NCBI GenBank assembly: GCA_038087875.1
Contig: CM075996.1
Coordinates: 1,924,001-1,988,000 of the forward strand
Direction of reading: 5' to 3'
DNA: 64,000 nucleotides
Origin: Malacoraja senta
Taxonomy: Eukaryota
Both the position numbers and the translations under genes were made by a program. Of this stretch, positions 1 to 64,000 are shown in pieces (within the stretch, counting starts at the first letter, position 1; every line of letters starts with the position of its first letter). The notes under the pieces are model-generated. The model was not told the DNA's origin and did not search any database. It saw only the letters and a program-made list of their open reading frames with translations.

Positions 1-1678
1 GATTATGGAAACCAAATCCCATAGTACGGGGCAAGGCATATCAGGCCAGCAAGCGTGGGACGACCGGACACTTTGCCAGAACTCTTGATAGTTTTCTGAA
101 GCTTTAAAAACTGCAAATGTCAGCACTACCGTGAAGAGAATAACGGCTGCCGATAGGCAGGCTGCAATGCTCAGAGTTTAAAAACTCAGAGTGAAGAGCT
201 CAGAAAAGTACAGATATGTCAAGGGGAATCTAGATATTTCTAGTTCTTTGGTTGTATGCTTATTGCCAGTCCTTTGGGATACACCGTTACTTATCTCCAG
301 AACACCAGAGAATAAGCTATACACCAAGGGAGTTATCAGCAAAATGAAATGAGCTGTGTAGAAATGAATGTTTTCTTCAAAAGCATCCACCAAAGGAAAT
401 GATACAAGGCAGAAGTGCCCAACACACAATCTGCTCCACACCCTACATTGTGTCATATTTCATGGGAGGGTCTTGGTGCAAGGCTGAACGAACCCTAGGA
501 AAGCTGAAGACAGATTACTGCTGGCTGTCAGGCAAGTAGACAAACACCCACACCCCCCCCCCACCCCACCCAGCCTGTCATTTACTTTGTTGCAGTTTGT
601 ACAGTAGGTTTTATCTTCTGTGTTGAATCCGCAGCACCCGGAGTTCTATTACAAGGACAAGGGTCTAGCCACCATAACAGCATTAACATGGTCCCCCATC
701 ATGTACAGGTTGTTGATCAAACCTGGCCAGCTGTGCATCAACACGTGTAGGAAGGAAGCAGATGCTGGTTTAAACCAAAGATGGACACAAAAAACTGGAG
801 TAACTCAGCGAGACAGACAGTGTCTCTGGAGAGAAGGAATGGGTGACCTTTTGGGTCGAGACTTCTTCAGTCTGAAACGTCACACATTCCTTCTCTCCAG
901 AGATGCTGAATTACTACAGCATTTTTTGTGTCTATCTTCAGCCGTGCATCAATTCGTTAAGGCCACTGCTTCCTTCGCCATCACCTACCTCGAACTGCCC
1001 AAATAATTTCTCACAACGAACAACCGCCATCCAGTAAGAGACAAAAACCTCCCTTCTTCAAAACTAGATTTCTGCGTCTCTGTCCCCAAGCAATCTTAAC
1101 GCCCACTAAGTCCAAGATAAAGACTGACCTGACAATGCGCCCATCTCTAAACTGTCCACTCCTTCCTCACTCACACCTTCCGTAAAAAGAATTGAGTTAT
1201 GAAACTAGAAGGCGTGGTATATTAAGCAGTGCCGACATCTTGGTGAAAACACTCCCTTTTAAGTCACAATAACTTTACATTGCAATGCAAGACATTAATT
1301 AATAAAAGCATAAAGGGATTCAATGAATAACTTGACATCATTGGGTATGTAAAGAAACTAGTGGTGACTTACAAGAATAGTTTTGTTACCTGCTCTAACA
1401 CTGGTTTGACCCCCTTTCCTGGTGATTAGTAGCAAGTTTTTATAGTTTTTTTGCATGACAATTTTTTTGTTGTTTTTGTTTTTAAAAAAAAGTCCCAAAA
1501 ATTGGTGAGCTGGTTAAAGCTCATCCTTCAAACCAGAATAAAAGAAACAGCAGCCTCATCTCCCGACCCCATTCTGCTGCTTGTTAATCTTCACCAGTTG
1601 TAGAATCTCAGGAGCACTGCAGACATCCTTCATCTCCAAGAGGCCAGAGGGGAGAAGAGGCCGTCTCCACCATTGACA
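1..1678 (-). other. SRSF3: SRSF3 3' UTR / downstream region (end not defined)
   Basis: Follows the stop codon. I found no canonical AATAAA on the minus strand close to the stop, so the cleavage site is undetermined. Confidence 0.5.
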
Positions 1679-1706
1679 CTATTTCCTCTCAATGGATCGG
1701 GAGCGA
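1679..1706 (-). CDS. SRSF3: SRSF3 last coding exon
   Basis: Long polypyrimidine tract, then gacag|T CGC TCC CGA TCC ATT GAG AGG AAA TAG = RSRSIERK*, matching the SRSF3 C-terminus (RSRSNERK in mammals). Confidence 0.92.
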
Positions 1707-4220
1707 CTGTCGTGAAGCGAGGGGGAAAGAAAAAAAATAGTTCAGGCATTAAATAGAAGAGGCTTAAGAAAAGTTACACCACAACTTTGAGAAACTCCTC
1801 GCCTTGTAAGGTATTATAGGACCTCAAGTCTTACAAACTTCACACAGCGCCCAGTTCTGCAAGAAAAGTCAGAGCCTAAAAGGCACTAGTTTTTACTGGA
1901 TGATCATTGTTATTTTGATCTTTGACTTAATTATTAATCGTTGGGCAACTGGAGTGACATTAACTGTTTGTGGTTGATGTGATGACCCATGGATGCCAAA
2001 TCTACAGGAGCTGTGCTTTGCAATTATAATACAGAGAGGTATTCCTATGAAGTGTTCTGCAACTATCAGAAAAATATTGACAGTTCAACAAAGTGGTTTA
2101 AAGATGGATCCAGCTTGATTAGAGGCAACTATCTACTTAATGCACTACAGCAATTTGCCTAGACTTCGACACCAGTACTTCTCAACTCTGCTGTTTCCAA
2201 GCTAAGACGACATAAAGAAAAAAAATCAATGTTCCTCTATTGACACTGGGCCCAAATAATGCAACTCTCTACAACAGCATTGTAGAGAGAGCATCACTAC
2301 AGTGGATCAAGAACATTGCAAACCATTACCTTCTCCGGCGGCAATTAGGGAAGTGTATTAAATGTCTGTGTTAGTTTTGACATGCAGCAGAGGGGTTTAG
2401 AAACTAACTTCAAGTGTTTACGGACCAGGCAGCTAAAAGCATGGTCACAAATGGAAATGCGAAGGAAGGCAGTGACCAAAGATAGCCTTTGGGGGTAGAC
2501 ACAAAATGCTGGAGTAACTCGGCGGGACAGGCTGCATCTCTGGAGAGAAGGGATGGGTGACGCTTTGGGACGAGATCCCTTCTTCAGACTGTAGCTTTGA
2601 TGGTCCAGCCTACACCACTGCAGGGTCAAGCATTCAGGACTTAATGGCTAATCAACTAAACTAATTTTCAGGCAACAAATGTGTTCACAAAATGAAGGCG
2701 GGTTTCCTTTTACTATTGCCGAATTCACTATAAACCTGGAAGATTCCCAAATTATCACCGCCACGTGGGATATGCTTCTTTTTGCAAAAGTAACCTTATA
2801 ATCTTCATGCTGTGCATTAGAACTAAACTGCTAATTGTCTCTGTCCTCCCCACTATTCATCAATTGTTTTTAATTACAGAAGCAGTCACAATTTGCTAAA
2901 TGGCGTGCAGCTATCTGTTTGTTGTGACAGTCCCTTTGCATGTTATTTATCGCAATATCAGCATCAAATTGCTCAACAATCATTGAATCAGTGGTCAGGG
3001 GCAATTTTAAGCTGCCATGGGGTCAGAAACATTCCACTTCAAATACAACACCATTTCTTTGCTGTTTAATGTTTTGTGTTGTGTGTTTTTTTTTTAATTA
3101 CAGTGCTGGTCACCTCATATTTTGAACTTTCAATTTAAAATCGGATATATGAAAGAGATCAAAGGTTATGGGGAGAAGGCAGAAGAATGGGGTTGAGAGG
3201 GAAAGATAGATCAGCCATGACTGAATGGCAGAGTAGACACAATGGGCCAAACGGCCTAATTCTGCTCCTATAACTTATGAGCTTATGACACATGACTGCA
3301 ATTTCTTTTAAAATGACATATTCTACATCTGTCTAATCTAACAAATACATGTAGACAAAAGTGCTGGAGAAACGCAGCGGGTGCAGCAGCATCTATGGAG
3401 CGAAGGAAATAGGAAACATTTCGGGCTGAAACGTTGCCTATTTCCTTCGCTCCATAGATGCTGCTGCACCCGCTGAGTTTCTCCAGCACTTTTGTCTACC
3501 TTCGATTTTCCAGCATCTGCAGCTCCTTCTTTAACAAATACATGTCTTTAATATTTAGTGATATTGGCACAGATTTATGCCAGAATTTAAGCCTATTCGA
3601 TAAATGGTATTCTTTTTGACCATCAGGTGTGTAAGTTTAAAGGTTGAGGAGGAATCTTAAGAAAGTCCTGAGAATACAACAGTCGTCTGCCTGATACGAA
3701 CCTGATAGTGTTCTGAGAAGACGTTACACTGCCTTCATTTAATTAAGATTAGCAGCAATGGAACATGACCCAATTTTCAAAGAAAGCCTTAGACTCAAAC
3801 ATTCAACCCTCTTATTCCTAAGTGTTCAGGTAATTCAAATATTCTCAAACATTCTTATGCAAATTAATTGGAACAAGGGTTTTAAACAGACTTTGGCACA
3901 ATAAACTCCATGTTTTGGTATAATTGAGCTCCCGTCCCTTGGTTCTGTTGGTTTTTTATCACTCGGCTTCAGATTGCATGACTGAAAGTGCGCCACATCT
4001 CACATACTTCAACAGCCATAGAGTTTTAGAGGAGAAGGCTACCATATAACAATATGCAGGCATTCCATTCCAACTCAACTTTGTCGAGGCCAACTGAGGA
4101 TCCCAATTTGTGCCCAAATACAGCCCATTGCAAGAATATTACTTTGATTCTTGCAAACTCAATAGCGAAAAAAGACCATATTAGGAAGGAAATCCGATTA
4201 AGAAATTTAACGCTACTAAC

Positions 4221-4313
4221 CTGTGCGACCTGGAGAAAGATCTCGATGGCTCTCGTCTTTCTCTGTCCCTGGAAATTGAACGCTCACGATGCCTGTTCTC
4301 CCTGGACCGAGAC
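4221..4313 (-). CDS. SRSF3: SRSF3 RS-domain exon (equivalent to mammalian exon 6)
   Basis: ctatag|G TCT CGG... encodes SRSRENRHRERSISRDRERREPSRSFSRSH(S). Donor CACAG|gttagt; phase 2-2; 93 nt. Confidence 0.92.
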
Positions 4314-7300
4314 CTATAGTGCAGCAAACGGATTCAAGGTAAACAGACCCTTGAGCTAACTGTAGCAAGGCATCACAAATTCCACTAGATGGATCTTATT
4401 AAATGTGAGGGGGTGGGGAACACCATAAGAATGAAAAATATCAAGCCAGTTTAATACTAACCAGAATCACATAGCAACCATTTCACTCTCAATGATGTTA
4501 GTGCGCTTTCTGAATTAGTCTGTGAACAAATGCACAGAATTTGCCAACTTAAAAAGATTGAACATGCCTTCCTGATGCACAAAATACACAGGGAAGCAAA
4601 TCTCTTAAATCCACGATGTAGAAAATGTATCCACTTCATTATATGTACTTCAAGTTTAACCACGTTATCGTGGTGAAGCAACCACTTTGAGAAGATATTT
4701 CATCAAAACTTTATTCCAGAAGAGCACCAACATCATCTAGAGCATTTCACTGGCACTTACATGTTAATCTTTTGGGTGAAATGCAAATCCTTAACTGCCC
4801 TCCCCTTTAACTCAAATAACAAACACCAGTGTGCAATGTAGTCAATCGGACCTTGAAGAGGCAGTAACCAATTGAGGAACTGGTACATCATTTAAAAATG
4901 ACATTAGCCCCGAGTCTACTCACTTCTGAAGTCTCTCTCCTTAAAAGATGCAGACCAATGGCTTCCACTGGCGATCGTTACTACTCCGTATGTAACAGCC
5001 AATGACCGACGACTCACTCCCATCCTCTGCTGTCTGAAGGGTCCTGACCTGAAACGTTGCCTATCCATTCCTGCCACAGATGATGATGTCTGACGCACCG
5101 AGTTACTTCAGCATTGTGTTTTACCCTTCCAGATAAGAGTATTTTACCTTCAATTTAGGCAAATGGGGAAAATTCACTGTCAACGAAGCAGTGTACCAGC
5201 TTACCACTCCTCTGTGACAGTCCTTTAATCACTCCAGCTCCTTTTAACAACCTATCCTTGATGTTCTTCAATAGTATTATCATTGATTCTCACACCATCA
5301 ACATTCTGGGAAACGTCACTCACCAAAACACAACTGCATAAGCCATATCAGTACTGTAGTTCAGTGAAAGGTCAAAGACTGGATATCCTGTTTCACATCA
5401 GTGCCATCCCTTTCCACCACCTACATTACACCATTTAGAATTTGTTCTACCTGCCTGGTTGAAGATCTCAAGTAGCTTGGTAACACTCGGAACAAACAAC
5501 TGATTGACTGGCATCCTATCCACTCTACCCGTGTATTCCCGAGCACAGTGGCTGCAGTACATGCCATCAACAAACACACGGAAGTTACTCTCCAAAATTA
5601 TTCCGACAGCATCTGCAAAACCCACAAGCTCTACCAACAAGAGGGACAAGGGCGGCAGGCGCAGTGGAAATACCACCAGCACCTGCAGCTTCCCATCCCA
5701 ATCAGACACCATCCTGACTGGGAACTGTTCGGCTGTTCCTTCGGCATGACGGGATCTAAATCCAGGAATCCCTATCCATGTGTTTCATGGGAATACCTTT
5801 AACAGGAGGGCTGCAGCAGACCAAAGGTTGTCACACCAATACCTTCAGAAGCAACTAGTTGGAAAATAAATGCTGGTTTGCCAGTAATGCCCATATCCTG
5901 AAAAATGAACAAGTAAAAGCAAGTTAAATGAGCCATGTTTTATGTTGTGCAAACTCCTTCTGAATAAAATGTAGATATTAGAACACTGCCAAATGAAATA
6001 AAGATCATTCTCTCCACACATGCAGGAGCTCAAGATTCTTATGATTATCCCACGGACTTCAGCATTAACTGTAGATATTATTGGACGTGCACTTTCCCCG
6101 TGCTCTCTCTAAACCTTAAATCTACTCTTTCATCAGCAGGGTATTAAAGTAATTTCCAATTTTCTGACAAACTCCATGCATACTATATTTCTTGGAATTT
6201 ATGTTGAAACATCAAGATATTATGGGAATATTACCCAACTACCCTGCTTGTGTATATAACACTCAACAAATCAGTGGAATTATCATTTTGAGCCCGTGAA
6301 ATGGATCATCCGACCCCTGAAACAGTGCAAATGCTTACTCCCCTACGCCCCACCTCCTCATTAAACACGAGCACAAGGATCTGGTCAACTGGCCATTCCC
6401 TAATCAAGGTCACTTTCACCATGACTACAAGCACCTGCAAGCAGTGAACGTAACACACGCACTCACCTTGTTTGGAATGGCAGCAAGGACAGCTTCCCGC
6501 AACAACCACTTCCAACACCAATATCAGATATCTTTACCGACATCTGGGTCAATCTCTTACACACATTATCACACCCGGCCATTTAACCAATTACTGGAAG
6601 TCATCTTCACCATGGCAAAATATTAAGTTACTTCTAAGAAAAATTAACTTGTTAGAACTAAAGAATCGTGCTGAGGCCCAACACCAACCAGCAACAAATC
6701 TTTGATTTGGGCTACACTGCCCTCCCAGTTGATGGACTGATTAATATAAAACAAATTGCAACCTGCAAAGTCTGGATTGTGAAGGTATGTGCTGATCAAT
6801 TAGTTGATGAACAAAATGCCCTGTTACTAAAAAGATTAATTTAGAAGGATCTGTTACTTAACTGTCAGACATGCAGTGGCCACTGACACCCAAGCATAAT
6901 AGCCTTCAACTACATATTGCTGTGATGGTTTTTATTGTGTCTACACGTGGAAATATCTCAACATCTACTCTGCCTTCTTCGGATCTCAATAAGATTTATT
7001 TTTCTACGCTCCAAAAGATTAAAATCTGATTTATTTTTTCCGGCATTTGTGATAGCACAGCATTCTCATTTCAGAAAATATTCTGGGCAAAACACTTCTG
7101 GGCTATTTCCAAAGTTGGTTTATCCTTCCTGCACGCAGTTTTAGATCAGGCATATGGGGTTAATATCAAGCCTAATAAACTTCCCTATCTGCTTGGGCTC
7201 AAAGCCAACCTTTTGTTCCTTTGTCATTACCGGATGGGCAGAGGGCAACGGTCCATCAATCCTGGCCTAGCTACATGCTCCAGAACATGCAAACACTCTG

Positions 7301-7986
7301 CACGAGGCACTGATGAGAGGGGATATGGGCATTAGCGCTTTCTCAACTAACAAGATCCTCATTTCAGAAGAAACATTTCAGGAACAACACATGGGGTTGT
7401 CCTGGCCTTCTATAGAAACTGAGATAATTAAATCACTTGAAAATATTTCCTTGTCATATATTTTTGTGGGAGGAAGGAAAAGGAACATACATGCCCCAGC
7501 TAAATGATCCAATATTATTTTTATTACAGATCTTTTGGTGTGGCCAAAAACAGACACAAAATAACAGCAATCAAGTTGTTCCACAAAGTGAAACTTCATA
7601 TTTGCTTTAGTTGGTGGGGTTTTAGACTTGCATATTATGCCAGAACATAAATAATTTTAGGACTAGTTAACAATTTGAAATAGAACAAAACTAGAAATGC
7701 ACAGCAGGCCCACTTGCATCCAAGAGGATTATCTTGAGTGCAATGCCTACTTAAGAATAGTGTGTGTTTTAAGTGTTTTGTTTTCTTTAAGAGACTAACT
7801 AACTGGTCAGGGACAGACACAGCATGATAGCAGCAATTGGTTCACATTCCAGAAGTTGCAGGTATCAGCCCAATAGAAGCATCAAAGAGCCAAGAGTGAA
7901 AGGGATTGGAAAAACCAAAGGGACGGGATTGTGAAAACACAAAAGTGAATTCTCAATTTAAAATGTAAAAGGCAGATAAAACTTAC

Positions 7987-8588
7987 TAGAATGGTCAACA
8001 TTATAACAAATCAACAGCCATCTGCAGGGCGTGTCGTGTGACGATGGTGGTGGGGAGGAAAAAGGGGGCCCTGACCATCTGGATTCATGCACGATGTAAA
8101 GTGTAGAATTAAATAAAAAATGGTATTAATTTATCTGCTGTGTATTGGCACGGAGACCAATCGAAGCAGCCCCTTTTAGAGTGCGTTGGTACCAGTTTAC
8201 TGCCGATGCAGGCCTTGGGTTTGCAAAGGCTGGCGGACAACCACACCCCACTGATGGATCGAGAGGATTTCAGATGGTAATTTTTTCCCCCGTTGGCTGT
8301 TTGGTCGTTATGGCTGCCGGCGGAAACAGTAGAGAAGGGATGGTTGTTTATAAACAGCGTGCTGGGGTACGCAGGAAAAGACCCAAGCTTGTCGGTCCAG
8401 CGGTTGGCCATTCGGTTGCACACACTCACAGACACACGTGAATGCTGGACATTTGAAGTGTGAGGCGTTCGTTTAGATTGGGACGCGCTGATCCCCTGAT
8501 GTAGACACAACCAGTTGATTGGCTAATGCAGACTCGGAGAAGTGGACGCTCTCAGAAAGGGGGCAGGGGGTGAGTGCGTGGGTTTCAA
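7987..8588 (-). other. SRSF3: Candidate SRSF3 poison cassette exon (exon 4 equivalent)
   Basis: Repeat-free island between exon 3 and the RS exon. Acceptor at 8588 (U-rich tract + tgtgcag) or 8550 (ctcac + pyrimidines + ctgag); donor CTA|gtaagt after 7987. In-frame stop with either acceptor. TCTGCATTAGCCAATCAACT resembles the mammalian exon as I recall it. Confidence 0.8.
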
Positions 8589-11439
8589 CTGCACATTTCA
8601 TCAAAAGAAAAAAAAATGCACAGAAACACCAGTTACTATCTAACCAATCATGATGCATTTTCATTTAACTTAACTTTTTAAATACACACATACACACCAG
8701 TATTAGATTCTAAAACATCATCCAACACTGAATATATGAAAAAGCAAAGAAAAAACTGTTTGTCATTTTTAAGAAGTCGAGCAGTCATATTATCAATTTC
8801 GAGCCCAAACATTATGTTTTCCCTGAATCTACAAAGCTCCAAACATTTCCCATCTCCCCTATAAAATTTCAGAGAGGGTCATTACACCCATGTTGAAGTG
8901 CATTATTTTGGGCAGTCACAAACCTAAGCAAGGTGACCTTGTACCTTAAAACTAATTTTACTTTTATGTTCAAATGGCCACATGACATTGGGTCAAAACC
9001 GGAAACACTATCTCTGGAGCACTACAACATTGTGGGTATACCCATATCTCAAGGTCTGCAGTGGTTCAAGAAAGGAACTCACCATCACATTCTCAAGAAC
9101 CATTAGGGACAGGTTATTAAATGCTCTCTAACTCGCATCCTTGGGATGAATTTTAAAAAGGCCATATTAAATAGCAGGCTTGTCAAAAATGGCCTGACTC
9201 AGCACTGATTCAGAATCATTGAGTGACCAACAGGGCCAAATGAATTCTTAAGGACCGTGCCAACATTGATAACTGTGACGCCATCTCTAAATGCAAAATA
9301 AAAATCCCAAAAGCTAACCGGCTCCACTGTGATATAAAACCTCAAATTTAACACCTGCTGTGAAATGACTTAACTATCCTTAGCTGGGGCAAAAAAAAAA
9401 AACTCCAACTGGCCTAACAGCTTCCATGAAAGGAACAAGTCAAAACCAGGGCTGGTGGCCTTTTTTACTCTCCAGCGACCTTTTTCCGACAGGATAGCCA
9501 GATGTACTCGAGACGCACAAATGATTTGAAGGCAGAAGAATTGGCCTGCAATCTGTATTGTCAGCATTCATAAGAGAGTGGGCACCATAAAACAATCTTA
9601 CTTGGGATCGTGGCTTAACATTTAAATATAATGAAACTTCAACTGATTGTTTCAAATCAGACTATTTTTGAATACCATCCATTAAAGCAATTAAAATTTG
9701 CACAATTACAAAGAAGTGCACACTGTACTACTTAAGAACCTTTTAGTCAGTACAAGTACAAAAATATTAATTTAGCAAAGCATATAGAGAATATACTCCA
9801 CGTCCCTGCAATGTTGCAACCTATTATATTTTAATAACTAGTTAGAATATGACCTCTAGAACCGTCATAACATACATCAGCTATTTAAACAAATTATCTT
9901 AATAAGACACTGCAACATGTAGTTGCAGATGATGAAAACAAAGGAATGTATCAAAGTTATTTTAAACAATCTTAAAAAGAGTGTTAAAGGCTCCCCTAAC
10001 AATCCAATGTCTCCTATTGCAGTTTTGTTGTAACAATTCTTTATCATTATATGTTAGATTAATAGAACAAATGCAGTGAAGATTGTTTTCTCAAAGACTC
10101 TGATCTCAATTATACCCTCTGCTGTTGAAGAAAGGTATTGGGAGGAGATGGGGAAAGAACAAGAAATAATTTCTACACAGGAAGGAAAGATGGGTAACCT
10201 TTTTCAAATAAAATGATGAAGAGGCTTTGCAAAACATTCCTACTTTCTACTGAAAAAAGTACAATAAGTAGAAATAGAAAGCTCTAATTAACAGAGGTGC
10301 AATCATAGCAATGGGAATAATTCTAGTCAAGGCCATTCATGGCAAGGTGGGAATTTAGTTTAAAGCAAAATGCTGGAGATACTGAGCAAGCCAGGCAACA
10401 TTGATAAGGGGAACATAATTAACATTTCAACTCGGACCTTCCATTGCAGACTTTGATCGCAAACTCATGAAAAGCCATTGACCTGGAAAGTTAATGTGCT
10501 TTCTCTCCCATCTCTCCACAAATGCCGCTCGACTTGCGCAGTACTTGCAGCACGTTCTGTTTTACTTCAGATTTCCAGCATCTGCTAGATTTTGCCTTTG
10601 AGAAGTTATGCCCTGCCCTGCCCTATGTTAATGCCTCAAGTCGATTATTTACAGGTTCGCAGGTATTTTTAGAGCTATTTTTCTTCGCTCAGATAATTTC
10701 CTGCTTCAGTAGTCTTGCAACTGGATTTATGGAGGAAGAGAATTCAAGAAAGTTTGTGTACAAAGTGACTCATCTTATCCTCCCCTATCAATCATCACGC
10801 CTCCACTTCATCAAGAAGCTATCGGGAACTGAGGACAAACAAATCTATTAGCTCCTACTCTTTCTAATCTTAATGGTCATTAGAACAAGACTTGTTAACT
10901 TTACCACCATCCCTACAATGCCCTAAATCTGCAGTAGGCCCATCCGCTTGCAATCACAGTGAACTGCATGCTGAATAATTTGTCCTCGTGGAGGCATTTA
11001 TTGGTTGTATAATTATGCCAGAAACATCGAGGCATGAGAAAACATTATGTTATAAAACACAAGAGAACATCTTCAAGGCAGTAATTTCTTTAGGATCCTG
11101 ATGATAACAAAGCATCTAACTGACTGTGATTTACGATTCTAACATCTGCTGCCTTGAAATCGCTCAGAGTTCATTAGTTATATTGAATGAAAATTCAAAC
11201 CACGTAATTAAGATCATACATTGTTATTCAAAGCTTCATAAAACAATAATGCAGGGCTGCTGTGGTACTGAGAACCTTACCCAAAGCTTTAAGACTTTGC
11301 AGAAATGATTAACTGTGGTCCTTAAATATTTTCACACTGTAGAGTGCTTTACTTTGTCTTGAGTTGGGACTGGAACACATTCAAGACTGCTTCATCCAGC
11401 CTGAATGAGTATGCCTGTCATCAACGTTTTCGTCAAGAA

Positions 11440-14130
11440 ATGCATTGATGATTGCCTTCTAACGAAGACAACTAGGATCTATTCTAACCACATTCCTAAG
11501 GTGAACAAGGAGCTCTAAAGTTCAGATTCGAGGCTTTCAAAGAGCATGATCCTGCAAGGCCAGGTATGAACTCTGCAAGACTCGGGGATGCCAAGAGAGG
11601 ATTCCAAAACAAGCTAGAAACTCAATTTAATCAAGCTGATGCCGGGTGAGAATACCATAGGCTACAAGCCAAAATTGGGAGCAATGTCTGGCAACGACGC
11701 ATCTCCGCCAGATGAGCTTAATGCCCTTTACATCTGTTTTGAACAAGCAAACATAGCTCCGCCTAGCCATGCCCCTTTGCCGACTTGGTTCCATACATTT
11801 CAGTGGCAGAAGACCAGTCTGCTTCGACGAGGGAACATTCTCGGAAAGCGGTTTCCCAGGACGGAGTCTGTGGACGGGTTCTGAAATCACATGTCAATCA
11901 GCCTTCGTCGACATCTTCAACCTCTCACTTCAACAGTCTACTGTCTCCATCCACTTCAAGGAAACCTCCATCATTCCAGCTCCCAAGAGAAGTGATTAGC
12001 CTCAAAAACTACCGTTACCACCAGCCCCCAACATCAACCACAATTAAGTGCTTTGAAAGACTAGTAATGGACCGTATCAGCGGCATTCTTCCAGACAACC
12101 TAAACCCCTGTAATTCATATGAAGGTAAAATAGGGTCTTCCGAGGACACCATCACTTGCAATACAATTAGCCCTGGTTCACCTTGACAATAAGGACACCT
12201 ATGCCAAGGTGCTATTCATCAACTGCAGTGTAGCCTTTAACACCATAATACCAATCACACTCATCCCTATTTCCTTCGCTCCATAGATGCTGCCTCACCC
12301 GCTGAGTTTCTCCAGCATTTTATTTACCATCCCTAAACCTCTATGCCTTGGGGGCTACACATGCAACCGCCTTTGGGACGTCTTGATCAGCAGACCTGTT
12401 TTGGTCATTAGAATTGGTCATAACATTTCCTCCACCATGAACCTCAACACTTGTTCCCCTCAGAGCATGTGCTCAGCCCCTTGCTCTACACCCTGCACCC
12501 TCATGACTATGTAGTCAAGTACAAAGCCAACTCCATCTTTAAATTTGATTGATGATACCAATGTTGTCAGCCAGGCAGATCTGCATAGATAAGCCAAAGT
12601 TCAGGACAGCAACAGAGAACCTTGTGCTATGGTGTCAGGATAATAAACAAGCCCTTATCAGAAAGGCATAAGAATGCCATTGCCAACCTAAGTAAACAAG
12701 GGAGTGACCACAACTCTTTTCTCATCAAAGCTGCTGTAAAGGAGGCTGACAACTTCAAGCTCACAGGCATCAATATCACCAGCACTTAACTTGGTCCGAT
12801 CACACAGAAGTGGTGATCAAGAAAGAGCATCAGCGTATTTACTTTCTTATGCGTCTGAGAAGATTCGGCATGCCCACGAGGATTCTCTCAAATTTCTACA
12901 GACCTGCTATGGGAAGTATTCTGACAGGATGCATGGCAAGTCTGGTATGGCAACTGTTCTGCTCTTAACTGTTTGAACCTGCAGAGAGTGGTGAACATAG
13001 CCCAGTCTTTCACAGGACTGCCACGCCCTCCATCCAGTCCATCTTCACAGTGTGTTGCATCAGGAAGTCTTGAAGTGTCTGTCACCCTGGCCATTCATTT
13101 TTCTTTCTTCTGCTTCTGGGAGAAGATGCAGGAGCTTGGAAGTCAGGTGTCCAGACTTGCAGCAAACACCACCTTCTTCACTGCTCTGATTTGTGAGCCA
13201 ATCATCTATTCCACACTCCATTCCCCCAGGTGCTGCCATGTACACTTAAGGGCCTGTCCCACTTACGCGTCCTTGGCTCGCAAATTACGCGACCTCGTGG
13301 TCGCTTGAGGTGTACAGGCACCGTATGGCCGCGCAGGGCCGGTCCCACTTAGAAGCGCGGAGTGGTATGGAGTTGTGCGGGGCCGGTCCCGACATCGGAG
13401 CCGGGCTCCGAAATTCTTACAGCGAACGAAATCTTTGCGCGCCAACGGCATGTCGCGGAACTGACGGCCAAAGTGGGACAGGCCCAAGACCCTGGCGCGA
13501 CGCAACATCTCACCTTCAACGGCAGCAGAAGCAGGCAAACGATCGCCGAACTCGGCCTGGGGCTCACGGCCGTTGCGGTCCGGATCCGCCCCCACTTCTA
13601 CTCCCAGAGCGGGGCCAAAAAAATTGAAGATAGACACAAAATGCAGGAGTAACTCAGCGGGACCTGCAGCATCTCTGGAGAGAAGCAACGGGTGATGTTT
13701 CGGGTCAAGAACCTTCTTTTCAGACTGAAGAAGTCTCGACACGAAACATCACCCATTCCTTCTCTCCAGAGATGCTGCCGGTCCCGCTGAGTTACTCCAG
13801 CTTTGTGTCTATCTTCAAATGACGTCACGCGCTCCAGGCGGCTGTGCGTACGCATGAAATTGCGCCCGACCTTCGCTCGACCGTCTCGGCTCAACGCGAC
13901 CACGAGGTCGCGTAATTTTCATGCCAAGGACACGTAAGTGGGACAGGCCCTTTACTCTACCTCATTTGGTTATTCTGCAGTTGTACTTTAATATTCTTTT
14001 GCACTACAATTTCCCACCATTCTGCTGTTTTGCTCATATCCATTGTTGTATTTATCATTATGAATAACTATGCATCATGTGAACAAGGAATTTCATGGCA
14101 CCCTGGTGTATATGACTATAAACTGGTCTA
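11440..14130 (+). mobile_element. Degenerate Rex1/Babar-like LINE in an SRSF3 intron
   Basis: Broken RT motifs (PDELNALY, FVDIFNLSL, IKCFERLVM, LQRVVNIAQS) homologous to the 27.7-31.0 kb LINE. Interrupted by younger insertions. Confidence 0.8.
13249..13951. mobile_element. Non-autonomous PIF/Harbinger-type DNA transposon (MITE)
   Basis: TIRs AGGGCCTGTCCCACTTACG.../...CGTAAGTGGGACAGGCCCT, extending imperfectly for ~55 bp. TTA on both flanks (13246-48, 13952-54). CpG-rich; nested palindrome at ~13627-13817. Confidence 0.85.
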
Positions 14131-14974
14131 ATCTTTGTGCTTATAGGATCTATTTCAATCTGGATGTCATATGGATGACAAGTTAATCAATTATTTTTTT
14201 AAATAGAGTATTTTGAATGCATTATTTTTGTTCAACCTACATTGAGCCTTGGTATAATAGTATTCCCGTTGTGCAAACAGTTTACTATCAGTTTGTTACA
14301 GCTAGACTCCTTTCTAGGTCTCTAAATTCAGTTCAATCTATTTATTCATAATATACTTGAGGCAATTTGTAAATTTCTGGTGTCAATTATGAAATTTAGT
14401 TACATGCTTCAATGTGTCGAATTATCCCATGCGTTAAATTTGTTGTCCAATTGGCACCTTCAACTGGGATCAATGGGATCGAAAGGTAGACTGAGGCAGC
14501 TGACAACACAGCCTAGAAGATGATTAGTTTTTTTTTAAAGATGCAGAATGGGTAATAAAAAATGATTTATAAAACACAGCAATCTCTAAGATAAAAGTAA
14601 ATGAATTTCAGATATTCCAAGGAATACACTGACTGACATCTCCCATTATAATACAGAGAAATTTAAGTTCTCAAAGATACACAGAGTGCAAGCCAAGGAC
14701 AGACATTAACAATGTGGCAAGGCGGATTCAGTGTAACAATGACAAAACATTTAGATCTTAATATTAACTTGCCTGGTCTTCCTATTTTCAGAATTACAAA
14801 AATATGGCAAACTAGCAGCTAGAAAATACTCAGCCTTGTCAATCCTTACCAGAGGCCCCGCTGTAACCATCTACAGATTAGGGACCTCACACAAGGGGTC
14901 CGTCCCATCTCAGTTTCAGCTCACACAAGGTTGGGGTAAAAAAGCTACGTTACCGTGAATGGATTCACTCTCAC

Positions 14975-15118
14975 CTCGAGTAACGTCGCCTTTGTGGGCT
15001 GCGATAGCGAGAATCATCGTAACGCGGACGTCTGGTCCAGGGTGGCGGTGGGCCACGGTAACGCTTCCTCCTTTCACCAGAGGACAGCTCCACTCGGACA
15101 CGAACGCCACACAAAGTT
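14975..15118 (-). CDS. SRSF3: SRSF3 exon 3, end of RRM and start of RS region
   Basis: tattatag|A ACT TTG TGT... encodes [47 protein letters not shown](R). Donor TCGAG|gtgaga; phase 2-2; 144 nt. No zinc knuckle, so not SRSF7. Confidence 0.94.
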
Positions 15119-15189
15119 CTATAATAGTCAGTAAGAGGCGAACTGTCAGTGATTCTCTCTCCTGTCAATCACCGCCATAAAGGCAACAC

Positions 15190-15315
15190 CCCTTCCGGTG
15201 GGAGGGGGGGACTATAAAACCCAGAAGTGTGGGCGTGGCTCAGTCTATCTGCAAGATGGCGAGGGAGAGGTCACGACTCTCTGTCTGAGCTGGGAAACTA
15301 CAGAACACTGTGAGT
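15190..15315 (+). promoter_or_regulatory. Pol II core-promoter-like cassette antisense to SRSF3
   Basis: ETS 15192, TATAAAA 15213, GC box 15231, Inr TCAGT (A at 15242), YY1 CAAGATGGCG 15252, donor ACT|gtgagt at 15310. Confidence 0.5.
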
Positions 15316-15354
15316 ATGCAATGTACTTGAATAAAAGATTTGTTAAGCCTTAAT

Positions 15355-15655
15355 GAAAATGAAATGAGTTGTTTGGCCTGCCCTGAGCTTGAAACTGCAA
15401 TGGCAATGGAAATGAAGTGAAAATGCAATGAGCTGTTTGGCTTGAGCCTGCCCTGTGCTTGAAAGTGCAATGGCAATGGAAATAAAGTGAAAATGCAATC
15501 AGCTGTTTGGCTTGAGCCTGCCCTGTGCTTGAAAGTGCAATGGCAATGGAAATTAAGAGAAAATGCAATCAGCTGTTTGGCTTGGCCTGCCCTGTGCTTG
15601 AAACTGCAATGCAATTGGAAATAAAATTAAATGAGTTGTTTGGCCTGCCTGAAAC
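15355..15655. repeat. 70-bp tandem repeat, about 4 copies
   Basis: Unit AAATGCAAT(C/G)AGCTGTTTGGCTTG... recurs at 15421, 15491 and 15561, with partial flanking copies. Confidence 0.9.
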
Positions 15656-16842
15656 CACTAATTTCAGCCCACAAGGCCCCTATTAGCCGAGAAACCAGTC
15701 CCTTTTGCCCAAAATGCCCGTATTAGCCCAGGAGGAGCATTTTGGCCCAAAAGGCCCGTGCCAGGCCAGGAAAAGTGCCTTTCAGAGATTTCACTCTTTT
15801 TTAAAAAAGAGCCCCTTCGGCCCATCAGGCCTGTACTAGCCCAGGAGTCCCTTCGGCCCATCAGTGAGTATTCCCCCTGCAAGTATTAAACCTCACACCA
15901 GTATTTTTCTCCCTCCCTTCATGTGCTCCCTGTGCGATCCAGGCCAGGATAGACTTTCCTCCTTCATTGCTGTGATCTGCAGAAAAAGATGAAAAATGTC
16001 TAAAATTGATTCTCCACCCTCTCCCCCTTCTCTCTCACAGAGTATCTCATCTGTTTTGGGCAGAATTTTGGGCACGATTTGCTCTGTGTAGGAAAGAACT
16101 GGAGATGTTGGTTTAAACCGTAGAGACGAAATGCTGGAGTAACTCAGTGGGACAGACGGCATCTCTGGAGATAAGGACTTTTCGGGTCGAGACCCTTCTT
16201 CAGACTGAGGTAATTTCAGATAATGATTCTGCTTCTTTGGTTTACAACCAATCCTTTATTACTTTACATCTTATTGCATCATCACCATCTTGGCATTCAA
16301 TCACTCCTTCCTCCTAAACCATTAAGTTGACTTTTCCTTCTATTGCCCCTCACTCAAACTTCTCCTCTGTATTTCAAACTCTGTATTTCTAATCTTTTCA
16401 ATTATCAATTTTCTATCAACCATTTAATGGCCACCTTAAGAGCCCAAGAGCTCATCAATTTCAACACAAAGAACATACAGATCTAAATTGTCTTTGAATT
16501 ATAAATGTAATGGAAAATGCACACTCAAGACTGTTGGCCCCTATGCACACCACTTGTGGATTTCTAATGTTACCATCGTGGAGGATATTCAATGCAGAAT
16601 GCCTGATAATAGCCTGCAATTTCAAAATATGTCGAACTGGTACAAGACAAAATTGGCAAGACATTCTTTAGAATCGGGAGATTGGAAGCTATTACATGCA
16701 AGAACTAAGAGAGTAACATTTGTGCAAATGCGATTTTATGAATCCCTCGCAATAGCATATTGACGGTACTTTTGTGCATCTTATGAATAACAGCAGTGGC
16801 AGAACATCAAGAATATTGCGTTTAAACTGCTGAGCTTATTAC

Positions 16843-17051
16843 CTGCCATCCAACTCTCGTACAGCATCTGCTGCATCACGGGGGTCTTCAAATTCTATAA
16901 ATGCAAAGCCAGGGGGGTTCCGTGCAACCCACACATTCCTCAGGGGTCCATAGTAGCTGAATGAGCGCTCCAGCTCTGTCTTATTTCCATTGGTTCCCAG
17001 GTCACCCACGTAGACCTTACAGTCAAGTGGACAGGAATCACGACGCATCAT
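16843..17051 (-). CDS. SRSF3: SRSF3 first coding exon (exon 2), RRM
   Basis: [69 protein letters not shown](R) carries RNP2/RNP1 and the SRSF3-type N-terminus RDSCPLDCK. Acceptor ctccag| gives an exon start at 17058; donor GGCAG|gtaata after 16843. ATG at 17051 or 17048. Confidence 0.96.
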
Positions 17052-20000
17052 AGTTCAGCTGGAGTTTTTTTTAAACAAGAACACAAATCCAGCATTAAGA
17101 GCCTCATCACTAATATCACATTATTTACTTGGGCTTTTAATTGTCCAAAGGCTTAAAAAAGGAAAATTGATAAGACTTACAATATATTCACCCTTCTAAA
17201 TTCCAGTGAATATAAGAATTATGATTAAAAAGGAACTGCAGATGCTGCAAAAATCGAAGGTAGATAAAAATGCTGGAGAAACTCAGCGGGTGAGGCAGCA
17301 TCTATGGAGCGAAGGAATAGGTGACGTTTCGGGTTGTCTCGACCCGTAACGTCACCTATTCCTTCGCTCCATAGATGCTGCCTCACCCGCTGAGTTTCTC
17401 TAGCATTTGTATCTACCTACAAGATTTATGATATGCAGTTTGTATTTTATCTGATGCAGCAAAAGATTAATTTAAACATGAGCTTCAGCACATTGTTTAG
17501 GTTATGTCCAATCTAGATCCAAACTGTTTATTCAAAATAGCTCATTAATATAAAATGAATGTTACATAAATGTGAGGGGCAACAGGCATGCTTATTTCAC
17601 ATCCTGAGACTTAGTGTGTCATTCCAGTATCTCTCAATGCATATTTATGGTAACTAGTGTGCCTTAAAAAAACTCAAAGCTTTAATTTTTAAACATGGAA
17701 ATCTTAAGCAATATTTCATGAAGAATACCTTGTCCAAAGAACAAGGGTAAATGTGGTAGCTTACCACAGGCTATGATAGTTAATGCTGATTTCCACTTGT
17801 TTTGTGCCATTGTAACATTCAGACATATGTCAGGAATCGCAGGAAACTCTATCAAGAGTGGCATGGCCTTTGGTGCAACCTGACAGTTACAGCATTGCTT
17901 TCAACCCAGATTTGACAAAGCAAAATAATGTCTCATCCTACTGGTTATCTTTTTTATTACTATACATTCAACACCAATTCACTTTTAATGAAATGCTTAT
18001 CATCACAGCAATAGACTGAAATAAAAGTTGTCAAAATGTAATGCATTGTAGCTGAGATAACAGGGACTAAATAATTCTTTCAAGTCAGGCAACATATGAA
18101 CACCTTCTGAATCCAATCCAATTAACGCCTACTTTATTAACACTTCTTAAAAAAATCAAAGAGCAGTGTGCAATTATAGAGCCTTTCATGAAAAAATGTG
18201 GGTGATCGGTTCGAGCCGAGATTTTCCCCACACAATCTGTCTAGAAATTTAGCAGTGTCAGCGCTTACTGGGTTGTCAGCAAGTTGTACTCTGCCTTCAA
18301 GATTTATTTCACTGACTTACCAACAACAGATTTTTGACTGTCAACCCATTGAGTTATGTTAACAAATTCCCTACTACAGATCAGATTTAAAGAATTGTCC
18401 AGCTCATCTCCACCCATCTCCTATATAAATCATATTTAATAAAAAGAGATAGATTTTGGTCTCTGATTACCAAATTGAAAACAATTACCCAGGGAACTAT
18501 TGTTTTATCAAGCCAAAAAATTAATAATGCAAGGTCCAAGATCTCAGTACTGCCCCTACAAGTTTCATACATGCATTAGTGTTACTACCACTATCCTGCT
18601 GTACACAATAGATAGAAAAACAAACATATACAAGGTAGCCAACATATACTTTAGGAAATAAACCTGATAAACAGTTGATCAAGAATTCCACACCTAGACA
18701 AATAAACCAAGGCCTCACAGCTGCAAGGGAATCAGCGGTGTTTTAAAAATCACATCATAGAGGACAACTGCTAATTGAACTGCCTGAAGCAGGGAGTAGT
18801 TAATACATTATAACCAATGTCCTTACTTGATCACCATGGTAATGAATGCTTAGCTCCAACATGTAGCGACATACTTGGAAAATTAACGTGGGGACTTGGT
18901 ATCAAATTGCTCTACAAATGAAACTCTGCAACCATGCATTTCAGAAATTACACCAACTCTTTCTGCTGTTGGTATCCTAGCTCCAATTTACCCATCACAC
19001 TTCTGTTTAGCAAATCAAACTAGTTCCCAGTCCAATAATGTCTAGTTTCTGGACTAAATCCCCTGAATGCTTTCCACATCATTCCTTAAAACATTTCGCC
19101 CATAAACGCTCAGCACCACTGAGAGGCACTGTTCAATTTTGCTTGATATCCACTTTGGGGCATCCCAATTTACCAATATTTTTTGCCCATCTGCAAAGAA
19201 TATATCGAAAATTAAAGGAATAAAGTATACGAGGAGCTCAAATAAATCAGCATTGGTGAGATAATATTGGAGAAATTAACTGGACCAAATGATGGTAAAT
19301 CATTGGATGCTATTGATATGCAACCTAGGTTTTGGGCTCTCTACATAGTGGACAACAAAGTGCTGGAGCAACTCAGCAGGTCAGGCAGCATCTGGGGAGG
19401 CAATGGACAGGTGACATTACAGGCCCCAACCCATAATAATACCTATCCATTCCTTCCACAAATGCTGCCTGACCCACCAAGTTATTCCAGCGCTTTCTTT
19501 TGCTCAAGGTTTCAGCCTTTGCAGTGGCTTGTGTCTCCATACATAAGAGTATAACCTGGTTGTCTGGTTATACTCTCTAAATTCTATGGGCTCTGGATGA
19601 TTGCCATAGATTGGAAGATAACGGCAACATTTATGAAACGAGACAGACAACAGTGAATTACCAAATGGCACCAGTGATCTGACATTAGCAGGTAAAAAAA
19701 TGGAGCACATAATTGGAGAACTGTTAACAGAGCACTTGGAAAATAGTTAAGAGCAGAATAAATGAAAATCGATTGTCGTGTATTTGCACTTTCAGAAGGC
19801 TTATGATAAGGCACCACTCAAAGCACTGTAAATAACCACAGTATATTGGGTAATTTACTGGTATGGATTGAGAACTAGTTAACTGAAAAAAGAGTAAAGC
19901 ACAAATAAACAGAAAGAGTGGGTAGGAGAGATGGAAGGGATAGAGGGCCCTGGTGGGGGGCATAGAGAGGGAGGAAGACGTATGGGGTACAGAGCGAGGA

Positions 20001-21317
20001 ACAGGTAGGGGTACAGAGGGGGAAATAGGGAGGGATTATTAAGAGAGGTTGGGAGTGGGGACAAGGAGTAGGGGTGGGGGGGGGACACTGCTGGGCCTGC
20101 GGTGCGTCGCTCTGACCACACTGAGCCCACAGCTGTCCCTCGCTTCGCCGTGACCGTTGCCATCTCCTACACCCCTTCTCCACCCTCATCCCTGCCCTCC
20201 CCGCCTTGCTTTCTTCACCCTCCTCACCTAACTCTCATAAGTAGGAGGAGCAGAATTTAGCCATTCAGCCCATCAAGTGTACTCCATCATTCAATCATGG
20301 CTGATCTCTTTCCTTCTCAACCCCATTCTCTCGCCTTCACCCCATAACACCCGTACTAATCACCCCATCCTCTTCATTCTCCTTACATCCCCTTCCGCCC
20401 GCCTTCCTCAGCCTTCTCTCTTTGCCCTCCTCACCTTACTCTCATATGTTCATGTGAGGAACTGAATTAGGCCATTAGGCCCATCAAGTCTACTCTGCCA
20501 TTCAATCGTGGCTGATCTATCTCTCCCACCTAACCCCATTCTCCTGCCTATCACTCCCTCTTGACCCTCCTCCACACGCTCTTCAACCCTCCACCTCTCG
20601 CTCTTCTCACTTCAGTCCTCACCTTCCTCCTCCGTTCAACCCTCCTCACCCTGCTCTCTTCACTATCACCTTCTTAACCTCGGCCTTTTCATTCTCTCCA
20701 ACCCTCCCTTCAGCCTGCCCTCCGCCTGCCATCCTCACCTCGCCCCCCCCCCCTTCACTCTCCTCACCACCTCCCTCTCTCAACCCCACCACGCCCCCAC
20801 CCCCTGCCTGCCTCCTCACCCATCTCATATCCACCTGCCTCTTAGAATAAAGGGGTCATTTAAGACTGAGGTGAGAAAAAACTTTTTCACCCAGAGAGTT
20901 GTGAATTTATGGAATTCCCTGTCACAGAGGGCAGTGGAGGCCAAGTCACTGGATGGATTTAAGAGAGTTAGATAGAGCTTTAGGGGCTAGTGGAGTCAAG
21001 GGATATGGGGAGAAGGCAGGCACGGGTTCTTGATAGGGGACGATCAGCCATGATCACAATGAATGGCGGTGCTGGCTCGAAGGGCCGAATGGCCTCCCCC
21101 TGCACTTATTTTCTATGTTTCTCTGCCTCTCATCACCCTTACTCTCTGCCACCTGCCTGCCTCCTCTTATCACCCTCCATCACTTCTTCCCCCTGCCTGC
21201 TCCTCCTCCTCTCATCATCCCTCCCCTCACCCTTTCCTTTTTTTTTAGTATGGCTGTATGGTAATTCGAATATCACTGTACCTTAGTTGGTACACCTGAC
21301 AATAAAAGACCTTTGAA

Positions 21318-21830
21318 ACCTCCACTCGCCGCCACCTGCCTGCCTCCTCATCCCCTCACCCCCACCTGCTTGCTTCCTCATCCCCTCACCCTTACCTGCC
21401 TCCCTCCTCATCTCCTCACCTTCAACTGCCTGCCTCGCCATATCCTCCTCACCCTCCTCCTCACCTCCACTCGCCTGCCTCCTCCTCCTCACCCTCCACC
21501 TCACCTCCACTCGCCTGCCTCCTCCTCCTCACCCTCCACCTCACCTCCACTCGCCTGCCTTCTCCTCACCTCCACTTGCCGCCTCCTCCTCCTCACCCTC
21601 CACCTCACCTCCACTCGCCTGCCGCCTCCTCCTCGCCCTCCACCTCACCTCCACTCGCCTGCCTTCTCCTCACCTCCACTTGCCGCCTCCTCCTCCTCAC
21701 CCACCAACTCACCTCCACTCGCCTGCCTCCACTCGCCTGCCTCCTCCTCACCTCCACTCGCCTGCCTCCTCTTCCTCTTCCTCCTCACCCTCACCCTCCA
21801 CCTCACCTCCACTTGCCGCCTCCCGCGCTC
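21318..21830. repeat. C-rich ~40-bp minisatellite; related low-complexity tracts at 20560-20840 and 21120-21240
   Basis: Degenerate unit CCTCCACTCGCCTGCCTCCTCCTCCTCACCCTCCACCTCA. Confidence 0.9.
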
Positions 21831-22110
21831 CCTCCTCGTCGCTACAAAATGGCGGCCGCGCCGACGGACGGCCGCTCGGCCCGCGCCGGTTTTCAAACCG
21901 GCCAATCAGCCCGGGGGCCCCCTTCTGATGGGCGTGAGGCCTGACCAATCGCCGGTCTCAGCGCCCAGCTTCCGGCCGGGACCTCACCAATCGGATGCTG
22001 CGGCCCGCGTGTGACGTATGAAGAAGGCGGGACCCGAGCGTTAAAATGGCGGCGGACGATGGCGCCAAGGCCGCGGAGCCACAGCCGTTGGCGTCCACAC
22101 AACACGGTGA
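21807..22110 (-). other. SRSF3: Region containing SRSF3 non-coding exon 1 (boundaries ambiguous)
   Basis: Exon 2 has an acceptor 7 nt before the ATG, so an upstream exon is needed. Candidate donors: TTG|gtgagg after 21988 or GAG|gtgagg after 21807. Confidence 0.55.
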
Positions 22111-22120
22111 GCTAGAAGCG
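21820..22120. promoter_or_regulatory. CpG-island promoter of SRSF3, possibly bidirectional
   Basis: CpG-dense. CCAAT boxes at 21902, 21945 and 21987; ETS CTTCCGG ~21969; CRE-like TGACGTA 22012; YY1 AAAATGGCGGC at 21846 and 22043. Confidence 0.85.
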
Positions 22121-22811
22121 CAGCTGGAATTGTCCTTCCAGCAGTATTAATTCCACCTTGACCCAGACAAAACATATATACATTTTATACAAATTCCTCA
22201 AGACTGTGGAAAAAATATCACATTTTTTTAGATTCATTGAGTGCTACCGTGTGTCCAAACCGAACGTGCCCTCACCAGCTCTCATGACATATATGGTGAA
22301 CGAATGGGTCGACTGGGCTTTTATTCACTGGAATTTAGAAGGATGAGAGGGGATCGTGTATGAAACATATAACATTCTTAAGGCAGCTCCATAGATGCTG
22401 CTCCATAGATGCTGCTGCACCCGCTGAGTTTCTCCAGCATTTTTGTCTACCTTCGATTTTCCAGCATCTGCAGTTCCTTCTTAAACATTCTTAAGGGGAT
22501 TGGACAGGCTAGATGCAGGAAAAATCTTCCCCGAAGTTGGGGGAGTCCAGAACCAAGGGGTCACACAGTTTAAGAATAAGGGGTAAGGCCATTTAGGACT
22601 GAGATGAGGAAAAACTTCTTCACCCAGAGAGTCTTCAACCTGGAATTCTCTGCCACAGAAGGCAGTGGAGACCAATTCATTGGATGTTTTCAAGAGAGAG
22701 TTAGATTTAGCTTTTAAGAAGGAACTGCAGATGCTGGAAAATCGAAGGTAGACAAAAGTGCTGGAGAAACTCAGCGGGTGCAGCAGCATCTATGGAGCGA
22801 AGGAAATAGGC

Positions 22812-22839
22812 GACGTTTCGGGCCGAAACCCTTCTTCAG
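22812..22839 (-). ncRNA. Minimal hammerhead ribozyme core (second subfamily)
   Basis: CTGAAGA-AGGGTTTCGGCCC-GAAACGTC; the stem II sequence differs but still pairs. Confidence 0.55.
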
Positions 22840-22936
22840 ATTTCAGATTCAGTTAGATTTAGCTCTTAGGGCTAAAGGAATCAAGGAATATGTAGAAAAA
22901 GCAGGAACAGGGTACTGATTTTAAATGATCAGCTAT

Positions 22937-24403
22937 AGAGGGGTTGCACGTAAGGTCGCCGGGTCAAAGGGCTTGACGCACGGAGCCGCTCAATCCATCT
23001 GGAGGACATACGTAACTTCCGGTATATGTTATTAATGCTAGAAACGCGTACTTTCCTACCTGTTAAAACCGCCAAAATGTTGAATTTTTTCGCTGTAAAA
23101 AATTGTGCAGGTCGGGGTAAGTGTGAGAGACATGTACCCAACTTCAGAATTCCAAAAGTGAAGCGAAATGAAGGTAAATAGAAGCGAGAGCTGAAGGGAC
23201 AACAGCAGCTAAAGTGCTTGGCGAACATTGGCCGTGCAGATATCCCGACTGGACTACTGTAACTCTCTTCTCTTTGGCATCAATTCCAGCAACATCAACC
23301 GACTCCAACTGGTCCAGAATGCAGCCGCCCGACTCATTACCCACACCAAATCCTGGCACCACATCACCCCAGTTCTCAAAGAACTCCACTGGCTTCCCAT
23401 TTCCCACCGGATCTTCTACAAAATCCTGGTCCTCACCTACAAAGCCCTCAACCACTTGGCCCCCCCTTATCTCACTGACCTCCTCTCCCCCTACCAACCC
23501 TCACGGTCCCTCAGATCCACATCAGCTGGTCTCTCCACTCCGAAATCAAACCTCTGCACTTTTGGAGGCAGAGCCTTCTCCAGGGCAGCTCCCAGGCTCT
23601 GGAATTCCTTCCCACAACTGATCTGAAATTCTGAGTCCCTCACCATCTTCCAGTCCCGCCTCAAGACCCATCTCTTCACCTCTGCATACCCTTAGTCCCA
23701 TGTTCCCCTCCCCTTTGCATCTCTGTCTTACTGCTTTGTTTTGTTTATTCTTGACTCTCAATGTAAAGCGACTTTGAGTCCTGAAAAGCGCTATATAAAT
23801 AAAATGTATTATTATTATATCGGAATTGAAAATATTGGGATTTATCGCGTTTGCTCACTGCATTTCATTAATTGTAAGGCATTATTTGTTTTTTTTCTTG
23901 ATTCCTTTGGTATCTAAAAAGTCTCAGAAGTGATAAATCTGGTTGTAAATTTTGCTTCAGAGGCGTTTTATTTTTGTATGTAAACACCCACGAGAATCAT
24001 GGGCGATTTTTAAATTTTACAGCCAGATTTATCCCTTCTGAAACTTTTTAGATGCCAAAGGAATCAAGAAAAAACACAAATAATGCCTTAGTTGATGAAA
24101 TGCAGTGAGCAAACAGCCAATGTTCGACAAGCACTCTGGCTGCTGTTCCTTTCAGCTCTCGCTTCTATCTACCATCATTTCTCCTCACTTTTTGAATTCT
24201 GAAGTTGGCTAAATGTCTCTCCCACTTATCCCGATTTCCATAATTATTTACAGCGCAAAAATTGACAATTTTGGCGGGTTTTAACGGGCCCGCTGCGCTG
24301 GAAACAATGGTCAGTGCTTACCTGCAGTTCATCGCGTGTAATCCATTTGGCGTAGCAAAAGTACGGGTCATGGGTCGTGACCCGACTGCCGTGAAACCTC
24401 CCT
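22937..24403. mobile_element. Foldback non-autonomous DNA transposon with AT target duplication (ISL2EU-like?)
   Basis: Splits a CR1 3' end (gatcagct-AT | AT-gatcatattg). Imperfect termini AGAGGGGTTGCACG/CGTGAAACCTCCCT. Long internal inverted arms: ~23060-23235 vs 24110-24290, and ~23850-23950 vs 24010-24110. Confidence 0.7.
23236..23818 (+). mobile_element. L2 LINE 3' fragment nested in the foldback element
   Basis: SRLDYCNSLL...LQLVQNAAAR...LHWLPI...AAPRLWN, followed by AATAAA and a (TAT)n tail. Confidence 0.9.
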
Positions 24404-27400
24404 ATGATCATATTGAATGGCAGTGCTGTCTCAAAGGGCCGAATGGCCTACTTCAGCACCCATATTTCTATGTTTCTATGTCCCAGCTGTGCTAGTACCA
24501 CCCGCCCGCATTTGGCCCAAATCACTCCAAATCTGTCCTGTCCATGTACTCGTCTAACTGTTTCTTAAATGTTGGGATAGTCCCAGTCCTCAACTACCTC
24601 CTCTAGCAGTTTGTTCCATACACCCACCACCCTTTGTGTGAAAAAGTTACCCCTCAGATTCATATTAAATCTTTTCCCCTTCGCCTTAAACCTATGTCCT
24701 CTGGTCCTCGATTCACCATCTCTGGGCAAGAGACTCTGTGTATCTACCCGATCTATTCCTCTCATGATTTTATATACCTCTGTAAAAGACACCCTTATCT
24801 TCCTACGCTCCAAGGAATAGAGACCCAGCCTACTCAACACCTCCCTATGCAAAACACAGTTAGAAAACAAGTGCACGGTGGTACGTGGAACAGCACAGGA
24901 ACAGGTCCAGTTGATCCTTACAACTGTGAACCCCAGTCTGAACTGCCACACAAGGTCATTTCTGTGTCACTATTAAGTCTCACTAAGAGCTTTAAATGTG
25001 TGTGTTGTTGACAAGCTCACAACATAGAACGTTAAACAGTACAGCATAGGAACAGGCCCTTTGTCTCACAATGACCACGCTGAATATGATGCTGTTAAAC
25101 CTATGTCCAGAGTCTGTATTGGATCCATATCCCACCCATCCTTGCATATCCATGTGTCTATCTAAAAGCCTCTTAAACGCCACTGTCATATCTGCCTTCA
25201 CCGTGATTTGTGGCAACTCATTCCATGCACCCACCACTCTTATAGTTATTAGGGTTTAGTTTAGTTTAGAGATACAGCATGGAAACAGGCCCTTAGGTCC
25301 ACCGATCCACGCCGACCAGCAAACCCCGCAGACTAACAATATCCTACACACACAAGGGACAATTTACAATTATACCAAGCCAATTATCCTACAAACATGT
25401 ACATCTTTGGAGTGTGGGACGAAACCGGAGAGCCTGGAGGAAACCCACGCAGATCATGGGGAGAATATCCAAACACCGTACAGACAAGATAGACTGTACC
25501 CGCAGTCAGGACGAATCCGTCTCCCTGGCGCTGTAAGATTGTGCAGGTCGGTTCAAGAAACTGATGGTTGTGGGGAAGTAGCTGTCCTGAACCTGGTGGT
25601 GTGGGACGTCAGCCCAACGGTAGCAGTGAGAAGAGGGCTTGGTTGGATGATACGAATCCTTGATGATGAATGCCCACCTTCTTGAGGAAGCACCTTGTGG
25701 AGGCGAGGACTGTACCTGTGATAGACCAGGCTGAGTCCACCACTCTCTGAAGCGTCTTGCTTTACGGTGCGTTAAAAGTGCCGTACCAGGCCGTGTGCAA
25801 ACAGACAGTACCAAGATAGTACCAACAATAAATACAGGACATTAATCATGTGTGTCAGAAGAAGGGTCTCGACCCGAAACATCACCCTTTCCTTCTCTCC
25901 AGAGTTGCTGCCTGTCCCGCTGAGTTACTCCAGCATGTTGTGTCTGGTTTTGATTTAAACCAACATCTGCAGTTCTTTCCTACACAATGATATGTGTAAC
26001 ATGTTAAATTTCTGATCTGTGTTATGCATACAACTGTCACCAAGCTGATAAATAATTTTTTGACATGGAATGTAGTTGGTGGAATGAGTGATGGAGATTT
26101 TTGGAGCCAGAGTGCAGAAATACAGGCAGCCAGCTTTCATGTCCTTGAGTAAGACAGAGCTGGGTAGTGATTAGTCTCAATAGCTCCACTTTGAATAACA
26201 TGGACTCAATGGGATCACAAGCCTCTATCCATTGCAAACTATAATAAATGATAAATTAGTATCTCTATTCAATATTTCACTTATTAAAAAAATAAAGAGC
26301 TTTTCAGTGGTTTGGTTGCACACTTGTCATCTTTTGTGTTTGGTTTTGGTTCTAAGATTATGTTCAGTTCCATGGGCTTGAACATCACATCAATTGAGAT
26401 CAACTAGCTTTCATCACCCTCTCTCTGCAAGCACTCCCACTTATTGTGCCATTTGGACCCTCTTGGTCTCCATCCCATTCCTTTGTTGTCTCTATACCTT
26501 TCCTTTCACCACAATGAACTTAACAATATGTTTGATTTCATAGCTTTCTTATTCACGGTCAAATAGCACCGAAACAGGTCCTTTGGCCCAACCTATCCAT
26601 GCCAACCAAGATGCCCAATGTACTATGCTAGTCCCATTTGACCCATATTCCCAAAACCTTTCCTATCCATGTACCTGTCCAAATATCTTTTAAATGTTGT
26701 TATTGTACCCGCATCAACTATCTCTTCTTGCAACCCGTTCCACATATCTGCCCCCCTCTGTGTGGAAAAAGTTGCCCCTCAGGTTCCTATTATATCTTTC
26801 CCCTCTCACAATCCAATGCCCTCTAGTTCTTGATTCCCCTCTGGATTAAAAAATACGGTGCAGTCACCTCTCTATTCTCGTAATTGTATGTATCTCTCAA
26901 GATTTTCTGCAGTCCTACTCTTTTTTTTTTCTCTCCACAGATTCTGCCTGACAGGTTGAATATTTGTACAATTTTCTGTTTTTCTTTCAGATTTCTAGTA
27001 TCCACAGGTTTTTTTTGGCTTCTGAAGTAGCTGGAATTGTCCATTGTTTGAACAGAGAAAACCACAAGGAGCTTTGATAGAGATGTTTAAATTAAAGATG
27101 GATTCAGAAATAGGAAGAAAGTATCAAAGTGTTGATATCCTGAGGTCACAGAATCAATGAAAGAACTGGAGAAAACAGGAGGAAATGTATTTTTGTGGAA
27201 TAAATGATGCAGACTTGGAATGCATGCCTGGAAGGGTTGTAAAACAGACTCATTAATAACTTTTGAAAGGCAATTGAATGCATTTGAGAAGGAAACAAAA
27301 TTGTAGAATAATGGGAAAAGGAGCAAAGGAGTGGGTTGAAGGGATTTATCTCTTGCTAAGGGAAAGAGGACATTAACGTTGAAAGAGTGTGGAGATTTAC

Positions 27401-27680
27401 GAGGATGTTGCCAGGATATGAGGACCTGAGCTATAAGGCGAGGTTAGGCAGGCTAGGACTTTAATCCCTAGAGCGCAGGAGGATGAGGGGAAATCCTACA
27501 GAGCTGTATAAAATCATAAGGAAAATAGATATGGTGAATTTCCCCAGGATAGGGGAATCAAGAGCTAGAGGACATAGGTTTATGGTGAAAAGGGAAAGAT
27601 TTAATAGGAGTCAGAGGGGCAATGTCATATGGAATGAATTGCAGAGGAGATGGTTGAGGCACAATAACAACATATAAAAG

Positions 27681-30600
27681 TTCAAGTGAGTTTATTGTCA
27701 TGTGTCCCTGATAGGACAATGAAATTCTTGCTTTGCTTCAGCACAACAGAACATAGTAGGCATTGACTACAAGGCATTCTATAAATATATACACACATGA
27801 ATCAATATACTGATAAAGTGCAAATAACAGTATTGGCTAATAAAGTTCAGTGTTATGTCCGAGCCAGGTTTAATAGCCTGATGGTTGTGGGGAAGTAGCT
27901 ATTCCTGAACCTGGTCGTTGCAGTCTTCAGGCTCCTGTACCTTCTACCTGAAGGTAGTAGGGAGATGAGTGTGTGGCCAGGATGGTGTGGGTCCTTGATG
28001 ATACTGCCAGCCTTTTTGAGGCAGCGACTGCGATAGATCCCCTCGATGGAAGGGAGGTCAGAGCCGATGATGGACTGGGCAGTGTTTACTACTTTTTGTA
28101 GTCTTTTCCTCTCCAGGGCGCTCAAGTTGCCGAACCAAGCCACGATGCAACCGGTCAGCATGCTCTCTACTGTGCACCTGTAGAAGTTAGAGAGAGTCCT
28201 CCTTGACAAACCGACTCTCCGTAATCTTCTCAGGAAGTAGAGGCGCTGATGTACTTTCTTAATAATGGCATCAGTGTTCTCGGACCAGGAAAGATCTTCA
28301 GAGATGTGCACGCCCAGGAATTTGAAGCTCTTGACCCTTTCAACCATCGACCCGTTGATATAAACGGGACTGTGGCTCCCCATCCTACTCCTTCCAAAGT
28401 CCACAATCAGTTCCTTGGTTTTGCTGGTGTTGAGGGCCAGGTTATTGTGCTGGCACCATATGGACAGTTGCTCGATCTCTCTTCTATACTCTGACTCATC
28501 CCAATCAGTGATATGTCCCACAACAGTGGTGTCGTCAGCGAACTTGATGATGGAGTTCGCACTATGTCCGGCTACGCAGTCATGAGTATAGAGTGAGTAC
28601 AGCAGGGGGCTGAGCACGCAGCCTTGAGGTGCTCCCGTGCTGATTGTTATCGAGTCTGACACATTTCCACCAATACGAACAGACTGTGGTCTGAGAGTGA
28701 GGAAGTCGAGGATCCAATTGCAGAGGGATGCGCAGAGACCCAGTTCTGCGAGTTTGGTAACCAGCTTGGAGAGGATGATTGTATTAAATGCCGAGCTGTA
28801 ATCGATGAATAACAGTCTGACATATGAGTTTTTGTTGTCCAAGTGGTCCAGAGCGGAGTGGAGGGCCAGCGAGATCGCATCCACCGTTGATCTGTTGTGG
28901 CGGTAAGCAAACTGCAGTGGGTCCAGGTTTTTGTCGAGGGAGGAGTTGATCTGCGTCATGATCAACCTCTCAAAGCACTTCATCACCACAGGCGTTTGTG
29001 CCACAGGTCGATAGTCATTGAGGCACGTCACCTTACTCTTCTTGGGCACTGGTATAATTGATGCCCTTTTGAAGCAGGTGGGAACCTCAGACTTCAGAAG
29101 TGAGAGGTTGAAAATGTCCGTAAAAACTCCAGCCAGTTGGTCCGCACAGGTTTTTAGAACACGACCAGGTATACCGTCAGGTCCAGGCGCTTTTCGATGG
29201 TTCACCCCTCTGAAGGATTTCCTGACGTCGGCCTCTGTGACTCAGACTGAAATACCATCACAGCGAATGGGGGCTCGGGAAGGCACATCGGTGTTCTCCC
29301 TATCAAAGCGTGCGTAGAACGCATTGAGCTCATCAGGGAGTGATGTTTCGCCGACATTCGAGCTGCCTCCTGATTTCGACTTGTAAGAGGTGATTGCATT
29401 CAGGCCCTGCCACAGCCGCCGAACATCTGTCTCTTCCTCCAGTTTGGAGCAGAAGTCCCTTTTGGCCTTTTTGATGGCCTTACCAAGGTCGTATCTGGAC
29501 TTCTTGTAGGCCACTGTATCATCAGACATGAATGCCCGGTGTCTGGACTTCAGAAAAGTGCGGATCTCAAAGTTCATCCAAGGTTTCTGATTGGGAAACG
29601 CTCGGAAGGTTTTGGTGGGGATGCAGTCCTCCACACACTTCTTAATGAAGTCTGTAACGACTGTGGCGTATTCGTTCAGGTCCGTTGCCGAGTCCTTGAA
29701 CATTGCCCAGTCTACAGACTCCAAACAGTCCTGGAGTTGTTCCTCTGCCCCCCTCGACCAGCTCTGTACTGTCCTCACCTCTGGGGGTGCGCTCTTTAAT
29801 TGCTGCCTGTAGGCAGGAAGAAGCAGCACCGCGGTATGGTCGGATTTACCGAAGTGAGGGCGAGGGATAGAGCGATAGGCATTCTTGATGGTGGTGTAGC
29901 AGTGGTCGAGGATGTTTGGTCCTCTGGTGCAGCAGGAGACATGTTGGTGGAAGTTAGGGAGTGATTTCTTTAGGTTTGCCTTATTGAAGTCCCCGGCTAT
30001 AATGGTGAACGCCTCGGGGTAAGACGTCTGGTGTTTATTGACCAAGGCGTGCAGCTCCTCCAGTGCCAGACGGACATCTGCCTGGGGTGGGATGTAGACC
30101 ACGGTCATGATGATGGAGGTGAATTCCCTTGGGAGGTAGAAGGGACGGCACTTCACCGCCAGATGTTCGAGGTGTGGAGAGCAGGAGTTGGACAGGACTG
30201 CCACGTTTGAGCACCACGCAGAGTTGGCCATGAGGCAGACGCCCCCTCCTCTCCCTTTCCCAGATGCCAGTGTACGGTCCATACGGTGGATGGAGAAACC
30301 TTCAGGCTGGACCGCTGAGTCTGGAGAGCTGGGGGTGAGCCATGTCTCTGTGAAACAGAACACAGAGCATTCCCTCAGCTCCCTTTGATAAAGCAGCCTT
30401 GCCCTTAAGTCCTCCACTTTATTTTCAAGGGACTGTACGTTGGCCAGTAGGATAGTAGGGAGAGGGGGCCGAAGTCCCCTGCGCTTCAGTCTGACCTGAA
30501 GTCCTGCCCGTCGGCCACGTTTCCGGACACAATGGAGGCTTCCCCTTTGTTTCCAGGTGCTGAGTCTACTGTGCCTGCAGTTTCTGCGGACCTGCGCTGG

Positions 30601-31002
30601 AACGGGGATTCCTTCACAGACGGCAGCTCCAGCTCCATAACGAACGGGGGTATCTTCAAAGTCGGCAGCTCCAGCTTCATTGTTCCTGGGAGATCCGGCC
30701 CGTCGGCTCTGGAGGTCATCCCGGGGTTTCCAGGTACAGTACCTGGGATCCTCAGTCGGGTCGGGAGTTCCACAGCAGCGTGGGAAAATTTAAAGTCCGG
30801 GGCTCCCGCAGCTGCGGGAGATCGCGAAATTGCCAGTGCTTTCAGCTGCCCAAGCAGCTTGTCTGAAACGGCACCGATTACTGCCATTTCCCTGATGCAG
30901 GTAAGTTGATAGAAGTTGTAGGTGAACCTTTTCTGTTCTGGTGCTCCACAAAAGTCGCTGCAGGCAGGCGCCATCTTGGGAGGAGTATATTGTATATTGT
31001 GC
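27681..31002 (-). mobile_element. Near-full-length Rex1/Babar-like LINE (APE + RT)
   Basis: APE motifs (FTETWL, IAGDFN, KSDH) and RT motifs ([20 protein letters not shown]). 3' AATAAA and CTTGAA tail. Splits a CR1 fragment, with probable AAAG TSD (27677-80, 31003-06). Confidence 0.93.
27853..30974 (-). pseudogene. LINE endonuclease/reverse transcriptase ORF with about two frameshifts
   Basis: ATG at 30974 (MAPACSDF...RFTYN). Frame changes occur between ~30550-30850 and near 29240. Long open segments: 29242-30417 and 27853-29205. Confidence 0.85.
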
Positions 31003-32414
31003 AAAGACATTTGAACAGCTACATGAATAGGAAAGGTTGAGAGGAGTGTGGGCCAAGCATGATCAAATGGGTCAAGCATAGATGGGGCATATTGGTCAGC
31101 ATGGATGAGTTGGGCCGATCGTCCTGTTTCCATGCTGTATGACTTCCTCAGAGCTGGGGGAGATTTGGTGGGCCAAACAGTCTCTCTCTGAACTTTTCCA
31201 TTGTATGACTTCATACCAATAGACATGATGATAAGACGTATGGCAGAATCATTCAGAAGCCTGATACAGAGGGGAAGAAGTTGTTCCCGAGTCTGGTGGT
31301 GCGCACTGTCAAACTTCTGTATAATCTGCCTGATGGGAGCGGGGAGCAGAAGGAATGACCGGGGTAGGACACCTGTCATTTAGAGTTGTTTCACAGTGCT
31401 AGAGACCCGGGTTCAATCTTGACCTGGGTTGCTGTCTGGTGCAGAGTTTGTATGTTCTCCCTGTGACCGCATGGGTTTCCTCCTGGTGCCCCAGTTTCCT
31501 CCCACATCCCTAAGACGTGCAGATTTGCAGATTAATTGGCCTCTGTAAATTGCCCTGATTGTGTAGGGAGTGGATGAGAAAGTGGGATAACATAGAACTA
31601 GTGTGACTGGGTAATCGATGGTCTGCGTGGATTTAGTGGGACTTCATGCTGTATCTTTTTTTTAAACTTGCGACTAGGGAATGAAGGTTTTTACTTTGAA
31701 ATGGTGGTGTATCAGGGAACAAGGGAGATGGTAAAACAAGCAGATAATGAGGCTATTAGCTGCTTTAAATAGGGACAGGTCAGAATCACGAGGTGGGAGT
31801 ATGTGATCTCATGCCTGAAGAAGGATTTGACAAGTCTGGATGTTGAAAAAAAATAATTCTCTTGTAAAACAAAAAAACAAGGGAAACAAATTGCCTTCCA
31901 TTTCCTTGTCGCCAAGAGATTTTACCCAGAAGGCAGATTTGGAAATAATTGTCGCTCCCATTGTTTCAGAAATGGTGAAAAGAAACAGGTAGTTTATTGG
32001 AGATTACTCTCATTCGAGACAGAGTGCTCAGGATTGATAATGTCAAGCAGTTATTCAGCCATCCATGGGAAATGAGACGCCCAATGTTTCATCAGGGAAA
32101 GAAACAGCTATTGTTCCTGGAGAAATTAATTGTGTTGTTCACTGAAGCTGGATGTAATTCCAGCACAAGATGCCCAGGCCATTTCCTCAGGGAAGGTGAT
32201 GATGTGACATGTCCTTGCACAGCTTCACTGTGTGTGGTGGTGCTCTCACGCAGCAAGGTTATAGAAAAAAGGCACAAAGTGCTGGAGTAACTCAGTGGAT
32301 CAGGCAACATCTCTGGAGAATATGGATGGGTGATGTTTCGGGTCTGGACTCTTCTTCAGACCGATGGAAGGTCTTTGGTCTTTAGCTGAGTCTCTCAGGA
32401 GGCCCATAGGCATC

Positions 32415-32725
32415 TGGGACAGCACAATGGCACAGCTGGCGCCTCACAGTGCCAGAGACCCCGGTTCAATCCTGACCTCAGGTGCTGTCTGTGTGGAGTT
32501 TGCACTTTCTCCCTGTGACCATGTGGGTTTCCTCTGGGTGCTCCGGTTTCCTCCAACGTCCCAAAGACATGCAGGTTTGTAGGTTAATTAGCTGCCGTAA
32601 ATTGTCCCTAGTGAGTAGGGAGTAGATGCAAAAGTGGGATAACATAGAACTAGTGTGAGAGGGAGATCGATGGTCGGCGTGGACTTGGAGGCCGAAGGGC
32701 CTGTTTCCATGCTGTCTCTCTAAAT
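32415..32725 (+). mobile_element. tRNA-derived HE1/V-SINE-type SINE (representative)
   Basis: B box GGTTCAATCC, core GGTGCTCCGGTTTCCTCC and a CR1-like tail. Other copies at about 25260(-), 31382(+), 36803(+), 38560(+), 40230(-), 43710(-), 44465(+), 45420(-), 50900/51470(-), 56600(-) and 57080(+). Confidence 0.85.
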
Positions 32726-33879
32726 TACAATAAGAGAGCCGACAGACCTAAGCAGATGAAAGCCACCCTGTACATGACCACGTTGGCCTTTTGCTTAGAC
32801 CAGAGTATCTGCGAGCAGTTTGAACTGGCTGTGGGATGTGTTGCAGTAAAAGCAAGCCCATGCCCTTTGGCATCTGGCCCAACCATTACTTTGTTCCTTT
32901 CAATCCACAATTTTCTGTGGATGCTGAAATGGGAAGAGTCTGGGGCATGTACTAGGAACTGGGTAGAGCAGATAGTCAACATGAAGCAGAAATGGAACAG
33001 TTGGAACAGCACCCTTGATTGTGAGAGGGAACCATGACATTGGGTGTGAGGTGCTCTTTGTGCTAGTGTGGCCCTAAGCTAGGTTTAGGTTTATTATTGT
33101 CGTGTGTACCGAGGTAGAGTGTAAAGCTTTGTTTTGCATGCTATCCAAACAGAACAGATAATACCAAACATAAATACAATCAAGTCAAACTCAAGTAAAA
33201 TAGGTAGTGCAAAGGGAAAGTTACAGAGAGAATAATATAGTTCTCAGCATTGTAGTTCCATAGACAAATGCCTGCAATGGGGTAGAGGGGAATTTGTTTG
33301 TGGAAGGGCCGCTCAGAAGCCTGGTAACAGAGGGGAAGAAATTATTCCTGAGTCTGGTGGTGCGTGCTTACCCGGATCTCATTCCCACGCCTCCTTTAAC
33401 TTTATCTGGTTCAGTAGAAAGTTGATAATGCCCCTGTGAACCATCTAAAATTAATGTACTTGAATCACCAAGGTATGGCAGCAATGAGCCATAGGCCATG
33501 TGCTGGATATGGGATTGCTGGATATGATGAGCCGAAGGGCCTGCTTATGTGCTGTATGATTCCATCACTCTGAAATTGCATTGGTGTATTAAAACGTGTA
33601 ATGTCGAGCAGTATAAAACTGCACCAGCGAAGACCCAAAGGTGCTTGATTATCAGAAGTTGTATATTATTGTATTAGAAAGAAGCAGAGAAGAGCAACAA
33701 ATAAACTGCTGGTGGAACTCAGCGTGTGCGGCAGCATCTATGGGGGGAGTGGACAGTCAATATTTCGGGTGCAGGTCCGAAATGTCTGTCCAGAGCCTGA
33801 TCCGCTAAGTTCCTCCAGTATGTTTTTCTAGTTTGCAGCATCTGCATTCTCTTGTGTCGCCAGAAGCAGAAAGGATTTG

Positions 33880-33896
33880 AACACCAGATGGCAGCA
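33880..33896 (+). promoter_or_regulatory. Candidate CTCF site
   Basis: AACACCAGATGGCAGCA is close to the CCASYAGRKGGCRS consensus and lies in non-repeat sequence. Confidence 0.45.
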
Positions 33897-33953
33897 CTGA
33901 GCTCTGCACCGCTGTTGAAATAAGGGAGGAAATATTTCTAAAGATGGACACCA

Positions 33954-34145
33954 AGTGCTGGAGTAACTCAGCGGGTCAAGCAGCATCTGTGGAGAACATG
34001 GATAGGTGACGTTTCACAGAGTGCTGGAGTAACTCAGCGGGTCGGGCAGCATCTGTGGAGAACATGGATAGGTGACGTTTCACAGAGTGCTGGAGTAACT
34101 CAGCGGGTCAAGCAGCATCTCTGGAGAACATGGATAGGTGACGCT
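33954..34145. repeat. 66-bp tandem triplication of a Penelope-derived arm
   Basis: AGTGCTGGAGTAACTCAGCGGGTC... at 33954, 34020 and 34086. Confidence 0.9.
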
Positions 34146-37100
34146 TTGGGTCAGAACCCTTCATCCAACCCAAAATATCACCAATCCATGTTTCTCCTGC
34201 GATGCTGCCTGACCCTGACTGGTTGGCACGCAACAAAAGCTTTTCACTGTACCTCGGTACACATGACAATTAACTAAACAATAAATTAATCCCGCTGAGT
34301 TACTCCAGCATTTTTTGTCTATCTTTGGTATAAACCAAATTCCTTGCTATTACATAGAAAAATATTTCTCATCTCAGTCCAAATTGATATCACACTTAAC
34401 ATCTTTCATAAATACCTCTTCAAATTTAATGAGTTGTTGTAGTTTAGGATAATGGGCCTATCATTATTTTCCCAGCTTGATCTCATAAACTGCCAATACT
34501 ATAAGGTGCAGTTCATCGAGACTAACTAATCAGGTTTATAAAATCTTGAGGGGCACTGATAAGGTGGATCCTTTTTTCCAAGGAAAGGGGAGTTTATAAG
34601 TAGAGGACATAGGATTAAGGTCAGAGGGCAAAGATTTAAAGGGAACAATGAGAGGTACGTTCTACACACAGAAGGTGGCGGGTCCTGGAACGAGCTGCCA
34701 GAGGAGGTGGTAGAGGCTGGTGCAATAACAACATTTAAAATACATTCAGAAAATCTTGTGTATGAAATCATGAGAGGAATAGATCGGGTAGATGCACTGA
34801 GTCTCTTTCCCAGTGCAGGTGAATCGAGGACCACAGGACATAGGTTTAAGGTGAAGGGGAAAAGATTTAATAGGAATCTGAGGGGGTAACATTTTCACGC
34901 AATGAGTGGTGGGTGTATGGAACAAGCTGCCAGAGGAGGTAGTTGAGGCTGGGACTATCGCAATGTTTAAGAAACAGATAGGTACATGAATAGGACAGAT
35001 TTTGGAGGGATATTGACCAAATGCAGGCAGGTGGGACTAGTTGGCCGGTGTGGGCGTTGGGCTGAAGGGCATGTTTCCATGCTGTATCACTCTATGACTA
35101 AATGGTTCATGTATAGAAAAGGTTTTGAGGGATAAGGGCCAAATGCTGGCATATGGAACTCGTAAGGCACCTTGGTTAGTATGGATGAGGTGGGCTGAAG
35201 GGCTCCATAATTAATGTTATGCTGTTGATGGTTGAGGGAGAATGTTGGTCAGGAGTCGAGGAAAGATTTAATTTCATCGGGGTATGGTTCCACTGAATCA
35301 CTAATCCTCTCGGATCGGATCTATGCATGACTTCTGATTGCTAAATCTGGCTAAGACTCCACACTTCACAACAGCAGTTCAGATATATCATCAGTCAACA
35401 CATTCCCACAAGATTACATCCATAAGATAAATGATAGGAAACATTTAGAAGAATGAGGGGCAAATTGGATTATCTTAGATGGGGCATCTGGGCAGGCATT
35501 GATGAGTTGGTTTGCTAGCATATTTTTCAAGAGGCTAGATTACAAAAACAGGGATGTAATGCTGAGGCACTAGTCAGGCCATATTTGGAGTATTGTGAGT
35601 AACTTTGGGCACCATATCTGAGGAAGGATGTGCTGGCCCTGGAGAGGGTCCAGAGGAGGTTTACAAGAATGAGAGGTGGTTTACAAGAATGATCCCAGGA
35701 ATGAGTGGGTTAACATATGGTGAGCGTTTGACAGCACTGGGCCTGTATTCGCTGGAGTTTAGAAGGATGAGGGGAGACCTCATTGAAACTTACCGAATAG
35801 TGAAAGGCTTGGATAGAGTGGATGTGGAGAGGATTTCCACTATTGGAAGAGTCTAGGATTAGAGGTCATAGCCTCAGAATTAAAGGACGTTCCTTTGGGA
35901 AGGGGGTGATGAGGAATTTGTTTAGTCAGAGGGTGGTGAATCTGTGGAATTCATTGCCACAGAAGGCTGTGGAGGCCGTTAATTGATATTTTAAGGCAGA
36001 GATAGACAGATTCTTGATCAGTACAGGTGTCGGGTTATGGGGAAAAGGCAGGAGAATGGGGTTAGGAAGGAGGGATAGATCAGCCATAATTGAATGGTGG
36101 AGCATACTTGATGGGCTGAATGGCCTAATTCTGCTCCTATCACCTATTACCTTATGAAGGGCCTGCTTTCATGCTGTATGACTCTATGACTTGGAGTCTA
36201 ACTGAGGACATCACTTATAACAGGTCATTGCGAAACGTGAAGTCTGTTTCACTGTCTGAAGAAGGGTCTTGTCACGAAATGTCACCCATTCATTCTGTCC
36301 AGAGATGCTGCCCGTCCCGCTGAGTTACTCCAATATTTTGTGTCTTTCTTCGGTGTAAACCAGCATCTGCAGTTCCTTCCTACTCATCTGTTTTGCCCGC
36401 CACTGATGCTGCCTACCTTGATGAGTAGTTCCAGCATTTTATTTCACAATTTCGACTTCGGAAGAGTTTGCTCCTGAAGTATTAAAAACAGTTAAGTATG
36501 GGAGGTTGACCAGGACTGGTCAGCCTGGTCAGTTTGCAGCTGACTGTCCCACCAGGAGAGGGCAGCGTTGTTCCTCACAGCCAACAGCATCCAAGGAGTG
36601 TGGACTCATCATTTGCTCTTTGACACCGGCTGCAGTCTCAACCTGCTGTTACAAGGAAAGGATAGAGAATGGTATTTGTCTCCACAGGCGCTGCTTGACC
36701 TGCTGAGTTCTTCCAGCGTTCTGTTTTGTTCCTGTGGACCTAATCCCAAGTCGTGGCCAGTCTGTGTGGAATTGTCTCCCAGTGAGGGTCAGTGTGTGAA
36801 GCAGGGGCGGCACAGTGGCGCAACGGTAGAGTTGCTGCTTTACAATGCTGACTACGGGTCTCTCTGCATGGAGTTTGCACGTCCTCACAATGACCACGTG
36901 GGTTTTCTCCGGGTGCTCCGGGTCATTCTAAAGACGTGTAGGTTGATTGACTTCAGTAATAATTGTCCCTAGTGTGTGTAGGATAGTGTTCGTGTACGGG
37001 GTGATCACTGATTGGCGCGGACTCGATGGGTCGAAGGCCTGTTTCCGCGCTGTATCTCTAAATTTCAAAGCTGTGTCTAAGGGGAGCCTTTGGCCTGTGT

Positions 37101-40100
37101 CAAAGGGAGTGCCCTTCAGCCCAGCTCATCCATACGACCAACAACCCCATCTATGCTAGGCCTACCTGCTGATATTCCACATACCTTTCCAAATGTCTTT
37201 AAAATTTGTTATTGTTCCTGCCTCAATTACTTCCTCTGGCAGCTTGTTCCATGTACCCACCATCCTCTGTGAGAAAAAGTTGTCCTTTGGGTTCCTATTA
37301 AATCTTTCCCTCTCACAAACCTATGTTTCTTGATTCCCCAAGCCTGGAAAAAAAGATTCCGTGCATCCACCCTATTTATTCCCCTCATGATTTTATACGC
37401 CTCGATAAGATCACCCCTTAGTCTCTGACACTGGAAGGAATAAAGTCCCATGGTAACCCTATAGTTCAGGCCCTCAAGTCCTGGCAACCTCCTCATAAAT
37501 GTTCCCTTTGTTCCATCTTAACGGCATATTTGCTAAAGCAAGGTGACCAAAACTGAAATCCTTGGCTTCCATGAGAGGCCACCATACATAATAGAAGTGA
37601 TGGAAGTATATAAACGTAAGAGGCATAGATAGGGTAGACAGTCAGAACCTTTTTCCCCAGGGTGCAAATAACAAAGACTAGAGGGCATAGATTTAAGGTG
37701 AGAGGGGCAAAGTTTAAAGGAAATGTGCGGGGAGCGTTTTGAACACAGAAGGCGGTGGGTACTTAGAATGCCCTGCTCGGGGTGGTGGTTGAGGCAGACA
37801 CCATAGTGTCATCTAGGTGGCTTTTAGTTAGGCATGTAGATATGCAGGGAATAGAAAGATATGGATCACGTGCAAATACAGGATAATAGGTTAACTTGGA
37901 ATCATGCTCAGCATGGGCATAGTGGGCTGAAGGGCTTGTTCCCATGCTCTATGTTCCATCAGGTTTGCTAACTTTACCCCTCTGAATTCACTGCCCCCTA
38001 GCCTATTGCAGATACCCTGGCTGGGTGTGACCAACCAGATATTCCCACTACCCTCAACCCCACAAGGAACAGGAGACCTTAAGGGCAGAGACCTGGTCGC
38101 GAGGTCAGCAATGGAGCCTGACCATCCAAGATCGGTGGGCCGATAGTTGACAGTGTGGCTACAACATTGAAAAGGCAGAATGATCACAGCAGCTCTCCTT
38201 CCAATTTCTCTTCCTTCGGCACAATGACACACTGCTTGGATTAAAGTTATTAACATTTATCAAGACGTGTCGGCCAGGCAATTTCTCTGTACCAATGAGA
38301 GGGAAGAGGCATTGATCATCGTGTCATAGCAATAAATTACTTGATAACACTCTGCCACTCAATACATGCTGCAGAGAGGATGCCAAGCAAAGATACACCG
38401 TCCCCTTATATGGAAACCCAGTATCTTTTCCATCTTAGGGATTACTCCCTCTCTCCAAACCATGGGGTTGGCTAATTCAAGATGGCCTCCATCCCACCCT
38501 GGGATTCACACTATGGAAACAAGAATCTCTGCACTGATGGTCACCAGAATGGGCTGAATAGTGGTGCAGCCGGTAGAGCCGCTGCCTCCCAGCATCAGAG
38601 ACCCGGGTTCAAACCTGACCTCGGGTGATGTCTGTGTGCTGTTTGCACGTTCTCCCTGTGACCGCCTAGATTTCTTTTGTATGCTCCGGTTTCCTCCCAC
38701 ATCCGAGAGGCATGTAGGTCGGAAGGTTAAACGGTCTCTGTAAACTACCACTGGTGTGTAGGCGAGGAGCAGAATGATGGGGATATGCAGGTTGGGAGGT
38801 TAATTGGCTGCTATTAATTGCCCCTGTTGTGAGGGTGAGGTGTAGAGTCTGGGGGAGTTTAATGGGAATGTGGATAGAATAAAATTAGTGTAAATAAGTG
38901 GGCTGAAGGACCTGTTTCAGCGCTGTATCTCTCTCTGTGACAATGCAGGTCTCAATGCGATTGCATGAAAACACGTACACACTAACACCTACACACATGC
39001 TCACCCTTTCACACAAACCATCTTACATACATGCACACACAGTAGGTTGGCACAGTGCCACAGCTGATAGTGTTGCTGCCTCACAGCACCAGGGACTACA
39101 ACCACCAGGTTCTTGAACCAACCTGTACAACCCTAATTCAACATCAACGATGTAGATGGATGTAGATTGAAGATCGGCTCCCTGGGGAACAAAGGACAGG
39201 CGAGGAGAGGAGAGGAAAGGGAAGTGAAGTCAGGATGGAGGCCCACAACAGCCTGGGACATGCCTGGAACAGGCACTACTCATAAGAACTAGAGCTTGGA
39301 CTTTGAACATGGCGCCAAAACATTGTTCCTCCTGCATGCGGCTCAGTAGATTATTCCTGTACACTTGCTAATCGGGGATATGGTGATACTCTACTGGACT
39401 GTAAGGAAAATGATTTCACTGTGATAATAATCAACAAAAAATGACAATAAAAATCACTATTCTTTTACCGAATTCTTACAAGGATAGTATGGCGCAACAG
39501 AAATTTGGATTTAAATCCAATTATGGGTTGGGTGAGGGGGGCGGGGGGGGGGGGGGGGGACGAGGGACGAGGGGCAGGTATATCTCCACTTTTTTCCTTT
39601 TTTTTCTTTTTCCTTTCATATCTTTATTCACTCTTTGGCCACACTACTTTGGTAGTCTAGGGGTCCTCTCTCTTCACTTTTTTCCCTTTCTTGTTCTTTC
39701 TTCTTTTCCCTCATTTTCAGGTTAAAAGGTCAAAATTGAAGCTGTACAATAATTGCATAATTTTACATGCTGAATGTTTTATTCTTGTACAATTGATTCT
39801 AATAAAAATATATGTTTTTAAAATTTATAAAAAGCACTGTTGACTACGGGCCACCTCTTGCCCCATCATGGAATTTTATTAATACTGTTTTTTTAAACCA
39901 CCTTTATAATGTTTTTACAGTGTTTTACAGAATTTCAGGTATAATTTATATTTTGTGTACCTGTGGTACTGTAGCAAGCAAGATTTTCATTGTACCTGTA
40001 GCCTACTGTATCTGCGCATATGATAATAAACTAGAAGACTTGAATTAGGAAGACATGATATAGAGCGATTAGATAATTAGATTGGAAACCTGCAATCTTC

Positions 40101-41732
40101 ACTCATTTTGACCTTCATCTGATACCTCTAGCCTTTGTCACTTACTCCATTCACTTGACAATCAACCTCAGGTGAGGGCCAATTAACCTCTAGACCCATT
40201 CATTCCCATCAACACTTCCCAGATTTTACCCCTCGCACACACTAAGGGCAATTTACAATGGCCAAATTACCTGCTGTCTTTTGGATGTGGGCGGAATCCG
40301 CAGCACCCAGAGGAAACCCACAAGGAGACCATGCAAACTCCGCACAAACAGTGGCGGGGGTCGGGACTGAGCCTGTGCCTCGGGTACTATGAGGCAGTGG
40401 CACTACCTGTTCTGCCACTGTGTGAGGGATTGACAGGCTAGATGCTGAGAAGCTGGGGGACTGCAGCCAACACCTCTGGATAATAACCTCGGTTTACGCC
40501 TGCTTGAGTGCCCTAAAACTGACTCTTCATCACCATCCCTTCCACCACCCTCTATCACTATCTTCTAAGCTTTGGGGAAGAATATCAAATGCCATTATGT
40601 CCGCTTGTACACTAGGTTAGGTTTTACGATTATCTTCCACATGTCCCTGAACAGAATTTTTTTATTGTGTAAGTTATAACTGCGCCTGAATATTTAATAT
40701 TTGCCCCTGACAGATGCTAAATTATCAGTCTCATCTAAAGAGCTCTTGAGGTTTGTGTGAGTAGAAGATGGAACACAGTGAACTTGTCACAGATGTACTT
40801 CTGGGACTGTATGAGACCACATTTATATGACTGACTGGCTGTTATGAGTACACTAACTGGTTGCATCACAGCCTGGTTCAGTAACTCGAACACACAGGGA
40901 TGTAAGAGATTACAGGGAATGGTGGACACTGCCCGGTCCATCAAGGGTACTAACCTCCCCACCATCGAAGGGATCCATAGCAGGCGTTACCTAAAAGAGG
41001 CAGCCAGCATCATCAGAGACCCACACCACCCTGGCCACGCTCTCATCTCCCTGCTACCATTGGGAAGAAGGTAAAGGAGCCTGAAAACCGTGACCTCCAG
41101 GTTCATGAACAACCATCCAGTACTTGAAAACTGCACAACAGTAATCTCAGCGACTGATGTACTATGGATTGTGTTTAGTTTAGTGTAGAGATAGAGACCG
41201 GAAACTGGTCCACCTCCTCAGGCGGCTAGTTCTAGATATCAACCACTCTCTGTGCAAAATAGTTTCCCCTCAAATCCCCTTTCTCTCACAGATGGTTGTG
41301 GGGGCCAAGTCATCAGGTATTTTTAAGGCGGAGATTGACAAATTCTTGATTCGTGCGGGTGTCAAGAGTTATGGGGAGAAGGCAGGGGGGTGGGGTTGAG
41401 AGGGAAAGATAGATCAGCCACGATTGAGTGGTGGAGCAGACTCGATGGGCCGAATGGTCTACTTCTGCTCCTGTGACTTTTGAACCTGTAGGCCTTCCTG
41501 TTTTTGAACACCTACCAGTGGTAGAGGGTATGTCGCCCCACTATATACCTTGTATAATTATATATACCTCCATCAAGTCACCTCTCAGCCGTCTTCGCTG
41601 CTGGGAAAATAAGCCCAACCTTTCAATCTGTCCCCTTAACTAAAGTCCTGTAATCCAGGCTAAATCCTGGTGCATCTCCTCCATACACTTTCCAGTGCAA
41701 TCACAGTAGCAACTTAACCTTCTACTGTATGT

Positions 41733-42175
41733 GTAAGAAGGAACTGCAGATTCTGCTTTAAACAAGATAGTCACAACAAGTTGGAGTAACTCAGCGGGTC
41801 AAACAGCATCTCGAGATAAAAGGAATAGGGGAGGTTTCGGGTCGAGACCCTTCTTCAGAGTGAGAGTAAGGGGAAAGGGAAACGAGAGATATAGACGGTG
41901 ATGTAGAGAGATATGGAAGGATATCTCTCTGACGAGAGTTCTGTAACATCCACTCTCGCTGCTCCCCCTCTGTGATTCCTCCTGTTCCCCGACTCCAAGA
42001 CTTTTTTTGCATATCTTTAATTAATTTGTTCTACATCTCTCTACATCACCGTCTACATCTCGTTTCCCTTTCCCCTGACTGAAGAAGGGTCTCGACCCGA
42101 AACGTCACCTATTTCTTTTCTCCAGAGATGCTGTCTAACCCGCTGAGTTACTTACTCCAGCTTTGTGTGTCTATC
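41733..42175. mobile_element. Penelope-derived palindromic element (representative of a large family)
   Basis: Inverted arms GGAGTAACTCAGCGGG...CAGCATCTC...TTTCGGGTCGAGACCCTTCTTCAG. Related copies at about 745, 2497, 3350, 5030, 12265, 13627, 16090, 17232, 22385, 22717, 25855, 32270, 33940, 36255, 43120, 47750, 52655, 53820 and 56240. Confidence 0.75.
42079..42106 (+). ncRNA. Minimal hammerhead ribozyme core
   Basis: CTGAAGA-A-GGGTC-TC-GACCC-GAAAC-GTC: both conserved core boxes, stem II, palindromic ACGT helix III and a GUC site. Confidence 0.6.
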
Positions 42176-45100
42176 CCAATGACTATATTTTGCGACCTAA
42201 TCATGGGGAGATGATATGGCGGGAGGGAATGGGTAATGGGTCAAGGAAAGAGTTTAGGGTTGACAGGCAAGTGGAGCCAAAGGAATGCAACGTTGCACAC
42301 AGAGTGAGAAATCAGGAGGTGGAGATGAAACTAGACTGTGGGTTAAATAACACAGAGGTTGCCACCGCTAATTGGCACTTTATCAGGAATTAATCAGGAA
42401 GGTTTTTCACCATTACACCAATTCATTCTGCTGAAGGAATTAGATTTTGTGAAATTAGTATGTTGTGTGTCAATTTGCCAAGCACCTTCCCTGGAGTCTG
42501 GCTGAAGCAGTTCTATGCTTCTCTGAAGCTTGATAAAACGACTCCAACACCTGCCATCAGCACACGACAGCGTGATTGCTGTTTTAAACACAAAAAATAA
42601 AATTACATTTTTGCAGCCATGTTATAGTGTGAGGGAGGAGCAGCAGATTGAACCCGGTCTCTGACCACTGCAGGATACAGTGCTGGTGATATCGAAACAC
42701 GTCAGAGGCAGGGATTGGGGAAAGGAAAAGAGTTGTGGTGAAGGGTCATGATTTAACGTAACTGTGTTATCAGTCATATAAAGATCCAATAACATAGTCA
42801 TAGAGCTGGACGTCCCAGAAACAGTCATAAGGCCATGTGATAGGAGCAGAATTAGGCCATTAGGCTTATCAAGTCTACTTCGCCATTTAATCATGGCTGA
42901 TCTATCTTTCCCTCCTAACCCCATCCTCCTGCCTTCTCCCCATAACCCCTGACACCCCATAGTCCACATTTTCCATGCTGACCAAGTTGGCTTACTAGTT
43001 TCATTTGCCTACATTTGTCCCATATTCTTCTAAACCCTTCCTATCCATTCATCCGTTCAAAGGTCTTTTAAAAGTCGTATTAGTATCTGCTTCTATAGTT
43101 TCCCCCTCAGCTGATGGAACTGCGGGTTTAATGCTGGTTTAAACCGAAGATAGACAAAAAATGCTGGCGTAACTCAGCGGGACAGGCAGCATCTCTGGAG
43201 AGAAGGAATGGGTGACGTTTCAGGTCGAGACCCTTCTTCGGATCTATGCAATAGATTCTTGTTCCGCTGTGAAAGAGATGGAAACGCAAGGCAAGACCAG
43301 TGCTTGATGGAAATTATGACACAGATGGACAGAACAATGAAGGATACATTGGTGTACTTGGCTTCATAGGTCATGGCATTGAGTATATGAGTTGAGGATA
43401 GTAGGGCAATAAATAGTGTTTGACTGGTCGATGGTCAGCATAGGCTCAGTGGGCCGAAGGACCTGTTTTCACACAATCTCTCTAAACTATTAACGCAAGT
43501 CAAATGAATCACAGCAACTAAAGCATCCACTGCACCTAATTTTATGAGTCTGAGCCATCAGATCCCAGGGACTTCACAGCCTGGGTCTCTGGCGCTGTAA
43601 GGCAGCAACTCTACCACTGCGCCACCATGCCACCCCTATAATGCGGAAACAGGCCCTTTGAGTTTAATTTATTGTCACGTGTACAGAGGTACAGTGAAAA
43701 GCTGTTTTTTAGTTTAGTTTAGTTTAGAGATACAGTGCGGAAACAGGCCCTTCGGCCCACGGAGTCCACACAGACCAGCGATCCCCGCACATTAACACTA
43801 CCCTACACACACCAGGAACAATTTGCATTTATACCAAGACAATTAACCTACAAACCTGTACGTCTTTGGAGTGTGGGAGGAAACCGAAGCTCTCGGAGTA
43901 AATCCACGTGGAGAACGGACAAACTCGGGACAGACAAGCACCCGTGGTCAGCATCGAACCCGGGTCTCTGGTGCTGTAAGGCAGCAACTCTACCGCTGCG
44001 CCACCGTGCTGCCCTAATAGTTCAAGAAGACCATTGACCATCGGCGCCTCAAGGGCAACAAACGAAGGCAGTAAATGAGAACCTTGCAAGTGACATTCAT
44101 TTTCCGTAAATGAATGAAACAGCAAGCGACCAGAATTAATCAGAGTGAGCCTTCACCATTACGCTAATTCATTCTGCTGATGAAATTAGGTTTCTAGAAA
44201 TGAGTGTGTTACGTGTTAATTTCCCAATCTTCTTCCCTGGAGTCAGACATAATTATATTAACATCTCTCCAAAACTTTATAAAATGACTCGAACACCCAC
44301 TGACGTTATTTGACACCAAAATTGCCTTGCTGAAACATAGAAGCTTATGTTTTACAATCGTTGTTTACCAGTTTTCAAAAGCCCCATGGGATCATTCACA
44401 GAGGAGCATGCTGACATTCATTGCCACACCAACCAATACCTGACCCATAACTAACATTACTGGGGGGCATAGCTGGTAGAGCTGCTGCCTCACAGCTTTG
44501 ATCCTGACCGCGGTTGCTGTCTGTACGGAGTTTGTACGTTCTCCCTGTGACCGCATGGGTTTCCTCCAGGTGCTCTGCTTTCCTCCCACATCCCAGAGAC
44601 TTGTGGGTTGGCAGCTTTATTGGCCACTATAACTCACCCTAAGTCTTTGAAGGTGAATTGATGGGAAAATTAGGAGAATATAATGGGATGTGTTTAAATG
44701 GGTAGTTAATAGTCATCATGGACTCAGTGGGTGAAAGGACTTGATTCTGTTCTTGATAACCCTGTGGAGACTCTCTTCATTATTAAAGCAAAATGTTGGG
44801 TCCCTCAGAATACTTTCCAATAACTTTCTGACCACTGGCCTGTAGTTATCAGGCTTTTTCCTGCAGCCCTTCTTGAATAGAGGCACAACATTTGTCACCC
44901 TCCAGTCTTCCGGCACCTCACCCCGTATTTAATGACGACACATAATTCTCAGCCAAGGCACCTGTAATTTCCTCTCTAGCTTCCCACAGTGTCCTCGGAT
45001 CAGGCCTGGGAGATTTGCCTACCTGCATACGTGTCAGGACCTTCTGCACCTCCTTGACCGTAATGCTGACTGCTCTCAAGACACTTCCATTGACTGCCCC

Positions 45101-47904
45101 AAGTTCCTAGGTCCTCGCGACTCTCTCCACGTTAAAAACAGAGGAGAAATATTCATTGAGGACCTTAACCATCACCTGAGGCTCCACGAAGAGTTGACCG
45201 CTTGGATTCCTGAGAAGTTCCATTCCATCACCGGTAACCCTTTTTCCCTTTATGTATTGTATTCATAACATCTCATGGGATTATCCTTAATGTTATCTGC
45301 CAGAGCCATCTCCTGTACCCCTTTTGCCCTCCTGATTTCCTTATTTTAGATTCCATGTAGCCATAATCATTCAATATATGAGTGTTCGGGTTAGTGCTAT
45401 AGGATGAGTAATGATGGTTTTAGTTTTCAGTTTTAGAGATACAGCCCTTAGGCCCACCGAGTCTACACTGACCGTCGATCACCTGTACACACTAGTTCTA
45501 TGTTATCCCACTTTCTTTCTACTGCCTACAACTCACTCGGGACAACTCACAGAGGGCCAATTAACCAACAAACCCGCACATCTTTATGATGTGGGAGGAA
45601 ACTGGAGCACCTGGAGGAAACCCAGGGAGAACACGCAAACTCCACACAGACAGCAGCTGAGGACAGGATCTAAGCAGGGTCTCTGGCGCTGTGAGGCAGC
45701 AGCTCTACCCGCTGCACCACTGTGCCGACCATAACGCGAAAGAAAAATCAGGCAGGTTTCGGTCTCTTCCCTCAGTTCTACTTGTTGTAATGCTGAGTGG
45801 TTGCGTTTGGCCAGTTGGAGAGGGGCACTTGAACCTGAAGTGGACAAGTCATCTTTTACCCAGGTGGGCGGACAAGATGGATTTGCACCTCCAGCAAGAG
45901 CTATTAGGCTTGCTCTCCGCCAGGCAGAGGAGATTGCAGAGCCTTCGTCTCTCCTCCCAGCCAGGACCAAGGACTGCGCATCAGAACAGTGTACGCTGCA
46001 GTGGCCGTGACAATTCCTACCACAGGCAGCTGTGGAAATTAGATCGAGTTAATGATCTGCAATTTGCAAAAACAACAGCAAGTCTCAGAATTGATAACTG
46101 AAATAGTAACAGATTGTTGGGAAAATCCAGCTGGTTCAGTAATGTTCTTCAGGGAAAATATTCTGTCGCCTGGCTGCGATCAGACTCCAGATCCATCAAT
46201 ATGATGTGCTCTAAAATGTCCCGCGATTTGGCCTTGCTGCTACTCAGTGCTGGCATCGCCTTCACAAGATGTCTCCACTGTCTTCTCAAAAGACAAGCGC
46301 GATGGAGAATTAACAGCTGATCTTGTTTGTCATACCCTGGTTCTCAAAAGTGTGTGTGTGTGTGCGTGCGTTTGAGTGCGCGCGTGTGTATGTGTTGGTA
46401 TGTGTGTCCATAACTTCATAAGCTGTAGGAGCAGAATTAGGCCATTCGGCCCATCAAGACTACTCTGCCGTTCAATCATGGCTGATCTATCTCTCCCTCT
46501 CAACCCCATTCTCCCACCTTTCTCCCCATAACCCTTGACACCTTTACTAATTAAGAAGCTATCAATCTTCACCTTACAAATATCCGTTGACCCAGTGTGC
46601 ACGAGTGTGTGTGTATACGTGTGCTTGCGTACGTGTGCATGATAAAGTCATAGTCTTACAGTACAGAAACAGGCCCTTCCGCTCACCCATGCCCAAGTAA
46701 TCTAAGCTATTTCCATTTGCCCTTATTTGGCCCATGTCCCTCTAAACCTTGTGTTTTAAATGTTGTTAAAGTGCCTGCCTCAACTACCTCCTCTGGCATC
46801 TCATTCCACATACCCACCACCCCCTGTGTGCAAAAGTTGTCCCTCAGGTTCCAACTAAATCTTTCCCCTCTCACCTTAAACCTGTGCCCTCATCTTTCCC
46901 CTCTCACCTTAAATCTTGTTCCTCATCCTGGGTAAAAGTCTCTGTGCATCTATTCCCCTCATGATTTTATACACCTTGATTAGTACGGGTGTCAAGGGTT
47001 ACGGGGAGAAGGCAGGAGAATGGGGTCAGGAAGGAGAGATGGATCAGCCATGACTGAATGGCGGAGTAGACTTGATGGGCCGAATGGCCTAATTCTGCTC
47101 CTATCACTTATGAACCTGTAAAAGGTGTGTGTGTGTGTGTTTAGTTAAGTCTAGTTTAGTTTAGTCTAGCTTAGTTTAGTTTAGAGATAGAGCAAATGGG
47201 ACTGGCTTAGTTGGGACATCTTGGTCGGCATGGCTTTGTTGGACCACTGTTTCTGTACTGTATGGCTCAATGACTTAGATCCATTCTCTATATCATCACT
47301 GTTCTGGTTTGCTTCCATGTCCCAAAGACATGCTGGTATCTTAATTAACAACTACACGGCAGGTTAATAGGAAAAAGAATGAAATGGGCACTTGTGAGGA
47401 AGAACAAGTTGCAGCATTGTAAGGAACAGCTTTGTAAAACATTAGCTAGGGCACAGTTGGAGTGCTGCATGCAGTTCTGGTGGCCGAATTATTGGCTTCA
47501 TGAGTAACAGCCAACTTGGAAGTTGTCGCAGCAAAACACAAAGAGCTGGGGATAGACATTATACAATAGGGAATAGGTGCAGGAGTAGGCCATTCGGCCC
47601 TTCGAGCCAGCACCTTCGATACTCAGCAGGTCGGGCAGCATCAGTGGAGGGAATGGGCAGACGATATTTCCGGTTCTTCTGGACTAAAAGAGGAGGGGAA
47701 ATGGCCAGTGTAAAGGAATGGAAATTATTACAGTCACTTTGATAGGGAAGGAAGATAGACACAAAATGCTGGAGTAACTCAGACTGAAGAAGGGTCTCGA
47801 CCCGAAACCTCTTCTCTCCAGAGATGCTGCCTGTCCCGCTGAGTTACTCCAACATTTTGTGTCTATCTTCGATTTAACCAGCATCTGCAGTTCCTTCCTA
47901 CATA

Positions 47905-48850
47905 TTTTGATAAGGAAGGACTTGGATAGTAAATGGTAGAGCTCTGGAGAGTGTTGCAGAACAGAGAGATCTGGGAATACAGGTGCATCATTCCCTGAAC
48001 GTGGTGAGTCAGGTGGACAGGGTGGTGAAGAAGGTGTTTGGCACGCTTGCCTTCATTGGGAAGGGTACTGAGTACAAATGTCATATGCGGAGAGAATGGA
48101 GCAGCTGGGCTTGTACACTCTGGAGTTTAGATGGATGAGAGGGGTTCTCATTGAAACATGTAAGATTGTTAAGGGCTTGGACACGCTAGAAGCAGGAAAC
48201 ATGTTCCCGATGTTGGGGGAGTCCAGAACCAGGGGCCACAGTTTAAGAATAAGGAGTAAGCCATTTAGAACGGAGACGAGGAAACACTTTTTCTCACAGA
48301 GAGTGGTGAGTCTGTGGAATTCTCTGCCTCAGAGGGTGGTGGAGGCCGGTTCTCTGGATGCTTTCAAGAGAGAGCTAGATAGGGCTCTTAAAGATAGGGG
48401 ATATGGGGAGAAGGCAGGAACGGGGTATTGATTGGGGATGATCAGCCATGATCACATTGAATGGCGGTGCTGGCTCGAAGGGCCGAATGGCCAACTCCTG
48501 CACCTATTGTCTATTGTCTATTGTCTAAATGTTGCACCATGATGCATCTGAACAAGTCGATGGTGAGACCACACTTGGAGCACCGTGTGCAGGTCAGGTC
48601 GCCCAGCTACAGGAAGGATGTCATTTGGTTGGAAAGGGTGCCGAAGAGATTCACCAACCAGCATGTTACCTGGGCTGGCCGGGCTGAAGTTACAGGGAGA
48701 GATTGGATAGGCTGGGACTTTTTATTTAAGAGGGTAGGAGGCTGAGGGCTGACCTTATTGAAAAGAGATCATGAGGGGCACGGATAAAGTGTTTTCCAAC
48801 GGGAGAGTGTACTAAAACTAGAGGGCATAGGTTTAAGGTGAGAGGGTTAT
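47905..48850 (+). mobile_element. CR1 LINE 3' fragments (representative, nested)
   Basis: LGLYTLEF..RG.LIE..K..KG...TRGHS...FFSQRVVSLWNSLP. Similar pieces at about 3150, 19230, 20230, 20840, 22300, 24404, 26560, 27370, 34530, 35510, 37080, 44770, 46410, 49685, 54295, 58100 and 59115. Confidence 0.88.
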
Positions 48851-50138
48851 TCATGTGGAACAGTGGCTGAAATGACCATTTATATCTGAAAATTGAAAAT
48901 ATTGGAAAGTGTAAATCTCTCTGTCATTCACACCCACTCAAACCATCAACACATTCAGTGCAAATAATCACAGACATGTCATAAGCAAGCAAAACATAAA
49001 GTGCTGGAGGAACTCATCGGGTCAAGCATCATCTGTGTAGGGAATGGACAGATGACTTTTCAGGCAAGGACACCCATCGCTCTTTTCCAGCTTTCCTCCC
49101 GCCCTACTGGGAAGAAACTGTCCCTGAATCTGGAGGTGTGCGTTTTCACACTTCTGTACCTCTTGCCTGATGGGAGAGGGGAGAAGAGGGAGAGGCCGGG
49201 GTGAGACTGGTCCTTGATTATGCTGCTGGCCTTGCCGAGGCAGCGTGAGGTGAAGATGGAGTCAATGGGGAGGGAGGTTGGTTTGTGTGATGGTCTGGGC
49301 TGCGTCCACAATTCGCTGCGATTTCTCACTCCTCGCCTCTCCCCCTCTGCCTGTTGATTAATGGTACACCGTTTTGTAGCTAAATAATTTGCACCGTGGG
49401 AGTGCGAGAGAGAAAGGGAGAGCAACTGAGGATTAATTTACTGTTCCCTATGAATGACACATCACCCAATCGGGAATGCAGAGAGAGTGTCGGAGCTAAT
49501 AGAAGTGAAATGGAACTTGTTCAGAGGTGAAATTCCAATCACACATCACACCGCATTACAACAAGGCTGAAAGGAGAGATTATTGGTGTCCCATGACAAT
49601 CAGGTCATTGAAACCTTTTAAAATGGTAGTCTTCCCATTATATGCACACAGTGATACATCCTTTAGCACCTCACCTGTAACACATAACATATGATGAGCG
49701 TTTGACAGCACTGGGCCTGTACTCGCTGGAGTTTAGAAGGATGAGGGGAACCTCATTGAAACTTACCGGATAGTGAAAGGCCTGGATAGAGTGGATGTGG
49801 AGAGGATGTTTCCACTAGTGTAACCTTTCCAAGTTACGGTATCTACCTGCCCCCTATCCATGTTCATAAGGTCAAAAGTGATAGGAGCAGAATTTGACCA
49901 TTTGGCCCATCATGTCTGTTTCACCATTCAATCATGGCTGATCTATCTCTCCCCCTAACCCCATTCTCCTGCCTTTTTCCCATAACCCCTGACACCTGTA
50001 CTAATCAATAATCTATCTATCTCTATCTTTAACATATCCATTGACTTGGCCTCCACTGCCTTCTGTGGCAAAGAGTTCCACAGATTCACCACCCTCTGGC
50101 TGAAGAAATTCCTCCTCCTCTCATTCCTGAAGGAACGT

Positions 50139-50303
50139 CCTTTAATTCTGAGGCTTTGACCTCTAGTCCTAAAGTCCTTTAATCTGAAGCTATGACTTCT
50201 AGTCCTAGACTCCTTTAATTCTGAAGCTATGACCTCTAGTCCTAGACTCCTTTAATTCTGAAGCTATGACCTCTAGTCGTAGACGCCTTTAATTCTGAGG
50301 CTA
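50139..50303. repeat. ~37-bp tandem repeat derived from CR1, about 4.5 copies
   Basis: Unit CCTTTAATTCTGAAGCTATGACCTCTAGTCCTAGACT. Confidence 0.88.
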
Positions 50304-51038
50304 ACAGATTTAAGGTATATGGGGAGAAAGCAGGAATGGGGGTAGTGATCTTGGATTGTACAGATTTTGTGTCTATCTTCGGTGTAAACCAGCATCTGCA
50401 GTTCCTTCCCAGACATTGGTGACTCTGGTGATGCTGGCTGCCTTTGTGAGGCAGTGCCTCCTGTCGACCCCTTCGTACCAACCTGCAAATGGCACCTTAC
50501 CAATGATGTCCACGTCTCATGGATTAACAAAAGAAAACCTGTGCTTCGTAAATGTGTGCCTGAATGTATTGTATTTATAGTCAAGTAGATGCAGATGCGC
50601 GGCCTATCTGGGACAGTGCAAAGAGGCACAAGGGGATATTTGGCAGGTGTGGAGAGGTGTCTCAGTGTAGCTGAGCCTTGTAGGAAACAGAGAGATAAGA
50701 GAACAATGAGTTCTATATTTTGCTCTCAAACGGCAGGAAGGTTTTCCTCCGCATAGCATTTAATCTTTGTAAGCATATTTTCATACAACATGGCATTAAT
50801 ATTTTACACTGGTTACACAGCATGTTAATGATGCAAAAGTCATGTTACAGCTTAACTTTCCACAGTAGGAAATTTCTACCCTGCTTTTTTTTGTGGTGGT
50901 TCAGTTTGGAGATACAGCAGCATGGAAAATGGCCCTTCGGCCCACCGGTTCCACGCCGACCATCGATCACCCGCTCACACTATTTCTATGTTATCCCACT
51001 TTCTCATCCACTCCCTACACACTAGGGGGCAAGTTACA

Positions 51039-51468
51039 TTCATTCATTCATTCATAATCGTTGAAAACATTAGCGACGCAGTGGTGCTGGTTTCCGGCGG
51101 GAACGGTGACGGACGTACCACACATCTCTGTCCTCCAGTTGCTGCGGACTTCCGCCGCTGGAAGTATAGGATGTTGGTGTGTGTGTGTGTGTGTGTTTTA
51201 TCATCGTTCCTTACAACGCCGTGTACGACAGTGACCGCAACTTCGACTGAAGTGTGGATGGCCGGACATTGGCTCGCTAGGAGCTCATCCATCCGCCCTT
51301 TGACAGGCCTTGTTTTTGGTCTAGCTGGGGGTCCACAGCCCCCTCCTCACCTGGCAAACCAGGTGGGGGAGACGGGTTAGTCGTCGACTATCCGACCATG
51401 GAGCAGGTAGCACGGGATTACATGGTACCCGCGGTGGGATGAACCCCCCCCCCCCCGACATGACCTGT
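51039..51468 (-). mobile_element. Internally deleted RTE-like retroposon inserted into a SINE
   Basis: (GAAT)n tail; 3' part reads EDRDVWYVRHRSRRKPAPLRR*, like an RTE ORF end; structured GC-rich 5' part; approximate TSD GTTACA/GTTATA. Confidence 0.55.
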
Positions 51469-51867
51469 GTTATAGAGGGCCGGTTAATCGATAAACCCGC
51501 ATGTCTTTGGGACATGAGAGGGAAACCGGAGTGCCCGGAGGAAACCAGGGTGAACGTGAAAACTCCACACGGGCAGCACCAGAGGTCAGGATCGAACTCG
51601 CGTCTCTGGAGGCAAATGCTCGACCTACTGCTGTGTTCTCTTTCGTTCTTTAACCAAGATATTGGTCAACAGTCACTGGTTGTGGTTCAGTTGATTTAAT
51701 AGGAACCTGAGGGGCAACTTTTTCCACACAGAGGGTGGTGAGTGTATGGAACGAGCTGCCAGAGCTGTTGAAGCAGGTATTATAACATTTAAAAGACATT
51801 TGCTCAGGTACATGGATGGGAAAGGTTTTGGAAGGATGTGGGCTAAACATGGGCAGATGGGACTAGT

Positions 51868-52330
51868 TTAGTCAAGTCAAGACAAGTCACTTTTATTTCT
51901 ATAGCACATTTAAAAAACAACTCTCGTTGACCAAAGTGCTTTACATTGGTGGAGGTACTAACGTTATACAACAGTGGTTCATAGATTAAGTACAAACATC
52001 ACTACATACATATAGCCCTCGCTCAGAGGACGTCAAGAAAGACTTGAGAGTAAAGATGAGCTTTAAGTCTCGACTTCAAAGAGTCGATGGAGGGGGCAGT
52101 TCTGATGGGAAAGGGGATGCTGTTCCACAGTCTAGGAGCTGCAACCGCAAAGGCGCCGTCGCCCCTGAGCTTATGCCTAGACCGCGGGATATTCAGTAAC
52201 CCCAAGTCAACCGATCTGAGGGACCTGGAGGTGGTGTGGTGGGTAAGCAGACTTTTGATGTAGGTGGATGCAAGCCTGTTAAGGGCTTTGTAAACATAAA
52301 GAAGGATCTTGAAATTTATTCGGAACCACA
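51868..52330 (-). mobile_element. L2 LINE 3' fragment
   Basis: FRINFKILLYVYKALN...AFAVAAPRLWN and a (TTGAC)n tail. Confidence 0.88.
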
Positions 52331-52334
52331 CAGT

Positions 52335-52490
52335 TTAGATGATGCATCATGCATAACATCCCTCTCGATCTATAAAATCCATAAACACAACTGCCCTGGC
52401 AGACCCATTGTTCTGCCTGCCCATGTCCCACTGAATTCATTTCCACATACCTCAACTCCTTCCTATCCCCCTGGTCCAATCCCTCCCGAC
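52335..52490 (+). mobile_element. Penelope-like RT fragment
   Basis: YKIHKHNCPGRPIV resembles the PKIHK..P.RPIV motif of Penelope RTs. Confidence 0.7.
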
Positions 52491-52657
52491 CAAGAGAGAG
52501 ATAGATATAGCTCTTAGGGCTAACGGAATCAAGGGATACGGGGACAAAGCAGGAACGGGGTACTGATTCTGAACGATCAACCATGATCCTATTGAATGGC
52601 TCGAGAGGCCGAATGGCCCACTCCTGCACCTATGTTGCTATGTTTCTACGTCCAAGT

Positions 52658-52685
52658 CTGAAGAAGGGTCTCAACCCGAAACGTC
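52658..52685 (+). ncRNA. Minimal hammerhead ribozyme core
   Basis: GT-CTGAAGA-AGGGTCTCAACCC-GAAACGTC-AC. Confidence 0.55.
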
Positions 52686-54115
52686 ACCCGTTCCTTCTCT
52701 CCAGACACGCTGCCTGTCCCGCTGAGTTAACTCCAGAATTTTGTGTCTATCTTCGGAGTAAACCAGCATCTGCAGTTCCTTCCTACACATTTGGTTTGGG
52801 AACTGCTCCATCCAAGACCACAAGAAAGTACAGAATTGTACACGCAGCCCAGACCATCGCACAAACAATCCTCCCTTCCTTTTGACTCCATTTATACATC
52901 ACACTGCCTCGGCAAGGCCAGCAGCATAATCAAGGACCAGTCTCACTCACCCTGACCCATCTCCCATCTTCTCCCCTCCCCCATCAGGCAAAGGTGTAAA
53001 AACGCACACCTCCAGATTCAGGGACAGTTTCTTCCAGCTGTTATCAGGCGACTGAACCGTCCTACCACAACCAGAGAGCTGTGCTGAACTACTATCTACC
53101 TCATTCAAGACCCTCGGACTATCCTTGTTCAGAGGGCGGTGGAGGCAGGTTCTCTGGATGCTTTCAAGAGATAGCTAGATAGGGCTCTTTAAAATAGCGG
53201 AGTCAGGGGATATGGGGAGAAGGGAGGAACGGGGTACCGATTGGGGATGATCAGCCATGATCACATTGAATGGCGGTGCTGTCTCGAAAGGCCAAATGGC
53301 CTACTCCTGCACCCATTGTCTATTGTCTATTGACTTTGCTGGCTTTACCTTGGACTAAATGTTATCCTGTATCTGTACACTGTAAATGGCTCAATTGTAA
53401 TCATGTATTGTCTTTCTGCTGACTGGATAGCACCCAACAGAAGCTTTTCACTGTACCTCGGTCCACGTGACAATAAACTGAATTCAAACTCAATTATCGA
53501 AAGATCCTTGCGACTTTCTTCTCCCAGTGGCTTCTACAATAAGTTCAAAGTGATTGTTGACAGCCAGCAACCACAACCACAACCACAACATTGGACTAAT
53601 CTGACAACTAATTAGTGTTAAAGAATTTTCACAAAGTGCAACCCAAGATGTAATAACCACATTTTTTTAATTAACTTTTAAAATACTTTACAGAGTATAA
53701 CTAAAAATTGGAGCAGACACATGATTAAAGCAGAAGCAAAAAAATATACTTATTTAAAAAAATAAAATCTATGCTGTTTTGAAATATTTATGAAAGAGAA
53801 TTACAGTCCTTCTAAATAAGGGTCTCGACCCGAAACGTCACCCATTCCTTCTCTCCAGAGATGCTGCCTGTGCTGCTGAGTTCCTCCAGCATTTTGTTTT
53901 TATCTTCGGTTTAAACCAGCATCTGCAGTTCCTTCCTACATGTAGAGTCCAATAGCTTTGTTTTGGAGAGATATTGCTAAACAGTAAATTGGGTTTTAAA
54001 ATATAATGTAGATCTTGTGCATGTACATAGAACAGTACAGCACAGGAACAGGCCCTTCTGCCCACAATGTCTGTGCTGAACATGATGCCGTGTTAGACTA
54101 ATCGCAGCCTGCATG

Positions 54116-54168
54116 GGGGTGAAGATTGCAACCTTCACGTGGTCCGCCCTGTTTCGACTAATGCAAAC
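54116..54168 (+). ncRNA. Minimal HDV-like ribozyme fold
   Basis: P1 GGGGTGA/CCGCCCT with a G-U pair at +1; P2 GATTGCA/TGCAAAC; P3 ACC/GGT; L3 TTCACGT; P1.1 G54151; vestigial P4; J4/2 CTAA with candidate catalytic C54158. Confidence 0.75.
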
Positions 54169-54251
54169 AACTCGACGTGCACAAACGGAAGATCAAATAG
54201 AACAAGTTGTCCAACAACTTTAGGCTGTGCACGCCACATGAAAGAAGAAGA
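54116..54251 (+). mobile_element. 136-bp non-autonomous retroposon (Ingi/Vingi-like) with 5' ribozyme
   Basis: 10-bp TSD AGCCTGCATG (54106-15, 54252-61), (GAA)n tail, no tRNA head. Confidence 0.8.
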
Positions 54252-54884
54252 AGCCTGCATGTGATCCATATCCATTCCATGTATATCCATACATATAGAA
54301 ACATAGACAATAGGTGCAGGAGTAGGCCATTCAGCCTTTCGAGCCAGCACCGCCATTCAATATGATCATGGCTGATCATCTAAAATCAGTACCCCATTCC
54401 TGTTTTCTCTCCATATCCCTTGATTCCATTAGCCCTAAGAGCTAGATCTAACTCTCTTGAAAACATCCAGTGAATTGGCCTCCACTGCCTTTTGTGGCGG
54501 AGAATTCCACAGATTCACAACTCTCTGGGTGAAAAAGTTGTTCCTCATCTCAGTCCTAAATGGCCTACCGCTTATTCTTAAACTGTGTGACCCCTGGTTC
54601 TGGACTCCCCCAACATGGGGGACATTTATCCTGCATCTAGCCTGTCCAATCTTTAAGAATTTTATATGTTTCTATAAGATCTCCTCTCATCCTTCTAAAT
54701 TCCAGTGAATACAAGCCAGTCGACCCATTCTTGCCCAGTCGACCCCTACACACACCCATATGGACTGTGCTAAAGTGTTAGTGTACGGGGTAATCGCTGG
54801 TCGGCATGGACTTAGTGGGCCGAAGGGCCTGTTTCCGCGTAGCATCTCTAAGTCTACACACAAACGCTGATGGGTGCTTGATGT

Positions 54885-55147
54885 CACATACACTTACACA
54901 CACATATATATTAACATAGATACACACATAACCATATACATACGTGCACACATACACATACATACACAGGCACGCATATATAAACACATATACATACACA
55001 CACTCACCCACACACACACACATACCGACACACACACAGAGCGACATACACACCGACACAAACAAACACCAACACATATGCATACATACACAGGCACGCA
55101 TATATAGACACATATACACACCCACACACACACACACACACACACAC
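54885..55147. repeat. Degenerate (CA/TA)n microsatellite
   Basis: Direct inspection. Confidence 0.95.
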
Positions 55148-55599
55148 CCCGTTGTTGAAGGTCCTCAGGTCCAGTTCCCCAGATTGAAATGCACAACAGA
55201 GTCTTGGATCTATCGAGTTATCCACATCACTGACTCACGCAATGAATCATTAGAAAGCTTGTACAGATGAAACAAAATGAAGAGATGGTTGAACTTTGAA
55301 GCTCAAACACTGTAAATGAAAAACGAGGGGTTTGCATCGAAAGAATTTGCATTTTTGATTTGAAAAGTCATCAGGCACTCAGTCAATGGCAGGTTAAGCT
55401 ATCTCCCTGATAAAAGCATTAATTAAATAACATGTAATCCCATCTTTTAACGAACAGTTACTCGGGCAGCAGTGGGGGAGGGAGCTCACAGATCCATCTG
55501 TCTTTGGGAAGAACAGATTGATATTTAGAAAAAAAAAGACAGTCAAGGAGATAAGATTGATTGAGGAATTCAAATAGGATTAGGGATTGTGTAGTAGCA

Positions 55600-56230
55600 C
55601 GTGGAGAGAGGGAGAGGGAGAGAGGGAGAAGGAGAGGGAGATAGAGTGGGAGGGGAGAGAAAGAGGAGTAGAGGGAGGGAGTAGGGAGAGAGGGGGAGAG
55701 AGAGAAAGGGGATAGGAGATGGGATAGAGAGAAGGAGAGGGATTGGAAGAGAGAGATAGGGGATGGGAGAAAGGGGAGAGGGCAAGAGGGGAGAGACGAG
55801 AAAGAGGGGGGTAGAGAGAAGGAGTGGGGAGGGGAGTATGAGAGGGGTCAGAGTGGGGAGAGAGGAAGGGCTGAGAGGGGGAGAGAAAGAGAGGACTGGG
55901 AGAGAGATAGGGAGTTGGGAGAGAGAGGGGACAGAAGGAAGAGGGAGTGGCAAGAGGGGAAGAGAGAGAGAGGGGGGAGAGGCGAGGGGGAATATGAGAG
56001 GGGGAAAAGAGAGGGAGAGAGAGAAGGAAAGAGAAGGATGGAGAGAGAGAGATAGAGAGGGAGAGGGATGAGGAAGAGGAGAGACAGATATCGAGAGAAA
56101 GGGATGAGAGGGTGAGAGCAAGGGAGAAATAAATAGAGAGGGGGAGAGGCAAAGGGGGGGGGGCGAGAGGGAGAAGGGTGTGAGAAAGTGTGAGAGAGAG
56201 GGAGATAGAGAGATTGAGATAGGAGAGAAA
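55600..56230. repeat. Polypurine (GA-rich) low-complexity tract
   Basis: About 630 bp that is almost entirely G/A on the plus strand. Confidence 0.95.
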
Positions 56231-57578
56231 CCAAAACTGAAGGTGGACGCAAAAAGCTGGAGTAACTCAGCGGGACAGGCAGCATCTCTGGAGAGAAGGA
56301 ATGGGCGACGGTTCGGGTCGAGACCTTTCTTCAGTCTGAAGAATGCCCGGCAACGGGATTATCTAAGATGGATCACCGAATCCAGCATGGATGAGTTGGG
56401 GCTGAATGTCACCTCCAAACCTCCTTTGCTTCAGGGAGAACAGAGCTATCCAACCACTCCAATCTAGGCAACACCCCAGCTCCAACTTGCAGCCAAAACG
56501 TAATTGCATCCCTCCTAAAGTGTGGCATCAGGAACACCAGACAATAAGGCAAGGCTCCACGAGGAGTATCGAACGTACCTAGACACTGTGGACATGTTAC
56601 AGAAGCCAATTAACCTACAAACCCGCACGTCTTTGGAGTGTGGGAGGAAACCGGAGCACCCGGTGAAAACCCACGCAGGTCACGGGGAGAACGTACAAAC
56701 TCCGTACAGACAGAGCCCGTGGTCAGGATCGAACCCGGATCTTTGGCGCTGTGAGGCAGCAACTCTACCGCTGCGGCACCGTGCCAATCCACTCAACGTT
56801 ACCAATGGCCATTGCCATGAAGAACGAAACTATTTCCATGGTACATTTCAAAGAAATGCAATAATTTATTTTTCATTTCTAAGGAGAGCAGATTAACTGG
56901 AGTGAATTACTAATCAATGAGCTTTTCATTCCAGATTCACCCATATTTTAAAACCTCCAGTTAATTGAGTGTTGTATCTGGCAGGCAGCATGAATCTTTG
57001 CCAGTAATTGCAGCCAACTTCTGCACACTGAGATGGGATGAGTAATTGATGGGAATTTATCACTGACCCCTGGGAGCAGAGGTAGAGTTGCTGCCTCACA
57101 GCGCCAGAGACCCGGGTTCGATCCCGACTACGGGTGCTGTCTGTACGGAGTTTGTACCTTCTCCCCGTGACCTTTCTCCGTGATCTTCGGTTTGTCGGTT
57201 AATTGGCTTGGTATAAATAAAAGTGTAATATTGTCCCTGGTGTGTGTAGGATAGCGTTAGTGTGCGGGGATCGCTGGCTGGTGAGGACTCGGTGGGCAGA
57301 ATGGTCCGTTTCCGCACTGTATCTCTAAACAAAACTAATAAGCTATGTTCTATGTTCTTATTGCACAAGCTCAGGCAACATCCTGGTGAATCTCTCCCGC
57401 ATCCATTCCAACCTAATGACGCCCTTTCTATAACTGGGTGACTTCATAAGTTCACAAGTTATAGGAGTAGAATTAGACCATTTGACCCGTCGAGTCGACT
57501 CCACCATTCAATCGTGGCTGATCTCTGCTTCCTAATCCCATTTCCTGCCTTCTCCCCATAATCATTGACACCTGTTCT

Positions 57579-58102
57579 TTTTATTTTTTTTTAATATTTT
57601 AATTTTATTAGAAGTAAGTACAATTGTATACAATCATATTTTCATAATACCTTTTATGTACAGCTTCTTATTTAAAAAAAAAATTGTAATAAAGAAGAAA
57701 AAGAAAAAAGTTAGATAATGAAAAATAGAAAAATGTGAGATATATAGTGTGTGAAAAAGAAAAATAGAGAGTGAAAAAAGAAAGTTGAGACATAGAAAAT
57801 AGAAGAAAGAGAGTAAAAGAAGAAAAGAGAAGAAAAGAAAATAGAAGATCATTTATAATCTTGACCATCCCTCACCCAGTCACGGATTAGCTTTTACACT
57901 TGTGTTGCACCATATGTTTCCAAAAAGACGACAAATGGAGACCAACTCGTTATGAATTGGTCAAATTTATCTATTAGGAGGAATCGCATTTCCTCAAGAT
58001 GTGCGGTATCCAACAATACTTGCAATCCACATTTTGAGCGTTGGTATTGGTGTATTTTTCCAAAATTTCAATATTAATTTTTTTGCTATTATTAAACCAT
58101 AA
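57579..58102 (-). mobile_element. 5'-truncated L1/Tx1-type LINE 3' end
   Basis: AKKLILKFWK...W C-terminal motif, T-rich 3' UTR, A-rich tail, TSD TTGACACCTGTTCT inside a CR1. A related 3' end lies at ~39470-39815 (+). Confidence 0.75.
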
Positions 58103-59469
58103 TTGACACCTGTTCTAATCAAGACTTTGTCCATCTCTGCCTTAAAAATATCCACTGACTTGGCCTCCACAGCTCTCTGTGGCAATGAGTTCCACATATA
58201 ACTACCCTCTGGCTAAAGAAGTTCCTCCTCACCTCCTTTCTAAAAGTAGCGCCCTTTAATTCTGAGGCTATGACTTCTGGTCCCAGACTCTCCCACCAGT
58301 GGAAACATCTTTTCCACATCACTCTATCTAGGCCATGTCAATGGATATTTTAAAGATAGAGATAGATAGATTATTGATTAGTACGGGTGTCAGGGGTTAT
58401 GGGGAGAAGGCAGGAGAATGGGGTTAAGGGAGGGAGAGATCAGCCATGATTGAATGGTGAAACAGACATGATGGGCCGAATGGTCTAATTCTGCTCCTAT
58501 CACTTTTGACCTTATGACCATGGATAGGGGGCAGGTAGATACTGTAACTTGGAAAGTTTACACTAGTGGAAACATCCTCTCCACATCACTCTATCCAGGC
58601 CTGTCATTAATCTGTAAGTCTCAATGAGGTTCCCCCTCATCCTACTCAGCCAGCGAGTACCATCAAACGCTCATCATATGTTAACTGGGTTAACCCACTA
58701 ATTACTGGGTTCATTCTTGTAAACCTCCTCTGGACCCTCTCCAGGGCCAGAAAATACTTCCTCAGACACGGGACCCACATTTGCACACAGTACTCCAAAT
58801 GCGGTCTGACCAGCACCTTATAGAACCTCAGCATTACATCTCTTGTGTTGTAGAGGGAGAGGGAGAGGGAATGGGATCCTCCCCTCTGCCAGGGGTTCCA
58901 CGCACACCAAAAAGTCTCTCCACAAGTCCGTCCAGTCTACAGATGGCAATCCGCCCCAGAGCAGAGGTCACCGCTGAGTGGAGTCAGGAACAGCAGCTAA
59001 AGATGCCCATCGCTGACACCAGCTGCATTCCCGCAGTCTGGCAGATGCCCCTTGGGCGCTCAATCTGCTGCCAAGGTGGTCCAGGGCTGGTTCTCAACAA
59101 CGATGCTGCCCAACATAGAAACATAAGAAACATAGAAAATAGGTGCAGGATAGGCCATTCGGCCTTCGAGCCTGCACCGCCATTCAATATGATCATGGCT
59201 GATCATCCAACTTAGTATCCCGTACCTGCCTTCTCTCCATACCCCCTGATCCCCTTTAGCCACAAGGGCCACATCTAACTCCCTCTTAAATATAGCCAAT
59301 GAACTGGTCTCAACTACTTCTGTAGCAGAGAATTCCACAGATTCACCACTCTCTGTGTGAAAAATGTTTTCTCATCTCGGTCCTAAAAGACTTCCCCCTT
59401 ATCTTAACTGTGACCCCTTGTCCTGGACTTCCCCAACATCGGGAACAATCTTCCTGCATCTAGCCTGTC

Positions 59470-59677
59470 TGTAAAGAGGAGTTCATAACACACTGTGTCT
59501 TTACTACTGTTTATTCATGATACACATACTTTACTGCCCTAGCTGTTCGTGGTCTGTCACCGGAACCAGAGAGAGAGAGAGCACTGGGTGGGAAGGTTGT
59601 AATTATACTAGTGATGTGGGGAGTGGTTAGTAGTGGTGAGGTCACTATGTTAAAGGTACATGCACATATCATCTACA
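59470..59677 (-). repeat. 3' LTR, 208 bp
   Basis: Its first ~34 bp on the plus strand match 63968-64000 except for one substitution and one indel. AATAAA is present on the minus strand. Confidence 0.92.
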
Positions 59678-59768
59678 TCCTTCCCCTTGGAAATAAAAAG
59701 CAATACAGTAGCGACAGGGCGACCACGTCTCATACGCTACGAGCAGGTGAGCAAACAGTTAAGCAAAA

Positions 59769-62700
59769 TCACCATAACGGACAGGCGGCCTGACCACCCG
59801 CCCGGACCGGGGTACGCAGCTCGCCATCTCCCCCCTCTGGAGGAATTTGAGTAGGAGCAGACGCGGGTGAGAGAACCGGGGAACCGGGAGGAGAAAGAGA
59901 AAACGGAGACGGAGCAGGGGAAGCAGGAGCAGTAGCGGGAAGACGGGCAGGCGAGGGAGGACTGGCTGGTGGAGAGCAGGGCTGATATAGCTGAGAAGGC
60001 AGGGACCGAGGCATACATGGAGGGGCAGGCAACGTGGCAGACAGTGGGGGGGGGGGAAAGGGGTCTGCAGGCGGCGGCGGGGGCTCGTTAACAAGCCGCA
60101 GATGTTGGCGGGACCGGCGGTAAATAGTACCGTCATGGTCGACTAGATAGGACCGCGGCGAACCAGCAGTACCGACGACGATGGCAAGCCTGGGGTGACC
60201 GGAGCGGGACTGCATCCGGATGACTTGACCAGGGAACAGAGGCGGGAGGGGACGGCAGGACTTGTCGTGGGAGCGCTTTTGGATTTCTTGCTTGAGGGCA
60301 ATGCGCTCCCAGACAGCAGCGGGCTGGAGAACAGAGGGAACGAGGGACCACTGGGTCACCGGGATCGGAGGTCTCGTAGTGCGAGACATCAGCCGTTGTG
60401 CTGGGGAGCCCAAGGCAGTGTCGCGGCAAATGTTTCGTAGGTTGAGGAGGGCCAGGTAAAAGTCAGAATGGGACAGTCTACAATGTTCCAGCAAGTCCTT
60501 AGCACTGCGGACAGCGCGCTCTGCCAAGCCGTTGCTTTGAGGGTACTCTGGGCTGCTGGTATAGTGTCGGAAGTTCCAGCTGGCAGCGAAACTCCAAAAT
60601 TCGGCACTCGAGAACTGGCTGCCGTTGTCCGATTGAAGACTTGCCGGGGTGCCAAAGGTTCCGAAGTGGCGGCGCAGCCTCCCGATAACGGCCGAAGAGG
60701 TGAGGGAGTGCAGCTGGTTAACCTCGAACCAGCTGGAGTACGAGTCCACAAGAACCAGGAAGTGCTTGCCACGCCACTCAAAAATGTCAGCGGCGACGGT
60801 CATCCAGGGCAGCTCGGGGGCAGGCTGTTGCAGAAGCGGCTGCCGTTGCTGATGGGGAGTGAGGCTATTGCAGACAGAGCAAGCGGAGACCCTCTCCCGG
60901 ATGTCTTGGGCCATGCTGGGCCAGTAGAACAAACTCTGGGCCTGAGACAGGGTGGCCTCGGCCCCAGAATGACCACGATGGGCGGTCTGAAAAGTATTGG
61001 TCACGCAGGGCAGCAGGCACAACCACCTTGTGTCCCTTCACGACAACGCCGTCATGCAGCACGAGCTCATCACGGACCAGGAAGTAGGGCACGACTCCAG
61101 CAGGCAAGGATGAACGACGGTCTGGCCAGCCCTGCCTGATGACGTCGGCAAGCTGCTGCAGGGCAGGATCCATGGCAGTGTTGCTGACCAGGGACTGCAT
61201 CTGCTGGGAAGGCACAATGTTGACGTTGAGCACCATCAGGTCAGCCGATTCATATGGATGGCGATCGGTGGACGTTAGCGCTGCGCGGGACAGCGTGTCG
61301 GCCACAAACATGTCCTTGCCCTTGCGATATACAATTTTGAACGTAAAACGCTGGAGCTGCAGCATCATGCGCTGCAAACGGGACGAGGCAACGTGGATCG
61401 GCTTTGTTGAGGATAGAGACCAGCGGCTGATGGTCGGTCTCGATCGTGAAGCTGTTAGTCCTTGAATATAGTCCTTGAACTTGGAGCAGGCAAACACCAC
61501 AGCAAGCAGCTCCTTCTCTATCTGAGCATAGCGCTGCTCGGCAGGGGTCATGGTGCGGGACGCGTAGGAAACAGGCAGCTGCAGGCCATCGTGGAGCTGC
61601 AGGCAAGCAGCACCAAGACCGAACTTGGAGGCGTCGCAGGTAAGAACAATGGGACGCTGTAGATTGAAGAATTGGAGAGTGGGGGTACTGGCCAGCCTGG
61701 ACTTCAGAACGTCAAAAGCTTTCTGGTGATGCGGGAGCCAGGCCCAGGCAGTGTCCTTCTTGATCAACTCCCTCAGGGGCGCGCTCAGCTCGCTGAGGTC
61801 GGGGATGAACTTCCCCAGGTAATTAACCATGCCCAGGAAACGCTGCAGGCTGGGCACGTCGGTGGGCGAAGACATCCCGGAGACCGCAGCCGTCTTCTGC
61901 TGGTCGGGCTTCAGCCCCGATGCGGTAAAGACGTGGCCCACATAGGTGACGTCCGGGATGCGGAAACAGCACTTCTTTGGGTTTAGTTTGAGGTTGATCT
62001 CACGGGCCCGGTCCAGGACTTGACGGAGGTGGAGATCGTGCTCAGCAACGTCCTTACCGTAGACCAGGATGTCGTCAACGATGATAGCACACGGCAGACC
62101 GGCGAACAGCTGCTCCATCGTCCGCTGGAAGACCTCGCTGGCAGAGTTGATCCCGAATGGCATGCGGAGGAATCGGAACCTGCCGAAGGGCGTGCTGAAG
62201 GTAGTCAGGTAGGAGGACCGCTCGTCCAGCGGTATCTGCCAGAAGGAGCTCTTGGCATCGAGAACCGAGAAGACAGTGGCCGGGCCAACCTGTGCAGCGA
62301 CGTCCTCCACTGTTCGCATGGGGTAATGAGACGTCTGATGGCAAGGTTCAGTTCTTTGGGGTTGATGCAAATGCGAATTTCACTTTTGTCCTTTTTCGCA
62401 GCAACAACCATGGTGTAGACCCACCGGGTGGGTTCGCTCACCTCCTTCAGGATGCCCATGGTAACCATGTTGAGCAGCGTTAACTCCACCTTGTCCTTCA
62501 TGGCGAAGGAGACGCGGTGTGGTGGACGAATCATAGGTTCAACACCGGGGTCGACAACGATCTTGTAGCAGCACGGCAGCTTGCCCAGCTTGTCATCAAA
62601 ATGATCAGCGTATTCACGCAGGGGGTCCATAAGGGTCCGCACCTCGTGGATAACACGGTGGAAAGAGACCAAGCCGAGGTCCTGGCACGCCCGGGCACCC

Positions 62701-63875
62701 AACAGGGTGATGTTGTTAGTATCCAGTAGATAAAAAATGAGGGGCCGAGAGGCATGCAGTACCTTGCAGTGCAGGGTAGCCCTCCCCACCGGAACGAGCA
62801 CGCTTCCCCCGTAGGCAGGCAACAGGGAGTGATCAGGAGTAACTTTCTCATCAGTCCTTATCTTCTTGAAGAGGCTTATTGACATTACATTGGTCACGGC
62901 CCCCGTGTCGAGTTTGGCGGTGAAGGTCGAGCCGTTGACAGTAACGCGAACCGAAGGGTCCGTTATCAGTGCAGGTGCAGCCAACACCGAAAATATGCTG
63001 GTCTCCCCCTGGGAGGAACTTGTATCAGACAAAGGGAGTTCATCAGGCTGGAACTGTGAACCAAGCGCGCTATCAGCTCGAGCAAGGTTGTTTAACATTC
63101 GGCGTGGAGCAGGAACTGGCTTCCCACGAGAGCGACAGGCGGCAGAGAAATGGTTCAATTTCCTGCAAAAGTTGCACGTTTTTTTCAGTGCAGGGCACAC
63201 ATTAGACTGATGGGAGGTAAAGTTGCAGTTGGGGCACCGCTGTGGGCTGCTACCCCCGGGTGCAGGGGACCCCCGTTGCCGTTGCGGGCCAGCGTTCCGC
63301 CGGCGGCCAGCAACACTGGTAAAGTTAATGTCATGATCAGCAGACGACACCGCCGAGGCGACAGCCTCAGCCATGCGGGAGGCGTGCAGAGTCTCGGCTA
63401 AAGACAGGTCGTGCTTCCGTAGAAGTTCAGCCCTTAGTTTTTCATCTTGAAGACCATACACTAAAATGTCCCGGGTCAGTTGATCGGGGGTCAGTGTGTC
63501 CAGGCTGCAACGCCTGGCCAGGTGACGCAACGCGGCGATATAGTTATCGATTGACTCTCCAGAGATCTGACGCCGGGTGAACATTTTAAAACGCTCTAGA
63601 ATGCAGTTAGTGGGGATGTCGCACATTGCGGTAAACTTAGCCATAAGATATACCGGGTCCTGAGCATCTTCACCTGCACCATAGACAAACGACTCAGCCC
63701 GTTCCAGGGCATCGGGACCAGCCAGGTTGAGAAGCAGAGAAGCCCGTGTAGCAGGGGTGGCAGCAGGATGGGCGATCGTGACGTAGTGTTGGAAGTCACG
63801 TCTAAAGACACCCCACCGATGGGCAATGTCCGAGTCGAAGACAAGCATGTCGGGTTTGCGGCAAGAAGTAGCCAT
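59769..63875 (-). pseudogene. Gypsy gag-pol polyprotein, frameshifted
   Basis: Two CCHC knuckles (CPNC..H..C, CNFC..H..C), protease LDTGA, RT IVDDIL, RNase H TCDAS/YAQIEKE, integrase HRGH..CSVC and SDNG..SNGLAER. Frame breaks near 62330, 61457, 61405 and 60990. Confidence 0.9.
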
Positions 63876-64000
63876 GGCACGGGAGATAAAAAAACACAAT
63901 GAGGAAACAGGTCAAAAGTAAAGAAAACCCGATAAACTGGAGGCGCAAAGGTACGATGCTGACACCATGTAAAGAGGTGTCATAACACACTGTGTCTTTA

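What the first reader, a model, noticed from the sequence alone, without database searches (positions are those of the whole stretch)
54106..54261. 136-bp 'ribozyme SINE': HDV-like ribozyme head, hairpin body, (GAA)n tail
Seen: a 10-bp TSD (AGCCTGCATG) brackets the element. Its first base, G54116, is exactly the predicted +1 cleavage nucleotide of a nested double pseudoknot. The fold has P1 with a G-U wobble, P2, P3 ACC/GGT, L3 TTCACGT, single-pair P1.1, almost no P4 and J4/2 CTAA. The rest is a long stem (CGTGCACA...TGTGCACG enclosing AAGTTGT/ACAACTT). There are no Pol III boxes. Known: Ingi/L1Tc, R2 and some RTE non-LTR elements use 5' HDV-like ribozymes. Inference: a promoterless parasite that cuts itself out of host transcripts and borrows an Ingi/Vingi RT. 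This copy has a P1 mismatch (A54122-C) and a P2 mismatch, so it may be decayed.
Basis: partly seen in the sequence, partly recalled or inferred. Interest (0 to 1): 0.82.

Follow-up and report, generated by a model that had tools for sequence, protein, structure and literature searches.

The report
Ribozyme-headed mini-LINE with clasped ends
This is a 136-base jumping element with thousands of copies, made of the two ends of a longer Vingi-like retrotransposon; it likely trims its own front end with a predicted self-cutting RNA, and its two ends are predicted to pair in a clasp that many related retrotransposons share.

Summary
Real, and of a known kind, but not a SINE. Window 54116-54251 belongs to a dispersed family: 2,570 exact head matches. 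In a tail-anchored sample, 27 of 30 copies start at the predicted cleavage G. The parent lies in the same genome: a single-ORF, RNase-H-less, Vingi-like LINE sharing the first ~72 and last ~45 nt. So this is a bipartite, internally deleted LINE, like NARTc, RIME and R2 SIDEs. The HDV-like fold recurs with changed paired letters in other families; cleavage is untested, and this copy carries two lesions. Two additions. First, the 'body hairpin' joins the parent's 5' UTR to its 3' UTR, about 3 kb apart. A helix at this position is strong in 6 of 10 families and weak in 1 (cognate -15.6 vs -8.9 kcal/mol, 3 of 500,000 permutations; held-out four alone rank 2 of 24). Second, 5 of 30 truncated parent copies carry an inverted piece of the extreme 5' end. 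Eight paper searches showed neither, but two key papers were not held. The scan noted ribozyme-headed fungal retroposons before.

The parts
54106..54115 (+). Left target-site duplication (9 or 10 bp; the last G could belong to either side)
   Evidence: Sequence
54116..54168 (+). Predicted HDV-like ribozyme; +1 is G54116, predicted catalytic C54158; this copy has a one-base deletion in P1 5' and T>A at 54167 in P2 3'
   Evidence: the same fold heads the parent LINE and related families; activity untested
54116..54186 (+). Part taken from the 5' end of the parent LINE (family A)
   Evidence: Natural copy L012 nt 1-72 is 96% identical to LINE copy L139 and 93% to L138
54176..54183 (+). 5' strand of the end-to-end helix (parent 5' UTR, 7 nt after P2)
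54187..54206 (+). Junction filler, about 20 nt, including a short local duplication of 5' UTR letters
   Evidence: origin inferred
54204..54220 (+). Inner 7-bp hairpin, formed across the junction
54207..54251 (+). Part taken from the 3' end of the parent LINE: last ORF codons and stop, 3' UTR, end motif, GAA tail
   Evidence: L012 nt 93-137 match LINE 3' ends at about 87-91%, nt 100-137 up to 95%
54226..54233 (+). 3' strand of the end-to-end helix (parent 3' UTR, just before the end motif)
54252..54261 (+). Right target-site duplication
   Evidence: Sequence

Best explanation
The element is a non-autonomous, internally deleted derivative of a Vingi-like LINE in the same genome, keeping that LINE's first ~72 and last ~45 bases, and it likely spreads by borrowing a Vingi-type reverse transcriptase after a predicted HDV-like ribozyme trims its 5' end. 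Shown: shared ends with the LINE, fixed 5' start, short target duplications, thousands of copies, several independent deletion derivatives. Inferred (about 0.8): read-through transcripts are cut just before the +1 G by the ribozyme. Inferred (about 0.6): an 8-10-bp helix between the strand just after the ribozyme and the strand just before the end motif clasps the LINE RNA into a loop. This would hold the 5' end at the insertion site during reverse transcription, so the enzyme can jump to it or prime on it. That would explain why such LINEs shed two-ended mini-elements and why these keep both ends. This copy is probably a weakened or dead ribozyme.
For: Parent: L138 is a 2.8-kb copy with the same head, broken endonuclease-RT-zinc-knuckle frames, the same tail and an 11-bp duplication. 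Homologues are ~1,000-aa single ORFs with APE and RT and no RNase H hit. 5' ends: 27 of 30 tail-anchored copies reach +1. 23 of those 27 have a 6-14-bp duplication, 17 abutting +1 directly and 5 with one extra base. Fold: a descriptor found it at the 5' end of 5 of 75 metagenome loci (4 families), plus one doubtful antisense hit, and on 0 of 150 shuffled strands. It also heads five further families in the own genome, with changed paired letters in P1, P2 and P3 and a C-G to U-A swap at P1.1 in family C (read by eye). The 5' end of a named Vingi, Vingi-2_Gav, printed in the supplement of PMC5786205, fits the same fold by eye. Helix: 10 families, cognate mean -15.6 vs non-cognate -8.9 kcal/mol, 3 of 500,000 permutations. 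In 6 of 10 the cognate 5' window is in the top 2.4% of all windows of the same element. With 9 families and three window sizes: 8, 6 and 24 of 362,880. 5' capture: 5 of 30 LINE 3' ends, taken by an ORF motif, carry an inverted piece from the first 500 nt joined to a 3' piece starting at 2,300-2,900; 0 of 30 show an inversion from elsewhere. Direct joins of the two ends also occur: L139, L235, L240 and the L099/L102/L118 type.
Against: No cleavage or expression data: only assembled contigs were served, and they cannot show RNA starts. A fixed 5' end fits an internal promoter equally well. Rfam has no hit. P4 is a single pair, shorter than in all related families seen. The helix is absent in 3 of 10 families (B, L152, L161/L200) and weak in C (161 of 969 windows as good). 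Six of the ten families were seen by eye before the test, and the four found later rank only 2 of 24 on their own. In families A and C the core is a palindromic hexamer. Ordinary inversions next to the truncation point also occur (L131, L132, L140, L233). For 4 of the 30 LINE copies the 5' junction lay outside the stretch fetched, and a flanking duplication is evident for only 2-3 of the 5 inverted copies. No intact family-A ORF was among the 55 matches listed by a stricter-than-usual search, so the driver of the young subfamily is not identified.
Confidence: 0.82

Rival explanations
1. The head works mainly as an internal Pol II promoter that starts transcription at +1, as Pr77 does in L1Tc; the ribozyme fold is secondary or a back-up.
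For: Pr77 is described as both promoter and ribozyme (PMC4035085 passages). A fixed 5' end fits either. Some well-folded trypanosome signatures did not cleave in vitro.
Against: The paired letters change together across families while the predicted catalytic C stays, which points to selection on RNA structure. Only 1 of the 5 single extra bases at 5' junctions is a G, so there is no sign of a copied cap (expectation recalled, small sample).
Confidence: 0.2
2. The end-to-end helix is incidental or serves only local folding of the mini-element; the 5'-end inversions come from the protein holding the 5' RNA, as proposed for R2 (recalled), not from base pairing.
For: Absent in one well-supported subclade (99/97). 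Held-out test alone ranks 2 of 24. Palindromic cores in A and C.
Against: Unrelated letters pair at the same position in three separate subclades. The older mini-element subfamily extends the helix from 8 to 10 pairs (by eye). SINE2-1_AMi keeps a 5-bp hairpin at this position (by eye).
Confidence: 0.35
3. It is a true Pol III SINE whose head only looks like a ribozyme.
For: The abundant family has no run of four T, and its junction falls just before such a run in the LINE 5' UTR, which the rarer derivatives keep. The P4 loop resembles a B-box core (consensus recalled, not scanned).
Against: No tRNA-like gene in 5 of 5 loci. The head is 93-96% identical to the 5' end of a protein-coding LINE.
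Confidence: 0.05
4. On the driver only: the young subfamily outlived its parent (family A) and is now moved by another Vingi-like family, most likely D.
For: Young copies differ by 1.6% from a natural copy, while family-A LINE copies are about 86-93% alike. The young end motif was found on 0 family-A ends exactly, and the 6 one-mismatch hits all keep the old letter; 0 of the 28 family-A ends typed among 51 loci have it. Family D ends in a near-identical motif, is 95-98% alike and has stop-free ~1,000-aa frames.
Against: Young family-A masters could be missing from the assembly or from the capped searches. The helix letters of D and of the mini-element differ.
Confidence: 0.45

Closest known systems
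NARTc / RIME / NARTco (short internally deleted L1Tc/ingi elements of trypanosomes; PMC4035085 passages; PMC3185411 passages)
   Same: Two-ended deletion derivative of an Ingi-group LINE. HDV-like ribozyme from the first base, 3-bp P3, single-pair P1.1. NARTco's ribozyme is reported active.
   Different: Animal genome; the parent has no RNase H; almost no P4; GAA tail; 137 bp. No 5'/3' helix appears in the passages read.
R2 SIDEs and R2/R1 hybrid SIDEs of Drosophila (PMC3414825, abstract)
   Same: 5' ribozyme plus LINE 3' end, moved in trans; template jumps reported.
   Different: R2 is site-specific and uses another endonuclease type; those SIDEs are called rare, while this family is dispersed in thousands of copies.
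Non-autonomous Vingi-1_EE derivatives of hedgehogs, and bipartite non-autonomous LINEs in general (PMC5786205 passages and section 23)
   Same: Same class and probably same clade: internal deletion keeping the 5' and 3' ends.
   Different: [quoted passage not shown] The primary Vingi paper (PMC3002237) was not held, so what it says about the ends is unchecked.
SINE2-1_AMi and Vingi-2_Gav (supplement of PMC5786205)
   Same: The Vingi-2_Gav 5' end fits the same fold and closely resembles the heads of family D and L185. The SINE keeps a hairpin at the helix position, before a D-like end motif.
   Different: SINE2-1_AMi has a tRNA head and altered L3 letters; the element here has no tRNA head.

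Membership tests
Bipartite non-autonomous LINE (SIDE) | 5' part from the extreme 5' end of an autonomous LINE | tested here: met
   nt 1-72 match L138/L139 at 93-96%
Bipartite non-autonomous LINE (SIDE) | 3' part from the 3' end of the same LINE, tail included | tested here: met
   Last ~45 nt match family-A ends
Bipartite non-autonomous LINE (SIDE) | Own amplification with target duplications | tested here: met
   2,570 exact head matches; duplications in 23 of 27 full-length copies
HDV-like ribozyme | Nested double pseudoknot P1, P1.1, P2, P3, P4 | tested here: met
   All pairs formable in intact copies: 14 of 30 by eye. P4 is one pair. No formal cross-family alignment was made, so covariation is read by eye
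HDV-like ribozyme | Element starts at the +1 base of P1 | tested here: met
   27 of 30
HDV-like ribozyme | Match to a curated model | tested here: not met
   No Rfam ribozyme hit at E<=10
HDV-like ribozyme | Mg2+-dependent self-cleavage that needs the J4/2 C | not testable with these tools
   Needs a bench assay; the runs served were contigs only
Vingi clade (parent LINE) | Compact single ORF with APE and RT, no RNase H (PMC13708176 passage) | tested here: met
   the ORF runs to within ~25 nt of the tail
Vingi clade (parent LINE) | Groups with named Vingi proteins in an RT tree | tested here: inconclusive
   No named protein was on hand. The RNase-H-less group is one clade, 100/100, against three outgroup rows, one with a weak RNase H hit. 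The link to a named Vingi is by head resemblance only
SINE (small-RNA-derived head, Pol III) | Head from tRNA, 7SL, 5S or snRNA | tested here: not met
   Head is LINE-derived; no tRNA; no such Rfam hit
SINE (small-RNA-derived head, Pol III) | Transcribed by Pol III | not testable with these tools
   No data

The most novel reading that the evidence does not exclude
Most Vingi-type LINE RNAs are closed loops: a self-cleaving ribozyme sets the 5' end, and a short helix right behind it clasps the strand just before the 3' end motif. The clasp docks the 5' end at the insertion site, drives 5'-end capture, and is why this clade spawns two-ended mini-elements; this 137-nt element is that minimal ribozyme-plus-clasp unit, and it may have changed host enzyme.
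Probability: 0.5. Interest if true: 0.75.

Novelty: new member of a known kind. Interest (0 to 1): 0.55.

Why it matters
The class is known, so the element alone is a tidy new example: very small, abundant and recently active in an animal genome. The comparison adds more. PMC5786205 states that it is unknown why only a few LINE clades produce internally deleted derivatives; a 5'-3' clasp gives a concrete, testable answer for Vingi. Vingi-1 of Anolis is used as an RNA gene-writing tool whose donors carry both UTRs, and about 25% of its insertions are estimated to be truncated (PMC13708176 passages). A ribozyme-plus-clasp rule would bear on template design. It would also name the 'unknown' 3' part of SINE2-1_AMi as a Vingi end.

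Tried and rejected
Rfam and nested folding z-scores gave no support and cannot see this pseudoknot. A first exclusion pattern for the parent on the young tail gave 15 hits, all mini-element variants or fragments; by design it would have missed family A. Viral contigs: 28 pattern hits, no relative. Prokaryotic genome contigs: 10 loci, none with both ends, not used. RNA: 23 runs, all contigs, 1 on record as RNA. Laying 4 of them showed family sequence in each but no starts, strand or level, and no clean empty site for this locus. My descriptor missed heads that look HDV-like by eye (L152, L161, L166, L196, L204, L215) and called none for L147, L150 or L154. F, L149, L158, L159 and L147 lacked a usable 3' end, and L150, L154 and L156 lacked a called head, so these were left out of the helix test. 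The L161/L200 row pairs two contigs of one family (about 91% alike), and the family-A row pairs two copies. A 20-codon frame inside the element was dropped: it ends on the LINE's own stop and has no counterpart in the LINE 5' end. Host context: 84 of 116 long window frames were scanned against Pfam and only retroelement domains hit, so whether this copy lies in a host transcript is open. A formal cross-family ribozyme alignment with pair counts was not made. Papers not held: PMC3002237 and PMC3308841; patents and Repbase are not searchable here. Searches for prior reports; none listed a paper whose title or abstract start shows a Vingi ribozyme, a 5'/3' helix or this family.

Full report
OBSERVATION. 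The described parts are all present at the stated coordinates. The element spans 54116-54251 between 10-bp duplications. The window lies in a 1.94-Gb genome (G000:C20). A DNA search gave 1,177 candidates and the 40 scored were 98-100% identical. An exact 26-nt head motif occurs 2,570 times against 0 for the control, and the young-type tail motif 784 times. These are floors, because they count exact matches only. Against its family, this copy has lost one base of the P1 5' strand and has T>A at 54167 in P2.

FAMILY ANATOMY. I took the first 30 of the 784 tail matches, all on contig C1. 27 of 30 reach the +1 G; the three truncated ones include a duplicated pair. 23 of the 27 have a 6-14-bp duplication, 17 abutting +1 directly, 5 with one extra base and 1 with three. 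Mean difference from natural copy L012 is 1.6%. Twenty head matches without the young tail differ by 7.5% from L012 and mostly form an older subfamily with another J4/2 second letter and another end motif. By eye, 14 of the 30 young copies keep every predicted pair and the J4/2 C.

PARENT. An exclusion pattern on the older tail gave 78 hits. Of the 30 fetched, 4 had coding sequence upstream. These led to family A, a LINE with copies about 86-93% alike and 147 exact matches to an ORF motif. L138 is a 2.8-kb copy with an internal gap, the same head, broken endonuclease-RT-zinc-knuckle frames, the same tail and an 11-bp duplication. The mini-element shares its nt 1-72 and its last ~45 nt with this LINE, with about 20 nt of filler between. 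Independent two-ended derivatives exist: L139, L235, L240 and the L099/L102/L118 type. Homologues are ~1,000-aa single ORFs with APE and RT domains and no RNase H hit, which is the architecture given for Vingi in PMC13708176 (passages). In a tree of 28 RT segments the RNase-H-less rows form one clade, 100/100. No named Vingi protein was on hand, so 'Vingi-like' rests on architecture and on the head of Vingi-2_Gav.

RIBOZYME. Rfam and nested folding give nothing. The case is comparative. P1 position 5 reads U-A in the LINE, U.G in the mini-element and C-G in L090. A descriptor found the fold at the 5' end of 5 of 75 metagenome loci, plus one doubtful antisense hit, and on 0 of 150 shuffled strands. 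More heads fit by eye. Five further families in the own genome (B-F) start with the fold, with different paired letters; family C swaps the P1.1 pair to U-A. PMC3185411 (passages) describes a 3-bp P3 and a single-pair P1.1 in the active L1Tc ribozyme. PMC4035085 (passages) reports active ribozymes in NARTco and inactive ones in some well-folded SIDERs, so fold does not prove activity. No formal alignment was made and no RNA ends could be seen. I put cleavage by intact copies at about 0.8.

THE STEM IS A 5'-3' CLASP (inferred function). One strand of the outer stem is the LINE's 5' UTR just after P2; the other is its 3' UTR just before the end motif, about 3 kb away in the parent. I noted the idea after seeing A, L201, L185, L166, L152 and the L161 family, and then found B-E. 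With 30-nt windows, ten families give a cognate mean of -15.6 against -8.9 kcal/mol, with 3 of 500,000 permutations as good. Windows of the same element pairing as well as the cognate one: A 6/892, D 12/968, E 23/960, L201 3/1003, L185 13/976, L166 0/995, C 161/969, B 754/960, L152 663/955, L161/L200 784/1394. The four later families alone rank 2 of 24, which is not significant by itself. The three without a helix fall in one subclade (99/97), and those with it in three others. In the supplement of PMC5786205, SINE2-1_AMi has a 5-bp hairpin at this position, before a D-like end motif (by eye).

5'-END CAPTURE. Among the first 30 of 147 family-A ORF-motif matches, 5 carry an inverted piece from the first 500 nt joined to a 3' piece that begins at 2,300-2,900. 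Four of these reach the ribozyme and one stops in the helix strand. None shows an inversion from elsewhere; 4 of the 30 junctions lay outside the stretch, and very short pieces could be missed. In a set chosen for having the 5' end, 13 of 20 are inverted, one of them adjacent to its break (two loci overlap the first set). Ordinary adjacent inversions also occur among longer copies. Classical twin priming (recalled) predicts adjacent pieces, so the 5' end appears to sit near the insertion site. A clasp would do that; protein binding would too.

MECHANISM. Shown: origin, ends, duplications and amplification. Inferred: a read-through or internally started transcript is cut before +1; the RNA folds into ribozyme, clasp and single-stranded end motif; a Vingi-type protein binds, nicks the target and copies from the GAA tail. 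In the full LINE the clasp keeps the 5' end close, so direct jumps give two-ended derivatives and second-strand priming gives 5'-end inversions. The young subfamily may have changed driver: its end motif is not on family-A ends and resembles that of family D, which is young and has stop-free frames. I put this at 0.45.

COMPARISON AND NOVELTY. It works like, and meets the tested features of, bipartite non-autonomous LINEs (NARTc, RIME, R2 SIDEs, Vingi-1_EE derivatives). It fails the SINE test. PMC5786205 (passages and section 23) omits Vingi from the ribozyme-bearing clades and calls the reason for such derivatives unknown. Searches listed no paper on a Vingi ribozyme, a 5'/3' helix or this family. 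But the primary Vingi paper and the 2011 survey of LINE ribozymes were not held, and patents and Repbase could not be searched. Seen as listing or abstract only: PMC3414825 (abstract) and the other rows. The scan's earlier notes describe ribozyme-headed retroposons in fungi, and none for this sequence or genome.

VERDICT. A real feature and a new member of a known kind; interest 0.55. The most novel reading, a clade-wide ribozyme-plus-clasp loop that explains two-ended derivatives, has probability 0.5 and would deserve 0.75.

Noticed in passing
L290 and L291 (G000:C8:934200-938400, C4:35486200-35490400), 5' ends: Family-D LINE copies carry about seven and four tandem copies of the 26-nt ribozyme segment from P1 to P3, probably from slippage between the two P1 strands.
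   Followed up: no
L282-L300: At least five more Vingi-like families (B-F) coexist in this genome, each with its own HDV-like head; B, D and E are 95-99% alike within family, and D and E have stop-free frames of ~1,000 aa.
   Followed up: partly
Supplement of PMC5786205, SINE2-1_AMi: Its 'unknown' 3' part looks like a Vingi end, and its ribozyme loop letters are altered, as expected if cleavage is harmful behind a tRNA head (by eye).
   Followed up: partly
L152, L159, L161, L196, L204, L215, L284: The subclade without the clasp has almost no 3' UTR, and most members share a conserved motif after the ribozyme; it may use another 5' signal.
   Followed up: no
window 59772-63911, - strand: Long frames with protease, RT, RNase H and integrase domains: an LTR retrotransposon, likely Gypsy-type by domain order, running towards the window end.
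   Followed up: no
window 27856-31379, - strand: An unrelated LINE with long endonuclease and RT frames (462 and 515 aa).
   Followed up: no
window 54014-54097 and 54294 onward: The element sits between other high-copy repeats; many family copies are likewise inserted in repeats.
   Followed up: no
coded runs X1-X23: Family sequence occurs in runs of eight coded organisms in 11 studies, so it is shared among related species; 4 runs were laid.
   Followed up: partly
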